Of a stretch of 64,000 nt of DNA, positions 1 to 64,000 are shown in pieces; within the stretch, counting starts at the first letter, position 1; every line of letters begins with the position of its first letter. A program made the translations under genes and the position numbers. Where the stretch lies: the NCBI GenBank assembly GCA_938085045.1, contig CALKGI010000018.1, forward strand, positions 1 to 64,000. The letters are read 5' to 3'. This DNA is from an uncultured Alteromonadaceae bacterium (GTDB lineage: Bacteria; Pseudomonadota; Gammaproteobacteria; Enterobacterales; Alteromonadaceae). The notes beneath the pieces were generated by a model. That model was not told the DNA's origin and made no database searches. It was given only the letters and a program-made list of their open reading frames with translations.

Positions 1-317
1 TGGTTGCCGCGCTTGCTATGGAGCATGCTGGGTATGTTAACAATACTACCACCCCTAACGGTAAAATGATCCGCGACAGTATGCGGGCGGTAATGAATCC
101 GCCGGGTAAATCTTTGGGGCCATCAGATATTGGTTTATTGCTTGAAATGATAGCAAAGGGAGAAGCGGTTGATTATGTGGGCGCTTATTCGTCTGTTGAT
201 TTTGATGAGCATGGCGACTTGGGCGGTACCCTTGTTTATGATGTTCACGAGTACGAGCCCGTTAGTGGCAAATTGAAGGTATTGGAACAACGCTTTATAG
301 AGGTACCTGTCGATTAA
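1..317 (+). CDS. 3' end of a periplasmic substrate-binding protein (type I PBP, Liv/amino-acid-binding-like), 5'-truncated by the window edge
   Basis: Frame is open from nt 3 to the stop at 317; the C-terminal sequence (…GAYSSVDFDEHGDLGGTLVYDVHEY…) resembles C-termini of Leu/Ile/Val-type ABC binding proteins. Confidence 0.45.
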   Translation, partial: VAALAMEHAGYVNNTTTPNGKMIRDSMRAVMNPPGKSLGPSDIGLLLEMIAKGEAVDYVGAYSSVDFDEHGDLGGTLVYDVHEYEPVSGKLKVLEQRFIEVPVD

Positions 318-468
318 AATTTGTCCGGGTTTGGTACTGTCTTTGCTCAGATAACAAAAATAGCAGGGGCAGGGGCTAATTCCTCTCGCAATTTCGCTAG
401 AAGTCAGCTTTAATTGAATGAGTCTATGATAAATAACAACAGTTAAACAAAGAGTTGGAGGAACAATT

Positions 469-651
469 ATGTCCTTGATGACAGTGGCACAAGTAGCCGA
501 ATTTTTAGGTGTACAGGTTGTAAGAGTTGAAAGATTAGAACGCGAAAGTCTATTGATCGCAAAAGATAAGGGGGAAGATGGTGGTGCCTTATTTGATGAG
601 GATGATGTAAAGCGTTATAAAGAACTGGCTGCACGATTGGGCGGGATCTAA
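469..651 (+). CDS. Small helix-turn-helix DNA-binding protein (AlpA/excisionase-like, 60 aa)
   Basis: 60-aa ORF preceded by GGAGG; the N-terminal MSLMTVAQVAEFLGV… fits an HTH of the MerR/excisionase class. Confidence 0.4.
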   Translation: MSLMTVAQVAEFLGVQVVRVERLERESLLIAKDKGEDGGALFDEDDVKRYKELAARLGGI

Positions 652-666
652 AGGGCTACGCTCTTG

Positions 667-706
667 CTTTTTCTGATATTGACATTTTTGTCAATATCAG
701 AAAAAG
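667..706. terminator. Perfect 18-bp AT-rich palindrome (4-nt loop) between convergent genes; putative bidirectional terminator or operator
   Basis: ctttttctgatattgaca-tttt-tgtcaatatcagaaaaag is read directly; it sits between the stop at 651 (+) and the stop at 799 (-). Confidence 0.4.
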
Positions 707-798
707 ATAACTCTATACCTACATAAATGACCTGCATAAATAGCCTACATAAACGACCTTCGCAAAACCTAACCGCACCAAATCTTAGAATAAACACT

Positions 799-1629
799 TC
801 ACTCAAGTTGCTGTATCTGATGCCATAATCGGCATATCAATCGATAAGCCATTTTCATTAATTTAAGCTTCTCATCTATCTCAAACGCTGTTGTGTCAAT
901 CTTTTGGTGGGAAAAATAAGCCTGTAAAAAAATAGCGGCTTTATCTCCTGCCAAATGATGTTCAACTATAAACCCGGCCAAATCAAAAAACACATCGCCT
1001 ATGCAGGCAAATTCCCAATCAACCAAATATTGTTTGCCCCCGCGAGAAATAATGTTTTGCGGGTTTAAATCGTTGTGACACAGGCCCAATGTCTGGTGGT
1101 TGGGTGATAACTGTTGTAGTCCTTTTATCACATCAATACAGCACTTTTGGTCAACGTTGTTTAAAACCAACAGATTACGATATTGGATTATGTGCTGAAT
1201 CAAATCGAGTGTTGGTAGCGCCTCAGTTGGTTTGAGCTGATGAACAACGGCCAATTGCTGGGCAAACTGTTTGAGTTCACTCTGGGGCCATTGATGGGCG
1301 CTGGTATGCAATCCATCGATATACTCGATAATGGCCATTTGTTGATTGTATTCAAGGATTTTTGGTGTGTCGCCAAGCTTGGCAATGGCTTTTTGTAGGG
1401 TTATTTCGGTTTGGTTGGTCGGTCTAGTTGGGTGTAAGCGGGCGATGAAAACCCCTTTGGCAGTGGTCACCTGGTACACCGAATGATTTAACCCCCGGTT
1501 GAGCAACTTGACGCTGTTGATTATGGTTTCGCTGAAAAATGGGTGATTAACTATTGCCTTCATAATACCTTCATAGACAGCACCTTCATAGACAGTACCT
1601 TCATGCCGTTGCCGACTGACGCTGGACAA
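799..1629 (-). CDS. Phosphotransferase of the APH/choline-kinase fold, thiamine-kinase (ThiK)-like
   Basis: Brenner/catalytic motif HNDLNPQN and Mg-binding motif DWEFACIGD (cf. E. coli ThiK HMDVHAGN / IDWEYAGDGD). It is last in an operon driven by a TPP riboswitch and overlaps the upstream PnuC-family gene by 29 nt. Confidence 0.6.
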   Translation of the reverse strand: MSSVSRQRHEGTVYEGAVYEGIMKAIVNHPFFSETIINSVKLLNRGLNHSVYQVTTAKGVFIARLHPTRPTNQTEITLQKAIAKLGDTPKILEYNQQMAIIEYIDGLHTSAHQWPQSELKQFAQQLAVVHQLKPTEALPTLDLIQHIIQYRNLLVLNNVDQKCCIDVIKGLQQLSPNHQTLGLCHNDLNPQNIISRGGKQYLVDWEFACIGDVFFDLAGFIVEHHLAGDKAAIFLQAYFSHQKIDTTAFEIDEKLKLMKMAYRLICRLWHQIQQLE

Positions 1630-2233
1630 CGGTTAATGATTGACGCCATTGCAAGTAACCCCATACCGACATCAGCGTATAAAACACAAATAATACCGTG
1701 GTGGGATAAAAGCCTTTTTCAATATACAAATAAACAGCAACAGCATCGATTACCAGCCAGTAAAGCCAATTTTCAAGCACTTTTTTGGCCACAAGATACG
1801 TGCTCACCACGCTGAAGCAACTGGTTAACGAATCAAGATAAGCAAAGTCGGCGTGGGTGTAGTTGTCCATGACATAGCCAATTACCATAGAGACAATAAA
1901 AGTGACACCGATAATACGGCTATGAAGCGATAATGACCATGATTGGATAGGCAACTCTTGTTGTGTTTTAACTTCATCTTTGTGATTACGCCAGCTATAC
2001 CATCCGTAAAAAGCCATTGCCATATAAAATACATTAAGCGCCGAATCCATCAGTAGCGAGCCGTTGAAAAACAACAAAGTGTAAATGAAAGTGCTAATAA
2101 ACGCCGCCGGCCAGCACCATAGACTTTCGAGCATCGCCAACCATAAATAGGCCATCGACAAAAATACCGCTAAATATTCCCAGTAAGACATGGCCTGAAA
2201 GCCTGCTAGTATCTGAGTTATTAACTCCCCCAT
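1601..2233 (-). CDS. pnuT: PnuC-family vitamin transporter, probable thiamine transporter PnuT
   Basis: 210-aa polytopic membrane protein with PnuC signatures (WxxW…, WLYWLVID) in a TPP-riboswitch operon. Confidence 0.65.
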   Translation of the reverse strand: MGELITQILAGFQAMSYWEYLAVFLSMAYLWLAMLESLWCWPAAFISTFIYTLLFFNGSLLMDSALNVFYMAMAFYGWYSWRNHKDEVKTQQELPIQSWSLSLHSRIIGVTFIVSMVIGYVMDNYTHADFAYLDSLTSCFSVVSTYLVAKKVLENWLYWLVIDAVAVYLYIEKGFYPTTVLFVFYTLMSVWGYLQWRQSLTVVQRQSATA

Positions 2234-2239
2234 CTGCGC

Positions 2240-2509
2240 TTAAAACCCCTTGGTGGGTGAGTTGGGGTCTAGGTCGGCATTGATAAACTTACAGACAAAA
2301 ATCAATTTGCCGTACCTTTGGAAAGAGGTTCTCATTTCAGCCGTTAAAATCGGCATTAAAATATCATATTCGCCAAATATTTGAGTGCTCATGGTATTGG
2401 TGAGTACAGTTAAATCGGGGTGACGGTTGAGCCGGTCGATAAAATCTTTGATAGGCGGGATATATTCCTCTGCCAAAGGGTAATTGCTGATTTCAACGGA
2501 TAAATGCAT
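2240..2509 (-). CDS. Small cytoplasmic protein, possibly a YkoF/MTH1187-like (DUF77) thiamine/HMP-binding protein
   Basis: 89-aa ORF tightly packed between the TonB receptor and pnuT in a TPP-regulated operon; assignment rests mainly on size and context. Confidence 0.3.
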   Translation of the reverse strand: MHLSVEISNYPLAEEYIPPIKDFIDRLNRHPDLTVLTNTMSTQIFGEYDILMPILTAEMRTSFQRYGKLIFVCKFINADLDPNSPTKGF

Positions 2510-2660
2510 GGGTGGCTCCTGTTGTTTCGTTATTTGTTGATTTTGTCGTAGGGGCAGACCCCTGTGTCTGCCCTTTTACGAATTATCGATATAATTCGGT
2601 GGGATACCATAATAAAGGGCAATCACGGGGGATAGCCCCTACGTAAACCATTTCTATAAC

Positions 2661-4826
2661 CTAAAAATTATAGCTGAAAGTTGCCCCAAAACGGGCAGGT
2701 TCACCTAGTTGGGTATACGTCGTCGCTTCGTAGCCGTTACGTGGGTCGTTGCCGAAGAAAAAACCACGAACGCCGTAGTCTTCATCAAATACGTTGCGTC
2801 CCCACACGGTAATATCCCAATCATTACCCTGATAGCCCACAGCCATGTTAACCAAGTCAATCGATTCAGATTTAGAGTCGTGGCTCATTGAGTAATAAAA
2901 CTCGTCTTTGCCTTCGGCGTTAATGCGTACAAACCACTGTTCATCAAAGGTGTAAACGCCGCCGATATTGTATTGATACTCAGGGGCATGGGCTTGATTA
3001 CGACCGCTTTTATCGGTGCCATCTTGGGCCACAAAATCTTTAACTTCTGATTTCAATACACCGAAACTGGCAAACAGTTGCAAAGCGCTGTTTACATCAT
3101 AACTGAGTTCGGTCTCTAAACCATAATTGTTGCCACTGGCACCGTTCTCAATATAACCAGTAAAGATAGGCGTGCTGCCATCAGTGCTAGTTTCAGTGAC
3201 ATGACCTTTGAGTTGAATATCTTCACGATGAGAGTAGAACAAGCTCATACGAACAACAAGGTTGCCCTCATCATTAGCGCCTTTCACACCAAACTCAATA
3301 TTATGCAAAACCTCTGGAGAAAACGATTTTCTTTTAGTCAAAAAATCACTTGTTGCATCTTGACCATCAACAATGGCTTTGCCAATGGCTTCACCGTTAA
3401 CACCACCGGCTTTGTAACCGCGAGAAAGCGTGGAATAAAGCATGGTTTGGTCATTGACTTGATAACTAACATCAAACTTGCCGCCCCACATTGTGTCGGT
3501 TATAGAATCTACTGTATCGACACTGTCAAGGTAGTCAGAGGTGCGCTGTTCTGCTCGCAAACCAGCGGTAATGGTGACTTGGTCATCCACTTGCCAGTCT
3601 CGTTGGCCATAGAAGGCAACATTTACCGTGTCTAAAGTGCTGTCGAACAAAGGTGTAAAGCCATAAACTGCCATACGTTCTAATGCAACTTTCTTATCTT
3701 GTCGATAAAAGCCTGCGACCCAGTTAGATTCGTTACCGGGTTTTGCCGTTGCTCTTAAGTCCACAGTGTTAGCGTTATGGTCGCGAAAGTAATGGTCAGT
3801 TGAAGTATATCCCCAATCGTGAAAGCCCTCAAAGGCCCAATCTTCATCGTAACCATAAGCCATATTCGAGCTGTTGACGCTGGTTTGTAAGCTTACATCT
3901 GCGCTAACAAAGGCGGTGTAATGTCCGGTGACACTTAAGGCTTTGGTTCTTTGAGTGTCAAAACCCGGTTGGTCTGACAGGGTTTCGCGAGTATTGTCTA
4001 AAGAAAAGGCATCATAACCGTTGTCGGCGTCAAAAAAGTGGGTGGCAACATCGACTGTTAAATCTTCTGTTGCAGTCCAGTTCAAATTCAAACGACCACC
4101 AAACTCTTCGATATTGTTGGTATCATCGCGGTTCAAGTGGGTATTTCGAATATAACCATCGCTCGATAGTTTTTGCACGGCCATACGGTAATTTAAATTG
4201 TCGGTAATGGCCATACCATGCGCCACGCCAACTTGGCGGCTGTTGTAATTGCCGTACGACAACTGAACCTTGCCACTTTGCTCGCCGTTTGCTTGCGCGC
4301 CTCTTAAATTGACCATGCCAGCCATGGCGTTAGCGCCAAAACGAGTGCCTTGTGGTCCACGAAAAATCTCAACCTGACTGATATCAAACAAAGTCGCCGC
4401 AGTGCCAATGCCGCTGTAGTCAATACCATCAATGGCGATACCAACTGAAGGGTTAACAGCATCAACAAACTCACTACGCTCACCTATACCGCGCACCTGA
4501 AAATGCCGAGCGCGTGAAGCACCCGATGAAAAGTTGACATTAACCGAAGTATTTAACACATCTTCAAGATGCTGAGCATTGCGTTGACGCATTACGTCGC
4601 TGGTGATCACCGCGACACTTGCTGGTGTTTTTTGTAGGTTTTGTTGCTTGAAATCGCCAGAAACCGTAATGACTTCAATGGCTTCATTTTTGCTGGTTGT
4701 GTCAATTGTGTCAATTGCGGCAATTGTGTCATCGGCATGTACAGGCGCAATGGCACTTAAAATAGACAGGGTTAACAGAGATAATTTGGTGTTCATCGGG
4801 CGTCCGTTGGATAACGTTAATAACAA
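2661..4826 (-). CDS. TonB-dependent outer-membrane receptor, thiamine-regulated
   Basis: 721 aa with a signal peptide, plug and barrel, and a C-terminal …FGATFSYNF ending in Phe; sits immediately downstream of a minus-strand TPP riboswitch. Confidence 0.85.
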   Translation of the reverse strand: MLLTLSNGRPMNTKLSLLTLSILSAIAPVHADDTIAAIDTIDTTSKNEAIEVITVSGDFKQQNLQKTPASVAVITSDVMRQRNAQHLEDVLNTSVNVNFSSGASRARHFQVRGIGERSEFVDAVNPSVGIAIDGIDYSGIGTAATLFDISQVEIFRGPQGTRFGANAMAGMVNLRGAQANGEQSGKVQLSYGNYNSRQVGVAHGMAITDNLNYRMAVQKLSSDGYIRNTHLNRDDTNNIEEFGGRLNLNWTATEDLTVDVATHFFDADNGYDAFSLDNTRETLSDQPGFDTQRTKALSVTGHYTAFVSADVSLQTSVNSSNMAYGYDEDWAFEGFHDWGYTSTDHYFRDHNANTVDLRATAKPGNESNWVAGFYRQDKKVALERMAVYGFTPLFDSTLDTVNVAFYGQRDWQVDDQVTITAGLRAEQRTSDYLDSVDTVDSITDTMWGGKFDVSYQVNDQTMLYSTLSRGYKAGGVNGEAIGKAIVDGQDATSDFLTKRKSFSPEVLHNIEFGVKGANDEGNLVVRMSLFYSHREDIQLKGHVTETSTDGSTPIFTGYIENGASGNNYGLETELSYDVNSALQLFASFGVLKSEVKDFVAQDGTDKSGRNQAHAPEYQYNIGGVYTFDEQWFVRINAEGKDEFYYSMSHDSKSESIDLVNMAVGYQGNDWDITVWGRNVFDEDYGVRGFFFGNDPRNGYEATTYTQLGEPARFGATFSYNF

Positions 4827-4871
4827 TCCAGATAGTGGGGCAATAGAAAAAGTAACAACGCAGTGAATACG

Positions 4872-4972
4872 AATTTACCATTCCTACGCCGGTATTATCC
4901 GGATCAGGTTTTAGGGTTCGGCGATAGCGCCATCTCAGCCAATAATTCAGCACCCCTTGGAATGGGTGAATA
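4872..4972 (-). ncRNA. TPP (THI-box) riboswitch controlling the TonB-receptor operon
   Basis: Minus-strand read: …GGGGTGCTGAATTATTGGCTGAGATGGCG…AACCTGATCCGGATAATACCGGCGTAGGAATGG, matching the conserved CUGAGA and ACCUGAUCYGGAUAAUGCCAGCGUAGGGA cores. Confidence 0.85.
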
Positions 4973-5106
4973 GTATAGTAGATTGGTGGTGAATGAAACT
5001 GCTGTAAAAGCATGATTTGATATTACATAGTACGAAATGCCGATAGACCTACCCAAACACAAAATATATTGCCATCACCCCCAATTCAGTAATACACTGC
5101 CCGCCA

Positions 5107-5203
5107 CTTGTCGGAGTGCCTAACTTGTTATCAAGAAAGGCTGAGACCGCTTTATGCGGGATCCGTGGAACCTGACCAGGTTAAAACCTGCGTAGGAAAC
5201 AAG
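5107..5203 (+). ncRNA. TPP (THI-box) riboswitch upstream of thiC
   Basis: …GGAGTGCCTAACTTG…GGCTGAGACCGC…GGAACCTGACCAGGTTAAAACCTGCGTAGGAAACAAG; the P1 stem cttgt/acaag closes it, and an AGGAG Shine-Dalgarno lies about 10 nt before the thiC ATG. Confidence 0.85.
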
Positions 5204-5311
5204 CTATCGAAAAAAGGCACCTGTAAAATAGGTGTACTTGTCGCTTCTCGTTCCACACCTCTCCTGCAAGCTCTCTGTATCACATACAATTATTGCATCA
5301 GGAGCAAATAG

Positions 5312-7216
<1,905 letters not shown>

Positions 7217-7219
7217 CTC

Positions 7220-8317
7220 ATGAAGAACGTGGCTGTTGTCGGCGCGGGATTGATGGGCAGGCTCAGTGCATTGAGTCTGCATCGCAAAGGATTGAACGTA
7301 ACCTTGTTCGACAAAGACGACAAAAAGGGAGAACTCAGTGCGGCGCGAGCAGCTGGTGGTTTGCTCACGCCGCTTGGCGAATCGCTAACGAGCGAGTCAT
7401 GGATAGTCGAAATGGGATTTGCCTCGTTGTCGATGTGGCCTGAGTTTTTGCAAACACTCGATGACTGGGTTTTCTTTGAACAAACCGGCGCAGTTGTGGT
7501 GGCGCACACCCAAGACAGCGGCGATATGCACAGGTTTAATCGTCACCTTTTGACTCATTGGCCGCAATATCCCGGGCAGGTGCTTAACCGCGAGCAGTTG
7601 CAACAGCTCGAACCTCAATTGAGCCGTAGCTTTCAACAAGGTTTGTATTTGCCCCAAGAAGGCCAAATTGGCAATCGGCAGTTGTTTAAAGCTCTGCAAC
7701 ATCAACTTGAAAAAGAAGGTGTTCAATGGCACTGCCAGCATCCGGTTGATGATGTTCATCAACTTCAGCAAAGCTTTGATTTAGTGATTGATTGTAGGGG
7801 AGTAGGGGCAAGCAAGCAGATTAAAGACTTGCGAGGTGTTCGCGGTGAGTTGTTTCAGTTGCTTGCACCTGAGGTAAAACTCAGCCGGCCAATTCGCTTG
7901 ATGCACCCGCGTTATCAACTCTATATCGCGCCCAAGCCCAACCATCATTATGTGGTTGGTGCCACCGAAATAGAAAGCGACGACAACTCGCCAATGACCG
8001 TGCGCTCGGCGCTTGAGTTATTGTCGGCGGCGTACAGCGTTCACGCCGGATTCGCCGAGGCGACCATTCGTGAACACGTCAGCCAATGTCGCCCATCGTT
8101 TAACGACAACAATCCACAAATTCGCGTGGCTGATTCGCTCATTCAAGTCAACGGTTTATATCGACACGGCTTTTTACTTGCCCCAATGATACTTGACCAT
8201 TTGATGCAAGTGGTTGACCGGATGGCTGGCGCCCCCGGCGTTAGTGATAGCAATTACCTCAACCATTTTAGTGAGGGGCTGACATTTGCCCAACTGATAG
8301 CAGGAGTAAAGTCATGA
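7220..8317 (+). CDS. thiO: Glycine oxidase ThiO (FAD-dependent)
   Basis: N-terminal dinucleotide-binding VAVVGAGLMG; position between thiC and thiS. Confidence 0.8.
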   Translation: MKNVAVVGAGLMGRLSALSLHRKGLNVTLFDKDDKKGELSAARAAGGLLTPLGESLTSESWIVEMGFASLSMWPEFLQTLDDWVFFEQTGAVVVAHTQDSGDMHRFNRHLLTHWPQYPGQVLNREQLQQLEPQLSRSFQQGLYLPQEGQIGNRQLFKALQHQLEKEGVQWHCQHPVDDVHQLQQSFDLVIDCRGVGASKQIKDLRGVRGELFQLLAPEVKLSRPIRLMHPRYQLYIAPKPNHHYVVGATEIESDDNSPMTVRSALELLSAAYSVHAGFAEATIREHVSQCRPSFNDNNPQIRVADSLIQVNGLYRHGFLLAPMILDHLMQVVDRMAGAPGVSDSNYLNHFSEGLTFAQLIAGVKS

Positions 8318-8511
8318 GACTCACAGTAAATAATCAACCAATAGAAATTGGCGACAACAGTACTTTGTCGTGCGTGATAACCCAGTTTGGCGCAGGCGGT
8401 CAATTTGCTGTGGCGCTAAACGGCGAGTTTGTCAGTAAACAAAACTACCAACAAACGCCAGTGTCAGCAAACGACAAAATCGAAATACTTTCGCCAATAC
8501 AGGGGGGCTAA
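8314..8511 (+). CDS. thiS: Sulfur-carrier protein ThiS
   Basis: 65 aa ending in Gly-Gly; overlaps the thiO stop by 4 nt. Confidence 0.85.
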
Positions 8512-8513
8512 AC

Positions 8514-9308
8514 ATGAGTACATTAAACATTTATGGCACTGAATTATCTAGCCGCTTGCTAATTGGCAGTGCGTTGTATCCATCGCCACAGGTGATGAAA
8601 GACGCGGTTAAGGCCAGTGGGTCAGAGGTCGTGACATTGTCGCTTCGCCGCCAAAATCCGCATGAACAAAGTGGCAAAAAAATCTGGCAGTATATTCAAC
8701 AAATGGGTTGTCATTTACTGCCCAATACCGCCGGATGTAAAACGGCCGACGAAGCTTACACGCTGGCACAAATGAGCCGCGAGATATTTAACACCGACTG
8801 GATTAAACTCGAAGTTATTGGCGATGATTACAATTTACAGCCCGATCCGATTGAGCTGTTAAAGGCCGCAGATAGCTTGATTAGAGCCGGGTTTAAAGTT
8901 TTGCCCTATTGCACCGACGACTTAGTGCTGTGCCAGCGTCTCTATGATCTGGGCTGCGAAGTAATAATGCCATGGGGATCGCCAATTGGCACTGGATTAG
9001 GACTGATGAATGCGTATAATCTAGAAACTATTAGAGTACGATTACCACAAGCCACCTTGATTGTTGACGCTGGAATAGGACGACCGTCTGATGCCTGCCA
9101 AGCGATGGAGATGGGTTATGATGGTATATTACTTAATAGCGCTGTGGCATTGGCCGACAACCCTGTATTAATGGCAGGTGCTTTTGCCCGTAGTATAGAC
9201 GCTGGTACGCAGGCTTATTTGGCTGGTGTGATGCCGCAAAGACAAACCGCTAACCCGAGTACGCCCACATTGGGCACACCGTTTTGGCATCAGGAGAGAA
9301 GCACATGA
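8514..9308 (+). CDS. thiG: Thiazole synthase ThiG
   Basis: 264 aa; conserved ThiG TIM-barrel sequence. Confidence 0.9.
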
Positions 9309-10840
9309 CAAAACCGATTGTCTGGACTATTGCAGGTTCAGATTGTGGCGGTGGCGCAGGCATACAGGCCGACATTCAGGCCATAACCGGATTGGGGGGA
9401 TACGCGTGCAGCGTTATCACCGCTAATACCGCGCAAAACTCCCAAGATGTAGAGGCCGTTAACCCGGTGTCCGATGCTGTTTTGGCGTCACAATTAGACA
9501 GCTTGGCCGAAGACATGCCCGCCAGCGTGATAAAAATCGGCTTGTTGGTCAATCAGGCTCAGGTTGAGCTGGTGGCTGACAAAATCCGCCAATACAAAGA
9601 CCAATGGCAACAAAACCCAATCGTAATATACGATCCGGTTTCAGTCGCCTCCACCGGTCAAGTGTTAACTGAGCAAGACATTGTCGAAACGGTTCAGACA
9701 AAACTCTTCCCACTGGTTGATGTGCTAACCCCAAATACCCTTGAAGTACAAACACTCACCGGCATTTATTTGCTAGGGGCAGAGTCTGTCAAACAGGCTG
9801 CCACCAAGCTCATGTCGATGGGGGTGGGGTCTGTTGTCATCAAAGGCGGACATTGGAATTATCCCGCAGGTTATTGTGTTGATTATTGTTTCACCCAAAA
9901 AGGGGCGGCCATGCAGCACTATTGGTTGGCCACAAAAACCATTAATTCGCCGCATACCCACGGCACAGGCTGCGCATTCTCATCGGCAATGGCCACTGTT
10001 ATCGCGCTAGAATATCCTATTCGTGATGCTTTTACTGTTGCCAAAGCCTATGTTAATCAAGGGCTTAAAGCAGCTTTTAGAGTCGGCGAGGGCATAGGCC
10101 CTGTAAGTCACTTGGGCTGGCCGACAAAACTCGAAGACTTCCCGCAAGTTGTTGAGTTAGGTTCAACCATTGCCGAAGCGCTAGAATTAAATACCAACGA
10201 CCAAAAACAACTCACCGTGGGTTTTAACGGTTGCAACGAGCCACAGTTGGGTTTGTATCCGGTAGTTGATTCGTATCAATGGATAGAAAAATTACTGTTG
10301 CTGGGCGTTAAAACCATTCAGTTACGGGTTAAGAAAAAGCACCATACTCCCGCATATATTGAGCAACAAATAATCGAAGCCATTAACTTAGGTCGTCGCT
10401 TCAAAGCCAAAGTCTTTATCAACGATCACTGGGAATTGGCCATAAAGCACGGTGCTTATGGTGTTCATTTGGGTCAACGAGACCTAAACGAAGCCGACTT
10501 AAATGTGATTAAGGCCGCAGGCTCTCGGCTTGGTATCAGCACTCATGGTTATTACGAAATGCTGCGTGCCCGTGAGTATCAACCCAGTTATCTTGCTTTT
10601 GGCGCTATTTTTTCAACCAAAACCAAAGATATGTCGGGTATGATCCAAGGTGTTGACAGGTTAGAGAAATACGTTAGCCTATTCGCCGATTACACCACTG
10701 TGGCGATTGGCGGTATTACCGTCGAACGTGCAGCTGATGTGGCCAAAACGGGCGTAGACAGCATAGCCGTTGTTACCGCAATTACTGAAGCTGCTAATGT
10801 TACCGATGCGGTTGAACAGTTGCAGAGCCACTTTAAGTAA
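9284..10840 (+). CDS. thiDE: Bifunctional HMP/HMP-P kinase (ThiD, N-terminal) fused to thiamine-phosphate synthase (ThiE, C-terminal)
   Basis: 518 aa. The N-terminal half has ThiD motifs ([16 protein letters not shown], …[11 protein letters not shown]); the C-terminal half has ThiE motifs (LYPVVDS…QLRVKKK…GVHLGQRD). The start may instead be the ATG at 9305. Confidence 0.85.
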
Positions 10841-10879
10841 CTCCTTAGAGCAATAATAGAATTTGATTGAATTAAATAG

Positions 10880-11632
10880 ATGTTAAACGACAAAGAACTC
10901 ACCCGTTACAGTCGCCATTTGCTGCTTAAAGAAATTGGCGAGCAAGGACAAGAAAAACTCAAAGCCGCCACAGTGCTTATCATCGGCCTTGGTGGGCTGG
11001 GATGCCCAGCCGCATTGTACTTGGGCGCGGCAGGCGTTGGTAAATTGGTGCTGGTAGACGGCGATAAAGTCGAAACCTCTAACTTGCAACGTCAAATCAT
11101 GTACAAAGCCAACCATGTAGGCACAGGCAAATCGGCCAGTGCGCAAAAGTCGTTGTATGGTCTTAACTCATTGGTTGAAGTTGAGGCGATAAACGCCAAT
11201 GTTGATGACTCAAACATCACAAAACTGGTGCAAAGTGCCGATGTGGTACTCGATTGCACCGACAATTTCGCCACGCGTCATCTCATCAACAAAACCTGTT
11301 TTGAGCAATCAAAAACCCTAATTAGCGGCGCCGCCATTAGAGGCGAAGGCCAGTTTATGGTGTTTGATTTTGCTCGGGATGCTGGTTGCCCCTGCTATAA
11401 CTGCTTATTCCCCCAAAGCTCAGAAGAACCTACATTAAACTGCCAAAATAGCGGCGTATTCGGCCCTGTGCTCGGCATTATCGGCAGCATGCAAGCGCTT
11501 GAAACCATCAAATGGATCATTGGCAAACCACTGCCTAGTGCGGGCAAACTTAAAGTCTTTGATGGCATGAACTTGTCTTGGATGGAGTTTAAGATGAGTA
11601 AGAATGAGTGTTGTGAGGTTTGTTGCAATTAG
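10880..11632 (+). CDS. thiF: ThiS adenylyltransferase ThiF (MoeB/ThiF E1-like)
   Basis: RYSRHLLL…GLGGLGCPAALYLGAAGVG nucleotide-binding motif and a C-terminal CxxC…CxxC. Confidence 0.8.
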   Translation: MLNDKELTRYSRHLLLKEIGEQGQEKLKAATVLIIGLGGLGCPAALYLGAAGVGKLVLVDGDKVETSNLQRQIMYKANHVGTGKSASAQKSLYGLNSLVEVEAINANVDDSNITKLVQSADVVLDCTDNFATRHLINKTCFEQSKTLISGAAIRGEGQFMVFDFARDAGCPCYNCLFPQSSEEPTLNCQNSGVFGPVLGIIGSMQALETIKWIIGKPLPSAGKLKVFDGMNLSWMEFKMSKNECCEVCCN

Positions 11633-11649
11633 AGGAGTGGGGTAACAGT

Positions 11650-12441
11650 ATGAAAAAAATATCGCTGCGAGGATTTGGGCTTTTCGGCATTGTGTTATTT
11701 TTACCCTTATTTATTCTGACATTTGCCGATGCCAATTTGATAGAACGCTCTGCCAACACTTTTATTACGTGGAAGCTTCAATCTGAGACAGACAAGAAAA
11801 TCGATTCAGTTCAATTGCCCGCTGCTAGCAAGTTTGAGCGTCTATTGGGTGACAAAGCCAAAAAGCTACGCCAACAAGCCGAACAAAAACTGATACTCAT
11901 AAAGCAGCAGCTCAAAGCTGATGCACCTTCTATTCTTGCTGCTCAGCTAACCAAATTGAGCAAAAAGGATTGCGAATGCCGGAAGAAGTGGGCACAAAGG
12001 TTAAGACACTTAAAAGAAATGGAGCTGGCCAGCCTACAAAAGGCCAAAGCCAAACTCATCGATTTCAGTCATGCAAAGTATATGGAGATCACCCAAAAAC
12101 TCACCTTAGACGTGCGAATATTCCTTGGCACCAATTCAGTTATATTTGTTTTACTATTGTTCATTTCTTTTATGAAACCGGCAGCGATATCACACCTGTT
12201 TTTACCGGGCGGATTGCTGTTGATTTCAACACTGGTTTCCTCTTACTTCTATCTTTTCGAACAAAACTGGTTCTACACCATACTTTATAATGACTATACC
12301 GGTTATAGCTTTATCGGTTATCTACTGTTGGTTTTTGCCATTCTCTGTGACATTGTTTTTAACAAAGCAAGAGTCACGACTGAGGTTATTAATGCCTGTT
12401 TACAACTTGTCGGGCAGGCAGCTAGTTTGGTGTCTTGTTGA
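11650..12441 (+). CDS. Hypothetical membrane protein (N-terminal TM, coiled-coil, C-terminal TM segments)
   Basis: ORF with a GAGGAG SD before the ATG at 11650; no recognisable domain. Confidence 0.5.
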   Translation: MKKISLRGFGLFGIVLFLPLFILTFADANLIERSANTFITWKLQSETDKKIDSVQLPAASKFERLLGDKAKKLRQQAEQKLILIKQQLKADAPSILAAQLTKLSKKDCECRKKWAQRLRHLKEMELASLQKAKAKLIDFSHAKYMEITQKLTLDVRIFLGTNSVIFVLLLFISFMKPAAISHLFLPGGLLLISTLVSSYFYLFEQNWFYTILYNDYTGYSFIGYLLLVFAILCDIVFNKARVTTEVINACLQLVGQAASLVSC

Positions 12442-12838
12442 TTTGTTGATTTGTTGATGCACTCGATTGCCAAGGCAAAGCTTTTGAATCTACCTTTTTA
12501 GAACAATAAGCGGGTAATCTATTGGTTTTAGAAGCAATATTATTGTCGTAACTCGCTACGGGCATTTGGCGAGTTAGATTTTAGGTTTATTTTACGCTTC
12601 AAACCAAACTTTTTATTATCCAAACTTTTTGTTGGTGACTACATAAAAAAACTGGTTAATAAATGAGCTCCATGAACTATCGTGCCACTTCCTTCCTCTT
12701 ATACCTGCAAAGCATTTAACCTGTTGTTTTAGATTATTTTATTCTCAATGGATTGTGCAATAAACAACCAGTGCAACTATTATTTACTATACTTATGTAC
12801 AGTGGTTTATTAATAGATATGACGTCAAGGAGAATAGA

Positions 12839-14293
12839 ATGATTACAAATGATAATTACTTATTTGATAGCGCCAATGATGATTACAAGTACGACAGTGA
12901 TGCTGAACTTGGCGACAAAATTACTGAGCTGTCTGGGCGTATTAATGCTGCTGCGTACTGCTTTTTAAAGATGGTGGCTGCTTTTGATTGTCGTAAAGGC
13001 TGGTGCGATGGCTGCATTAAATCTTGCTCACACTGGTTAAACTGGAAATGCGGCATGACTTTTACCACGGCTCGCGAAAAACTTCGGGTCGCCCATTGCC
13101 TTGAAAACCTACCCCACATTAATAAAGCATTTGAATCTGGTTTGGTCAGTTATTCCAAAGTGCGTGCTATGACTAGAATTGCTACGGACGATAACGAAGA
13201 GATTTTGTTAAGCGTTGCCATGGGCGGCACCGCAAACGACATGGATAAACTGATTCGTAGGTACCAACGGGTAGATGAAAATCAAAACCCCATTGAACAA
13301 GAGGATGAGTATCAACAGCGAAAGTTGAACTACTATCAGGATAATGAAGGCATGTGGGTGCTACGTACCAGATTACCCCAAGTTGAAGGTGGCTTGCTGA
13401 TAAAAGCCATAGAAGAAATTATGAGGCAAGAGGATAGAAATGCTTCAGCGGAAGCACCAAAGAAGGGACGGCTCGATGTACCAGCCGTTGAAAAAGCCAG
13501 TTACAGCCAAAGACGGGCAGATGCTATGTCTGTGTTGGTCGAACATTTCATCGCTACGGCAACTGTTGATGATGAAAATGGTGGTGCTCAGCCATTGGCT
13601 GGTCATGAACGCTGTCAGGTGGTTTTACATTTGAACGTTGATACTTTAAAAGCAGAACATGAACACCAGCATGAGCTAGACCATGAGCACGGTGAAAGTT
13701 GCAGCTGTAATCACGATTCTCCGGCGAATATGGACTATCAGTGGATTTCTATGGCTAATGCCAAACGATTTAGTAGCGATGCCAGTTTGTATACGGTTTT
13801 GGAAGATAAATACGGTAACGTTTTGAATTTAAGTCGAAAAACCAGAACCATTACCACAGCACTTGGGCGAGCGTTACACATACGTGATGAAACCTGCCGC
13901 TTTCCCGGCTGCTGTGCAAACAAGTATGTTGATTTTCATCACATCCAGCACTGGGGCAATGGTGGAAAGACAGAGCCGGATAATCTGATTAAACTTTGCC
14001 GCTTTCACCATAGCCAGCTACATAAAGGGCACTTCACAATACTTTTACAACGGCAAACCTACAAGAACTATGGTCAGAAGTGGATATTCAAAAACGCCGA
14101 AGGTGAAGTCATCGAACCTTGTCCCTTACTGGCAGCACCACGTTCAAGAACGGGGATCAAGGACTTTATGGAAGCACAATGGCCACAGATAAACAGCCAA
14201 ACCGGGGTTTCTCATTGGCAGGGTAAGCCACTGAATTATTCAAAGGCAATTGGCGATTTAATTCGATGTAAACATCGTCACAGACTTAATTAA
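12839..14293 (+). CDS. DUF222-like N-terminal region plus HNH endonuclease domain protein
   Basis: C-terminal HNH signature …CRFPGCCANKYVDFHHIQHWGNGGKTEPDNLIKLCRFHHSQLH; AT-rich gene flanked by about 400-bp AT-rich spacers. Confidence 0.7.
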   Translation: MITNDNYLFDSANDDYKYDSDAELGDKITELSGRINAAAYCFLKMVAAFDCRKGWCDGCIKSCSHWLNWKCGMTFTTAREKLRVAHCLENLPHINKAFESGLVSYSKVRAMTRIATDDNEEILLSVAMGGTANDMDKLIRRYQRVDENQNPIEQEDEYQQRKLNYYQDNEGMWVLRTRLPQVEGGLLIKAIEEIMRQEDRNASAEAPKKGRLDVPAVEKASYSQRRADAMSVLVEHFIATATVDDENGGAQPLAGHERCQVVLHLNVDTLKAEHEHQHELDHEHGESCSCNHDSPANMDYQWISMANAKRFSSDASLYTVLEDKYGNVLNLSRKTRTITTALGRALHIRDETCRFPGCCANKYVDFHHIQHWGNGGKTEPDNLIKLCRFHHSQLHKGHFTILLQRQTYKNYGQKWIFKNAEGEVIEPCPLLAAPRSRTGIKDFMEAQWPQINSQTGVSHWQGKPLNYSKAIGDLIRCKHRHRLN

Positions 14294-14574
14294 ATAATGA
14301 TGTAAAAAGGAGCTGATTTTAGGCTTTTTTAGGGGAGCTACGCTCTGGCAAGTCACTAATTTTACTGTCTGCAAAAATGCTTTGCCCACAATGCAATAGA
14401 ATAATTGGCAGTCTGTGTAGCGGGACTTCCTTGTGTGACGTGCTCAAATTCTGTTAAAATCCGCCTGAAAATCAAGCTGAGTCAACTGACGCAGCGAAGC
14501 GAGTATTTATCTAATTATGCAGACAATGATAGGTAGGTGCTTAAATTTAGTATGTACGGAGTTATAAGACAATA

Positions 14575-14907
14575 ATGAATATATTGAAAACGGTAGGATT
14601 ATTATTACTATTGGTGAGCAGTAATAGCTTTGCTGGTGAGTTGGTGAAAAATGCGGAAATTGATTCAATAGGCTCCTCATCTGATGGATTAACCGATAAT
14701 TTTTATATTAGGATAAAAGGCGGTGAAGGCGTTTGCGCAAATTCAAACATTTTCTTTAAAAGAACAGCCACCATGTCGCCTGAGTTTTTTAATCGGTTAT
14801 ATTCAACAGCTTTGGCGGCTTATACCACTAATGCTAAAAATGTTAGGGTTTATAATCCTGCTAATGATCAGTGTAATACGGCCACTTTTATTCAAATGAC
14901 AAAGTAA
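14575..14907 (+). CDS. Small secreted protein (signal peptide, about 90-aa mature, two Cys), unknown function
   Basis: MNILKTVGLLLLLVSSNSFAGE… signal peptide; Cys54 and Cys100 are the only cysteines, so a single disulfide is likely. Confidence 0.5.
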   Translation: MNILKTVGLLLLLVSSNSFAGELVKNAEIDSIGSSSDGLTDNFYIRIKGGEGVCANSNIFFKRTATMSPEFFNRLYSTALAAYTTNAKNVRVYNPANDQCNTATFIQMTK

Positions 14908-15358
14908 TAATAAAGCCTTACGGCGGATGTCCTCTTGAATTAGGTGTTATAAGATGTCCGCTGTAAGGGGTGTAACAATCCTACCAAAGTAAGAACTACC
15001 ATCCTGCGTTACCTCTCCTTTAAATTAAACATTCTATTTGGATATAACTATGTCTATATAGATATAAATATATCAAAATGACAAATCGAAAGATCTCATC
15101 TAAAACCTCAAAAATAAAATAAACCTAAATAAAATCAATGTTATAAAAATAAATCTCACCACTGGTCAAACTCTGGCACCCAACTTGATATACCCCATAC
15201 GTGTTTGATTGATATGGCTGAGTGTTTTACTACTCACCGGTGCGTCAGGTTTTACCGCAACGTATACCTCAATGTTAAAAACACCTACTTGAATGCCAAT
15301 TTACGGCACTGATATAGGGTATCAGCTTTGCAAGCTCAACACTTGCTCAAGTAACTAC

Positions 15359-15433
15359 TTTGCTAGTAGCTCAACGGTAGAGCAGTGGACGAATAATCCA
15401 TTTGTTGTGGGTTCGATTCCCACCAGCAAACCA
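15359..15433 (+). tRNA. tRNA-like sequence, probably a degenerate or pseudo tRNA (Lys/Ile-like scaffold)
   Basis: Canonical D-arm (TAGCTCAACGGTAGAGC) and T-arm (GTGGGTTCGATTCCCAC), but the acceptor stem has a mismatch or register problem and the anticodon loop CGAATAA has G33 and A34. Confidence 0.45.
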
Positions 15434-15608
15434 TAAATAACCGGGAAACCGGATAGGCAATAAACAGCTAGGACCAATGTTTCAATGTCGCTGCAACTGC
15501 CATTAGCTTCGCAAGCGGGAATGCTCCCGAAGCAAATGCCACAGCAAGCCATGAAGATAACAAGTCTGAACCTTTACTGCCGTAACTAAATTAAATGAGG
15601 AAAAGAAG

Positions 15609-15818
15609 ATGATTGGAGTAAACGCAAGACTTATCACAACCGGCAGCAACAGAGTATTTGTTAACGGCAGACCATTATTTGATGAGTTCGGTCAACTGAA
15701 CAAAGTTGATTACCACAGTGGTTTTACGCTGAGATTTGGCAACAAAGTTGTTGATTATAGTGATAGCGCTAACGACAGCAATTTCGCCTGCAATGCCGAC
15801 ACCGACCAATTATCTTAA
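15609..15818 (+). CDS. Small hypothetical protein (69 aa) immediately upstream of the SPFH gene
   Basis: Good SD (aaatGAGGAAAAgaagATG); no TM and no known motif. Confidence 0.35.
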   Translation: MIGVNARLITTGSNRVFVNGRPLFDEFGQLNKVDYHSGFTLRFGNKVVDYSDSANDSNFACNADTDQLS

Positions 15819-15828
15819 AGGAAAGAAC

Positions 15829-16989
15829 ATGTTTGGATTATCACAAAATATCGTTGTAGCAGAAAATCAACGCGCCTTTTTATACCGCGACCAGCAGTTT
15901 GAGCAGTTGTTAAAACCTGGCAAACACAAAATCTGGTGCGGGTTAGATGAAGTCACTCATAAAATCTTTGAGCTTAATGACATGTACTTCACTGAACAGC
16001 TTGGTCATCGCATGGTGGTAGAGCATCAACAAATTGCCGACCAAATTCATGACTGGCTGATTGCCACCAACGAGGTTGGGGTTTTGTATCTTAACGAGCG
16101 TATTCATCGGCTGGTTGCCCCCGGTGAGCGCTTTTTGGTTTGGCGAGATGTCGGTGATGTCCGATTAGAGCGTTTGGATATCAATCAAGATATCAATGTC
16201 GACAGCGAGTTACTCAATGCGATGAACCGGCGGGGACTGAACAAAGCCAGTCGTCTGTTGGTGGGTAAGTCATCAAACGCCATTGCACCTGTCGCTGAGG
16301 TTTTGGTACCACACGAACAACTGGGGTTACTGTACGTAGACGGTGAGTTTGTGAAAACCCTGTCACCGGGTAAATACGGTTTTTGGCAGCTCAATAAAAA
16401 AATCGAGTGCCGGCTCTACGACTTAAAAAGTCAGACTATGGAGATCAGCGGGCAAGAAATTTTGACCAAAGACCGCGTGAGCTTGCGACTGAATTTGTCG
16501 GCCAATATTCGCTTAACCGATGTAAAACTGGCAGCAGACTCGGTAGATGACGTTAAAGATTATATCTACAAAAGTATGCAACTGGCTTTGCGTGAGGCTG
16601 TTGGCACCAAAACTTTAGATGATTTGTTGGTAGACAAACTGTATATCAACGAAACGGTTAAAGAAGTGGTGATTGAAGACTTAGCCCGTGTTGGGGTGAC
16701 GCTTGAAAGGGTAGGGCTTAAAGATATTATCTTGCCCGGTGAGATGAAAACCATTCTCAACCAAGTGGTCGAGGCACAAAAAACCGCTGAAGCGAATGTT
16801 ATTCGGCGCAGGGAAGAAACATCGGCAACACGCAGTTTGCACAATACTGCAAAGTTAATGGAAAACAACCCTACGTTACTGCGCTTAAAAGAGTTGGAGT
16901 CGCTCGAAAAAGTGGCTGAACAGGTGAATCAAATCAACGTTTACGGGGGTTTAGAGAACCTGATGAATGGCACGGTGAAGTTGGTTTGA
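15829..16989 (+). CDS. SPFH/band-7 (stomatin/HflC-like) domain protein
   Basis: SPFH core (…EISGQEILTKDRVSLRLNLSANIRLTDV…) plus a C-terminal coiled-coil; start chosen at the ATG with the AAGGAAAG SD rather than the upstream ATG at 15736. Confidence 0.7.
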   Translation: MFGLSQNIVVAENQRAFLYRDQQFEQLLKPGKHKIWCGLDEVTHKIFELNDMYFTEQLGHRMVVEHQQIADQIHDWLIATNEVGVLYLNERIHRLVAPGERFLVWRDVGDVRLERLDINQDINVDSELLNAMNRRGLNKASRLLVGKSSNAIAPVAEVLVPHEQLGLLYVDGEFVKTLSPGKYGFWQLNKKIECRLYDLKSQTMEISGQEILTKDRVSLRLNLSANIRLTDVKLAADSVDDVKDYIYKSMQLALREAVGTKTLDDLLVDKLYINETVKEVVIEDLARVGVTLERVGLKDIILPGEMKTILNQVVEAQKTAEANVIRRREETSATRSLHNTAKLMENNPTLLRLKELESLEKVAEQVNQINVYGGLENLMNGTVKLV

Positions 16990-17016
16990 TGTTTGGCAGG
17001 CAAACCTGCCAAACAT

Positions 17017-17970
17017 TTAAAGCGCAAAAAAACGGTCGGCAACGCTTTGCCAATCACCCAATTCATCGCAACCGGGCACCTGCTGTAATACGTAGGCCAT
17101 TTCTCCGGTATGACGCAGTAACGCCAATGCCATTAGGTGTTGTGCAAACTGTTTTTTATCTTCTATTTTAAACTTATAGCCATCAAATAACGCCTGATTG
17201 ACCACTTTGTTGCCAAGGCCCATCAAAATAGACGAGGTGGCATATTCGAAATATCGGTCGTTGCCGATAAACGCATCGCCAAAGTCTATAACGCCAGATA
17301 AATGCCATTGACCATCAATCTTTTCAGCCAATAAATTGCCCGGATGCAAGTCGGTATGAACCAAACATGGGCGGTTGTACACTGGCTGATAATCAACTCT
17401 TTCGACAAAGTCTAAAATGTCGTCGAGCAACGGCCCAGTTAACCCCTGTTTTTTACGTTTTTCAACGCAGTTTTCTTTTTGTTCTTTTAAAAATGCTGGC
17501 CAGTCGAGACACAATGAAGAGTCTTCAGGCACTGCAATAGCATGTAACTGATTGGCAAACTCAGCGACTTGCCTAACGATGATACATTGATTCTCTTCAT
17601 CTAAATCAGTCCAAATCTCGTGCAAGTTAGTGCCCGGTAATTTGTCTATTATTACGTACAACCAACCGTTAACCTCGCCATCAGCAAACAATTTTGGAAT
17701 GGCTGCTGGTAGTGAACAGCCTGCCAAAAGCGTTAATGAAGCCAACTCTCGTTCGCCTTGCGAGGCCCAGTTGGGTGGTACTATTTTGACAATGTACTGA
17801 CCATCAAGGTCAAAAATACCGTTGGTCCAGCCGTTGATTTTCTTTATGCTGTTAAAGCTTATGCCGTGCAACTGACAAATGTGTTCGACATGTGGTCGCC
17901 AAAATTCAACATCGTCGCCATCAATTAGCTCACAAGCTAAGTCATATTCGGGATTTAGGGGCAAAGTCAT
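17017..17970 (-). CDS. Aminoglycoside/choline-kinase-like phosphotransferase (APH family)
   Basis: HTDLHPGNLL catalytic loop and IDFGDA Mg-binding motif. Confidence 0.75.
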   Translation of the reverse strand: MTLPLNPEYDLACELIDGDDVEFWRPHVEHICQLHGISFNSIKKINGWTNGIFDLDGQYIVKIVPPNWASQGERELASLTLLAGCSLPAAIPKLFADGEVNGWLYVIIDKLPGTNLHEIWTDLDEENQCIIVRQVAEFANQLHAIAVPEDSSLCLDWPAFLKEQKENCVEKRKKQGLTGPLLDDILDFVERVDYQPVYNRPCLVHTDLHPGNLLAEKIDGQWHLSGVIDFGDAFIGNDRYFEYATSSILMGLGNKVVNQALFDGYKFKIEDKKQFAQHLMALALLRHTGEMAYVLQQVPGCDELGDWQSVADRFFAL

Positions 17971-18431
17971 GATTTAGTCAAAGCCTCCCTTACCATAGAG
18001 ATATGTGGAATATCGTCTTCAAGATAAACATCACCTATGGTCTTGAAGTCGTGCTGGTGGTAATAGTTTTGTAGGTGTTCTTGAGCAGACATATGAATGT
18101 TGTTATCTGGCCATGCTTGTTCACAGGCTTTAATGCCTTGTTGAATTAAATCATGCCCCAAACTGCGCCCTCTGGCTTGCGGGGCAATGATCACCCGGCC
18201 AATGGCTGACTCGTTGTCATACACCACGCCCGGTGCAAGACAGCGCAAATAAGCGATGATCTCGTCGTTTTCGAATGCGTAAATATGCAGGGTGTCGTCG
18301 TTACAGTCAATGCCGTCTAGGTCGGGGTAATAGCAGGTTTGTTCAACCACAAATACGTCGATGCGCAGTTTGAGAATGTCGTACAGAATTTTGGTGGTTA
18401 ACTGACTAAAGGTATGGGTATACCATTGCAT
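17967..18431 (-). CDS. GNAT family N-acetyltransferase (ElaA-like)
   Basis: 154-aa GNAT fold motifs; its stop overlaps the downstream APH start (ATGA overlap). Confidence 0.7.
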   Translation of the reverse strand: MQWYTHTFSQLTTKILYDILKLRIDVFVVEQTCYYPDLDGIDCNDDTLHIYAFENDEIIAYLRCLAPGVVYDNESAIGRVIIAPQARGRSLGHDLIQQGIKACEQAWPDNNIHMSAQEHLQNYYHQHDFKTIGDVYLEDDIPHISMVREALTKS

Positions 18432-18512
18432 GTAAATGGCCTCAGATTGTTGTTATATTCGCTTTTTTGAGTATATCAGCATCTGTAACAATGGCTCGCA
18501 TTTTTGACCTGA

Positions 18513-19259
18513 TTGGTCAATAATGCGCAAAACTTTTCAGCAAACTCAGTACCCATGTCTGCCTTCGAATATCAGCTACAACGCTCTATGCGCCGCAAAA
18601 CTTTGTCTATTGTCATTCGTCGTGGCGAGGTTAAAGTGTTGGCACCTGTGTTTTTGTCTAAAAATACCATCGCTGAATTTATTGTCGCCAAAACCCCGTG
18701 GATTCTACAAAAGCTACAAACCCAAAAAGCATGGGTTGAACAAAATGATCAGGAGCAAAAACAGTTTGTTGAAGGTGAAACATTTTTGTATTTGGGCGAA
18801 TCGTATCCTTTGTCGGTCGGGGCGGCCAGTAAAAGCGAAGTGACATTACACAACGGTTATTTCATCGTTAATGTGTCAAACCGAGTGAAACCCGAAAACC
18901 GTGCAAATCACATCAAAGGGCTGATGCAAGACTGGTATAAACAGCAATTAAGTGATTATTTAGATCACCAAATTGCGCATTTTGCCGATGTGATAGGTGT
19001 GGTTCATACGGGTGTGAATGTACGTTCATATAAAAGACGATGGGGTTCGTGCAGTTCTAAAGGTCAGTTGAGCTTTAATTTTTTATTGATGATGGCACCG
19101 AGCTGGGTCATTGATTATGTGATTGTGCACGAGTTGTGTCATTTGACCCATATGAACCATTCGCCGCGCTTTTGGGCTATGGTTCAGCAGTTTTATCCCC
19201 GCCATAAAGAGGCTAAGGCTTGGCTTAAGGTCGAGGGTGGGAACCTGCGGCTGGAGTGA
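18513..19259 (+). CDS. YgjP/DUF45 (SprT-like) zinc metallopeptidase-fold protein
   Basis: WGSCSS…VHELCHLTHMNHSPRFW (HExxH) motif; the true start may be the ATG at 18555. Confidence 0.75.
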   Translation: MVNNAQNFSANSVPMSAFEYQLQRSMRRKTLSIVIRRGEVKVLAPVFLSKNTIAEFIVAKTPWILQKLQTQKAWVEQNDQEQKQFVEGETFLYLGESYPLSVGAASKSEVTLHNGYFIVNVSNRVKPENRANHIKGLMQDWYKQQLSDYLDHQIAHFADVIGVVHTGVNVRSYKRRWGSCSSKGQLSFNFLLMMAPSWVIDYVIVHELCHLTHMNHSPRFWAMVQQFYPRHKEAKAWLKVEGGNLRLE

Positions 19260-19295
19260 GGCTGGTGGCTGGTGGCTTGTTACTTTAAAAGATCT

Positions 19296-19340
19296 CACAC
19301 GGAGACGCGTGACCCCGTGTCCCCGTGTGAAGCTTTTGAC
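19296..19340. repeat. Solo right-end fragment of the CCGTG-repeat MITE family (see 22779-23432)
   Basis: cacacggagacgcgtgaccccgtgtccccgtgtgaagcttttgac shares the …CCGTGTGAAGCTTTTGAC terminus with the other copies. Confidence 0.55.
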
Positions 19341-19360
19341 CTAACTCCTAACTCCTAACC

Positions 19361-20707
19361 CTAAATAATATTCTTAATCACAGTATCAGCCTTGGTGCCC
19401 TTGATGGTGCGCAGTAGTTTGCGTACAGGTCTTGGGTAGTCCTTCATGGTCTCTAATTCTTTAAAGTTAGCAATCCTTTTGGTGTGCACCAAAATTGTCT
19501 CAAGTTCGTTATCAAACGCGGGTTTGAGGTTTTGCTGGTGGTCATCTATCAGCAGGCCATTTTCTAAATCCAATCGCCAAGCCCTAGGGTTTAAATTGTT
19601 GCCGGTGATCAAGTGTAATTGGTCATCAGAGCTGATGCCCTTGAGGTGAAAACTGTTGTTTTCATGATTCCACAAGTGAATATTCAGCAGGCCACTATTG
19701 ACAAATTTTTGATTGCGCGCAATAAAACGGCGTAAGTTAGATTCGTAAATATACGGCAAACCGCCAATGGTGGTGAACGGTTGGTCGGGTGGAATATAAA
19801 AATCGTTGGCGGTTTTGTCACCAATAACTATGGTGATTTGACGGCCTTTTTTCAGCAGCTTTCTGACTTCTCTGGCAAGTACTGGCGGCAGGTTAAAATA
19901 GGGGGTAAGCATCACCAGCTTTTGCTCACAAGCGCGGATCATCGAACGGATGGTTTTATTCAATTCATTGCGCCTAAAACCCAAACCGACCAAAGGCGTA
20001 ATGGCCACACCACTATGGGCTATAGGCATGTTTTTAACATCGTAAGCGGCGCTGACCAAATTACGCTTGAGGCGCAACACGTCTTTTTTCATTTCTTTAA
20101 CTGAAGGCACGTTTTCGTCGGTTAACAACTTAACCGCCGCTGACTCAACAAAATACTGTTGTAAAAAGTCAACCATGGCATTGGCTAAATCGCCTTGCTT
20201 AATCACATGGTAACGGTCATATCGGTAGCGGTTTTCTTGATGCAAGTAAATGTCGTTGATGCTGGCGCCACTGAATAACACCGTTTGGTCAAATACAAAA
20301 CCTTTTAAATGCAAAACACCTAACAGTTCTTTAGATTTTACGGGCACGCCATAAATGTCTATGCCGTGCTCATATTGATTTTGACATTCGCGGTAAAAAC
20401 CGGCATTGCCGGGATGTTTTTCTTCGCCAATCAAACCGCGCTGGGCTCGATGAAAATCAACGAATATTTTGATGTCCATTGTCGGCGTGGCTTGTTTGGC
20501 CTTGTACAGGGCGTGAAGTATTTCTTGTCCGGCGGCATCATCTTGCAAATATAAAGCTGAAATATAAATTCGCTGGGTTGCTGTGGCAATTAACGACAGT
20601 AATTTGCTCTTGAAAGCCACGGCAGTGGTTAAAATCTCAAAATCTTCGGTAGGCAGCGCCAATTTAGGCAAGGTCTGCAAGTACAGTTGGTCTTTTTTCT
20701 TACGCAT
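19361..20707 (-). CDS. pssA: CDP-diacylglycerol--serine O-phosphatidyltransferase (PLD-type PssA)
   Basis: Strong collinear similarity to E. coli PssA (…ALYLQDD…VDFHRAQRG…HLKGF…GASINDIYLHQ…YRYDRYH… and a second HxK motif HLKGISSDD). Start taken at the internal Met (MRKKKDQ…). Confidence 0.85.
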   Translation of the reverse strand: MRKKKDQLYLQTLPKLALPTEDFEILTTAVAFKSKLLSLIATATQRIYISALYLQDDAAGQEILHALYKAKQATPTMDIKIFVDFHRAQRGLIGEEKHPGNAGFYRECQNQYEHGIDIYGVPVKSKELLGVLHLKGFVFDQTVLFSGASINDIYLHQENRYRYDRYHVIKQGDLANAMVDFLQQYFVESAAVKLLTDENVPSVKEMKKDVLRLKRNLVSAAYDVKNMPIAHSGVAITPLVGLGFRRNELNKTIRSMIRACEQKLVMLTPYFNLPPVLAREVRKLLKKGRQITIVIGDKTANDFYIPPDQPFTTIGGLPYIYESNLRRFIARNQKFVNSGLLNIHLWNHENNSFHLKGISSDDQLHLITGNNLNPRAWRLDLENGLLIDDHQQNLKPAFDNELETILVHTKRIANFKELETMKDYPRPVRKLLRTIKGTKADTVIKNII

Positions 20708-20872
20708 GATGGTAAAACGGTATCCTAAAAACTGCCGGGTCACGGCCAATGTCACACAAATTACTTTTTATTGACGCACAGGTCAATTTTTTCAGCATTT
20801 ATCTGAGTAAATTAGCTCAGAGTCCTGCTAGACTGGCTGTATAAAACACCTATAACGTTATTGAGGCTATAA

Positions 20873-21238
20873 ATGAGCGAACACGAAAAAATCAATTATA
20901 TCGAATTTCCAACCAGCGACATCGAAGCAACTAAAGCATTCTACACAAAGTCCTTCGATTGGTCGTTTGAAGACTACGGACCAGACTATTGTTGCGTAAC
21001 CAATGCCGAAATTGGCGTGGGTTTTTATCGGGCAGCACTGAATTCTTCGACCGACAACGGGGCAGCTTTAGTGGTGTTTTACTCTAAAACACTCGAACAA
21101 ACCCAACAGAAAATCGAATCTAACGGTGGCAAAACAATTAAACCAACATTTGCCTTTCCCGGTGGCCGTCGCTTTCATTTTGCCGACCCTAATGGCAACG
21201 AATTTGCCGTTTGGTCAGACATTGATAAACAAGACTAA
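20873..21238 (+). CDS. VOC/glyoxalase-bleomycin-resistance family protein
   Basis: 121 aa with the VOC fold pattern. Confidence 0.6.
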   Translation: MSEHEKINYIEFPTSDIEATKAFYTKSFDWSFEDYGPDYCCVTNAEIGVGFYRAALNSSTDNGAALVVFYSKTLEQTQQKIESNGGKTIKPTFAFPGGRRFHFADPNGNEFAVWSDIDKQD

Positions 21239-21252
21239 GGTCAGTATTTGAC

Positions 21253-21672
21253 ATGGCAGTAGATAAGTTAATGACCACAACGCCCATCAGCGTACATATG
21301 GATGATACGTTGTGGACTGTTAAAAAGCATTTCGACCACTTTGGTTTTCACCACTTGCTGGTCGTTGATGACAACGTTTTGTGCGGGATTATCTCTGATA
21401 GAGACCTGTTAAAAATCATATCTCCAACCTTAGGCACTGCGGCAGAAACTCGGCGCGACTTAGTCACGCTCAACAAAAAAGCCCATCAAATTATGACGCG
21501 CAAATTACATACATTGACCCCAGATGCCGGGGTTTATGATGCAATTTCTATTTTCGTTAAGAGCAAGGTTTCGTGTATTCCCATCGTCAACGCTCAGTTT
21601 AAACCTGTGGGCATCTTGAGTTGGCGAGACATTTTAAAGTTTATTGAGGGTAGGCACAAAAGTTCACCGTGA
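21253..21672 (+). CDS. CBS-domain pair protein
   Basis: 139 aa with two CBS motifs. Confidence 0.6.
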   Translation: MAVDKLMTTTPISVHMDDTLWTVKKHFDHFGFHHLLVVDDNVLCGIISDRDLLKIISPTLGTAAETRRDLVTLNKKAHQIMTRKLHTLTPDAGVYDAISIFVKSKVSCIPIVNAQFKPVGILSWRDILKFIEGRHKSSP

Positions 21673-21799
21673 AACTGTATCGCTAATCTTAAAGATATCA
21701 GCGGTGTTTGGTGCTTTACACCAACGGTTTTTTGGCTTACCGTGATAGGCTAATAGTTTGCTAGTGTAATGTTAGTGTGATGTTTTCAAAGGAGATAAA

Positions 21800-22759
21800 G
21801 TGCCCCAGTCGTTGATCAAAAGAATACTGCTTGTAGTGGTTATATTGATTGGTTGTGCAGTCACTAGTGTACTTATTATCTATAACAGTTGGCGAGCTGA
21901 TTTTACGGCGCAGCTAACATCAGGCAGTGAATTGGCACAAACCGATAAAGGCGTGATTGAATATGCCAGTATCGGTGACAAGGCGACTGAAAAAAATCAC
22001 CTGTTTATACTTCATGATACCCCCGGCGGTTACGACAGTGGCCTCATTCTCTCACAGTGGTTAGAATTAGACGAACAAACCCATATTATAGTCCCTTCGC
22101 GACCCGGATTTCTTAGAACGCCAATCGAGACAGGTGCCACGCCGTACGACGCTGCGCAGGCAATGGTTGCCCTTATGGATAAGTTTGGTATTGAGCGCAC
22201 CACTGTATTGGGCTGGGCTGGCGGAGCGGCAACAGCACTTGAAATGGCCCAACAGTATCCTTCGCGCGTTGAAGGTTTGGTGCTGCTTTCGCCTCGAGTT
22301 ATGCTAGATGAGCAATACCCAGCCAAATCTACCGCATTTGATGCATCAACAGTTAAAGTATCAAGCGATTATTGGGGGAGTGGTTTGAACTCTTTTGTGG
22401 CAAGTTACTTCTTGTCTGGTGATTTTCCAAAGGGAGTTAACAATTTGGCGTTAGCACAGCAGCGGTTTGAACAATTGAACGTCACTAATCAACTACCCAG
22501 TAGCCGTGCCATAGGCACCGCAAATGACCACTGGCAATTTGCAAAATTGGCCAAAGCACCGCAATATAAAATCACCATGCCCACCTTGATTATCCACAGC
22601 CCGCTCGACGAAACTGTGAGTTTTGAACACGCACAATATTTGAGTAAAACCATCAAAAAGGCTCAGCTGTATCGGGTAGAAAACGAATCTCATTTAAGCA
22701 CCATGAATGCACAAGCCGTTGGCCGATTTCATACTTTTTTAGAGCGCTTGCGTAAGTGA
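21800..22759 (+). CDS. Alpha/beta-hydrolase fold protein with N-terminal TM anchor
   Basis: GWAGG nucleophile-elbow-like motif, and His/Asp in the C-terminal part. Confidence 0.6.
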   Translation: MPQSLIKRILLVVVILIGCAVTSVLIIYNSWRADFTAQLTSGSELAQTDKGVIEYASIGDKATEKNHLFILHDTPGGYDSGLILSQWLELDEQTHIIVPSRPGFLRTPIETGATPYDAAQAMVALMDKFGIERTTVLGWAGGAATALEMAQQYPSRVEGLVLLSPRVMLDEQYPAKSTAFDASTVKVSSDYWGSGLNSFVASYFLSGDFPKGVNNLALAQQRFEQLNVTNQLPSSRAIGTANDHWQFAKLAKAPQYKITMPTLIIHSPLDETVSFEHAQYLSKTIKKAQLYRVENESHLSTMNAQAVGRFHTFLERLRK

Positions 22760-22778
22760 GGTTGATGAGTTTCGAGCA

Positions 22779-23432
22779 TTAAAAGCTCACACGGAGGCGC
22801 GGTGGCGCAGAGGTTCACGGAGAAAGAAAAAAGACAGAAAGAACCACTTGATGGGCATTTTATTGCGAATGTTGGCGCAAGTTTCTCAATTTATAAAAAG
22901 TAATGTGTTGGCTACGGTTGATGAATAAGGAAAGATAATTCATTAATTAAGGAAAGTAACTATGTTGCATGGAAGTGAATTAACAGGAACGATTATTGGC
23001 GCGGCAATTGAAGTTCATCGCCACCTAGGCCCCGGACTTTTAGAATCTGTATACGAACAATGCCTAATTCAAGAGCTGTTAATTAAAGGATTGAATGTCA
23101 CCAGTCAACAAGAGTTGCCGATTATTTACAAGGGGAATCGACTGGCGAGTCACTATCGAATTGACTTGATGATTAATCAGCAAATCATCATTGAATTAAA
23201 GGCTGTAGCGGAATTAACGCCTGTCCATAAAGCACAACTGTTAACTTACCTGAAATTGTCTAATACCAAGCTAGGCTTACTACTAAACTTCAACGTCCCT
23301 GTAATGAAAGATGGGATCGTTAGGATGATAAACAAACGATTACTATAGTGTTACTGCCTTAAACTAATTTTTGTGTTTTCTCCGTGAACCTCCGTGTCAC
23401 CGTGCCTCCGTGTGAAGCTTTTGACTTTGTCC
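22779..23432. mobile_element. MITE-like element bounded by about 45-bp imperfect terminal inverted repeats, carrying one cargo gene
   Basis: Left end aaaagctcacacggaggcgcggtggcgcagaggttcacggagaaag; right end cttttctccgtgaacctccgtgtcaccgtgcctccgtgtgaagcttttgac, which is its reverse complement. Related copies lie at 19296-19340 and 58779-59008. Confidence 0.7.
22962..23348 (+). CDS. GxxExxY-family protein (PD-(D/E)XK nuclease-like fold), cargo of the MITE
   Basis: 128 aa; …GPGLLESVYEQCL… motif typical of the GxxExxY family. Confidence 0.65.
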   Translation: MLHGSELTGTIIGAAIEVHRHLGPGLLESVYEQCLIQELLIKGLNVTSQQELPIIYKGNRLASHYRIDLMINQQIIIELKAVAELTPVHKAQLLTYLKLSNTKLGLLLNFNVPVMKDGIVRMINKRLL

Positions 23433-23444
23433 CTAGGGGGGCGA

Positions 23445-24275
23445 TTAACCCACCAATTCAACCTCATAAGATCCGAATTTACGGATATTTATCACCCCAT
23501 TATCAAAAATCAAATACTGACCTTTTATGCCCAGTAATGTGCCTTCAACTACTGGGTTCTTATCAAAGTTGAATGACGTGATTTTTGTGGGGTACTGCAA
23601 TACGGGGTATTTAATGGTGGTGACCTCTTCATCCAAACGGGTAATTGCGTCTTCACCATATTGCAATTTAAGGTCAGCTAAGCGGTCTTCTATTTGTGGC
23701 ACTAATTCATTGGCTCGGGTTTTGAGGTCAATGTCATCGTTCACGCCCTTAAGCAATGCGCGCCAATTGGTTTTATCACCAATAAACTGAGCCAAAGCCG
23801 TTTCAACCAACCCAGATTGCAAGCGTGTGCTCACGGCAAAAATAGGCATTGCCTGTGTTGCACCTTGATCAATCCAACGGGTTGGCGTTTGAGTGTGACG
23901 AGTTATCCCCACCTTTAAAGCAGAGGTATTAGACAAATACACGAAATGTTTAATCATGCAGTTTGTCTCGCCCCATTGCGGTTCGCGACACGTACCTTTG
24001 TCAAAATGGCAGGTTTCGGGTTTAAGAATGCACATGTCGCAACTGGCCAGTTTTGACATGCAAACATAACAATGGCCTTGCGAATAACTCTTCTTGGTTT
24101 TTTTACCGCAGTTTGAACATAATATCCGGCCGCTGTGCACCAGTTTTACGGTGGTTTCGAGTAGTGAGTTTAGCGGTACCAATTCGTCGCCGATGGGCAA
24201 TGAGTAATCAACCGTATTGGCTTGTCCGTCGATGGTTTTTAGTTGGCTGTGGAGCTTTTTCAGTGTACCTTGCAT
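23445..24275 (-). CDS. DUF2797-like protein with Cys-rich zinc-ribbon segment
   Basis: CSNCGKK…CYVCMSKLASCDMCILKPETCHFDKGTC cluster; no other assignable domain. Confidence 0.5.
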   Translation of the reverse strand: MQGTLKKLHSQLKTIDGQANTVDYSLPIGDELVPLNSLLETTVKLVHSGRILCSNCGKKTKKSYSQGHCYVCMSKLASCDMCILKPETCHFDKGTCREPQWGETNCMIKHFVYLSNTSALKVGITRHTQTPTRWIDQGATQAMPIFAVSTRLQSGLVETALAQFIGDKTNWRALLKGVNDDIDLKTRANELVPQIEDRLADLKLQYGEDAITRLDEEVTTIKYPVLQYPTKITSFNFDKNPVVEGTLLGIKGQYLIFDNGVINIRKFGSYEVELVG

Positions 24276-24413
24276 TTTTGCACTTTATTGATGGGGATTG
24301 ATGGGGTCAGATTAACAAATTATTGACGGAATTTTTGGGTTTTTTGTCGAAATTGCATATATTTAACTGTATCTAGTTTATCGGAGAGAGACACAATCGC
24401 TATTGAAATCAAA

Positions 24414-26420
24414 TTGAACAATGTCAAAGAGCAAGTCGACCATTCGTTGATTGAGCAAATTGACAAATTGGTTCTCGATACTGCGCCGATGGCTATCATT
24501 AGCACCAATTTTTATGGCGATATCATGACCGTGAACCCTGCGGTAAGGAGTATTTTCGGCTATTTAGAAGGTGAACTCGAAGGCGATAGTTTTCTCAAGC
24601 TGGTGCCTGAAATGGCCGACTTGTCTTACAGCTTTTATGATGAGTTCACCAACCGTGGTGATTTAGAACTGTTTGATGAAGCGCAAGAAGTTGAAACTCG
24701 CAACACCACCGACGAATCAAATTTTCTTGAGCGGTTTTATTACGGCATTCAAGAAGGCGAAGAGCAGGGGCTTTTACAAACACACAACAAAAATGGTGAT
24801 GTTTTATGGATAAACATGTTTGCCAACCGCGTGGCGATTAACGCTAACAACTTCTATATCGTGATCATCTCTGACGTTACCGAAACCAAACTCAAAGAGC
24901 AGCAAATCATTCAACTCAACGAAACGCTTGAGCGCAGAGTGGCCGAACGCACCAAAGAAGTTGAAAGTGCCCACTCGAAAGTCAGCTTGTTGCTCGACAG
25001 CTCAGCGCAGGGATTTTTGGCGGTCGATACAGAGCTTAAAATTGACCCTGAATATTCTAAAGTGTGCGATACCATTTTTGAACAATCGGTTGAACACATG
25101 TGTATTGCCGACTTGTTGTTTCCTGACGACAAAATAGAAATAGCCAACCTGCACAAAAACATCAATCGTATTATTGATGAAGAAGACGACTTCGTGCAAG
25201 ACTTGTATTTGTGTCTGCTTAATGATGAATACCAAATTAAAGACAAAAACGTCGAGATTGAATTCAAGTGTATTACCACCGGCAGAGTGATATTGATATT
25301 AACCGACATTACTCGGCGCAAAAAACTAGAGCATAAGCTTAACCATGAACGTGACCGCCTTAAATTCATTGTTGCTACCGTGCAAGAACCTAGTGAGTTT
25401 TTCGACATCATTGATGACTTTGAAATGTTTATTAATCAAGCGCTTAATGTCTTGCTGACATCAAATAAAACCGATACTGAAAAGCTCGATGAAACTTTTC
25501 GGCAAATACACACCTATAAAGGTGGCTTTTCCCAGCTCGATTTTTTAACCATTCCGATGGTACTACATCAACTCGAAAGCCAACTTAAGGCTTTACAAGA
25601 CGCCGATACGTTTGAGTGTGCTGCGATTCGAACATTGATTGAAACCAGCGACTGTCAGGCCTCACTAAATTCAGACATTGAAATCATTGAAGCCGTACTC
25701 GGCAAAGGCTTTTTAAACAACGACAAAGACGTGACCCTAAACCTGTTGCAAGTCAAACGCATAGAGAATTTCATTAATGAACAAGAGCCCGGCCCGGTGG
25801 TCGATGAAGTGACTGACTTGTTGCAAGACCTGATGAAATCGCGCCTAGTTAACCTCAAAACCTTGCTCAGAACCTATCCCAAGAGTACTGAAAAGCTCGC
25901 CAGTGCTTTTGACAAAAGCATTTATCCATTTGAAATCATCGGCAAAGACCTGTTGGTTGACAATAACCTCTTTACGCCGTTCACCAAGTCATTAGTGCAT
26001 GTGTTTAGAAACGCGGTTGACCACGGTATTGAGTCGCCCGATGAGCGGGTGGCGGCCGACAAAGACGAGATCGGCACCATAACCTGTCATATTAAAACCA
26101 TCATGGACTACATGGTGATCACTATTAATGACGATGGTCGCGGGCTGGATTTTGAACGGATCAGGCAAAAAGCCATAGAGAAAAGAGTTTGCAGCAAAGA
26201 TGAGGCAGAACATCTAAACGAGAAAAAACTGTCAAAACTGATATTCGATGACCGATTTAGTACCAAAACCGTGATCACCACGGTGTCGGGTCGAGGCATT
26301 GGTTTGTCGGCAGTTTTAAGTGAATTGAGAAAGCTCAAAGGGGACGTCAAAATTCAGTCGACCCCTAACCAAGGCACTAAGTTTCAGTTTGTCTTACCCT
26401 ATAACGAAGCCAAGGTTTAA
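24414..26420 (+). CDS. CheA-like histidine kinase with N-terminal PAS, internal Hpt and C-terminal HATPase, lacking a CheW-binding P5 domain
   Basis: Hpt phospho-His motif HTYKGGFSQLDF; CheA-type ATPase motifs (NAVDHGIESPDER…INDDGRGLD…GRGIGLSAV); ends right after the G2 box. Confidence 0.65.
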   Translation: MNNVKEQVDHSLIEQIDKLVLDTAPMAIISTNFYGDIMTVNPAVRSIFGYLEGELEGDSFLKLVPEMADLSYSFYDEFTNRGDLELFDEAQEVETRNTTDESNFLERFYYGIQEGEEQGLLQTHNKNGDVLWINMFANRVAINANNFYIVIISDVTETKLKEQQIIQLNETLERRVAERTKEVESAHSKVSLLLDSSAQGFLAVDTELKIDPEYSKVCDTIFEQSVEHMCIADLLFPDDKIEIANLHKNINRIIDEEDDFVQDLYLCLLNDEYQIKDKNVEIEFKCITTGRVILILTDITRRKKLEHKLNHERDRLKFIVATVQEPSEFFDIIDDFEMFINQALNVLLTSNKTDTEKLDETFRQIHTYKGGFSQLDFLTIPMVLHQLESQLKALQDADTFECAAIRTLIETSDCQASLNSDIEIIEAVLGKGFLNNDKDVTLNLLQVKRIENFINEQEPGPVVDEVTDLLQDLMKSRLVNLKTLLRTYPKSTEKLASAFDKSIYPFEIIGKDLLVDNNLFTPFTKSLVHVFRNAVDHGIESPDERVAADKDEIGTITCHIKTIMDYMVITINDDGRGLDFERIRQKAIEKRVCSKDEAEHLNEKKLSKLIFDDRFSTKTVITTVSGRGIGLSAVLSELRKLKGDVKIQSTPNQGTKFQFVLPYNEAKV

Positions 26421-26423
26421 CTG

Positions 26424-26936
26424 ATGAAAAAACCGGAAGATATAGAACATATACTGGAAGTGATTGTTGATATCGCCAGTGACTTTTTAAAAAACGAGAT
26501 TGGCGTAGAAGTACAAAAAACCAATCAAAAATCAGAGTGCAGCAGCTATTTTCGCTTAAAACCCTATACTGCATTGATGAGTATTTCAGGCAGTTTTAGC
26601 ATGAATGTGACTTTTAGTTTTGATACCGCCTTGATTGAACAAGTATACAGGGTATATTGTCACGAACTTGAAATTGAAGACAATGAACGATTAGAACATA
26701 TTGATGAAACAGCCTCAGACATGATTAACATCGTGATAGGCAATTCAACGTCAAAATTGGCTCACGATGGTACGGTTGTACAGATATCAGTACCCATTGT
26801 TATTAACGAGGCCAGTTCATTGTCGATTAGGGATGTCAATTTTTTAACGACTACTTTATACACAGAATTTGGCGACATGATGATAACCGCCATGCCAAAT
26901 AGCTGTGACTATGGTGAAGAAGGAGAGCGTGAGTGA
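26424..26936 (+). CDS. cheX: CheX/CheC-family CheY-P phosphatase-like protein
   Basis: 170 aa; DMINIVIGNS…(about 20 aa)…P matches the (D/E)xxNxxxGN…P active-site pattern of CheC/CheX/FliY. Confidence 0.5.
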   Translation: MKKPEDIEHILEVIVDIASDFLKNEIGVEVQKTNQKSECSSYFRLKPYTALMSISGSFSMNVTFSFDTALIEQVYRVYCHELEIEDNERLEHIDETASDMINIVIGNSTSKLAHDGTVVQISVPIVINEASSLSIRDVNFLTTTLYTEFGDMMITAMPNSCDYGEEGERE

Positions 26937-27316
26937 AATCACTGAATATACAGGTTGTTGATGACTCGGCACTAACAGTCAAAAAAATCACAAAAATGCT
27001 TGAAGACATGGGGCATAAAATTGTCAGTGTCTCGGGCACTGGTAAAACCGCGGTATTTGACTATCAGTACATGAAACCTGATTTGGTCACTATGGATATC
27101 ACTATGCCAGATATGGATGGTATTACCGCGACCCGGCGCATTATGGATATCGATAAATACGCTAGAATAGTGATGATCACCTCTCACTCTCAAAAACAAA
27201 TGGTGATGGATTCAATTGGCGCTGGGGCATTGGGGTATGTGATGAAACCCATCGACCCAGAGAAGCTTAAAGCATCGGTCGAAAAAGCCTATGCTAAAAA
27301 ACTGAAGAAAAAGTAA
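26933..27316 (+). CDS. Stand-alone CheY-like response-regulator receiver
   Basis: 127 aa; has the DD pair, phospho-acceptor Asp (TMDITMPDMDG), Thr (ITS) and Lys (VMKP). Confidence 0.75.
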   Translation: MKSLNIQVVDDSALTVKKITKMLEDMGHKIVSVSGTGKTAVFDYQYMKPDLVTMDITMPDMDGITATRRIMDIDKYARIVMITSHSQKQMVMDSIGAGALGYVMKPIDPEKLKASVEKAYAKKLKKK

Positions 27317-27334
27317 TAAGGTGGGCGTTTTCTT

Positions 27335-28315
27335 TTGACGGATAACAAGCAAAAACGCCGCATTTCTTTGGTTGGTTTATTACAGGTTGGTGCCTTTTTT
27401 ACCGCCTTATTTTCATTATTAAGTGTCGCTCAGTCGTGGCACCGTACGCTCGAATTACTCGCCCACTTCAAACTGCAATACCTACTCGCCAGCGTTATTT
27501 TTACCCTTTTGTTTTTTTCATTACGACAGTTCAAAGTGGCTGGTGGCATGTTTGTGGTGTTACTGTTAAATAGCTTTTATATTTTCCCTTGGTATTTTGC
27601 TGCTGAGCCTGCAAAACAAACCCATACCCAGCAGTTAAAACTGATTCAAAGCAACGTTAACTCTGCCAATCAAGACTATCAAAAAGTGATTGACTTGGTG
27701 AAATCTGAGCAGCCCGATATATTTGTCGCCCAAGAAGTTAGCTCAGTCTGGGTGAACCAACTTAAAGCAATCGAAACTTTATTGCCTTACAAGATAGTGC
27801 AGCCTCGCTCAGACAATTTTGGTATTGCCCTATACAGCAAACATCCACTAAACAAAGCACAGGTGCTCTTTTTGGGCAAAGCCAAAGTGCCAAGTATTGA
27901 AGTACAACTGAGTCATACCCTTAACCAACACCTTAACGACAAGCAAAAACCGTTGACAATACTGGCCACACATCCGCTGCCACCGGTTGGTGCCTCATAT
28001 TACGCGTTACGTAATGATCAATTTGACGCGTTGGCAGTCGCGGTCAAATCCAGTAAGGGTCCATTGGTGTTAATTGGCGACTTGAATGTCACGGTGTGGT
28101 CAAACAGCTATCAAAAACTCATCGATAAAACCGGCTTGGTTAATACCCGCCAAGGGTTTGGATTGTTGCCGAGCTGGCCATCGTTGCTACCCTTTTTGAT
28201 GATCCCCATCGACCATTGCCTGGTGTCTGGGGAGCTTAGTGTGAGTGATATTAAAATAGGGCCTGATGTGGGTTCTGACCATTTGCCTTTGATTGTAGAA
28301 CTAGGCTTTCATTAG
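27335..28315 (+). CDS. Endonuclease/exonuclease/phosphatase (EEP) family protein with N-terminal TM segments
   Basis: C-terminal …DHCLVSGE…GSDHLPLIVELGF EEP catalytic His motifs. Confidence 0.65.
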   Translation: MTDNKQKRRISLVGLLQVGAFFTALFSLLSVAQSWHRTLELLAHFKLQYLLASVIFTLLFFSLRQFKVAGGMFVVLLLNSFYIFPWYFAAEPAKQTHTQQLKLIQSNVNSANQDYQKVIDLVKSEQPDIFVAQEVSSVWVNQLKAIETLLPYKIVQPRSDNFGIALYSKHPLNKAQVLFLGKAKVPSIEVQLSHTLNQHLNDKQKPLTILATHPLPPVGASYYALRNDQFDALAVAVKSSKGPLVLIGDLNVTVWSNSYQKLIDKTGLVNTRQGFGLLPSWPSLLPFLMIPIDHCLVSGELSVSDIKIGPDVGSDHLPLIVELGFH

Positions 28316-28333
28316 GCTTTCATTAGGTTTAAG

Positions 28334-29254
28334 TTAAGCCGCTGCTTTTTTTGCAAAGTTAACTTGCGACTGAACAGGCTTCATTTTGCTTTTAAGCAAA
28401 ACGGTCACATTGCCTGCCAGAATCAACACCAAACCGCCAACTGTATAGGTTGTGAAAGTAAAGTCTTCAACAACGCTTGAAATAACCACTGCAATTGCCG
28501 GGGTAATAATGGTGATATACGATGTTTTGTTAGCGCCGATTTTACCCAACAAATGCAAATAGATACCAAACACAATCACCGAACCAAACAATGCTAAATA
28601 ACCCGTTGCTAGCCAATAATTGACAGGTAAATCAATAGTAAATGGGTGGTCGTTAAACACCGCTAAAAGCGCCATGGTCGTTGCGCCGTAACCCATCGCC
28701 CAAGCATTGGTTTGAACTATTGGCATCTTTTGTTTTTGATTACTAACCGACAACATATTACTCAACGAAGCTACAAAAGTACCTGCCAAACACAGCCCAA
28801 GCCCATATAAACTGTCGTTGTTGAAAGTCATGCCGTTTAACTGTGGCCAAAACAATGTGCAAATGCCCAGCAAACCTAAGCCTGCACCAACATATTCGCG
28901 AGGCGAAATGGCAGTGCCAAGAAAAACCCGGCCATTGACGATATTCATTACCATTAGGGTCGAAAACGCAATGGCGGCCATAGCCGAATTTAGGTGTTGT
29001 TGTCCGTTATACAAGAGATAGAAATTGAAACCAAACATACTAATCGCAATGCCAAACAGGCGTAAATGTTGGTTAAAAGAAAACTTAAGATTGAGCTTAG
29101 TCACCAAACAAAAACCGAACAACATCATCGAAGCCAAGCCAAACCGATAGGCCAAAGAGATCTCGGGATGAACATCACCGAGTTGAAAACTGATGGCGAT
29201 CCAGGTGGTGCCCCAAATGAGCACTGCTGTGCAGTACAAGACAAATACATTCAT
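28334..29254 (-). CDS. EamA/DMT-family transporter (10 TM)
   Basis: 306-aa polytopic protein with duplicated EamA halves. Confidence 0.7.
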   Translation of the reverse strand: MNVFVLYCTAVLIWGTTWIAISFQLGDVHPEISLAYRFGLASMMLFGFCLVTKLNLKFSFNQHLRLFGIAISMFGFNFYLLYNGQQHLNSAMAAIAFSTLMVMNIVNGRVFLGTAISPREYVGAGLGLLGICTLFWPQLNGMTFNNDSLYGLGLCLAGTFVASLSNMLSVSNQKQKMPIVQTNAWAMGYGATTMALLAVFNDHPFTIDLPVNYWLATGYLALFGSVIVFGIYLHLLGKIGANKTSYITIITPAIAVVISSVVEDFTFTTYTVGGLVLILAGNVTVLLKSKMKPVQSQVNFAKKAAA

Positions 29255-29348
29255 GCTATTTTCCCTTTGTTTAGTTGCTGATGGACACTTTACGTGAATA
29301 ATGATTTAATAACATATACAGAAATATGAAAATGTAACCTATACAGTT

Positions 29349-30785
29349 ATGCAGGCCATATCTAAACAATCCAGCGAATTTTTGTACCAGCAGGTCATAG
29401 AGCTTATCCAGCAAATGCAACGCTCGGGCACTTTAAGGGCTGGCGATAAATTACCGTCATTACGTAAACTCAGCAGCCGACTCGAAGTGAGTGTGCCCAC
29501 AGTAAAGCAGGCATATTTAGAATTAGAGCGTCAAGGGGCAATCGCCGCAAGGCCGCAATCGGGCTATTACCTTAAGGCTGAGCACGCTAAGCCATTGCAA
29601 TCAACAAGAGCCCAGTGGCGTAAAACCGAGCCTACGCCGGTAAAATGCCGCAGCTTAATTGAACGCGTTTACGAAGAAGTGCACAAACCCAACGTAGTGC
29701 CATTAGGGATAGCGAATCCAGTTATGGCCTGCTCTCCAGACAAAACGCTGGCAAGAACCATGCGTAGGGTGTTATCAAAAGTTGCAGCAAAGGCGGTCAG
29801 TTATGGGCCAATTCATGGCGACCCAGACTTGCGCAGACAAATCGCCTACCGTTATCAAGATCACGGCATAAACGCCGAACCAGAACAGCTAGTGATCACC
29901 AACGGCGCACAAGAAGCCATGTCGATAGCGTTGCAATGCGTTGCCGATGCTGGCGATGTTATCGCGGTAGAATCACCAACCTTTTTTGGTTTGCTTGAAT
30001 TGATTGAAGCGTTAAACATGAAAGCAATGGAGATAAGAACTTGCTCCGACAGCGGCTTATGTTTAGAAGACTTGAGTCAGGCAATAGAACAGCACCCCAT
30101 AAAAGCCTGCATTTTTGCCTCATCAATTAACAACCCTATGGGTTCGTTGATGAGTGAGGGCAAGCGCGAAAAAATGGTTAGACTACTCGAAGAAAAAGAC
30201 ATCCCTTTGATAGAAGACGACGTATACGGCGAACTGTATTTTGGCGAGAAACAACCCCGCCCAGCGGCGTTTTACTCCCGTAAAAACCAAGTTATGACCT
30301 GCTCGTCGTTCTCAAAAACCGCCGCCCCCGGTTATCGATTGGGTTGGTTAATGCCAGGCAAATGGGAAGAACAAGCCAAGCGTCTAAAGCGCTCACACTC
30401 GTGCTCAACTGGCATGTTACAACAATGGACCATGAGCGAATTCATCAAAAGCGGTGACTACGACAGACACTTGAAAGTATTAAGAAAAACCCTAGCCTTC
30501 AACAGCGAAAGAATGCGCTGCCATGTGGCTAAACACTTCCCCGAAGACACCTGCATTTGCACCCCACAAGGCGGCAGCGTGCTATGGATAAAGTGCCCAA
30601 ACAACATCAACACTGCAACGTTGTTTGAAACCGCAATAGAGCAGGGGATTAGCTATACGCCGGGGAGTATTTTCTCACCTTCGGGTAAGTATCATAACTA
30701 TATGCGAATTAGCTTTGGGGTTGTTTGGGATGATGAAATTGAGGCGGCTGTTGTTAAGTTGGGAGGGCTGGTTAGTAAGGCATGA
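29349..30785 (+). CDS. MocR/GabR-type regulator (N-terminal GntR HTH fused to PLP-dependent aminotransferase fold)
   Basis: N-terminal GntR HTH (…PSLRKLSSRLEVSVPTVKQAYLELE…); C-terminal fold-type-I aminotransferase domain with SFSKT PLP-Lys motif. Confidence 0.8.
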   Translation: MQAISKQSSEFLYQQVIELIQQMQRSGTLRAGDKLPSLRKLSSRLEVSVPTVKQAYLELERQGAIAARPQSGYYLKAEHAKPLQSTRAQWRKTEPTPVKCRSLIERVYEEVHKPNVVPLGIANPVMACSPDKTLARTMRRVLSKVAAKAVSYGPIHGDPDLRRQIAYRYQDHGINAEPEQLVITNGAQEAMSIALQCVADAGDVIAVESPTFFGLLELIEALNMKAMEIRTCSDSGLCLEDLSQAIEQHPIKACIFASSINNPMGSLMSEGKREKMVRLLEEKDIPLIEDDVYGELYFGEKQPRPAAFYSRKNQVMTCSSFSKTAAPGYRLGWLMPGKWEEQAKRLKRSHSCSTGMLQQWTMSEFIKSGDYDRHLKVLRKTLAFNSERMRCHVAKHFPEDTCICTPQGGSVLWIKCPNNINTATLFETAIEQGISYTPGSIFSPSGKYHNYMRISFGVVWDDEIEAAVVKLGGLVSKA

Positions 30786-31249
30786 ACATTTATTAAAACA
30801 TCACTTCGCTATGATGAATTTGGTATCTACGAGCACCTTTTTTTGCAATGACAATCACCGATTTTTAATTGCGAAATTATTCGAACTACTCTTCAAAACA
30901 TTCAATAGACCATTGCATGTAAGGCACAGTTTATTTTCAAAAAATGAGATGTGGACTTGGCTTTCATGTACCTGTGAGTAATTATCTCACGAATTATTGA
31001 CAAATCGAAACATCGGCATTACTTTTAGATGACGGTCCGTCAATCGGATCTTATGGGTCTGATATTCCTACTAAAACGTTGTTGTAGCGTGTGTTTTCTA
31101 GAGTTTATATTGCGAGCGAGGTCAACTACTCTGGCTTGGTTTTCGTTACGTATAAACATACCAAATGTCTATGGCATTTGGTATATCGAGCGAGTTTTGG
31201 TCGGATTTTTTGCAATTTATGTGGTTATTTACTTATTCGTGGAGAAAAG

Positions 31250-32755
31250 ATGACAAATCTAAATGAAGGATATGGAGTACTAGTAATTTATACAGGTGGC
31301 ACGTTGGGGAGTGCGCCAAAAGATAAGAAAGATCCAATGAGTCCACTTGTTTCAAGGCCTCTGGAGGATGTGATGGAGTATCTTCCTCATTATGATGAAC
31401 GTGACAAGAAAATACAGATAAATGGGAAGTGGGTTCGAGTTGGAACTCACTCGTGGGATGTCCCTATTGATTCGTCTGATGTTACTTCAAAGGATTGGAT
31501 AGAGATGGCAAAAGTAATTAAGGAAAATTACCAAGAATACGAAGGCTTCGTCATATTGCATGGTACTGATACTTTGTCTTATACCGCTTCTGCATTAGCA
31601 TTTCTATTGGATAACTTGGATAAACCTGTGATAGTTACAGGTTCTCAGCGACCAATAGGACAGACAAGATCGGATGCAGTTCAAAATTTTATCACTGCAA
31701 TTGAAATCGCTGGGGCACAATCTCTTGGTGGAGATATTGTTAGGGAAGTGTGTGTATTTTTTGCCAAACAATTGTTAAGAGGTTGCCGTTCGATTAAAAA
31801 GAGTGCTAGTGATTTTGAAGCTTTTGATTCACCTAATTTATTGCCTTTGGGCAATGCTAATGAACATATCGTCATAAATAACGATATAACCAGAAAAGGG
31901 TCAAATCATAATTTGACTATTTCGACGGAGTTAGCTGGCGAAATAGCTTCACTAGATATTTTTCCAGGAATGAGCGTTGAGTTGCTGAATAGCATTTTAC
32001 TCAATGAAAACTTAAAAGGTGTTGTATTAAAAACGTTTGGGACCGGTAATGCACCAACCAGTCCGGAGTTTTTAGATGTCATTGAAAAAGCGAGTAAAAC
32101 TAAACTTATAGTTGACGTTACGCAGTGTCGCTCAGGCGAGGTAGAGCTTGGGTTGTATGATGTAAGTGCAGGGCTTTTGTCTAGAGGTGTCATAAGCGGA
32201 ATGGATATGACGCCAGAAGCTGCTTTAACAAAAATGGCGGTGGTTTTGAAAAACACAAAAGATAAGGAAGGAAATATCGATTTACGGGTTGCAGCAGATA
32301 CAATGCAGCTCGACTTAAGAGGTGAACAGCGTCAAAGTATATTTAATTTGCATTTTGAGGCGGGCGAGATTGAGACTCAAAAATCCATCAATCAAATGTC
32401 ACCTATGGTTGAAGGTTTAGATAGATATAAAGTAGAAATGCTGGACAAAGCAATTCTGAGGATAATGGGAATCCATATACCTGAAACAAAAAGGGGGACG
32501 ATTGAGTTTAAAGTGTATATAGACCTGCCTGACGCTGATGAAGATACAAAAGAAGAAGGTAACCCTCATTATCTAGGTACTGCGACAAAAAGGTGGGATG
32601 AAAAAGCAGGCAAGGAAAATATTTTTATTCCTGTCACTAAACAGGCAAGAGAGTTTGTAGATAATCGTCATGATAATTCTTTGACACTTGTAAATTTGGG
32701 TGGTAACGATTTCTCTTGGGCTAGATTAGAAATTGCTTTTTTTGCCGATTGTTAA
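31250..32755 (+). CDS. Type-I-asparaginase/glutaminase-domain protein with about 160-aa uncharacterised C-terminal extension (paralog A, catalytic residues intact)
   Basis: TGGT nucleophile motif, HGTDT, and RGCRSIKKSASDFEAF (Lys retained). Start at the ATG with the GGAGAAAAG SD; AT-rich with AGA/AGG Arg codons. Confidence 0.75.
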   Translation: MTNLNEGYGVLVIYTGGTLGSAPKDKKDPMSPLVSRPLEDVMEYLPHYDERDKKIQINGKWVRVGTHSWDVPIDSSDVTSKDWIEMAKVIKENYQEYEGFVILHGTDTLSYTASALAFLLDNLDKPVIVTGSQRPIGQTRSDAVQNFITAIEIAGAQSLGGDIVREVCVFFAKQLLRGCRSIKKSASDFEAFDSPNLLPLGNANEHIVINNDITRKGSNHNLTISTELAGEIASLDIFPGMSVELLNSILLNENLKGVVLKTFGTGNAPTSPEFLDVIEKASKTKLIVDVTQCRSGEVELGLYDVSAGLLSRGVISGMDMTPEAALTKMAVVLKNTKDKEGNIDLRVAADTMQLDLRGEQRQSIFNLHFEAGEIETQKSINQMSPMVEGLDRYKVEMLDKAILRIMGIHIPETKRGTIEFKVYIDLPDADEDTKEEGNPHYLGTATKRWDEKAGKENIFIPVTKQAREFVDNRHDNSLTLVNLGGNDFSWARLEIAFFADC

Positions 32756-32764
32756 GGAATTAAT

Positions 32765-34549
32765 ATGTCAGATGAAAATCACGGTGGTGGTGTCCTCGTT
32801 ATTGTTACTGGTGGAACTGTTTGCCTATTGGTAAAACATGTGAAGAATGCAGGAGATAAATTGGAGCCTGCATCATTAGATGAGCTTAGACAAATAATCT
32901 TGGACGATCACAATCATATTGTTGTTCGTGAAGGGCGAGTTGAAAGTAAGGCAATGCGAGTTGATTTTGAAGACTTAAGGAATATACATCTGCCACCGGA
33001 AAAGCTGGATTCTGCACAAGTAAACCCAAAAGTTTGGTCAGAAATCGCGGATATGATACGCGATAAGTATTATAAGTATGAAGGGTTTGTCGTTTTGCAC
33101 GGTTTGGATACTATGGCATATTCTGCGTCAGCATTATCTTTTATACTAGGGAATCTTCATGTTCCCGTTATACTCACGGGTTCGCAAAGACCTCTAAATT
33201 ATGGTCGAACAGATGCAGTGCAAAACATTAGGACGTCTATTACCTTTGCGGGTACTGCTACTGTTGGAATAGGACGAGCGATACCAGAGGTTGTAGTTTA
33301 TTCACATGACACCTTATTTCGCGGCAATCGTGTCACAATGCAACATGCTTCTTCTTATCGATGTTTCGACACCCCGAATTTTCCAGAGCTTTCGACTGCG
33401 GGGGAATTTTTAGACATTAAAACACATTTAATTGTAACTCCAAAAAATCAAACTCGACTGCTTTACATGGGGAAAATAGATGCAAAAGTTGAAATTATTG
33501 ATGTTTATCCGGGTATGCATGCGAGTGTAATAGAAAGTTTATGTCATATGGATGCCGATTCGATTTTTCTTGAGGAAATTGAAAGTTTTGTCAAATCAAC
33601 AATACTATTAGGGGAAAAAGCAGAGGAAGAAAAAGAGCTAGCGACTGAGTTTTTAAAAGAAATTAAACATTTGTTTAAAAAGGATCAGTTAGACAGAGTC
33701 ACAAATGTGCTTAATAAAACTCAGATTAGAAAATACCAACCGATATTAGAGCTTGTAAAGATGTCAGTGGCTAAAAAGAAGAAAGTTAAGGGGGTTGTAT
33801 TACGTACATATGGTATGGGGACTGCACCTACATCACCAGATGTATTGAAAGCATTGAATAGACTAGTGGAATCTGGAATTATCGTGTTGAATGTAACGCA
33901 GGCGCAATGTGGCAGAATTTCTCATGGCTCAGATCCCGTAAGCTTAAGACTGTTCGAACATGGGGTTGTTTCTGGTGGTGATATGACTTCGGAAGCAGCT
34001 CTCGCTAAGTTAGTAATTGTCCTTTCAAATGCAAATATTAAAGATTCCAATCCCAAAAAGGTTAATCGAATATTAGCTGATATGCTACAAATTGAAAGCT
34101 GTGGTGAGCAGTCTCAAAGTATCTTTAATCTTCACTTTGGTGCGGCTGAAACTAGTCTAAAAGGCAATGGAAACGATTGTACGGTTGATTTGTATCCCAA
34201 TCGGATGACAGAAAGTCATCGGTTGGATGAGCAAAGCATTAAATATATTCAATTCAGGATACTGGGGCTTAAATCGGTACCCTCGTCAGGTTCTTCAAAT
34301 AAGATCTCGATATTTTCAGCTGATTTGATCGATAAAACGGAGCATGAAGAAAACATAATTAAGCCGCTTGTTGAAAATTTAACACTGAAATGGTCAATGC
34401 CAGGAGATACATTAAATTTTGCTTTTGACATTACGAATGTAAGTCAACATATATTAAGTCCTGACATAATGATTCGAATTAAGACAAATGATGCTGTTCA
34501 ATTTGCAAGTGTTTCTTGTGTACTTTTTGCTAAAACAAATGATTTATAG
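32765..34549 (+). CDS. Asparaginase-domain paralog B, predicted catalytically inactive, with shared C-terminal extension plus a further about 90-aa tail
   Basis: TGGT present, but HGTDT is HGLDT (Thr to Leu) and the catalytic Lys is replaced (RGNRVTMQHASS). It shares …SQSIFNLHFGAAE… with paralog A (…RQSIFNLHFEAGE…). Confidence 0.7.
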   Translation: MSDENHGGGVLVIVTGGTVCLLVKHVKNAGDKLEPASLDELRQIILDDHNHIVVREGRVESKAMRVDFEDLRNIHLPPEKLDSAQVNPKVWSEIADMIRDKYYKYEGFVVLHGLDTMAYSASALSFILGNLHVPVILTGSQRPLNYGRTDAVQNIRTSITFAGTATVGIGRAIPEVVVYSHDTLFRGNRVTMQHASSYRCFDTPNFPELSTAGEFLDIKTHLIVTPKNQTRLLYMGKIDAKVEIIDVYPGMHASVIESLCHMDADSIFLEEIESFVKSTILLGEKAEEEKELATEFLKEIKHLFKKDQLDRVTNVLNKTQIRKYQPILELVKMSVAKKKKVKGVVLRTYGMGTAPTSPDVLKALNRLVESGIIVLNVTQAQCGRISHGSDPVSLRLFEHGVVSGGDMTSEAALAKLVIVLSNANIKDSNPKKVNRILADMLQIESCGEQSQSIFNLHFGAAETSLKGNGNDCTVDLYPNRMTESHRLDEQSIKYIQFRILGLKSVPSSGSSNKISIFSADLIDKTEHEENIIKPLVENLTLKWSMPGDTLNFAFDITNVSQHILSPDIMIRIKTNDAVQFASVSCVLFAKTNDL

Positions 34550-35727
34550 TGAGGCATGATGTGATAGTTAAAATTGAAAGCGTTATGAAAGAAATCGTCA
34601 ATATAGTGAAACTTGATGCCGGTGAGTTGAAAACAAATGATATTCGAGGCAAAAACAACCTACTTTTAAGGGGACAGTCTTGTCTGCGTAATTTTCTGAC
34701 TAGCCATGATAAGAATTCTAAATTGGATATGTTTGAATCTTTTGAGTTACTATCAGATCACTTAGCTATTGAACATGTTGAGTCGTTTGAGTATCAATTA
34801 GTGGCATTGCGTAAGCTAATTGAAGACGTAAAGAATAATGAAAACGAAGTAGATTCGAAATCGAAAGATGTAGCAACGAAGGAAAGTTTGGTTCGCCATT
34901 GCGAACGAAAAGAAAAGCAATTGGAAAATATTGATGTACTAATTGTCTGTGCGCTATCATCGCCTGAATTGGAAATGGTACTTCGACAGTTTCTGGCGGG
35001 TACGTGTGTTAACCATAATTCTTATATCGGTAGCTCCCGGGAAAAACGAACTTATTACTCTGGTGACTTATTATCTAAAAAAGGGGCGGTAATTAAAGCT
35101 GTAGCTCTTTCTCAAAGTCGAATGGGAATGGTCGATACGGCTGCGTTGGTCACCGGCAGTATTATTACTTTCAACCCCAAAATTATTGCCATGACTGGGG
35201 TGTGCGCTGGTCGACTTGATGCAAACGTTGAAAAATTGGATTTAATAGCAGCAAGTAGTGTATTAACGCACGATACAGGTAAGTACACAGAAAATGGTTT
35301 TGAACCTGAGCCGTATGTATCCAAAGCGAGTGAGCTGGCGATACAAAGAATTGAAGCCGTAGGTGCTACATTAATAAAATCTATAATTACTGAAATGGAT
35401 AAGACCCCTTGCCCTATCAAGATTGTAACCCCTAAAATACATACGGGTATAATGGCTTGTGGCTCATCAGTTATAAACCGAGGTGGGATGTTAAATGATA
35501 TTGCTAAGACAAATCGTAAAGTAGTTGGTCTTGATATGGAAAGTTACGCAATGTTACGAGCAGCGGAACTGATCGATAACGATATTATTAGAATCGTAGT
35601 AAAAGGAGTTATGGATCATTCACAAGGTAAGGCTGATGATGTAAAGGAGTCGGCGGCCTCTTGGTCAGCTAGCTTTCTTACTCGATTTCTTGAATCAGAG
35701 ATTGAGGCCTTAATAGGTCATGAATAA
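34549..35727 (+). CDS. Protein with C-terminal PNP/UDP-phosphorylase-family (MTA/SAH-nucleosidase-like) domain and a novel about 120-aa N-terminal region
   Basis: …IIAMTGVCAG… and …VVGLDMESYAML… match phosphorylase-family-1 motifs. The start is ambiguous: in-frame GTG at 34549 and 34561 (SD tGAGG 6 nt upstream) and ATG at 34585. Confidence 0.65.
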   Translation: MRHDVIVKIESVMKEIVNIVKLDAGELKTNDIRGKNNLLLRGQSCLRNFLTSHDKNSKLDMFESFELLSDHLAIEHVESFEYQLVALRKLIEDVKNNENEVDSKSKDVATKESLVRHCERKEKQLENIDVLIVCALSSPELEMVLRQFLAGTCVNHNSYIGSSREKRTYYSGDLLSKKGAVIKAVALSQSRMGMVDTAALVTGSIITFNPKIIAMTGVCAGRLDANVEKLDLIAASSVLTHDTGKYTENGFEPEPYVSKASELAIQRIEAVGATLIKSIITEMDKTPCPIKIVTPKIHTGIMACGSSVINRGGMLNDIAKTNRKVVGLDMESYAMLRAAELIDNDIIRIVVKGVMDHSQGKADDVKESAASWSASFLTRFLESEIEALIGHE

Positions 35728-35765
35728 ATACATTCATGACCTATTTGATTCAAATTTGAAAAGTT

Positions 35766-36938
35766 CTACTGAAGATTCTCAACCCCACCATCCCCATCAA
35801 CAACAAAAATCCCATCAGCATTAAACAATACCCCATAAGAAGTTCGTGCTGGAATGGTGATCAAATGATCAGCTGGATGCTTAACATCAACAGCAATCAC
35901 TTGCCCGTCAAATCTCAACTCCGGCTTGTCGACAATGGTATGACCGACCGCAATAGACTTGGCTCCGTAGTAATCAAGCACTTCAGTTAACTTGGGCTTG
36001 TCGATTTTTGGCGAGTTCTTTTGCGACATAAAATAACCTCGATACCACATTGGGCCATTGCGACCAAACAGTAGTTTTTCTAGTGGCGGACGTTCTTTCT
36101 TGGGGATGTCTATTGCTGCTCGCATGGTTTGGTTAATGGCTTCTAACGACAGTTTACCTTCGCTCATTTTTGGTGATATACCGCCGTGGGTGAATAGGGT
36201 GTCGCCGATTTTTTCTATGATGTTTTTCGAGCGTAACCATTTGCCCAGTTCGGTGTTTGCTTGGAACATGTCGGCGTAAATCATATTGTTTTTCTCTTGC
36301 AATAATTCACCAAACTTGTAGTACTTAGATTCGGCATAACGTAAGTCGTTTTGCAGTACCAGCATTTCGTGGTTGCCAATGAGCATATGCACATCGCCGC
36401 CACTGCTTTGGGCCTCGCCTTCTAATCGGTAAATTAGCCACAATAATTCGGTTACGTGGTTACCACGGTCGAACACATCGCCAATTATCACTAAATGACC
36501 TTTGCCGAACGACCAGTTAAGTTGGTCGTCTATTACTTTGTGCAATTTCAACATGTTAGTGACTGTGTTGAAGTTGCCTTCTACGTCAGATATTGCAAAG
36601 AGCTTTTCTGGCTTGGGGTGGGTAACGGGTGGGGTGACAATGTTTTGTCTAATTGGCACGGTAAAGCGCACTTCGGGTTTGCCGGGTTTGAACACTTCAA
36701 CTTTGGTCGGACGTTCTATGTTTTCAATTTTCAATGCCATTTTATCATCAGCAGGCACGCCAGTGATTAAGTGTGTTTGCTCTTTGCCGTAGACTATGTG
36801 CGGGCCTTCATGCAGCTCTATTTGGGGAAGGGTATCGCGGATAATGACCAGCCTGTCTTCACTGACAAATAAATAGATGAAGTAAATGGCGATGGCTAGA
36901 ACGATTAAACCGGCAAGTTTTTTGATGATTGAATTCAT
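35766..36938 (-). CDS. Membrane-anchored PPP-family metallophosphoesterase (calcineurin-like, ApaH/PrpA-like)
   Basis: GDxxDRG and GNHE signatures (GDVFDRGNH…LIGNHEM); start taken at the Met preceding the TM helix. Confidence 0.65.
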   Translation of the reverse strand: MNSIIKKLAGLIVLAIAIYFIYLFVSEDRLVIIRDTLPQIELHEGPHIVYGKEQTHLITGVPADDKMALKIENIERPTKVEVFKPGKPEVRFTVPIRQNIVTPPVTHPKPEKLFAISDVEGNFNTVTNMLKLHKVIDDQLNWSFGKGHLVIIGDVFDRGNHVTELLWLIYRLEGEAQSSGGDVHMLIGNHEMLVLQNDLRYAESKYYKFGELLQEKNNMIYADMFQANTELGKWLRSKNIIEKIGDTLFTHGGISPKMSEGKLSLEAINQTMRAAIDIPKKERPPLEKLLFGRNGPMWYRGYFMSQKNSPKIDKPKLTEVLDYYGAKSIAVGHTIVDKPELRFDGQVIAVDVKHPADHLITIPARTSYGVLFNADGIFVVDGDGGVENLQ

Positions 36939-37085
36939 GGCTGTTTTAGATTGTGAGTTGAGCGGGATGGCATCATAACATAGGTGATAGCAGATTCGCA
37001 GTGATGCCCTTTCGACGCAGGCCCTTCTATTGCGCACAATGATTGGTTATCATGACAGTCTACCCACCTATTACGTAGGATCAAC

Positions 37086-38960
37086 ATGTTTCAAAAAACC
37101 TTAATTGCCGCACTTGTTTGTTCAGTGCTGGCAGGCTGTGGCACCAGTGCCAATAAAAATACTTCACCTGACGCGCAAATGAGCCCCAAGCAGGCGATGA
37201 CAACGGTTTCTCGCGCCGACATCGACCAACTTGTTGACCGTCACACCCGAGAGTTTTTGACCTTACAACCCGCATTGGCCACCGCTTTGAATGTTGATGC
37301 ATCGGTGGCGGGCAATTTCTCTGTCAAATTGCCAGACTATTCAGCCGCAGGCATGAAAAATGTGCAACAAACTATGGCTAAAGCCGCAGCTGATTTAGGC
37401 AAGATTAATTTAGATAGTCTAAGCGAGCAAGACCGATTACATGTTTCGGTTAATAAGGTGATTGACCAGTACTACGCTGGTGATTTAGATTTTCCGGGCG
37501 GTTATATAGACACGTGGGGTGGTCATTTACCTTATGTTGTTAGCCAAATTGCAGGCCCGCTGATTGACATTCCTACGGTATTTCAAGATCAACACGTGGT
37601 AAGTAATAGGCAGCAGGCCGACGATTATTTGGTACGTCTCAAAGCCTTTGGCGTGTTGATTGAGCAGGTGCTAAGCAAAGTTAAGTCAGACGAAAAAGCC
37701 GGCATTATTCTGCCTAAAAAGCTGTTTGCCGATACGCTGGGTTATTTAAAAGGTTTCAGTGATGTGCCAGCCAGCAAGCATTCGTTAGTCGCAACGTTTG
37801 AAGCCAAATTAGACAAAGTGAATTCGATGGATGGCAAAATGCGTGAGCAATATAGCCAAAAAGCGATTGCCATTGTTTATGGTCAAATCTTGCCGGGTTA
37901 TCGCAAAGTTCATGCGTTTATGAGTGAGCAGCAACACCGGGCACCCAATGACGATGGCATTTGGGCACAACCGGGCGGCGAGTCATTCTATGTGCACGAG
38001 ATTTTGAATTTGGGTGATTCTGTTTTGTCACCTGACGAAATTCATCAAATTGGTTTAGATGAAGTCGCGCGTATCACCATCGAAATGGACGGTATTTTAA
38101 AAGCCAACGGTAAAACCAAAGGCAGTGTTGGCGAGCGCATGATGGCGCTAAACGACGACCCACAATTTATCTATGAAGATTCTGACGAGGGCCGCGAGAA
38201 GTTGCTGGCTGACTTACGAAAAGAAGTCGACATCATCATGGAAAAAGCACCAATGCTGTTTGCTACTTTGCCTAAACAAGAAGTTGTTGTTAAGCGTGTG
38301 CCAATAGTGCGAGAAAAAAGTGCCCCGGGCGGCTCTTATGTTCCACCTGCGCTCGACGGTTCAAGGGCAGGGGAGTACTTCATTAATTTGTACGACATAA
38401 AATCTAACCCCAGCTTTGGTTTGAAAACCCTGACTTATCACGAAGCGGTGCCGGGTCATCACTTTCAAATTGCATTGAACATGGAACAACAAGGGCTGGG
38501 CATTATGCGTCAAAACGGCCAGTTTAATGCTTATGTCGAAGGTTGGGCTTTGTATTCTGAATTGCTAGCCAAAGAAATGAACATGTACGAAGGCGATCCG
38601 TGGGGCGATTTAGGCCGTTTGCAAGGTGAGTTGTACCGCGCAGCCCGATTGGTTGTTGATACGGGGATACATCACAAAAGATGGTCACGTGCTAAAACTG
38701 TAGACTACTTTTACCAGGCTACAGGCACTTCGCGCAACGATGCTGAAAATGCAATTAATCGTTACATGGCGTGGCCGGGCCAAGCGCTGGGTTACAAAAT
38801 GGGCATGATTAAGATTGTTGAATTGCGTGAGTGGGCTAAAACGCAATTGGGTAGCAAGTTTGATATCAAAGCGTTCCACGACTTGGTGTTGTTACCGGGC
38901 TCACGGCCTTTGCCTATCTTGGAAGAAGATGTGAAGCGTTGGGTTGCTAAGCAGTTATAA
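37086..38960 (+). CDS. DUF885-family lipoprotein (metallopeptidase-like HEAVPGHHFQ motif)
   Basis: Lipobox LAGCG; HExxxGHH motif characteristic of DUF885. Confidence 0.7.
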   Translation: MFQKTLIAALVCSVLAGCGTSANKNTSPDAQMSPKQAMTTVSRADIDQLVDRHTREFLTLQPALATALNVDASVAGNFSVKLPDYSAAGMKNVQQTMAKAAADLGKINLDSLSEQDRLHVSVNKVIDQYYAGDLDFPGGYIDTWGGHLPYVVSQIAGPLIDIPTVFQDQHVVSNRQQADDYLVRLKAFGVLIEQVLSKVKSDEKAGIILPKKLFADTLGYLKGFSDVPASKHSLVATFEAKLDKVNSMDGKMREQYSQKAIAIVYGQILPGYRKVHAFMSEQQHRAPNDDGIWAQPGGESFYVHEILNLGDSVLSPDEIHQIGLDEVARITIEMDGILKANGKTKGSVGERMMALNDDPQFIYEDSDEGREKLLADLRKEVDIIMEKAPMLFATLPKQEVVVKRVPIVREKSAPGGSYVPPALDGSRAGEYFINLYDIKSNPSFGLKTLTYHEAVPGHHFQIALNMEQQGLGIMRQNGQFNAYVEGWALYSELLAKEMNMYEGDPWGDLGRLQGELYRAARLVVDTGIHHKRWSRAKTVDYFYQATGTSRNDAENAINRYMAWPGQALGYKMGMIKIVELREWAKTQLGSKFDIKAFHDLVLLPGSRPLPILEEDVKRWVAKQL

Positions 38961-38980
38961 TTTGATTCCAATGCATTAGA

Positions 38981-39013
38981 AAATAAAAAGGCAGCCACTT
39001 GGCTGCCTTTGCT
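38981..39013. terminator. Bidirectional rho-independent terminator between convergent genes
   Basis: aaaataaaaaGGCAGCCacttGGCTGCCtttgctatt. Confidence 0.6.
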
Positions 39014-39028
39014 ATTATTAGGGCCCTA

Positions 39029-40204
39029 TTACATACTCAAACGACTCATTCGAGTCTGGTCATATAATCGAACGTGTTTAACCTCATATGGTGCAGCCAA
39101 ACCTGACTTTGCCAGAATCTTTTGGTCAAACTTCATGTTGATTGATTGCTCGCCAGCGCTTAAGTTACGGGCGCTGTGGGTTTCCATGATGGGCTTAAGC
39201 TTGCCATTAACATCATGACCATACAAAATCCCTCTGACTTCAAATCGACCCGCTTCAACCACATCTAAAGCAAATTTGGTCTGTTGACCATTGACTTTGC
39301 TAGCAGTATTTTGTTGCAACGATGCCGTTTGTGGCGCAAGTGCAAAAGCGATTTTTCCGGTGCGATGAACTTGTTGGCCGTTAACGTTGGCAATGCCATT
39401 AACATGCAGTTCGTGCAATCCATTAATAGGTGCTTCAATTGCATTGTTGCTGGCAAATTCAGCGGCTAACACTTGGGTTAAACCGTTAGAGAGCTGCTTG
39501 GTTGGCACTGTGATTTTCTTGCCAGAAGGTGACAAAATAAATGCCTCTACAGTTTGCATCGCCAAGGTATCACTCTTGCTGGTCATTAGGGCATCAAAGC
39601 TTAGTGCGTCACCTTGTAGGTAATGCTGCTTTTGGGTCGACAATGTTAGTTTGTTGGTCGAGTGCTTTTCTTTCACATGAACTACAAACTGATTGTTTGC
39701 TGCCAAAGCACCACTGTAGCTTAATTTGAACGCGCCGGGTGTTACCGCTTTGTCCATTTTTATGGCAGAGGCATTGGCAAAAACGCCAGTGGCTTTTAAA
39801 TCGTCTTCTTTAATCACATTGGCAGCAAGGTTTAGGTGTGGCTTGTTTGCTGAGTGCAATTTCAAGCGGGTACTGTTTAGTGCCTTGCCATCTTTACCTT
39901 GACGCGAAATTTTAATCAAAGCGCCAGCAACCGTGGTATGTACATCTACGCCTGCGTTTAATTGCTTGCCAGTGACTGTGAACCAGTATTCGTCACTTTG
40001 GCTGGTTACCGCTTGGGTGTTTATTGTCAATTGCGCCTGTGGCTGCAAAGCAAAGCTAAAGCTCATTGCCTGACTGGCTTGAGACTGCTCAATTTGTGGT
40101 GCCGTTGTTGGTGCATTCGTTTGTTGTAAACCGGCTACTGAGCTGGTGGCTGTCATCAATCCTGCTACGGCCAAGGCCAGTGTTTTCTTTTTGAATAAAG
40201 TCAT
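39029..40204 (-). CDS. Secreted hypothetical protein (signal peptide)
   Basis: Start at MTLFKKKTLALAVAGLMTATSSVAG; no assignable domain. Confidence 0.5.
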   Translation of the reverse strand: MTLFKKKTLALAVAGLMTATSSVAGLQQTNAPTTAPQIEQSQASQAMSFSFALQPQAQLTINTQAVTSQSDEYWFTVTGKQLNAGVDVHTTVAGALIKISRQGKDGKALNSTRLKLHSANKPHLNLAANVIKEDDLKATGVFANASAIKMDKAVTPGAFKLSYSGALAANNQFVVHVKEKHSTNKLTLSTQKQHYLQGDALSFDALMTSKSDTLAMQTVEAFILSPSGKKITVPTKQLSNGLTQVLAAEFASNNAIEAPINGLHELHVNGIANVNGQQVHRTGKIAFALAPQTASLQQNTASKVNGQQTKFALDVVEAGRFEVRGILYGHDVNGKLKPIMETHSARNLSAGEQSINMKFDQKILAKSGLAAPYEVKHVRLYDQTRMSRLSM

Positions 40205-40214
40205 GGTCTTGCTC

Positions 40215-41081
40215 CTATATATCGTTACGAATGATGACATCAAGACCAAAACAGTCACGACGGCTTTGCTGGTGGCTCAAAGGCTCTGAACCATTGGTGC
40301 GATTTTTGTCAGTAAACCAAACAGACCCTGCGGCACTTTGTGAACTGCATTCTAAAAATCCGTCAGAACAATTGTCGAGCCAGTTTTGAGTGGTTTCTAA
40401 TGCCACCTGATATTGGTAACCCGCGCAGTAGCTGTCGCCATCCCAAAAAGCTGAATCTACATCTGAGCCAACTACTGATTTAAAGTTTTTTGAAAGATTA
40501 GGTCGGCCAGAGGTGCCGTGAAGGTAGTTCTGGTTGTAATAGCTCATCCAGCTAACTTGTTGTTGGCGTACGGCATCTGAGTTGTAACCCAGTAACCAAC
40601 CCAGTGTTGATTCAAAAGCGTTACCTGCAATTGCTGCATCGGCCAATGGCGTGCCAGCGCTAGAAGGAGCCAATGCTGTGACGTTGGTTATGGCGTTGAT
40701 AATGGCAGGAAAACGAGCGTCAGAAGTTGGGTTAGACATTATCCAGCGAATGATGTTGCCGCCATTAGAGTGGGTAATAGCATACAAGCTGGTGATGTTG
40801 TTGTTTTGCATGTAGGTGGTTAATTGTGCGGCTAAGCAACCTGAAGCCGCTGCATCCCACATGAATTTATCGAAATTACAGTTGATCACCACGTAGTTGT
40901 TGCGATTGGATTGGTTTTTCATGACTGAGCTGATGAAATCACCGGTCCAGTAATCGTTATAGGCGTCAGTCTGATGACCAGTACCGTGAATGAATGCCAC
41001 ACCAGAATTGGCGAAAGCGGTGACTGAAAACAGTGATAGGACAGCCAAAGCGCCCCATTGTATCGTTTTGCAAATTTTCAT
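40215..41081 (-). CDS. Secreted alpha/beta-hydrolase (lipase/esterase-like)
   Basis: Signal peptide; GxSxG-type nucleophile elbow ITHSNGG. Confidence 0.55.
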   Translation of the reverse strand: MKICKTIQWGALAVLSLFSVTAFANSGVAFIHGTGHQTDAYNDYWTGDFISSVMKNQSNRNNYVVINCNFDKFMWDAAASGCLAAQLTTYMQNNNITSLYAITHSNGGNIIRWIMSNPTSDARFPAIINAITNVTALAPSSAGTPLADAAIAGNAFESTLGWLLGYNSDAVRQQQVSWMSYYNQNYLHGTSGRPNLSKNFKSVVGSDVDSAFWDGDSYCAGYQYQVALETTQNWLDNCSDGFLECSSQSAAGSVWFTDKNRTNGSEPLSHQQSRRDCFGLDVIIRNDI

Positions 41082-41405
41082 TTTATTGTTATCTCTATTT
41101 AGGATTTTTTATTGTTTTTCCCGTCTTTGCAATTGTCCGTTTTGTTCTTTTTAGCAGAGGTCTTCAGGTATGACCACACACCTCGTACCAGTCAATTTAT
41201 GACCAAATAAACATGATGTCAAGTGATAAATAAGAAAATAAATAGAAAAAATGTATGTAGGTGTGTCTAATTTTGGCTGGTTTGAAGGCAGCGGAATTGC
41301 CGGTTATTAACGCAAAAAAAACGACACCCAAACGGTTAGGAAAACCCGTTTAAGTATCGTTTTATATTAATAACGCAGTGTTTTAGAATACTGCGTTAAA
41401 TTAGC

Positions 41406-42893
41406 TTAACTGTTTGATTCAACAATCTTTTTCATGTCAGTCATATAACCACGAAGGACTTTGCCGATGACTTCAACGCCATGGCTGCGAATGTCTTCGT
41501 TGGCAGCAATTAAGCGGGCGTTATCAACACCATTTGATGGGTCTTTAATGCCTTCACCAAGCTGTTCAAGAGTCAATTTAGAAGCATATTCTTCCATCAT
41601 TGGCACAGCTTCATGAACAAACAAATAGTTACCGTATTCTGCGGTATCAGAGATAACCACGTTCATTTCGTAGAGTTTGTTACGAGCAATACAGTTGGCA
41701 ATTAACGGTGTTTCATGCAGTGATTCGTAGTAAGCAGACTCGTCAATAATGCCTGAATCAACCATGGCTTCAAATGCCAATTCAACACCCGATTTTATCA
41801 TCGCGACCATGAAAATACCTTTGTCGTAGTATTCTTGTTCGGTGATCTCTGTGTCGCAGTCTGGTGCATTTTCAAAAGTGGTATCTGCGGTTTCTTCACG
41901 CCATTTGTGTAGGTTCACATCATCATTATTCCAGTCTTCCATCATGGTAGCCGAGAAATGACCTTCGATGATGTCATCCATATGCTTTTGGAACAACGGA
42001 CGTAAAATGTCTTTGATTTCAAGCGACATGTCATAAGCCATCAGTTTGGCCGGATTTGACAAGCGGTCCATCATGTTGGTAATACCGCCGTGTTTCAAAC
42101 CTTCAGTGGTGGTCTCTAAACCAAATTGCAGTAATTTACGAGCCCAAGCAGGGTCAACACCTTGAGCAATCAAACGTTTGTGACCCAAAACAGCCGCAGT
42201 TTGCAACATGCCACACAAAATGGTTTGTTCGCCCATCAAATCTGATTTAACTTCGGCAATGAAAGAGGATTCTAATACGCCGGCACGGTCGCCACCGGTT
42301 GCACTGGCATAAGCTTTGGCGATTTTAAGACCATCACCTTGTGGATCGTTTTCTGGGTGTACGGCGATAAGGGTAGGCACCCCGAATCCACGTTTGTATT
42401 CTTCACGTACTTCTGTACCAGGACACTTAGGTGCAACCATCACCACAGTGAGATCTGATCGGATTTGCATACCTTCTTCAACCACGTTAAAACCGTGTGA
42501 ATAAGCCAGCGTTGCGCCTTGCTTCATTAATGGCATAACTGCTGTTACTGCCGAGGTATGTTGTTTGTCTGGTGTGAGGTTTAAAACCATGTCGGCATCA
42601 GGGATAAGTTCTGCGTAGTTGCCACATTTAAAGCCGTTTTCGGTTGCCCACTGCCACGATTGACGTTTTTCGGCAATGGCTGCGTCACGCAAAGCGTAAC
42701 TGATGTTGCAACCTGAATCGCGCATGTTCAAACCTTGGTTCAAACCTTGTGCGCCACAACCAACGATGACAATGTTCCAATCTTTGATGAAGTTACAGCC
42801 GTCGCCGAACTCTTCTCTTTTCATGAAACGACATTTGCCCAATTGGTCGAGTTTTTGGCGCAAACTTAATGTATTAAAATAATTATTACCCAT
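41406..42893 (-). CDS. ilvC: Ketol-acid reductoisomerase, long (class II) form
   Basis: N-terminus [24 protein letters not shown] parallels E. coli IlvC; Rossmann motif GCGAQG. Confidence 0.9.
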
Positions 42894-43364
42894 GGTTGTT
42901 CCTCTAATAAGCATTGACAATGTCAGTTTGCCTGACGGTAACTACAGCATAGTATAAAAATTTCATTGCGAAAAATGATTCTTTATTTTGTCGTACTGTT
43001 CGCACAAAAATGGCGCAAGCCATATGATATAACTAAAAGTTTTAGGCGGTCTGACCTGTTGTGTTTATTCATTTTTCTCTAGAATTATCAACTAGTAGCA
43101 TGTTCTTGTAGCCCTTATTGGCTATAGGTTTTTACGGGGTTTATTAATGATATAAAAATGCATCTTGATGATATTTTCAAGCATGCTTGACAACGTTGTC
43201 ACAACTGTGCTCATTTTGACAATTAATAACGGTTGACTTTCAAAGTCAAATAAAACAACAATGAAAAGACATCAGCTGATTACCCCAAAAATTTGAACCT
43301 AATTTTTTGAAAATAAAGCACAATTTACCAATTTCTGTTTAGAAAGCGAGCCTTAGCACAAGCG

Positions 43365-43442
43365 ATGAAAAACTTAACTGTCCTCAATATTATTCTCCAT
43401 ATCGTGGTGATTCTTATCGAATCGCCGCGGGGGTCTTGTTGA
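43365..43442 (+). CDS. ilvL: ilv leader peptide (25 aa, Leu/Ile/Val-rich)
   Basis: Translates to MKNLTVLNIILHIVVILIESPRGSC*; 14 of 25 residues are L/I/V; an intrinsic terminator follows about 35 nt downstream. Confidence 0.65.
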   Translation: MKNLTVLNIILHIVVILIESPRGSC

Positions 43443-43477
43443 GTTTAAAGTTAAGTAAAAAACGAATTCAACAAAAA

Positions 43478-43508
43478 CCCCCGCTCCGAAAGGACCGGGG
43501 GTTTTTTT
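43478..43508 (+). terminator. Attenuator terminator of the ilv leader
   Basis: CCCCCGCTCC-gaaa-GGACCGGGGG followed by TTTTTTT. Confidence 0.7.
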
Positions 43509-43833
43509 GACGTCCAAGGATGGGTTAAACCGATAATAAAGCGTTAGCAAATGTAAGACATGGCAATCATATTAGAGCGAAAAACGTACGATAAACACCT
43601 TTTCTAGTGTGAGATTTTTCTGACTCCGGGCCACCGTTTGCGCCTATTGTCGGGTTTATTATCAGGCTTTGGGACATCCGTGTTTTTATCGTCGTTTTTA
43701 GTGACTTTGTCGCTGTAATCATTTGCTTTTTGGGGTTTTTTGAACAAACTTTGGTTAACGAGGGTATAAGGTTGAAACACAGTATTTGCCTAACCCATAA
43801 GATAGATAACACATATTAGATCAGGAAAATAAG

Positions 43834-45687
43834 ATGCCCAAGTTAAAAAGCGCTACCGTTACCGAAGGTCGTAATATGGCCGGAGCCCGAGCCTTGTGGC
43901 GGGCAACCGGTGTTAAAGATAACGATTTTGGCAAGCCCATTATTGCGGTGGTGAATTCATTTACTCAGTTTGTCCCAGGCCACGTTCATTTGCATCCGTT
44001 GGGTCAATTGGTCGCCAAAAATATCGAAGAGGCTGGCGGCATAGCCAAAGAATTTAATACCATCGCCATTGATGATGGTATCGCAATGGGTCACAGCGGA
44101 ATGCTTTACTCATTGCCATCGCGTGACCTCATTGCCGATTCGGTTGAATACATGGTCAATGCACATTGCGCCGATGCCATGGTGTGTATTTCTAACTGTG
44201 ACAAAATCACCCCGGGCATGTTAATGGCGGCATTGCGTCTGAATATTCCGGTTGTTTTTGTTTCTGGTGGCCCGATGGAAGCGGGTAAAACCACTTTGTC
44301 AGACCAAGTTATTAAGCTCGATTTAGTCGACGCTATGGTCAAAGCGGTCGATCCGAACGTATCTGATGAAGAATCAGAAGAAACTGAACGCTCTGCGTGC
44401 CCAACTTGTGGTTCGTGCTCTGGCATGTTCACCGCCAATTCAATGAACTGTTTAACCGAAGCGCTCGGTTTGTCTTTGCCGGGTAATGGTTCAATGCTCG
44501 CCACTCATACAGGTCGTAAAGAACTGTTTTTGAATGCTGGTAAACGCATTGTTGAGCTATGCACCCAATATTACACAAATGACGATGACAGTGTTTTACC
44601 ACGAAACATAGCCACCAAAGCCGCTTTTGAAAATGCAATGTGTCTCGATATTACTATGGGCGGTAGCACCAACACCGTTTTGCATTTACTCGCCGCCGCA
44701 CAAGAAGGTCACGTGGATTTCACCATGGCCGATATCGACAGATTGTCTCGCTCGGTACCTAACCTAGCCAAAGTTGCCCCTTCTACCGCGCAATACCATA
44801 TGGAAGATGTTCATCGTGCCGGAGGCGTTATTGCCTTACTTGGCGCGTTGGCACGAGCCCAATTACTCGATACTAGTGTGCACCATGTGGCTGGCGGTTC
44901 ATTACAAGATGTTATTAATCAATGGGATATTTCTACTACCGACAGTGAAGCGGTTAAAACATTCTATAAAGCAGGCCCAGCGGGCATTCGTACCACAAAG
45001 GCATTCAGCCAAAGTTGTGTTTATCCCTCACTAGATGACGATCGTGAAAATGGTTGTATTCGAGACAAAGAGTTTGCCTATAGCCAAGATGGTGGTTTGG
45101 CTGTGCTAAGCGGTAATCTCGCGCCAGATGGCTGTATTGTAAAAACAGCGGGCGTTGATGAAGACAGTCTGGTGTTCCATGGTCCTGCGGTCATTTTTGA
45201 AAGCCAAGATGATGCGGTTCACGGCATTTTAAATAAAAAAGTGAAAGCTGGCGATGTTGTGGTTATTCGTTACGAAGGGCCAAAAGGTGGACCGGGTATG
45301 CAAGAAATGCTTTACCCAACTAGTTATCTTAAATCGCTTGGCCTTGGCGCCAAATGCGCATTGATCACCGATGGACGTTTCTCGGGCGGTACATCTGGGT
45401 TGTCTATTGGCCACGTTTCACCAGAGGCGGCAAGCCACGGCGCTATCGCATTGATTAAACCCGGCGATGATATTGCGATTGATATTCCCAACCGAACCAT
45501 CGATATAAAGATTAGCGATGATGAAATGACAGAGCGTCGCCGCGAAATGAACCAAAAAGGCAAAGCTGGCTGGAAACCTGAATCACGGGTTCGTCCGGTC
45601 TCTTTTGCCCTTAAAAATTATGCCATGTTTGCCACCAGTGCCGATACCGGCGCTGTTAGAGATAAATCGAAACTTGAAGAGGGGTAA
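43834..45687 (+). CDS. ilvD: Dihydroxy-acid dehydratase
   Basis: N-terminus [26 protein letters not shown] is near-identical in pattern to E. coli IlvD; CPTCGSC Fe-S motif. Confidence 0.95.
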
Positions 45688-45690
45688 CCG

Positions 45691-47241
45691 ATGTCCACAG
45701 TAGTACAATCAAAGACCGTTGCAAGCAAAAAACCTGGTTACTTTCAACAGATTTTGCTCGCTCCGATCTATGATTTGGCCGTTGAAACTCCATTGTCGAA
45801 GCTAGACAAACTGTCTAGCCGTTTGGGTAATCAGATATGGTTAAAACGAGAAGACATGCAGCCGGTAAAGTCGTTTAAATTACGCGGTGCACATAACAAA
45901 ATCAAACAACTGACTGAACAACAAAAAGCCAACGGCGTTGTCACCGCTTCGGCGGGTAACCATGCCCAAGGCGTGGCGTTGTCTGGGTCTAAAGCGGGTG
46001 TTGAAGCCACTATTGTTATGCCAATCACCACACCTGAGATTAAGGTTAATGCAGTACGTGGTCATGGTGGCAAGGTGATTTTGCACGGTGAGTGTTTTGA
46101 TGAGGCTAACGACTATGCAAAGTCGTTGGCCACCGAACAAAACGCCACTTTTATCCCGCCTTTTGATGATGCAGATATCATTGTAGGGCAGGGCACAGTC
46201 GCCAAAGAATTGCTACAACAACATCCAGATGTTGATATTGTGTTTATTCCGGTTGGTGGTGGCGGTTTATTGGCTGGTATGGCGGTTTATATCAAATCGT
46301 TGTTACCCCACGTTGAAGTTATCGGCGTAGAGTTTGAAGAGTCGGCTTGTCTTAAAGTCGCTTTGGCTGCGGGCAAGCCGATTGAACTGCCATATGTTGG
46401 CCAGTTTGCTGATGGCATTGCGGTTAAACAGATTGGTAATGAAACTTTTGCACTGGCACAACAATATTGCGATCAGGTTATCACCGTTTCTAGCGACCAA
46501 ATATGTGCTGCTATTAAAGATATTTACAACGATGTTCGAGCCATTGCCGAGCCTTCAGGCGCTGTGGCGCTGGCAGGTCTTAAAAAATATCTACAACAAA
46601 ATAAGCTCGAAAACGTACAAGCGGCGGCCATTTTGTCTGGCGCTAACATGAATTTTGACACCTTGCGTTATGTTTCAGAGCGCACCGCTTTGGGTGAAAA
46701 AACCGAAGCGGTACTCGCGGTGACCATCGATGAGCAAAAAGGCAGCTTTCGGCGTTTTTGCGATACCGTGGGTCAGCGGATGATCAGTGAGTTTAACTAC
46801 CGTTATACCGACAACCGACAGGCCCAGATTTTTGTTGCTTTGAGGCTGTCAAAAGGATTGCCTGAGTTGGTGCAAATAAAGCAACAGTTAGCAGACCAGG
46901 GATACAGTTTTGTTGACTTGTCAGACGATGAGTTTGCCAAACAACATGTGCGTTACATGGTTGGTGGTAAACCACGTAAGGCGATGATAGAGAAAGTTTA
47001 TCAATTCGAATTCCCAGAACACTTGGGGGCACTGAAAAAATTTCTTAACACCTTAGGAGACCGATGGAACATTTCGTTATTTCATTATCGCAATCACGGT
47101 AGTGCAATTGGACAGGTCATGGCCGGTTTTGAAGTGTCAGAAGAGCAAACGCTGGCATTTCACCGTTTTTTAAAAGAATTGGGTTACAGCTATAAAGATC
47201 AATCGGTTAACCCCGGTTATCAGCTGTTTTTACAACATTAA
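45691..47241 (+). CDS. ilvA: Biosynthetic threonine dehydratase (with C-terminal regulatory ACT-like domains)
   Basis: 516 aa; PLP-Lys motif …SFKLRGA…; C-terminal region matches the regulatory domains. Confidence 0.9.
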   Translation: MSTVVQSKTVASKKPGYFQQILLAPIYDLAVETPLSKLDKLSSRLGNQIWLKREDMQPVKSFKLRGAHNKIKQLTEQQKANGVVTASAGNHAQGVALSGSKAGVEATIVMPITTPEIKVNAVRGHGGKVILHGECFDEANDYAKSLATEQNATFIPPFDDADIIVGQGTVAKELLQQHPDVDIVFIPVGGGGLLAGMAVYIKSLLPHVEVIGVEFEESACLKVALAAGKPIELPYVGQFADGIAVKQIGNETFALAQQYCDQVITVSSDQICAAIKDIYNDVRAIAEPSGAVALAGLKKYLQQNKLENVQAAAILSGANMNFDTLRYVSERTALGEKTEAVLAVTIDEQKGSFRRFCDTVGQRMISEFNYRYTDNRQAQIFVALRLSKGLPELVQIKQQLADQGYSFVDLSDDEFAKQHVRYMVGGKPRKAMIEKVYQFEFPEHLGALKKFLNTLGDRWNISLFHYRNHGSAIGQVMAGFEVSEEQTLAFHRFLKELGYSYKDQSVNPGYQLFLQH

Positions 47242-47266
47242 AAATCACACACTAAATGGTTATCAA

Positions 47267-48985
47267 ATGAATAGAGAATTATTATCCGGTGCCGAGATGG
47301 TCGTTCGGTCACTTCAAGAGTTAGGGGTTAAGCATATTTTCGGCTATCCCGGCGGTTCGGTGCTTGATATTTACGATGCCTTGTTTATGCAATGCGATAT
47401 GGAGCACATACTGGTTCGTCACGAACAAGCGGCGACTCATATGGCCGATGGTTATGCCCGAGCGACGGGTGAGGTTGGTGTGGTACTAGCAACATCAGGA
47501 CCGGGCGTAACTAACTGCGTAACCGGGATTGCAACTGCTTATATGGACTCTGTGCCAATGGTGGTGTTAGCAGGTCAAGTGCCCACTCATTTGATTGGTG
47601 AAGATGCTTTTCAGGAAACCGATATCGTTGGTTGTACCCGAACCATCGTTAAACACAGCTATAATTGTCGTTTAACCACCGACATACCCGCAATGATAGC
47701 CAAAGCCATGTATCTGGCCAAAACAGGGCGACCGGGACCGGTTGTTATTGAACTGCCCAAAGACATGGTTAATCCGTTAAACAAATATCCGTACCGTTTG
47801 CCACGTGACATTGTCATACGCTCTTACGATCCAAGGCCTGCGGTGCACAACGATCAGATTGAAGACGTTGTAAACGAGCTTAGTCATTCTGAGCGACCAG
47901 TTATTTACGCCGGTGGTGGCGTTGTAAATGCCAACGCCTCTGAATTATTGACTGAGTTTGCTGAAAAACTCAATGCGCCAGTCACCAATACCTTAATGGG
48001 ATTGGGCGGCATACCGGGCACTCATGAAAGTTTCGTTGGTATGTTAGGTATGCACGGTTCTGTGGTGGCCAATAAAACGATGGCCAAAGCTGATTTGATT
48101 ATTGCTTTGGGCGCTCGTTTTGACGACCGAGTCGTAAACAATGTCAACAAGTTCTGTCCTGACGCCAAGATCATCCACGTAGATATAGACTCCACCATTT
48201 TGGACAAAATCATCAATGCCAATATCGGTATTGTCGGTTCGCTTGATGATGTATTGGAACAAGTTATTGATCACATGGCATTTATGAAAATGCGGGTGCC
48301 TGTGCGAACGGGTTGGTGGGCAACCATTAATAAATGGCGCGAAGAATCTGCGGTGAAATACGTGCCAAGTGATGAAGTCATTAAACCTCAAGCCGTTATC
48401 GAAACTCTGTACAAGGTCACCAAAGGTGAGGCTTACGTGGCGTCAGATGTGGGTCAGCATCAAATGTTTGCTGCCCAGTACTACCCATTTGATAAACCAC
48501 GACGTTGGATGAACTCTGGCGGTGCGGGCACTATGGGTTATGGTTTTCCAGCAGCGATGGGGGCCAAGCTGGCCTATCCAGATGCTGATGTGGTTTGCGT
48601 TACTGGTGATGGTTCAATTCAAATGAACATTCAAGAATTGGGCACTTGTTTGCAACACGACCTTAATGTCAAAATCATCTCACTGAACAACCGTTCTTTG
48701 GGTATGGTTAGGCAGTGGCAAGATATGATGTATGAGAAACGTCATTCGCACTCTTATATGGATTCGCTACCTGATTTTGTTAAATTGGCCGAAGCCTATG
48801 AGCATGTCGGTATTAGAATCGAAAAAATGAGTGAGTTGGAAGCCGGGATTGAAAAAGCTATGGCGATGAAAGACCGCTTAGTTTTCGTTGATATTGTTAT
48901 TGATGAAACCGAACATGTTTACCCGATGCAAATCAAAGGCGGTGCCGTTGACGAAATGTGGGTTAGAAAAGGGGAGAAAGCCTAA
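47267..48985 (+). CDS. ilvG: Acetolactate synthase large subunit (IlvG-type)
   Basis: 572 aa; ThDP motif GDGSIQMNIQEL…N; N-terminal …FGYPGG…. Confidence 0.9.
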   Translation: MNRELLSGAEMVVRSLQELGVKHIFGYPGGSVLDIYDALFMQCDMEHILVRHEQAATHMADGYARATGEVGVVLATSGPGVTNCVTGIATAYMDSVPMVVLAGQVPTHLIGEDAFQETDIVGCTRTIVKHSYNCRLTTDIPAMIAKAMYLAKTGRPGPVVIELPKDMVNPLNKYPYRLPRDIVIRSYDPRPAVHNDQIEDVVNELSHSERPVIYAGGGVVNANASELLTEFAEKLNAPVTNTLMGLGGIPGTHESFVGMLGMHGSVVANKTMAKADLIIALGARFDDRVVNNVNKFCPDAKIIHVDIDSTILDKIINANIGIVGSLDDVLEQVIDHMAFMKMRVPVRTGWWATINKWREESAVKYVPSDEVIKPQAVIETLYKVTKGEAYVASDVGQHQMFAAQYYPFDKPRRWMNSGGAGTMGYGFPAAMGAKLAYPDADVVCVTGDGSIQMNIQELGTCLQHDLNVKIISLNNRSLGMVRQWQDMMYEKRHSHSYMDSLPDFVKLAEAYEHVGIRIEKMSELEAGIEKAMAMKDRLVFVDIVIDETEHVYPMQIKGGAVDEMWVRKGEKA

Positions 48986-49323
48986 TGAGACAAGTACTAT
49001 CCATATTGATGGAAAACGAACCCGGTGCATTATCAAATATGATTGGTTTGTTTTCTCAGCGAACGCTAAACATTGAAAGCCTAAACGTAGTGCCAACCGT
49101 CGATAGAACCTTGTCACAGGTGACGCTTAAAACCAAAGGCGATGAGCGTACAGTGAGGTTGATAGCAAAACAAATCAATCGTTTGATTGACGTGCTAAGT
49201 GTAACGGTATTGACCGACCATCCTTATCTGAAACTCGACTTTAAACCCGAAGCACAGATGGAGGATGATGAAATCGCCAAATCTGAGCCTATGGAGAAAG
49301 AAGAAGGTTATCGCATGCTTTAA
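48985..49323 (+). CDS. ilvM: Acetolactate synthase small (regulatory) subunit
   Basis: 112-aa ACT-domain protein overlapping the ilvG stop (ATGA-type coupling). Confidence 0.75.
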   Translation: MRQVLSILMENEPGALSNMIGLFSQRTLNIESLNVVPTVDRTLSQVTLKTKGDERTVRLIAKQINRLIDVLSVTVLTDHPYLKLDFKPEAQMEDDEIAKSEPMEKEEGYRML

Positions 49324-49365
49324 TAAATCGGCTTAGACCGCGTTATTTGGTGTGTTTTTATAATA

Positions 49366-49392
49366 AAAGGCTGTCTTTGGACAGCCTTTTTT
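49366..49392 (+). terminator. Rho-independent terminator of the ilv operon
   Basis: aaaGGCTGTCtttgGACAGCCtttttt. Confidence 0.8.
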
Positions 49393-49531
49393 AATGATAA
49401 ATTCGTGATGGTGTTTCATGGACGCCAATTATACTAAGTCCATTAATTCACAGGTCATTGATATCAATTGCGTTGTCATTTATCACCAAACTCGTTAAAT
49501 ATCATAGGGCTAGTGGCAAACTGATTTCTTT

Positions 49532-52500
49532 CTAAACTCGTTTCCTTCTGAACAAGCCCAGCGACATCATCAAAAAAGCAAACAACCCAAACGAACCACC
49601 TCCGCCACCGCCACTGTCACCGCTGTTGTTACCTCCATTGTTGCTAGAAGGCGCAACAGAACGGCTTGCATCTATTGGAAAAGCGTCGTTTACATCCGCT
49701 ACGCCATCGTTGTCATCGTCGGTATCGGCATTATTACCAATACCATCGCTGTCAGTATCAACCGATTCAGTCGGGTCTAGCGAGAATGCGTCATCGGCGT
49801 CTAAAACGCCATCGTTGTCATCGTCGGTGTCACCATTATTACCAATGCCATCGCTGTCGGTATCAATCGATTCAGTTGGGTCTAGCGGGAATGCGTCATC
49901 GGCGTCTAAAACGTCATCGTTGTCATCGTCGGTGTCACTATTATTACCAATGCCATCGTTGTCGGTATCGGTCGACTCCAGTGGGTTTAACGGAAAGGCA
50001 TCAAAGTCATCAAACACCAAATCCCCATCATCGTCAGTATCGGTATTGTTACCAATGCCATCGCCATCAGTATCGATGGTTTCAGCGCCATCCAAAGGGA
50101 AAGCGTCATTGATATCTAATACACCATCACCGTCATCGTCAGTATCAGTGTTATTGCCCACACCATCGTTGTCGGTGTCTATGGTTTCGGTTGAGTCCAG
50201 TGGAAGGGCATCGTCTTTATCCAATACGCCATCACCATCATCGTCAGTATCGGCATTGTTGCCTGTGCCATCACCATCAGTATCGATATGCTCTGTTGAG
50301 TCTAACGGGAACAAATCGTCAATATCCATTACTCCGTCACCATCATCATCAGTGTCGGCATTGTTGCCTGTGCCATCACCATCGGTATCGATATGTTCTG
50401 TTGAATCAAGTGGGAATAGGTCATCACTATCCAATACGCCATCGCCGTCATCATCAGTATCGGCAGTGTTGCCTGTGCCATCACCATCAGTATCGATATG
50501 TTCTGTTGAATCTAGTGGGAACAGATCATCAGTATCCAATACGCCATCACCATCATCATCAGTATCGGTATTGTTGCCTATGCCATCTGCATCAGTATCG
50601 ATAGTTTCATCGGGGTTCAAAGGCAAAGCGTCATCATCATCTAATACACCGTCGTCATCGTCGTCAGTATCGGCAGTGTTACCAACGCCATCTCCATCGG
50701 AATCGATATGTTCTGTTGAATCTAACGGGAACAGATCATCAATATCCGATACACCATCACCATCATCATCAGTGTCGGCAGTGTCACCAATCCCATCATT
50801 ATCGGTGTCGATGGTCTCATTCGGATCAAAAGGAAATGCATCTGTATTATCGCCTAAACCATCATTGTCTGTGTCCTTCGATTCAGTCGGGTCAAAAGGA
50901 AAGGTGTCATCGGCGTCAGATACGCCATCGTTATCATCATCGGTATCGGCATTGTTACCAATGCCATCATTGTCGGCGTCGTTGCTTTCGGTTGCGTCTA
51001 ATGGAAAAACATCATCGATGTCCAATACGCCATCGCCATCATCGTCAGTATCAACATTGTTACCGGTACCATCGCTGTCAGTATCCAGTGCTTCGCTGTT
51101 GTCTAGTGGAAAGGCATCATTTGCATCAAGTACACCATCGGCATCGTCATCAAGGTCAGCATTATTACCGGTACCGTCATTGTCAGTATCTATCGTCTCT
51201 GTCGAGTCGAGTGGGAATGCATCTTCGCTATCGGTCACGCCATCGTTGTCATCGTCACTATCGGCATTGTTACCCGTGCCGTCACTGTCGGTATCCATTG
51301 ACTCCGCAGAATCTAGTGGAAATACGTCGGCATTATCACCCACTCCATCGCCATCACTATCATTAACTTCAGTCTCGTCCAGCGGAAAATCATCATCAAC
51401 ATCTAGCACACCATCGTTGTCATCGTCGGCGTCACATGCATCACCAGTGTCATCAGCATCTGTGTCTAATTGGTTCTGATTTGCATCACTGGCGCAATTG
51501 TCACAGCTGTCGGTAATTGTGTCGGCATCAGTATCGAAAGTACTAGTATTATTGGCACAACTGGCGGTGCCTCTTGGTGACAAGATACTTAATACATTCA
51601 AGCTGATTTTGCTTACCTGAGCATCTGGCACCGTGTTGCTGTTGAGGTTCCACAGACCATCAGCCCAATCGATACTTGCCGCATTAAATACCTTTCCCAA
51701 AGCGCCTTGGGGTTGATACATAACGATAACGCCACTGTTACCGACAATACTAGTAGGTGTATAGCCTAAAATTGTCGTGCTGAGCTGCTTATTACCACCA
51801 GCATGGAGCTTCGGCTCACCGTTTACCCAATTAATGACAACACCATCAACTTCAACGCCCGCAATGGTCGCTGCCTGCCCCAACTCATCACCGTCATTTA
51901 ATCCAGTGCCTGAGAAAACCGGATTTTGGGTATGATAGACAGTAAACCCGCCGTATCCTTGTGAAGCCGGCAAAATATCTCCACGGTCGACATAACCGCC
52001 ATAACGAAAACTGACACCTATGGTGTTTTCTTCAGGATTGCCGGTTTGTAACAGATGAATTTTTGTTGTCAGCACGCTATTATCAACGCCATTCATTGGG
52101 TCCAGGGTTGCCGACTTATAACAGATCAGATTGTCACCTTCGAGCCGCACCTGCCACCACATAGTGTTGCCACTCATCACCATAAGATTACCACCAACTT
52201 CGAGGAAGCTATCAAGATTGGCTCGCATTTCTTTAGACCAATACTCACTGTGACCGGTGACCAATACCAATTCGTAATGACTGAGTAGGTCAGGGTCATT
52301 ATGCAAATCCAATATTGATGCATGTTCCAAAATAACGCCTTGAGCACTAGCCCATTTGGCAAATTCAATTTCTTTTGATGTTGAACCATTTTGATTGGGA
52401 CGGTTCTTGGCCACGGAGTGTGAGGCGAGACTATTTGTCGTGTTGTAGAGTGACTTGCCACCCCAATTATTGTAAGCCATTACGGTCGTGGCATTATCGA

Positions 52501-53044
52501 TATGTAAAATGCTGGAAACCGAGCCCGGCTTGTCTTCTTTAACAACAAAATTAAGCGTGGTTGAGGCATCGCTGGTTTTCAGTAAAACCTCGTAGATACC
52601 CGTTGACCATTCGCCAGGCACTGCAACAGTGTAAGGTTTTTCAAATTGGGCACCCTCAATCCAAGCATTTTCAGGCATGTCAAAATGCTGCCCGGTTATG
52701 TTGTTGTAGCTGGCCACCAAACTGTTGACCTCGCCGACCCGGTAAATTTCAATATCAAAGTTGGTCGCATTGGTAGAGCTATAAATGTCTATGCTTTGCC
52801 CTTGAGTAACACTGAACTGGGACACATAACCTTCTATAGTAACCGCCTGTTTTGATGAGGCTGTCACCAAAGGTTTGGCATTTTGCCGCTTTGCTACAGC
52901 ACCGAACGTCTCATCTGCCTGCGCTAAATTGGTCGTTAGTAAAATAATTGAAACAAGTGTGAGGCATATAAACCCGGCGTGTTTGATAAGGCAGATAAAT
53001 CCAGCTTCATTAACCGTTGGAGGTGTTTTTACTTGTGAGTCCAT
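49532..53044 (-). CDS. Large secreted thrombospondin-type-3 (Ca-binding) repeat protein with GlyGly-CTERM sorting tail
   Basis: Signal peptide; about 450-aa N-terminal globular region; about 25 tandem DxDxDGxGNNxDTDDDNDGVxD repeats; C-terminus …GGGGGGSFGLFAFLMMSLGLFRRKRV. Confidence 0.8.
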   Translation of the reverse strand: MDSQVKTPPTVNEAGFICLIKHAGFICLTLVSIILLTTNLAQADETFGAVAKRQNAKPLVTASSKQAVTIEGYVSQFSVTQGQSIDIYSSTNATNFDIEIYRVGEVNSLVASYNNITGQHFDMPENAWIEGAQFEKPYTVAVPGEWSTGIYEVLLKTSDASTTLNFVVKEDKPGSVSSILHIDNATTVMAYNNWGGKSLYNTTNSLASHSVAKNRPNQNGSTSKEIEFAKWASAQGVILEHASILDLHNDPDLLSHYELVLVTGHSEYWSKEMRANLDSFLEVGGNLMVMSGNTMWWQVRLEGDNLICYKSATLDPMNGVDNSVLTTKIHLLQTGNPEENTIGVSFRYGGYVDRGDILPASQGYGGFTVYHTQNPVFSGTGLNDGDELGQAATIAGVEVDGVVINWVNGEPKLHAGGNKQLSTTILGYTPTSIVGNSGVIVMYQPQGALGKVFNAASIDWADGLWNLNSNTVPDAQVSKISLNVLSILSPRGTASCANNTSTFDTDADTITDSCDNCASDANQNQLDTDADDTGDACDADDDNDGVLDVDDDFPLDETEVNDSDGDGVGDNADVFPLDSAESMDTDSDGTGNNADSDDDNDGVTDSEDAFPLDSTETIDTDNDGTGNNADLDDDADGVLDANDAFPLDNSEALDTDSDGTGNNVDTDDDGDGVLDIDDVFPLDATESNDADNDGIGNNADTDDDNDGVSDADDTFPFDPTESKDTDNDGLGDNTDAFPFDPNETIDTDNDGIGDTADTDDDGDGVSDIDDLFPLDSTEHIDSDGDGVGNTADTDDDDDGVLDDDDALPLNPDETIDTDADGIGNNTDTDDDGDGVLDTDDLFPLDSTEHIDTDGDGTGNTADTDDDGDGVLDSDDLFPLDSTEHIDTDGDGTGNNADTDDDGDGVMDIDDLFPLDSTEHIDTDGDGTGNNADTDDDGDGVLDKDDALPLDSTETIDTDNDGVGNNTDTDDDGDGVLDINDAFPLDGAETIDTDGDGIGNNTDTDDDGDLVFDDFDAFPLNPLESTDTDNDGIGNNSDTDDDNDDVLDADDAFPLDPTESIDTDSDGIGNNGDTDDDNDGVLDADDAFSLDPTESVDTDSDGIGNNADTDDDNDGVADVNDAFPIDASRSVAPSSNNGGNNSGDSGGGGGGSFGLFAFLMMSLGLFRRKRV
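49700..51480. repeat. Tandem array of about 33-36-nt coding repeats (TSP3 units)
   Basis: Near-identical units such as ccatcaccatcagtatcgatatgttctgttga…gtatcggcattgttgcctgtg recur many times. Confidence 0.85.
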
Positions 53045-53226
53045 TGAATAAGCTTCCGAATATACAAAAATTGCGTGGTCAGCATTATTCTTTGGAATTG
53101 ACTATTGGTCAATAAATATGTAGCAATTCTCGTTCAAAACAGTGAAAAGCCCGTCGAGAGCCTTAGAATGGCCACATAACGACTAATGTGACCATAACTA
53201 CGAGAATTTCTGTTGTCGCTCTACAA

Positions 53227-54654
53227 CTAACGAACCCTCAATGTATCCGGGTCAGCTTTAGCTTTGGCGGCGTTACTCACCTGCCCAGCGCTAATATCAA
53301 TTTCAAGCCATTGTTCAAGTGCAGACACAACCCGAGCTTTTTCATCAAGGTGTGAAATGCGAACCCCATGAGATGCGCCCGGTTGAATCAACGAAAATGA
53401 GCTTAGGTTTTCATTTGGCGTAATACCGGTGGAAGTGTATGGGTCTACGCCGCCGTAAATATAAATGATTTGCTCACCCGAATTAGTCAGCCAGTTGGCA
53501 ATATCTTGCATTTTGGTTGGCGAGTAGGTGCGTCTGGCATCAACCGGGGCAAAGTCCATTGGGCTATGGTCACTGTTTTCTAATAAGTCGGCCAAATGCT
53601 CGCCTTTATAGCCGTAATAACCCAGTTCGTTGTACGCCTGAACAAAGAACGAGCGAAAGGCCAAAGAGAACGACTTATTGAAATAATTCAACGTCGCTTG
53701 CTGCTCTAAATGGGCTGCCATAGCGGCTATTGAAGAATCAGCTGTTGGAATGGTGGCACAATCGTTGGGGGCGTACTGCCAAAAGGCGAATGGATATTCC
53801 ATTACGGCATATTCAAGCACTCGACTTAGTGGAAAGTCAAAATCTGCCGGATTTGGATTAAGGCGTAATAAAATGGCATCTCTGTTGGTCAACACTAAAC
53901 GCTGAAAATCGGTGATCTTGTTGCGACAAGTTTCATCAGACACAGTGTTAAAAATAAACTCGTCAAAACGCACATCTTCATGAGCCAACATTACAGGTGC
54001 TACATAGGCAACCACAGCATCCATATCGTCAGGGTAGGCGTTTTCATAGAACAATGCAGTCATACCGCCTTTACTGGCGCCTGTGCTGACCCATTTTGCT
54101 TGGTACAATGGTTTGAACAGTTCAAATATGGCATGTAAGTCATCGTTTTGTTGTTCAACCGACAAATACTGCCAATCGTTTGAGGCAGGCGTGGCGTTGT
54201 TAAAAAATCGATGGGTAACGGTAATTTGATTGGCTCCAGTGAGATAACTCAGTTCTTGAATGCCGCTAGAACCACCGTATCCACGGGTATTGAGTACCAC
54301 AGGTAAAGTGTCATCAGCGTGATGCAAATAAATTCGCTGGGTAAAGGTGCCAACAGAGGCATCATTGTGGTCAATCGGTTGGGAGACATCAATGCGGTAA
54401 GATTTGTCAAAGTGACCAGAGGCTGTGTTTATCTGCTCAATGGTGACACCCGGTAGTGCCATCAGTTTTTCTTCAAAGCTTAAAACTGGATCTGGTGTCG
54501 GGTCAGGGGTTGGATCTGGAGTAGGAGTCGGTTCAGGCGTTGGTGTGGGTACCGGTTCTGGCGTTGGCGTTGGGGTCGATGAAGAACTGCCGCCGCAGGC
54601 ACATAGGTTAAGTGCGCCAATGACCAGCAATGTTAATTGCCATTGTTTTTTCAT
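53227..54654 (-). CDS. Lipoprotein serine hydrolase (alpha/beta fold, putative peptidase) with Pro/Thr-rich linker
   Basis: Lipobox …LNLCAC; (TPxP)n linker; GASKGG nucleophile elbow. Confidence 0.55.
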   Translation of the reverse strand: MKKQWQLTLLVIGALNLCACGGSSSSTPTPTPEPVPTPTPEPTPTPDPTPDPTPDPVLSFEEKLMALPGVTIEQINTASGHFDKSYRIDVSQPIDHNDASVGTFTQRIYLHHADDTLPVVLNTRGYGGSSGIQELSYLTGANQITVTHRFFNNATPASNDWQYLSVEQQNDDLHAIFELFKPLYQAKWVSTGASKGGMTALFYENAYPDDMDAVVAYVAPVMLAHEDVRFDEFIFNTVSDETCRNKITDFQRLVLTNRDAILLRLNPNPADFDFPLSRVLEYAVMEYPFAFWQYAPNDCATIPTADSSIAAMAAHLEQQATLNYFNKSFSLAFRSFFVQAYNELGYYGYKGEHLADLLENSDHSPMDFAPVDARRTYSPTKMQDIANWLTNSGEQIIYIYGGVDPYTSTGITPNENLSSFSLIQPGASHGVRISHLDEKARVVSALEQWLEIDISAGQVSNAAKAKADPDTLRVR

Positions 54655-54867
54655 GAAATGCTCTTTATTTTAGATAATAATGCGATGGTTTATCATAAAA
54701 CAAAGGCGGCGGTGAGGCATCTGGTTAATTGTGTAGATATGTACGGGGGGACGTGATTTATTGAGCCTCAATAGATCTTGTGATTAACGACAAGGTTACG
54801 CGTGCGCAGTGCGCACCCTGCGGCGATTAAAACAGGCTTTTGCGACATGCCCAAAAGCCCCAACCAA

Positions 54868-56376
54868 TCAAAACAAGTCAATCTCGGTATCTTCAACAGC
54901 CTGACCATGCCCTTCAAACTTGAGTTTTTCGTCAATCAAGCGAGCGATATTAATGGTGATTTCACTGCTGCCTCGCTCGGCAATTTCCATCTTCTGGAAA
55001 ATCTTGTTACTCAAATCTTCATCCATTTCTTCGGTTTGCATCGACTTGAGTTCGTCAATCATCTCATTTATAGACTGGTGGAATTGCTGATGAGGCAGCT
55101 TAATTTTACTGTATGACGGTAAATGTCCGTATTGTTGATAACCAGACTGGTGATACCACTGACCAAATTCACTACTGTGATCATCGGTCTGTGAGGTTCG
55201 AGCTTCGTCTGAATCGGCACCCAAACTGATGGCCTGATAGGCATTTTGCAAAAAGGTGAGGTGGTCGAGCTTGACCAAAATGAAATCGTTAAGCATCCGC
55301 GCAAAATTAACCCGCTCATACATTTTTTCAGCGCCATCAGCAAAATGTTTAAACGACTGATCAAAGTCAATCATCAGGTTTTTAAAATGATTGTTTAGCT
55401 TGGTTAGCTCGTCGGTATTGGTGACCACGTTTTTACTGGTATCTAAAACCTCGGTAATTGATGAGCCGATGTCAGAAGTGGCTTTTTTGGTGATCTCTGC
55501 CAGATTACGAATTTCATCGGCGACCACGGCAAAACCGCGCCCGGCGTCACCGGCCCGGGCTGCTTCAATTGCGGCATTAAGCGCCAGCAGGTTGGTTTGG
55601 TCGGCAATTTGAGCGATGGTTTGCGAAACCTTTTCAATCTTGTTTGAGTTATTGTCTAAAGAATTGGCCAAATCAGACATATTCACCAGTGAGCTGTTCA
55701 CTTTGTCAAAATCACGATTAATCTGATCCATCGAATTTTTGTTGGTCAGCGCCTGAGTCACGGTGTTTTTGGTGATGGAATCGACCTCTTCCATCGCTTG
55801 CACTGCATCGCGCATTTGCTGTTGGGTAGTCACCAGATTGCTCTGGGTTTTGCTCGACTGCAACGTGCTTAACTGTTCGTTTAACTTATTTTTGGTCTCT
55901 AACTCGGCATTGTCTTTAATGACCTGAAAAGAGACATCGAGTTCTTTGAGTGCCTTGCCAAATAATCCGGGTAATCCGTTGGTTAGGGTTTTTCGATAAA
56001 GATGCTTGTGTTCAATTGCATGCATCGCTGCGTTGGTTTCACGCATATAGACCTCAATCGAATCGAGACCTGTATTCAAATCTTCAACGAATTGGCCGAA
56101 AATACTGTTTTGAGGAAAATTGACCAATCTTTCAGTCATCTGGCCATGGCCTAACTGGGCGACCAGATCATTAATTTTCGCCAGTTGTTCCATTTGTTGT
56201 TGTAACACAATTCGCTGACGAACCAACAACACAATCACTAATAGTAAAACCGGCGCCGCTACCCAATAATAACCTGGTAGGGCCAAACCTAGCACTAAGG
56301 CGACAATGATTAGCCCAATAGCCAGTACACTGATATTAAGAGAATTGGAGCTTAAAGACACTGGTTTCATAGTCAT
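54868..56376 (-). CDS. Methyl-accepting chemotaxis protein (TM hairpin, HAMP, MCP signalling domain)
   Basis: Highly conserved MCP hairpin tip …[32 protein letters not shown]…. Confidence 0.85.
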
Positions 56377-56845
56377 CCCCCATGGCTGATAATAATTCCG
56401 TTAGTAGTTCCATTGAGGCTTTGCCAGCGGCATCGTTGCGCTGACCACCTTCTTGTTCAAGCATTTGTTCATAATACATTGAAAACATCATGGCAGCGGC
56501 AGGGTTTGGTTGTCTTTTGGCACAAGTGTAACCGGTCAGTTGGCCAGTAAGGCCGTGTACAGGGGTAATGTTGGTAAAGGCCCAATAACTGTCGTTGGTT
56601 TTGGTTTTATTTTTGACAAAACCGTTAAATTCTTTGTTTTGTTTTAGCGTTTGCCACATTAAATAAAATATGCCGCAGGGCATTTCGGGGTGCCGGACGA
56701 TGTTGTGGGATTGACCAATTAATTCTTTTTCGGTGAAACCGGTGAGTTCGATGAAATTGGGGTTACAGTAAGTGATTTTTCCGCCGGGATTGGTTTTACT
56801 GATTATTAATTGATCTGGATTGATGTCCAGTTCACTGCTACTCAT
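56336..56845 (-). CDS. Aer-like FAD-type PAS domain protein (stand-alone)
   Basis: …NIVRHPEMP…[25 protein letters not shown]… parallels the E. coli Aer PAS domain; overlaps the MCP start by 41 nt in another frame. Confidence 0.7.
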
Positions 56846-57168
56846 ATGGTTGGCCTATTCCGTTATTTTTGTACTTTTTTGTATTTTCTGCACTTGCTGC
56901 GCATTTTTGCGAATCTTGCTAAGCATAGCTCAAAGATAGTGTGCTCGCTATATCGATGGTATACAAAAGCAGCACTCAGTGAGTGGCGCTTTTTAATTAA
57001 TCTGCTGCTGAGCATATTAATTGCAGAAAAGGCGGTATTTTGGTAGTATCGCGTGCTTTTTGATAGCTGGATAGCCTGCGAGTTTCTGTGGTTTTCCTCG
57101 TTTTTAAAAAAGCAAAATTGGTTCCACCCCCTTTTGGAACGTTAACTCACAGGAATTTCCATACGCCC

Positions 57169-58725
57169 ATGTTTAAGTTACTTACTCAATCGAGCACATC
57201 CATAAAAAATGACGTGTTGTCCGGTTTAACTGTTGCCCTAGCTCTGGTACCCGAAGCGGTTGCTTTTGCCTTTGTCGCTGGTGTTGATCCACTGGTTGGC
57301 TTGTACGCTGCCTTTATGATTGGCCTAATTACCTCTATCTTGGGTGGTCGCCCGGGCATGATCTCTGGTGCTACCGGTGCTTTGGCCGTTGTGATGGTCA
57401 CCTTAGTTGCCCAACATGGCGTGCAATACTTGTTTGCCACCGTTATTTTAATGGGGATTTTACAAGTGCTGGCGGGGGTGTTTAAACTCGGCAAATTTAT
57501 CCGAATTGTGCCCCATCCTGTGATGTTCGGATTTGTAAATGGCTTAGCCATCGTGATATTCCTTGCCCAATTAGGGCAATTTAAAGTGCCCGGAGCCGAT
57601 GGTGCACTGGTTTGGATGAGCGGTGTTGAGCTTTACGTCATGCTGGGTTTAGTTGGGTTGACTATGGCTATTATTCATTTCTTGCCAAAATTGACTACCG
57701 CCGTACCGTCTTCTTTGGTGGCTATTGGCGTGGTTACCCTGATTTCTTACTTCTCTGGTTTAGAAACCCGAACAGTCATCGATTTTGTTAAAACCATGAC
57801 AGGCGACGCCAACGCAACTATCGCCGGTGGTTTGCCAACTTTTGCTATTCCAAGCGTACCATTTGATTTTGAAATGCTGCGAATAATCTTCCCATACGCC
57901 ATTGTATTGGCCGCTATTGGTTTGATTGAATCGTTGCTGACATTGACTTTGATTGACGAAATCACCGAAACCCGTGGTCGTGGTAACCGCGAATGTGTTG
58001 GTCAAGGCGTTGCTAACGTAGCGACAGGTTTCTTCGGCGGTATGGGTGGTTGTGCGATGATTGGTCAAAGCATGATTAACATCAACTCTGGTGGTCGTGG
58101 TCGTTTGTCGGGCATTACCGCAGCTTTAACTTTGTTGGCGTTCATATTGTTTGCCTCGGCCTTGATTGAAATCATTCCATTGGCAGCATTGGTTGGTGTG
58201 ATGTTTATGGTCGTGTTGGGCACCTTCGAATGGTCAAGCCTGCGTATCATCAAGAAGATACCTAAAGCCGATGCTTTTGTTATTTTCTTAGTATCTGGCG
58301 TGACAGTAATGACCGATTTGGCCATTGCGGTTGTGGTTGGCGTTATCGTATCTGCCTTGGTATTTGCTTGGGACCACGCCAAACATGTTTATGCAACTAA
58401 GCGTGTTGATGAAAATGGTTCGAAAATTTACGAATTACATGGTCCATTATTCTTTGGTTCAGTCAGTCACTTTTTGGATATTTTCGACACCAAGAATGAC
58501 CCTAAAGATGTCATCATCGAATTCAAATACAGCCGAGTTGCAGACCATTCGGCGATTGAAGCGATTGATACTTTGGCCGACAGATACACCGCTCAAGGCA
58601 AAACCTTGCACCTGCGTCATTTGAGTGAAGACTGCGTTAAGTTGTTGCACAAGGCGGGGAATATGGTTGAAGTTAACTTTACAGAAGACCCGCATTACCG
58701 AGTTGCATCTGACGAACTGGCTTAA
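57169..58725 (+). CDS. SulP-family anion permease with C-terminal STAS domain
   Basis: Multi-TM SulP signature region and C-terminal STAS domain; start taken at MFKLLTQSS…. Confidence 0.8.
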
Positions 58726-58778
58726 CCTTTGTTTAATCCCCCGGCGCTGGCGCTGGGGGATTAAAAGATTAAAAGATT

Positions 58779-59008
58779 AAAAGCTTCACACACAGACGCG
58801 GAGACACGGAGGTTCACGGAGAAAGACAAAAAGGTAAGACAAACAAACTTAAATAACTTTAAAAAAGTATTGGCTACAAAAACAACATGTAACTAGGTTT
58901 TCCATCTTTTAAAGCTTTTCCTCCGTGAACCTCCGTGTCTCGGCAATTGCTCCTGCATTGCCCTACCATAATACGTCCCTGTATTTGTCCGTGTGAAATC
59001 CCTTGACC
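58779..59008. mobile_element. Cargo-less copy of the CCGTG-repeat MITE, about 230 bp
   Basis: Left end aaaagcttcacacacagacgcggagacacggaggttcacggagaaag; right end cttttcctccgtgaacctccgtgtctcggc…gtccgtgtgaaatcccttgac; no ORF inside. Confidence 0.65.
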
Positions 59009-59037
59009 TTGACCTTGGCCTTAAAGGCCGAAGGCCG

Positions 59038-59454
59038 TTACCCCTGAGTACGAACCCCAATCATCTTGTCGTATTCCTCGTCGACAGGCTCCCAAAGCTC
59101 AATCTTCTTACCCTCACCATCAAGAATATGAACAAACTTACCGTATTCAAAGCTTTCAATCTCATCGACAATAGTCACCCCTTCTTTTTTCAACTGCTCA
59201 ACCAATGCCACCAAATCATCTACCCGAAAGTTGATCATATATTCTTGGTCTGAAGGTTTAAAATAGTCGGTTGATTGCTTAAAAGGGCTCCACTGGGTGA
59301 AACCCTTCTTATCGGGGTTGCCACCGTGTCTCCATTCGAACGTGGTGCCGTATTGGTCTGTTTCCAGACCAAGGTGAGTTTTGTACCAATCGTTGGCTTT
59401 GGCGGGGTCTTGGCTTTTAAAGAAGATTCCGCCTATGCCTGTTACGCGCTTCAT
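59038..59454 (-). CDS. VOC/glyoxalase family protein
   Basis: 138 aa with the VOC fold pattern. Confidence 0.55.
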   Translation of the reverse strand: MKRVTGIGGIFFKSQDPAKANDWYKTHLGLETDQYGTTFEWRHGGNPDKKGFTQWSPFKQSTDYFKPSDQEYMINFRVDDLVALVEQLKKEGVTIVDEIESFEYGKFVHILDGEGKKIELWEPVDEEYDKMIGVRTQG

Positions 59455-59470
59455 ACCTACTCCTCGAGAT

Positions 59471-59983
59471 TTAGTCCTGTAGAGGTTTATTGAACTTGCG
59501 GTAAAACAAGTGATCTAGACCTAGTTTCCCCGGGCCCATAAACACCAAAGGTAGCAGCATGGTGAAATATATCAATGGCAGTTTGAAGTTACCCTGACCT
59601 TTGTCGGTAATAGCATAACCTTGTGCCAACTCCGCCAGTGAATGCCATTCGGCTGGCCAATGCACAGCAGCCGTGGCAACTATGGTCAAAACAATAAGAG
59701 AAACTGAAAAGAATCGAGTGCCCAGTCCAACGATTAATGCGATACCGCCGATGATCTCAAACCAAGTAGCCATGAACCAGCTTATGTCGGTAGGAATGCT
59801 ATTAAAAGGAAAAGGGAAGTTGTCTTTAACATGCTCAAACCAGTTTTCACCATTGAATTTTTCAAGCCCTGCCTCAAGAAATTCCCAACCTATCAACATT
59901 CTCAACAACAACAAAGCCACCCACGGAGCAGATGCATTGAGTAGTTTGATTAGGGTATTGCTCATATTAATGGCTTTTTGCAC
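59471..59983 (-). CDS. DoxX-family membrane protein
   Basis: 170 aa, 4 TM, DoxX-like. Confidence 0.55.
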   Translation of the reverse strand: MQKAINMSNTLIKLLNASAPWVALLLLRMLIGWEFLEAGLEKFNGENWFEHVKDNFPFPFNSIPTDISWFMATWFEIIGGIALIVGLGTRFFSVSLIVLTIVATAAVHWPAEWHSLAELAQGYAITDKGQGNFKLPLIYFTMLLPLVFMGPGKLGLDHLFYRKFNKPLQD

Positions 59984-60427
59984 GATTAAAATTCCTGTTA
60001 AACACTATAGGTTTAAATAGACACCTTTTTGCGTCATATACTTTCAAAAAAAACCGTTTGTTTGAGGATTCTAGGGTTTTACTAGCAAAATGTGTCTATA
60101 ACGCGACAAATGTCCCATTATCAACTGATTAAGGCTGGCTAAGTAATGGGTGGAAAGTCGGTTTTCTCGACCCTGACAACCACAAAATTACGGTAGCACT
60201 ATTCGTTTTAACCAGCCGTGATAATCAATTGTCTATACGCCCAATAATGAGTGGTTACTTGGCAATTGTTTTAAGTGATTGCACCAGACATTGACGTTTT
60301 AATAAATTGCATAAAAAACATTCGTATAATGTCTGGTTTTTATAGACTTTGACGACAAAGAATATTAGACTCCCGTCCCGTAATTTTTTAACCTTAATTA
60401 AAATAATAATAACCCCGGAGTCTTGCA

Positions 60428-63400
60428 ATGCTTAAAAAGCTACTGCCAATATTTGTTAGTTTAATATTACTATTTTCACATTTACCATCCATCAAAGCTG
60501 CACCTACTATACAGGCCACTGCCGATCCTTATATTTTGCCCCCGGCAGATGTAACCATTATGGCGCTGCGTAACCTTTATACCAGCACTAATGGTGGCAA
60601 TTGGCAAAGGGACGACAATTGGCCCAATATAGACGCAAATGATCCCTATTCGGTGTGTAAGTGGTTCGGCGTAATTTGCTATGACTATAAAGAATACAAT
60701 GATGCTGGCGAAGAGTTTATACAAATATATGTACACAGACTCCACTTAATTAACAATAATTTAAGTGGACCTTTCCCAAAAGGGTTGTCTGTACTGCCCA
60801 AACTTTATGCTATGCAGTTTTCAAATAATTCTTTAACCGGTCCACTGCCCAATAACCTTAACCAATTCTTCAGCCTGACTCATCTAGATGTGCAAGATAA
60901 CCAGTTGTCAGGTCCGGTACCTGCTGGGTATTTTGAAATGCTGCAAAACAACAGTAGATCAACACTGACTTTAAAGTATTTTGCAATCAATGGTAATCCA
61001 GACCTTGGCACACCTATTGGTGAACGACTAATTAACGAGTTTCCTAGCTTAGCGGCCAAGTATAAAGATTTTGAACTCACACAAGGGCCCATTTTTCGCG
61101 GGCTGTTCGGTGACAAGTCATGCTTGATTGTCGATAAAACCATCACTGATTTTTTTAGTGGTATCCATTGGATGTGGCACGCCTGCAACACCGAGAACAA
61201 CAGCTGTCCAGAAGGTAACAGCGGGCCAAATTGTATGGCTGGTAACCCAATGAATATTCGCCAAGGGATAAAACAGCAAAGCGAATTAGATTTTAGCTCG
61301 CAAGGGTTGTTCGCGTTACAGCTCAAACGCACATACAACAGCGCCAAACGACAGTGGGCCTTCAATGATTTTGATGCTTTTGTTTGGGACTATGGCGACA
61401 ATAACCACAAAGGTGTTTCACTGGGTAATGGTCGAACTTACTATTTTGTTAAAAGTAGCAGTGATACATGGCTGGCAACCAAAGCCCCAAATGAATCAAC
61501 CGCTTACCAAGGTTATATACTCAAAAAAGTGGCGACAGGATATCGTTTTATCAAACCCCGAGGCGATAGCCTTGATTTTAATGATGCAGGTGAATTAATC
61601 GCTAAAAACAGCGTTAATGGGTTCACACATCACGTAGTTAAAACATCAAACAGCCATACCGTCAGCGACGACTTTGGCGTTAGCTACACCCTAACTTACA
61701 ATGCATTAAAACAGCCTGTATCGTTGACTACACCGCAAGGTCTTATCCAATATGGTTATGATGTCGATGGCCTGCTAGTTTCGGTCACATACCCAGACAA
61801 CACGATTCGACAATATCACTACGATGAACCCATATACAGCACGGCGACACACATTAAAGGATTGTTGACCGGCATTATAGATGCCAATGGCGACCGATAT
61901 GCCAGTTGGCACTACGACAACACAGGCCGTGTTTGGCAAAGCAAACATGGTAGCAATGCAGATACCACCACCATTGTTTACTTTGACAACGGTGTGCAGC
62001 CCATCCGCGACGAAACAACCGCTACTGGTGCTCGTAAACGCTATTATCTAGACTCCGAATATGGCCAACGGGCAGAGAAAATTGAGTACTACGATTTAAA
62101 TGACACATTGCTTGGTACAGAAAGTTATCAATACAATAGCTTTGGTCATACTGCACAAAAAACCGACATTAAGGGCACCATAACCCGCTATACCCGAGAC
62201 ACATATGGCAGAGAATATACGCGTATCGAGGCTGCTGATACTGGGCTTGCTCGTACAATAACAACTGAGTATTTGGGTGGTACGTCGTTGCCCGCCAAAG
62301 TAACAACAGCGCAATTAATCACTCAATACACATACACCACGACACAACAAATAAGCCAAATAAGCCGCACTGATGTTGCTAGTGGCGAAATTCGCACAAC
62401 AAGGTATCAATATAATGCCAATAATCTATTGATAGCTGTGGACGGCCCAAGAATAGACGTTAGTGATGTCACCACTTTTACCTACAACCCACAAGGTTGG
62501 CGAACAAAAACCGTTAATGCGCTGGGTCATGCCCGAGAAGTCGTAACCTTTGATACATCAGGCCAGCCTTTGAGCATTAAAGAAGCCAATGGCACCATCA
62601 CCACCTTGAGTTACAACAGCCGTAGCTGGCTTGTTAGTCGCACCAACAGCGGCCTTACGATTAATTATGAGTACGATGCACAAGGTCAGCAAAGTGCCAT
62701 ACATCTGCCCGGTGGGCAAACCATTGCTTATGAATACGACAGTGCACACCGCCTTGTCGCCATAGTAGATGCTCAGAATAATCGTTTGGAATACACACTT
62801 GATGGCGCTGGCAATCGAATTAAAACAGACATAAAAGACAAAAATGGTGTGTTGCAGCAAACCAGCCAACAATCGTTTGACCATTTTGGTCGCTTGCAAT
62901 CATTGATTGGCGCAAGCGGCAATACCCAAACATACAGCCACAACCCAGCGGGTGAGTTGGTTAGTCAAACCGACGCCCTGAATTATCAAACAACCCATAA
63001 ATTCAATGCTTTAGGTCATATGGTGACGACCACCGATGCTAATGGTAATGCCACATTTTTAGGGGTTGATAATGCCGGTCGCAATACTGCCGTTATTGAT
63101 GTTCAAGGCAAAAACACTCGCTACCAGTACAATGGTTTTGGCGAAGTAACCGAACAACACTCACCAGACAGTGGCACTACCCGCTTCATCTACGACCAAG
63201 CGGGTAACCTGACACAAAAAGTGCAAGTTGAATTGGCCCAAACCAGCCAATATCAATTTGATGCGCTAAACCGCATACTTACCGACAGCGCCACCGGCGC
63301 GGGATATATTTATGATGACACCTCAAATGGTAATTTTGGTATCGGTCAACTGACCTCGGTGGCCGACAATAGTGGCAGCCAGCAGTTAACTTACAATGCC

Positions 63401-64000: not shown

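Follow-up and report, generated by a model that had tools for sequence, protein, structure and literature searches.

Small nuclease-type genes linked to short dispersed repeats are exemplified by the REP/REPIN-RAYT system (the REPtron), in which a short sequence stands in inverted copies on both sides of a single gene, and the same sequence is dispersed without the gene, in much larger numbers, between genes as singlets, hairpin doublets and tandem clusters. A REP is a palindrome of 20-50 nt with a conserved GTAG in front of it (PMC8266576, the source of the REP features used in our comparison), and the RAYT is an HUH Y1 enzyme (IS200/IS605-like). Further comparisons can be drawn with MITEs and TIR transposons, homing endonuclease genes, the CRISPR adaptation nuclease Cas4 and ORF-bearing 23S rRNA intervening sequences. 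In this report, we describe an element at positions 22781-23422 of a 64,000-nt stretch of DNA from an uncultured Alteromonadaceae bacterium (the window) and suggest, with a probability of about 55%, that it is a gene-bearing copy of a widespread palindromic repeat class whose GxxExxY nuclease spreads or maintains gene-bearing and gene-less copies alike. This palindromic element class with GxxExxY is apparently undescribed. A literature search for the arm strings gave no relevant occurrence, broader searches brought up nothing pertinent, and the papers in the searchable library that name GxxExxY, PF13366 or TIGR04256 do not deal with repeats, so that a statement in the first-pass annotation that GxxExxY-like proteins ride in intervening sequences could not be substantiated.

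The element holds its gene in the loop of a long inverted repeat, and the same ends recur in the window, as the first-pass annotation had noticed, in two copies that are non-coding. The features are as follows (window coordinates):

22781..22825, + strand: left arm, an AAAAGCT outer module followed by four tandem units (CACGGAGG, CGCGGTGG, CGCAGAGG and TTCACGGAGA) and AAG
22826..22961, + strand: leader inside the loop, with an A-rich stretch, a conserved block (TGTTGGCTACGGTTGATGAA.AAGGAAAGA) and the ribosome-binding region
22962..23348, + strand: GxxExxY gene, 128 aa, a predicted minimal Cas4/RecB-like PD-(D/E)XK nuclease
23377..23422, no strand assigned: right arm, complementary units (CTCCGTGAA, CCTCCGTG, TCACCGTG and CCTCCGTGTGA) followed by the outer module AGCTTTT(GAC)
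19285..19339, no strand assigned: copy A, a gene-less compact hairpin of 55 nt, AAAAGATCTCACACGGAGACGCG / loop / CCCGTGTCCCCGTGTGAAGCTTTTGA
58779..59007, no strand assigned: copy C, gene-less, 229 nt, with a left arm (58779-58826), a 95-nt AT-rich loop and a right inner arm (58915-58941)

The inverted repeat around the gene is real. Smith-Waterman alignment of the upstream sequence with the reverse-complemented downstream sequence gave arms at 22781-22825 and 23377-23422 with a score of 65 (shuffle maximum 25), a repeat search gave 46-nt arms at 22787-22832 and 23370-23415 that are 85% complementary, and folding of a 676-nt stretch gave a single ~55-bp stem closing the gene-holding loop (dG -203 kcal/mol, z = -4.8). 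The coordinates, the arm length of ~45 bp and the 128-aa gene of the first-pass annotation were thus borne out, whereas the strings that it quoted were slightly off, the right arm being GTTTTCTCCGTG rather than CTTTTCTCCGTG. Unit parsing placed four units in each arm ('>>>>' at 22790-22822 and '<<<<' at 23380-23412), and the terminus of the window lineage is TCACAC with an extra AAAAGC/GCTTTT module, where the usual outer terminus is TTCACC. The left arm can be aligned with the left arms of copy C and of an orthologous element in a close relative (L084), and the conserved leader block is kept in L084 and, in part, in the loop of copy C. A sigma-70-like promoter was looked for in the leader and loop and none was detected; no target-site duplication is visible at this copy, and the neighbours of the gene are an abhydrolase gene and a DUF2797 gene.

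The arm 19-mer TTCTCCGTGAACCTCCGTG has four matches in the window at three or fewer mismatches, with none expected, and the outer end CCTCCGTGTGAAGCTTTTGA is found again at 19320. Copy A (dG -31 kcal/mol, z -5.3) lies between convergent genes ending at 19259 (+) and 19361 (-), and was flagged as terminator-like on the - strand. In copy C (dG -76.5 kcal/mol, z -6.4; inner arms 58805-58823 and 58919-58937), the right side carries an insert of ~45 nt followed by a diverged right outer end (58987-59007), and the flanking genes, again convergent, end at 58725 (+) and 59038 (-). Both its inner arms and part of its loop, which matches the 5' leader (AAAAAGTA..TTGGCTAC), are common to copy C and the gene-bearing copy, so that copy C looks like a derivative that has lost the gene. 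All three copies in the 64 kb are thus situated between convergent genes.

The protein matches TIGR04256 (GxxExxY protein; 154.7 bits, E 1.1e-45, cut-off 35) and PF13366 (PDDEXK_3; 149.1 bits, E 8.6e-44, residues 6-121, cut-off 22), in both cases above the curated cut-off of the HMM, and PF13366 is its sole Pfam match. Its motif residues are G25-L-L-E28-S-V-Y31, D68, E78-L-K80 and Q92-x-x-x-Y96, of which E28, D68, E78, K80, Q92 and Y96 are invariant among 35 aligned homologues. Judged by its intact D-ExK-QxxxY site and by a structure model (pLDDT 94.5) with the restriction-endonuclease-like core of a minimal Cas4/RecB-like nuclease, the protein seems to be an active nuclease. Some proteins carry two fused GxxExxY domains, a sign that the nuclease may act as a dimer. 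A sequence search of the PDB gave no match at E <=1 and PHROGs gave no match, and the family is large, with 23,198 clusters at 50% identity matching PF13366/GxxExxY at E <=0.001. The one survey found to list GxxExxY/PF13366 marks its function as unknown, and gene callers sometimes translate the arms into false N-terminal extensions, such as HHRGTEDTE. Identity with Cas4, whose RecB/lambda-exonuclease core it resembles, was rejected: the protein is half the size of Cas4 (~200 aa), its single cysteine does not allow the four-cysteine iron-sulfur cluster, and neither adjacent cas genes (cas1/cas2) nor a CRISPR or other direct-repeat array accompanies the gene in the window.

The association of this gene with inverted arms extends far beyond the window. 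We compared 85 GxxExxY genes from at least 10 bacterial phyla and Methanothrix, with groups that include Acidobacteriota, Chloroflexota, Planctomycetota, Bacteroidota, Chlamydiota and Proteobacteria, and counted a flanking inverted repeat at a score of at least 40 (shuffle maxima 19-33). Such repeats flank 48 of the 85 genes and one of 396 random control windows in the same loci; by this threshold, ~40% of the genes have no strong flanking repeat. The arms are made of two to four, most commonly three, tandem 8-10-nt units with the core CRCRRAG (CACAGAG 127, CACGGAG 81, CGCAGAG 68, CACAAAG 30 and CGCAAAG 19 times), spaced at 8-9 nt in 202/249 cases, and the dominant layout across loci is '>>> gene <<<'. 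They end in TTCACC...GGTGAA, termini conserved in 49 aligned elements, and the positions immediately outside carry TT on the left (35-37/49) and AA on the right (39-41/49), which extends the inverted repeat. The density of arrays with at least three units is 1.89 per kb up to 300 nt from the gene and 0.058 per kb elsewhere, a 32-fold difference, and shuffled sequence gave one such array in 1.1 Mb. Among the complementary arm pairs with loops longer than 200 nt in the fetched loci (1.9 Mb), 51 of 56 contain GxxExxY, and the loops, typically 378-520 nt, are just the gene. The right arm starts at most 15 nt after the approximate gene end in 29/50 loci, and the left arm ends at most 20 nt before the approximate gene start in 20/50; a distance of 0-20 nt often separates the last left unit (GGAGG or AGAGG) from the start codon that follows it. 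Covariation between protein and heptad variant was sought in 52 pairs, and the maximum mutual information was below the 95% level of the permutations.

This pairing across phyla, together with the near exclusivity of the long loops, argues that GxxExxY would be the signature gene of the element class rather than a passenger, and it makes GxxExxY the best candidate for a trans-acting enzyme. The first-pass annotation had described a gene-carrying variant of a non-autonomous element; a repeated palindromic element with gene-bearing and gene-less copies is indeed what we find, but the part of that description in which the gene is incidental cargo is contradicted by the flanking and loop counts. 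It is very improbable, in our judgement, that a transposase encoded elsewhere moves the element as an ordinary MITE or TIR transposon, with GxxExxY as a passenger of unrelated function. Such a transposon would account for the sharp ends of the terminal inverted repeats, for short gene-less derivatives (copy C with its partial leader), for nested or clustered insertions (L052, 2860-3040; the L001 array), for subterminal repeated units like the multiple binding sites in some transposon ends, and for the loops that occasionally contain other genes (in L012 a DUF433/DUF5615 pair, in L007 an unassigned ORF). However, the protein and the arm motif are both kept from bacteria to archaea, which is hard to explain if they are functionally unrelated, and the gene-arm association is nearly exclusive. 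No DDE, serine or tyrosine transposase is present; the sole protein encoded is a 125-aa hydrolytic nuclease. The MITE membership proposed in the first-pass annotation also fails on its own expectations, in that a transposase gene with matching ends was found in none of the fetched loci (1.9 Mb; 56 long-loop arm pairs) and a direct repeat that could be a target-site duplication at none of the 49 aligned termini. Of the three copies in the 64 kb, A and C are short and non-coding, and the third encodes a protein. Unlike MITEs, identical proteins do not stand at multiple sites: identical GxxExxY proteins on 6-7 contigs always have the same neighbours (P0020 and P0024, one context each), which gives no sign of recent movement to new sites.

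Gene-less hairpins and single arms far outnumber the gene-bearing copies. An 18-nt arm motif searched against metagenomes found more than 120 stretches, from which 120 loci were fetched, and GxxExxY coding sequence was present in 0/120. Of the 58 clear three-unit arms among the motif-fetched stretches, 20 have a partner at a distance of 2-131 nt and 38 stand alone. Solo hairpins have loops as short as 2-16 nt, and short solo hairpins also occur near the gene (L011, L015, L027, L044 and L052). Unpartnered single arms are the majority of the metagenome gene-less arms, which a simple hairpin-element model does not explain.

Close relatives differ at orthologous sites. At the DUF2797/abhydrolase site, a 96% relative (L084) has the orthologous element, with a 92% identical GxxExxY and a right arm exactly one 8-nt unit shorter than that of the window; a 94% relative (L086) has a gene-less element of another subfamily in opposite polarity; and an 82% relative has no element. 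The orthologous site of copy A in the same 82% relative (L088) likewise has no such hairpin. GxxExxY genes that are 75% identical and have the same arms are found in unrelated loci (L002, an Algicola MAG; L001/L004). In Bacteroides finegoldii (L211), an element of 435 nt separates radA from the gene that follows, and a relative with a 98%-identical RadA (L212) has an unrelated 79-nt spacer there; a precise empty site was sought at this radA locus and not recovered, the alleles differing by replacement rather than by clean insertion. Viruses and plasmids were rejected as the explanation of the cross-phylum spread, the gene being too rare in both (2 loci in 2.9 million viral contigs; 8/72,556 plasmid records, mostly megaplasmids).

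These site differences, and the position of the gene, bear on an explanation in terms of homing, in which heptad hairpins pre-exist as host or selfish repeats and a free-standing GxxExxY homing-type endonuclease gene enters them: the tip of a gene-less hairpin would be cut, and recombinational repair, using the arms as homology, would copy the gene into the loop, so that the nuclease would spread itself and not the repeats. I-Ssp6803I is a PD-(D/E)XK homing endonuclease, and here as there a small nuclease gene is embedded in its own candidate recognition sequence, is present or absent at the same site in close relatives (L211 versus L212; L084 versus L086, the alternative alleles carrying unrelated sequence and no clean empty site) and would rely on host recombination to spread. 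The gene occupies the loop position of the solo hairpins in a loop that holds almost nothing else, loops of 2-16 nt would be hard to make by repeated precise gene deletion, and 30-50-bp arms could act as short homology. We nevertheless regard homing into hairpins as rather unlikely. The gene-less element of L086 is not the empty allele of L084, because it is of a different subfamily and opposite polarity. The partial leader retained in copy C suggests that a gene was lost there, not that copy C is an empty target. Unlike homing endonuclease genes, GxxExxY is in no intron or intein, and its putative target is a multi-copy repeat, not a unique conserved gene; most such targets are unfilled, an excess unexpected for an efficient homing gene. 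The spread of the hairpins themselves and the conservation of their termini across phyla would also be left without an explanation.

REP sequences and the stems of 23S intervening sequences have roles as terminators, mRNA stabilisers or RNase III sites, and the hairpins described here could likewise be transcription- or RNA-level elements (bidirectional terminators, mRNA stabilisers or RNase III sites), with GxxExxY serving a cellular function in repair or defence and the inverted repeats only regulating its expression. The convergent genes around all three window copies suit this explanation, as do the AAAAGC/GCTTTT module of the window subfamily, which in either direction gives a stem with a T-tract after it, the terminator-like copy A, the loop with no detected promoter, and the last left unit, which often lies so close to the start codon that fold-back would mask the ribosome-binding site; PADLOC gave marginal matches only, to Cas4 (E = 0.025) and to the candidate defence protein PDC-M36A. 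However, the general form of the element has TT at the 5' side and AA at the 3' side, which is the reverse of an intrinsic terminator, and the arm mismatches have no sense-strand G-U preference (65 vs 78, p = 0.32). Elements also lie within co-directional operons (T2SS E/F in L221; radA/FAD in L211), and a regulatory hairpin would not need one motif from Proteobacteria to Methanothrix. An ORF-bearing 23S rRNA intervening sequence would similarly have a small ORF in the loop of a long inverted-repeat stem, but its ORF family is different and our element is outside rRNA; this identity was rejected, since Rfam finds no rRNA in the window and no rRNA signature occurs in any of 215 fetched loci (the region has no Rfam match at E <=10, and 20 related loci have none at the gathering score). 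In our assessment, a role mainly at the level of transcription or RNA is quite improbable.

The reading that we prefer, a palindromic repeat class spread or maintained by its own nuclease, likens the relation between gene and repeat to that of a RAYT with REP/REPIN or of a transposase with its MITEs. We infer that the nuclease, probably as a dimer, acts on the arms, recognising and cutting the heptad arrays as extruded or single-stranded hairpins or as duplex. Cutting of the arms would allow both its own copy and the gene-less copies to be spread or maintained in trans. The copying itself would probably be left to the repair or recombination machinery of the host, because strand transfer is not an expected activity of a PD-(D/E)XK hydrolase. 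Several observations weigh against this reading: protein sequence and heptad variant do not covary, identical proteins stay in one gene context, neither a target-site duplication nor a precise empty site was recovered, ~40% of the genes stand without a strong flanking repeat, unpartnered arms predominate among the gene-less arms of the metagenome sample, and a hydrolytic nuclease of 125 aa is not known to be enough for transposition. The arms may have a secondary role: in read-through transcripts, the purine-rich left arm would pair with the right arm, and expression of the nuclease would be limited because this pairing masks the last left unit, which often resembles a Shine-Dalgarno sequence.

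As in the REPtron, the dispersed copies are mostly after gene ends, inheritance of the gene copy appears to be stable and vertical (window versus L084), and the repeat whose inverted copies flank the gene is dispersed elsewhere in excess without it. Membership of the REP/REPIN-RAYT system was nonetheless rejected. The enzyme here is a Cas4/RecB-like PD-(D/E)XK hydrolase rather than an HUH Y1 enzyme; the arms are tandem arrays of 8-10-nt units with the terminus TTCACC rather than small palindromes, and no GTAG guide tetranucleotide is found at them. In further contrast to the REPtron, several divergent GxxExxY copies may occur in one genome (L051, L064 and L074), and the same motif and protein are common to several phyla and to archaea. 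We put forward more tentatively, as a possibility that we would not yet favour, the stronger joint reading that GxxExxY and the CRCRRAG arrays form a self-propagating palindromic class, in which tandem heptads, as hairpin or single-stranded DNA, are recognised by the minimal Cas4-like hydrolase, which is not a transposase and which uses host repair to drive the cut-and-copy spread of copies with and without the gene, as a second, independent invention of the REPIN/RAYT lifestyle in bacterial phyla and archaea.

The gene-in-hairpin arrangement gives GxxExxY/PF13366 a specific candidate DNA substrate and a candidate genomic role, and at present the arms carry no annotation. There could also be technical interest in a compact Cas4-like nuclease that is sequence-specific. 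Should the repeats indeed be maintained by this nuclease, an association of the REP/RAYT type between a genome and its repeats would have arisen two or more times from unrelated enzymes, and would extend to far more phyla than those for which RAYTs are usually discussed.

In the window, the GxxExxY gene lies inside a long hairpin that occupies the space between the stop codons of the convergent alpha/beta-hydrolase and DUF2797 genes. The inverted repeats that the first-pass annotation had described on either side of the 128-aa gene, at 22779-23432, were borne out: our repeat search of the window placed the arms at 22787-22832 and 23370-23415 (46 nt, 85% complementary), and local alignment of the 450 nt upstream of the gene with the reverse-complemented 350 nt that follow it placed them at 22781-22825 and 23377-23422, with a score of 65 against a shuffle maximum of 25. 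The single-stranded fold of the region is one stem of ~55 bp enclosing the gene. Arm sequences were found at two further sites, where chance predicts none, and the recurrence of these ends without the gene was thereby confirmed; both gene-less copies, A and C, also have convergent genes on either side.

21800-22759, + strand: alpha/beta-hydrolase gene, convergent neighbour of the element
22962-23348, + strand: GxxExxY ORF, 128 aa, full-length member of PF13366 / TIGR04256
23445-24275, - strand: DUF2797 gene, convergent neighbour of the element
19285-19339: copy A, compact gene-less hairpin of 55 nt
58779-59007: copy C, inner arms the same as in the gene-bearing copy, AT-rich loop of 95 nt, right outer end disrupted
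19260-19278, 19340-19362, 58762-58785 and 59001-59018: short tandem repeats (ggctggt, cctaact, gattaaaa and ccttga)

The last of these, 5-8-nt repeats in ~3 copies each, directly adjoin the outer ends of the gene-less hairpins. Rfam also identified two divergent TPP riboswitches ~135 nt apart (4864-4967, - strand; 5102-5215, + strand) and a tRNA gene (15360-15430, + strand) in the window.

The left arm reads AAAAGCT-CACGGAGG-CGCGGTGG-CGCAGAGG-TTCACGGAGA-AAG, to which the right arm is complementary; the arms are thus tandem arrays and not arbitrary palindromes. In a close relative (L084; DUF2797 96% identical), the orthologous element is present with a 92% identical GxxExxY protein, and its right arm differs by exactly one 8-nt unit, indicating that the unit is the module of change.

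The association of gene and arms extends far beyond this lineage. A homologue at 75% identity in an Algicola MAG lies at an unrelated locus, between MFS transporter and peptidase M17 genes, and a 62-nt, 90% inverted repeat with the same CACGGAG units brackets it; another at 75% identity, in an Alteromonadaceae MAG, lies in an array of ~2.5 kb rich in CACGGAG-type units.

L001 1450-3900 (the same contig as L004 8450-10900): repeat array, GxxExxY gene inside ~2.5 kb of ~250-nt tandem units

Each ~250-nt unit of this array consists of heptad hairpins and a second long palindrome (TTGCTTGTAGAGAACAAAGCGCTCCAG... / ...CATTGGAGCGCTTCGTTCTTT). Scanning species-representative genomes with the window protein yielded 80 loci at 51-75% identity, from Acidobacteriota, Chloroflexota, Planctomycetota, Chlamydiota, Verrucomicrobiota, Bacteroidota, Cyanobacteria, Myxococcota, Desulfobacterota, Gemmatimonadota, Actinomycetota and beta- and gamma-Proteobacteria, and from the archaea Methanothrix and Methanophagaceae. 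Inverted repeats with a score of at least 40 (shuffle maxima 19-33) flank 48 of the 85 GxxExxY genes in the window and the fetched loci; of 396 random windows from the same loci, only 1 reaches that score. The arms carry two to four units, most commonly three, spaced 8-9 nt apart in 202 of 249 cases, with a core C-R-C-N-R-A-G (CACAGAG 127, CACGGAG 81, CGCAGAG 68, CACAAAG 30, CGCAAAG 19) and outer termini TTCACC (left) and GGTGAA (right); both arms of one element tend toward the same variant. The commonest layout is '>>> gene <<<', and a minority of genes have a complete hairpin on each side. Within 300 nt of the gene, arrays of at least three units reach 32 times the density found in the other 1.03 Mb, and GxxExxY occupies 51 of the 56 complementary arm pairs with loops longer than 200 nt in all fetched DNA, most of these loops measuring 378-520 nt, that is, the gene plus little else.

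Other contents of heptad hairpins are rare: a toxin-antitoxin-like DUF433 and DUF5615 pair in a 1.1-kb loop with a GxxExxY gene just outside (L012 1848-3028), a Uma2 nuclease gene against a four-unit arm (L050 2587-3148) and a 210-aa ORF without a Pfam match (L007 17847-18829). In the alignment of 35 homologues, database entries such as P0020, P0054 and P0062 carry N-terminal extensions of the kind HHRGTEDTE or HRGTENTE, which arise where gene callers have translated the left arm (CAC CAC AGA GGC ACA GAG GAC ACA GAG); this annotation artefact flags the presence of arms.

The near-exclusive pairing of gene and arms across phyla contradicts the model of a MITE with GxxExxY as passenger cargo, as does the absence of a transposase and of target-site duplications, and we consider that model highly improbable. 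No target-site duplications were found at aligned termini, and no transposase with matching ends in the fetched loci; because both are absent, a MITE in the strict sense is rejected. The proposal of a gene-carrying variant of a non-autonomous MITE-like element is partly supported: a repeated element with gene-less copies stands, chance cargo does not, and the roles are to be reversed, the gene-bearing copy being the characteristic form.

Comparison of relatives revealed how the copies vary. A relative with 94% identical DUF2797 (L086) has a gene-less hairpin of ~190 nt in the same intergenic space, of a different subfamily (resembling the Algicola element) and in opposite polarity. In an 82% relative (L087/L088), hydrolase and element are both missing from the DUF2797 site, and the site corresponding to copy A is likewise without a hairpin. 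In RefSeq-annotated Bacteroides finegoldii, a 435-nt element, of which the CDS is the sole annotated part, exactly fills the space from the radA stop codon to the next start codon; the same site holds an unrelated 79-nt spacer in a contig with 98% identical RadA (L212) and only 13 nt in a 92% relative (L214). The 13-nt spacer (L214 3869-3881), TTCACCATAAGCT, begins like an element terminus, and the 79-nt spacer (L212 3869-3948) contains two CACTGATAAAT repeats; these features may represent a footprint or a target, or may be coincidental. Identical GxxExxY proteins were always seen in a single gene context, with no second location, and plasmids and viral contigs seldom carry the family, which, together with the missing target-site duplications, counts against recent active transposition. 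The repeat population looks like one that turns over on the timescale of species divergence, REP-like and unlike a bursting insertion sequence.

Most copies lack the gene. Short solo hairpins lie close to the gene in several loci, and a metagenome scan with an 18-nt arm motif returned at least 120 stretches, chiefly from soil and freshwater, about one third of those listed being apparent chance matches. Among the matches listed, 58 are clear three-unit arms, 20 with a complementary partner at 2-131 nt and 38 with none within 3 kb, and none of the 120 listed loci (740 kb) encodes a GxxExxY protein; thus, the gene-bearing form is rare relative to hairpins and single arms of the same units. Single arms from soil metagenomes (L094, L097, L108, L114, L131, L142, L192 and others) share a ~40-nt motif, AAAGC(G/T)TTAACCACAGAGG(G/A)CACAGAGGTTCACGGAGGAA, have no complementary partner within 3 kb and, where gene context is clear, mostly lie 0-70 nt downstream of a same-strand ORF; no current model accounts for them. 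Homing of the gene into pre-existing hairpins, the strongest rival but in our view unlikely, accounts for the gene lying exactly in the loop and for the short solo loops, but leaves the spread of hairpins, the leader remnant in copy C and the scarcity of filled sites unaccounted for.

Across 35 diverse homologues, E28, Y31, E32, D68, E78, K80, Q92, Y96, N109-F110-N111 and R121 do not vary. Together with a confident AlphaFold model (pLDDT 94.5), these residues identify the protein as the minimal core of a RecB/Cas4-type nuclease whose D-ExK-QxxxY site is intact; having a single cysteine, it does not possess the iron-sulfur cluster of Cas4. Some members, 270-295 aa long (P0361-P0367 and others), have two GxxExxY domains fused in tandem, which suggests a dimer as the working form of the single-domain protein. 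At 50% identity, the family numbers 23,198 clusters (E <=0.001); no solved structure was matched by sequence, and no functional literature on it was found.

The data show that gene and arms form a conserved unit, that arms lacking the gene are in excess, that relatives differ in their copies and that the active site has been preserved. As the most likely mechanism, we propose that the nuclease would recognise heptad arrays and act in trans on gene-bearing and gene-less copies, whose spread would depend on host repair, since this nuclease class hydrolyses DNA and strand transfer is not its chemistry. The arms would also fold back in RNA: the left arm ends within 20 nt of the start codon in 20 of 50 loci, in some loci, L052 among them, the GAGG of its last unit lies 2 nt upstream of the ATG, and no promoter is detectable within the loop of the window element, so that a read-through transcript would pair its ribosome-binding site with the right arm. 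The proposed account is weakened by the lack of a strand-specific G-U bias among arm mismatches, by protein sequence not tracking unit variant and by the many single arms that it leaves unexplained. A purely transcriptional or RNA role fits the convergent orientation of the neighbouring genes and the T-tract module found in the window's lineage; we judge it improbable, as it misfits the TT...AA flanks elsewhere, a DNA motif conserved between bacteria and archaea and copies inside operons. Elements do occupy intra-operon junctions, as indicated by a GxxExxY gene lodged between genes E and F of a T2SS operon (L221 2501-2929; its called start overlaps the upstream stop codon).

Functionally, the system comes closest to the REP/REPIN-RAYT 'REPtron' (PMC8266576), from which it differs on every molecular criterion: GTAG is absent, the units have no palindromic structure and the enzyme does not belong to the HUH class. 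A 23S rRNA intervening sequence and Cas4 proper were likewise rejected and, with REPtron and MITE also failing, we classify the element as a dispersed repeat with an associated nuclease gene. We found no description of a link between GxxExxY and heptad arrays across phyla in the searchable open-access literature, and descriptions elsewhere are possible; the link is directly testable.

Follow-up and report, generated by a model that had tools for sequence, protein, structure and literature searches.

A horizontally acquired asparaginase, pseudo-asparaginase and nucleosidase cassette: a probable, previously undescribed abortive-infection-type system with exchangeable effectors

Why are two asparaginase-domain proteins, one of them degenerate, encoded directly in front of a nucleosidase-like protein among ordinary chromosomal genes? 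The question is raised by a locus in a 64,000-nucleotide stretch of DNA from an uncultured Alteromonadaceae bacterium (GCA_938085045.1, CALKGI010000018.1:1-64000), referred to below as the window. A first-pass annotation of this DNA proposed that the locus is a candidate for an undescribed, defence-like system that targets nucleotides, and this proposal is now supported by the insertion of the block, its recurrence elsewhere, the exchange of its third gene, the scores of the nucleosidase domain and the defence genes found near some of the copies.

The locus consists of three tightly packed, co-directional genes at positions 31250-35727; these and, unless stated otherwise, all features given below lie on the + strand. 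The first gene, asnA (31250..32755, 501 aa), starts at an ATG that is preceded by a GGAG Shine-Dalgarno sequence and is shared by the homologues. It is followed after a gap of 9 nt by asnB (32765..34549, 594 aa). The third gene encodes a protein of the phosphorylase (PNP) family, here called the effector. Its public gene call (34561..35727, 388 aa) begins at a GTG that lies 7 nt downstream of a Shine-Dalgarno sequence (GAGG), while the longest open reading frame starts at GTG 34549 and encodes 392 aa; residue numbers below refer to this longer form. The 9-nt gap given originally is thus correct, while the second gap is not 0 nt: the longest frame overlaps the asnB stop by 1 nt, and use of GTG 34561 leaves 11 nt. 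An AT-rich non-coding region of 464 bp (30786..31249, GC 0.37-0.40) precedes the genes and presumably serves the operon as promoter and leader. At the other end, a perfect 10-bp inverted repeat, GGTCATGAAT-AAATAC-ATTCATGACC (35716..35741), read directly from the sequence, spans the effector stop codon and is probably a terminator common to the two convergent genes. A consensus terminator scan did not call this hairpin, and the promoter and terminator scans gave output no better than that from shuffled sequence, with no convincing promoter in 30786..31249; an Rfam scan of 30000-37500 identified no family.

The cassette is a horizontally acquired insertion, because its site is empty in a syntenic relative and both its third-position GC content (GC3) and its arginine codons are foreign. 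Alignment with a contig of an Algicola sp. metagenome-assembled genome (MAG; L061) proceeds at 85% nucleotide identity up to window position 30763 and resumes at 35780, and the relative carries 98 bp where the window carries 5016 bp. The inserted segment of ~5.0 kb (30764..35779, no strand assigned) thus takes in the non-coding DNA upstream of asnA, all three genes and the hairpin of the probable terminator. The three genes have a GC content of 0.378-0.389 and a GC3 of 0.29-0.32, compared to 0.449±0.023 and 0.465±0.032, respectively, for the 37 other open reading frames of the window, i.e., GC3 is ~5 SD lower in the cassette (0.30 vs 0.46±0.03 in rounded figures). AGA and AGG account for 27/64 arginine codons in the cassette and for 101/575 elsewhere (Fisher p = 2e-5). 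Both the AT-richness of the block and its use of arginine codons that are rare in the core genes had been noted in the first reading of the sequence. A search for repeats flanking the boundaries gave only an 8-mer inverted match, with no target-site duplication or att-like repeat; no tRNA was found near the insertion and no recombinase gene inside or adjoining it. The flanking genes are those described originally: MocR lies upstream, and a PPP-phosphoesterase gene in convergent orientation lies downstream. In line with the original remark that amino-acid catabolism genes are missing from the neighborhood, neither asparagine nor purine genes were found there.

Both AsnA and AsnB contain the N- and C-terminal asparaginase domains (PF00710 and PF17763; Pfam E-values of 6e-53 and 1.5e-25 for AsnA, 4e-44 and 2.8e-21 for AsnB), which agrees with the initial assignment of a type-I asparaginase domain and a second, degenerate copy. 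In AsnA, the two domains are encoded by nt 31277-31885 and 31943-32269. The best matches in the PDB are structures of AnsA, the cytoplasmic type-I L-asparaginase (E ~1e-62), which cover residues 10-340 only. The catalytic residues T15, T106, D107 and K183 are retained in 117-120 of 120 family clusters, and C293 is part of a TQC motif conserved with AnsA-type enzymes, at what we take to be the position of the AnsA allosteric-site Cys. From the retained catalytic residues, AsnA is predicted to be a catalytically intact enzyme of the type-I asparaginase fold. It scores below the NCBIfam cut-offs for type-I L-asparaginase (PRK09461 and TIGR00519), with 274.1 against the equivalog cut-off of 376 and 260.3 against the subfamily cut-off of 260.5, and shows the highest conservation within the trio, with 56-64% identity between copies in unrelated lineages. 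A GEQ motif located after the asparaginase C domain was considered as a new, family-specific catalytic motif and rejected, because type-I asparaginases normally end at the position of its Gly-Glu. AsnA thus has the two-domain fold of AnsA/GatD, the catalytic Thr/Thr-Asp-Lys and the TQC Cys, but differs from these enzymes in having an extra jelly-roll domain, a dead paralogue as an obligatory partner, horizontal mobility and linkage to toxic effectors.

In AsnB, the HGTDT motif is changed to HGLDT (Thr to Leu), the TQC motif to TQA (Cys to Ala) and the catalytic Lys to Met, each in 18 of 18 distinct orthologues; the first catalytic Thr varies across the same 18, and both TGSQ and the HGxDT Asp are preserved. 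Because catalytic residues are lost in every orthologue, AsnB is predicted to be a conserved pseudoenzyme. Its NCBIfam type-I asparaginase scores are 214.9 (cut-off 376) and 212.3 (cut-off 260.5). A helical insert of ~81 aa between the N and C domains (residues 260-340, nt 33542-33784) is found only in the window copy of AsnB and not in the other orthologues.

Each of the two proteins ends in an additional jelly-roll domain (nt 32294-32752 in asnA and 34082-34546 in asnB). The AF2 model of AsnA residues 349-501 has this fold at a pLDDT of 91.9, and its best Foldseek matches in the PDB are 7xio, 4z13 and 6elt (E-values of 7e-6 to 1e-4, query TM 0.5-0.6). The best structural match is the C-terminal shielding domain of latent tyrosinase/polyphenol oxidase (PPO), likewise a jelly-roll β-sandwich fused C-terminally to an enzyme. 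Sequence identity to this domain is, in contrast, only 11-18%, no Pfam match was obtained beyond the asparaginase domains, which places AsnA and AsnB outside the PPO1_KFDV-like sequence family, and jelly-roll folds are generic, i.e., viral capsid proteins and TGF-β prodomains score nearly as high. In a word-indexed protein search, the AsnA C-terminal domain alone retrieved a single fragment, from Ca. Magnetomorum; this search was too insensitive and was replaced by one with the full-length protein. The C-terminal domain of tyrosinase/PPO covers the active site and keeps the enzyme latent. Because of this shielding, the analogy suggests an auto-inhibitory or gating role for the jelly-roll domains of AsnA and AsnB. 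Solitary jelly-roll-bearing AsnA-like enzymes occur beside nitrilase, ornithine cyclodeaminase and α/β hydrolase genes; because these are metabolic contexts, the asparaginase architecture alone is no marker of defence.

The effector is composed of an N-terminal four-helix domain of ~95 aa (residues 1-96, nt 34549-34836), a disordered linker (residues 98-123) and a nucleosidase domain resembling methylthioadenosine nucleosidase (MTAN; residues 130-389, nt 34936-35715). Its assignment to phosphorylase family 1, made already in the first-pass annotation, is borne out by the precomputed PF01048 match, the NCBIfam MTAN model (E 1.9e-12) and Foldseek matches of the AF2 model (pLDDT 80) to MTAN structures (E 2e-15, target TM 0.75-0.8). 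A Pfam profile scan of this protein gave no match, and Response_reg was detected by neither Pfam nor NCBIfam. In the HMM alignment, E140 (PEL), E331 (DMES) and D356 (VMD) align with the AME(E), (E/D)ME and ISD motifs of MTAN. The effector is, however, unlikely to be the housekeeping enzyme that was originally named as the contrary case: it scores 47.2 bits against the MTAN equivalog PRK05584 (cut-off 169), and at 388-392 aa it carries an extra N-terminal domain, whereas housekeeping MtnN is a single domain of ~230 aa. Matches were found instead to defence models, i.e., PADLOC PDC-M60C (1.8e-42, PNP domain only) and the CBASS PN effector (2e-7), and a receiver-PNP (DtcC-like) protein (P0019) is a homologue. 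As judged by these model scores, the effector resembles defence effectors of the Cap17/DtcC type more closely than housekeeping MtnN. The PNP domains of Cap17 and DtcC are ATP nucleosidases that cleave adenine from ATP and dATP, and their occurrence in uncharacterized bacterial proteins is reportedly a predictor of immune activity (bioRxiv 10.1101/2023.01.24.525353). The effector of the window is probably an adenine-nucleotide nucleosidase.

Genes for AsnA, AsnB and an effector follow one another in this order, with short gaps, at no fewer than 13 distinct loci in unrelated lineages and in differing genomic contexts. These loci include one in a MAG of the Pyrinomonadaceae (by family name, Acidobacteriota) and one in an Aminicenantes MAG. 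A search for co-occurrence of the three genes had been proposed at the outset; its result is that the trio is conserved across unrelated lineages while its third gene is exchanged. The opposite case, i.e., vertical inheritance beside asparagine or purine genes, does not agree with an insertion that is absent from the syntenic relative or with the varied contexts. A PNP protein is the third gene at 8-9 loci, a share that is inflated because the first six loci were found via the PNP protein. At three loci (L021, L059, P0158) its place is taken by a DpnII/MboI-type nuclease that matches the pAgo-associated Aga_Helical-REase model (3e-52), at L028 by a TIR protein matching SpbK (6e-17) and ThsB, at L040 and L045 by a RelA/SpoT protein matching PDC-S33, and at L023 by a 462-aa protein without an assigned family. 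Locus L025 holds a decayed copy of the cassette.

These effectors are connected by their N-terminal domain, the four-helix adaptor, which is common to the PNP, nuclease and TIR versions. An HMM built from the N-termini of PNP proteins only was run against ~2900 open reading frames and detected the effectors of the nuclease and TIR types but no other protein; because the adaptor is common to these three types, the nuclease and TIR genes are unlikely to be chance neighbors. The RelA/SpoT effectors and the unassigned protein gave no adaptor match with this HMM. Against 1.84 billion representative proteins, it yielded 19 matches only: 14 PNP-family proteins or N-terminal fragments of these, one nuclease fusion and four weak matches, to long or coiled-coil proteins that are unrelated. 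The adaptor shows low conservation, with no invariant residue other than Met1. Because it is helical and poorly conserved, it points to protein docking rather than to a small-molecule signal, and no support was found for the initial suggestion of an amidohydrolase acting on a signal or on a modified nucleotide. The idea that AsnA deamidates a conserved Asn or Gln of the adaptor was set aside, since Met1 is the sole invariant residue.

A comparison with known systems reveals similarities at the level of the effector. Detocs and CBASS Cap17 share with the cassette an MTAN-fold PNP output domain with the conserved catalytic Glu/Glu/Asp, reflected in the match to the PN-effector model, and by analogy the expected outcome would also be destruction of ATP/dATP and growth arrest. 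A minority of Detocs operons carry other effectors in place of PNP (bioRxiv 10.1101/2023.01.24.525353). The cassette in the window lacks, however, the histidine kinase (DtcA) and the effector receiver domain (DtcC) of Detocs, and unlike CBASS it has no CD-NTase or cyclic-nucleotide sensor, be it in its own genes or in those of the ~5 kb on each side; at another place in the window, CBASS E1-E2 models match a gene of the ThiF type, but this match reflects generic ThiF homology and the gene is not a CD-NTase. Furthermore, the N-terminus of the effector is a four-helix bundle rather than a receiver or TPALS/SAVED domain, and the upstream module is a pair of an asparaginase and a pseudo-asparaginase. 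The strong match to component C of PADLOC PDC-M60 involves residues 119-388 of the effector and profile positions 139-405 of 407, i.e., the PNP domain only. Identity with PDC-M60 was rejected because only this component matched: neither asparaginase-domain protein gave a PADLOC hit at E <= 0.01, and components A and B of PDC-M60 are therefore different proteins. Short pAgo systems (SPARTA, SPARSA, SPARDA and the like) also combine a conserved sensor module with an exchangeable effector, attached via a dedicated adaptor, and their effector repertoire overlaps (TIR, REase, PNP), as is also evident from the Aga_Helical-REase match of the nuclease variant. In contrast, the cassette displays no Argonaute, no APAZ and no sign of nucleic-acid guidance, and its adaptor is unrelated. 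None of the three proteins matched PHROGs, and no asparaginase-based phage defence was found in the papers open to search.

Strong matches to defence models among 88 genes neighboring the trios include SIR2, HerA, QatA, TmtA, JetC, PDC-S08 and mad3/8. SIR2 and HerA together with a QatA-like NTPase are found at L059, TmtA at L005, and JetC (Wadjet), inferred from its AAA_29/SbcC_Walker_B architecture, at L025. Approximately 9-11 of the 88 neighbors match, compared to 0-1 among the 37 control genes, a statistically weak enrichment (p ~0.04-0.08 in a one-sided Fisher test); the controls are ordinary genes of the window rather than a genome-wide set, and the only match in the control set is the generic ThiF one. 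PIN, HEPN/MNT and DUF4160/DUF2442 pairs as well as transposases are found near other trios, and ordinary asparaginase genes lie near the trio at L017-19 and L023. Around the cassette in the window no defence genes were found, and its neighbors are ordinary chromosomal genes, as they are at L039 and L060.

From the above discussion, we consider it probable that the cassette is a modular abortive-infection-type (anti-phage) system not described before, in which a docked effector is controlled by an AsnA/AsnB complex. An immune-type system is indicated because the AsnA-AsnB core keeps its order while a nuclease, TIR or RelA/SpoT protein replaces the nucleosidase; a conserved core with exchangeable toxic effectors is the pattern by which modular defence is recognized. 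In the proposed mechanism, AsnA and AsnB would form a hetero-oligomer on the usual intimate-dimer design of asparaginases, and because of this design each A:B dimer would hold one live and one dead composite site. The effector, the putative toxic output, would dock on AsnA/AsnB via its four-helix adaptor and be kept inactive until a cue of infection, sensed by the jelly-roll domains or by the live and dead amino-acid-binding sites, leads to its release or activation. The effector of the window would then remove the adenine base from ATP, dATP or a similar adenine nucleotide, such that growth of the infected cell stops. This explanation gives no role to the strict conservation of the AsnA catalytic residues. 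A more tentative extension, which we regard as possible rather than likely, is that AsnA/AsnB is an immune sensor built on amidohydrolase chemistry, where the live and dead sites or the jelly-rolls would read an infection-specific change and license the docked effector. Such a change may be a shift in the Asn/Gln/Asp pool, a phage protein or a phage-made amide that is hydrolyzed by AsnA, and if so, the conserved AsnA catalysis would be part of signal perception or reset.

The same toxic domains could belong to a selfish or addiction module (toxin-antitoxin-like, or serving conflict between elements), where AsnA/AsnB neutralizes the toxin and the cassette is kept by killing upon loss or by acting on plasmids or competitors. 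Its mobility and patchy distribution, the toxin-antitoxin-like pairs and transposases near some loci and the decayed copy fit this alternative, but three large genes with a strictly conserved enzyme/pseudoenzyme pair are atypical for toxin-antitoxin modules and the effector set (PNP, TIR, pAgo-type nuclease) is that of known defence systems. In addition, a tblastn search with AsnB against annotated plasmids and phages gave only ordinary ansA-type partial matches (coverage <=53%), and a scan of IMG/VR contigs found no cassette save one distant variant pair (L058). We therefore consider an addiction module unlikely.

Slightly more doubtful is a starvation defence in which AsnA is the main effector that, once activated upon infection, destroys the asparagine (or glutamine) pool, AsnB a regulatory subunit and the third gene auxiliary. 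It would account for the near-invariant AsnA catalytic residues (117-120 of 120 clusters) and TQC Cys and for the rank of AsnA as the most conserved of the three proteins, and depletion of metabolites (NAD+, dNTPs, ATP) is an established logic of defence. Yet, it leaves unexplained the toxic domain with a dedicated adaptor that is always found 3' of AsnB and is freely exchanged; asparagine can be resynthesized by bacteria, and such a defence is without precedent. An ordinary metabolic operon, i.e., two asparaginases for Asn/Gln catabolism with an MTAN/AMP-nucleosidase-like salvage enzyme, is highly improbable and already largely refuted by the swapping of third-gene effectors for a nuclease, TIR or RelA/SpoT protein: AsnA is structurally close to AnsA, solitary AsnA-like genes adjoin nitrilase or ornithine cyclodeaminase genes and ordinary asparaginase genes lie near some trios, but AsnB is predicted to be dead in every orthologue, the PNP protein falls below the MTAN equivalog cut-off, and the cassette is compositionally foreign, absent from a close relative and devoid of conserved metabolic neighbors.

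If the cassette is a defence system, an asparaginase-fold enzyme and a pseudoenzyme with jelly-roll appendages would constitute an unprecedented module for immune sensing or regulation, and the four-helix domain a new adaptor through which PNP, nuclease and TIR effectors are linked to it. If the sensor reading also holds, this would be the first asparaginase-gated immune pathway in any organism, with a new effector-docking adaptor domain. The compact three-gene arrangement offers clear catalytic and dead-site mutants, and the AsnB signature (HGLDT, Lys-to-Met, TQA) and the adaptor HMM are markers of the family that are ready for use in defence-annotation tools. For the family at large, a defence function would provide a context for an unexplained class of ~500-aa asparaginases with a C-terminal extension and may tie amino-acid metabolism to abortive infection.

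The cassette at 31250-35727 is composed of three genes, co-directional on the + strand and as tightly packed as the first-pass annotation had described. The first (31250-32755) encodes the 501-aa AsnA, an asparaginase-fold protein, from an ATG that is preceded by GGAG. Because of this motif and of the start residue shared with homologues, a longer ORF from GTG 31091 was ruled out as the AsnA gene. Its 594-aa paralogue AsnB (32765-34549) follows after a 9-nt gap, which contains AGGA. The third gene, encoding the effector, ends at 35727; its longest ORF begins at GTG 34549 and overlaps the AsnB stop, and an alternative start, GTG 34561, has GAGG 7 nt upstream and was chosen in the public gene annotation (388 aa). 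Of the gaps proposed earlier, that of 9 nt stands, while that of 0 nt depends on which start is used. A perfect 10-bp hairpin (35716-35741) spans the effector stop codon, 25 nt from the stop of a convergent PPP-phosphoesterase gene. The 464-bp leader upstream of the cassette has no Rfam match, and an 88-aa TTG ORF (30715-30981), which overlaps the MocR gene at its end and extends into the AT-rich sequence in front of the cassette, is probably spurious. The sole tRNA of the window, found with ARAGORN at 15359-15432, is a tRNA-Ile with anticodon AAT, which is rare in bacteria.

Both AsnA and AsnB harbor the N and C domains of asparaginases and are nearest to the cytoplasmic type-I enzymes, where AnsA structures match at E about 1e-62 over aa 10-340 only; AsnA scores below the NCBIfam cut-offs. 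About 150 additional C-terminal residues are found in each protein. In an AlphaFold2 model of AsnA 349-501 (29 aligned sequences, pLDDT 91.9) this part forms a jelly-roll beta-sandwich, which is closest in the PDB to the C-terminal domains of latent tyrosinases/polyphenol oxidases (PPO; E 7e-6, query TM 0.5-0.6), with jelly-rolls of viral capsids and TGF-beta prodomains next in rank. The PPO domain covers the active site of its enzyme, a likeness that offers auto-inhibition as a possible role by analogy only.

In the AsnA family (120 clusters) the Thr of TGGT, the Thr-Asp of HGTDT and a Lys, which we take to be the asparaginase catalytic residues, are essentially invariant. Equally invariant is the Cys of a TQC motif, conserved with AnsA-type enzymes and presumably corresponding to the AnsA allosteric-site Cys. 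At the matching positions AsnB has Leu (HGLDT), Met and Ala, each in 18/18 distinct orthologues, and the first Thr position is variable (T, A, I or M), i.e., the second copy is indeed degenerate, as had been suspected. Because the catalytic positions are replaced, while TGSQ and the Asp of HGxDT (presumed contacts to the amino-acid backbone of the substrate) are kept, the sequences identify AsnB as a pseudoenzyme, conserved as such and perhaps still able to bind a ligand. Asparaginase active sites form across an intimate dimer, and hence an A:B dimer would, by analogy, have one live and one dead site. The window AsnB also carries an approximately 81-aa Lys/Glu-rich, apparently helical insert between the N and C domains (aa 260-340; 33542-33784), which is missing in the six other orthologues aligned.

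In its AlphaFold2 model (pLDDT 80; numbering of the 392-aa form) the third protein has a four-helix bundle (aa 2-96) joined by a disordered linker (aa 98-123) to an MTAN-like alpha/beta domain (aa 130-389). The MTA/SAH-nucleosidase-like domain proposed earlier is recovered in structure comparisons (target TM 0.75-0.8, 17-19% identity), and the family-invariant E140, E331 (DMES) and D356 (VMD) fall, in an HMM alignment, on MTAN motifs that we take to be catalytic. The identity as a housekeeping MTAN, which the first-pass annotation had itself raised as an objection, was rejected on the score for MtnN, 47 bits compared to a cut-off of 169. In PADLOC the protein hits PDC-M60C, a candidate effector (1.8e-42, confined to the PNP domain), as well as a PN-superfamily effector of CBASS (2e-7), and its homologues include a receiver-PNP (DtcC-like) protein. 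The PNP domains of Cap17 and DtcC cleave adenine from ATP/dATP, and such domains have been reported as predictors of immune function (bioRxiv 10.1101/2023.01.24.525353).

The PNP protein family is rare, with 17 close clusters among 5.8 billion proteins. Wherever the contig is long enough, the order AsnA-AsnB-PNP holds, i.e., at the comparison loci L002, L003, L005 (a Pyrinomonadaceae MAG), L017-19, L020, L030, L032 and L039/L060. The AsnA family is far larger: 120 matches are listed, all at E ≤ 1e-147 and all but two 475-547 aa long. Starting from AsnA and reading the gene after AsnB revealed a variety of effectors, namely a DpnII/MboI-type restriction-fold nuclease at L021 and L059 (pAgo-associated Aga_Helical-REase model, 3e-52), a TIR protein matching SpbK and ThsB at L028, a RelA/SpoT-domain protein matching PDC-S33 at L040 and L045, and an unannotated 462-aa protein at L023/24 (an Aminicenantes MAG).

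An HMM of the four-helix domain, referred to as the adaptor and built from N-termini of PNP proteins only, also picks out the N-terminal ends of the effectors of nuclease type (6e-7, 5e-4) and TIR type (1.5e-3), with no other match among about 2900 ORFs from all loci compared. A search of 1.84 billion representative proteins gave only 19 matches: 14 come from the PNP family (whole proteins or N-terminal fragments), one (P0158) fuses the adaptor to a nuclease, and the other four, all weak, fall in unrelated proteins that are long or coiled-coil. Three unrelated toxic domains (PNP, nuclease and TIR) thus share a rare, system-specific, putative docking module. Since its sequence is poorly conserved, with no invariant residue after Met1, the adaptor would be better suited to binding a protein than to sensing a small molecule.

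The nuclease variant is part of a five-gene block (L021:9992-16592, L059:7992-14701) in which AsnA-AsnB-REase is followed by two convergent genes; these encode a 322-324-aa TIR_2 protein and a 498-aa enzyme with the amidase signature (PF01425), neither of which has a PADLOC match. Both loci share the block at about 50-84% aa identity, while their flanks are unrelated; the TIR_2-amidase pair could represent an additional effector system with a link to an amidohydrolase.

The combination of asparaginase and jelly-roll is not exclusive to the cassette. Solitary, divergent AsnA-like genes (at most about 50% identity) carry the jelly-roll without an AsnB, beside a nitrilase (CN_hydrolase; L042/43, L042:2767-5290), an alpha/beta hydrolase (L046) or an ornithine cyclodeaminase (L062-64, L062:6518-9497), and are probably metabolic ancestors of the asparaginase of the system. 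In an unbiased metagenome sample AsnB was present at 11 loci and absent at about 9, and the remainder end at a contig edge. Because of these solitary genes and of the sampled loci without AsnB, it is AsnB and the effector with its adaptor that mark the system. A related arrangement (L058:5289-9615, an IMG/VR contig; L050:4323-9612; L023:16452-19167, minus strand) starts with a ParA/CbiA-like ATPase (L058, L023) or a NACHT+pentapeptide protein (L050), continues with an approximately 355-aa asparaginase without jelly-roll (HGVDT in L050) and ends with an approximately 500-aa AsnA-like protein with jelly-roll (L050, L058) or a PLP-dependent decarboxylase (L023). At two unrelated loci an asparaginase gene of ordinary length (342-364 aa), with its catalytic residues intact, is found within 2-3 kb of the cassette (L017:7552-8580; L023:16452-17546), which could be a coincidence or a functional companion.

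The composition of the window cassette is foreign. The AT-rich block with AGA/AGG arginine codons that had been noted on first reading is seen in GC3 (0.29-0.32 vs 0.465±0.032 for 37 other window ORFs) and in the AGA/AGG share of Arg codons (27/64 vs 101/575 elsewhere; p = 2e-5). Housekeeping proteins of the window share clusters of at least 90% identity with MAGs labelled Algicola or Psychrosphaera sp., and a contig of one of these (L061, GCA_013216025.1) is a clean empty-site comparison. Its gene order follows that of the window, at 85% nucleotide identity, as far as window position 30763 (DUF2797, PAS kinase, CheX, response regulator, Exo_endo_phos, EamA and MocR genes), and the alignment restarts at 35780, within the phosphoesterase gene; the same site spans 98 bp in L061 vs 5016 bp in the window. 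Together, the empty site and the foreign composition point to insertion in the lineage of the window. No flanking repeats, tRNA or recombinase were found at the insertion, and a search of annotated plasmids and phages did not recover the system.

The window copy and L039/L060 are surrounded by ordinary genes. Among 88 neighbours at 13 loci, strong PADLOC matches are JetC, HerA, SIR2, TmtA, PDC-S08, QatA, mad3, mad8 and a CARF-AAA-HTH regulator, compared to a single generic match (ThiF to E1-E2) among 37 ordinary window genes, a suggestive difference with weak statistical support (one-sided p about 0.04-0.08). L059 is flanked by SIR2+HerA, a QatA-like KAP NTPase, a transposase and a patatin, L005 has a TmtA homologue (1e-131) 3 kb away, PIN, HEPN/MNT and NucS genes are found in the vicinity of L021, L002 adjoins two transposases, and L003 has two tandem, toxin-antitoxin-like DUF4160/DUF2442 pairs (634-1932) about 2.9 kb upstream. 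L025 looks like a degenerating copy, where AsnB remnants downstream of an intact AsnA (11572-12199; two short ORFs with N-terminal VVGGN and C-terminal CGEQS motifs) adjoin a 508-aa TIR_2 protein and a Wadjet JetC-like gene, as judged from its AAA_29/SbcC_Walker_B architecture. AsnA and AsnB match no PADLOC or PHROGs model, and a full-text literature search found no paper joining asparaginases to phage defence.

We consider it probable that the cassette represents a hitherto undescribed, modular conflict system of abortive-infection type. Membership tests excluded the AnsA and MtnN equivalogs, and the cassette belongs to none of Detocs, CBASS and PDC-M60; it resembles the short-pAgo and Detocs class only in logic, i.e., a conserved core with exchangeable effectors. 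A role in addiction or between genetic elements, unrelated to phages, appears unlikely. Asparagine depletion as an output in itself could account for the strict conservation of AsnA catalysis and is considered quite improbable; this catalysis could also be part of sensing or reset, or AsnA could be a "guarded" enzyme. A metabolic operon fails because one asparaginase is always dead, a nuclease, TIR or RelA/SpoT domain can take the place of the "nucleosidase", the cassette is foreign with a patchy distribution, and its neighbours are never conserved. For the abortive-infection system we infer the complex, trigger, substrate and phage phenotype: a hetero-oligomer of AsnA and AsnB would hold the effector via the four-helix adaptor until an infection cue releases or activates it, and in the window the effector would then destroy adenine nucleotides.
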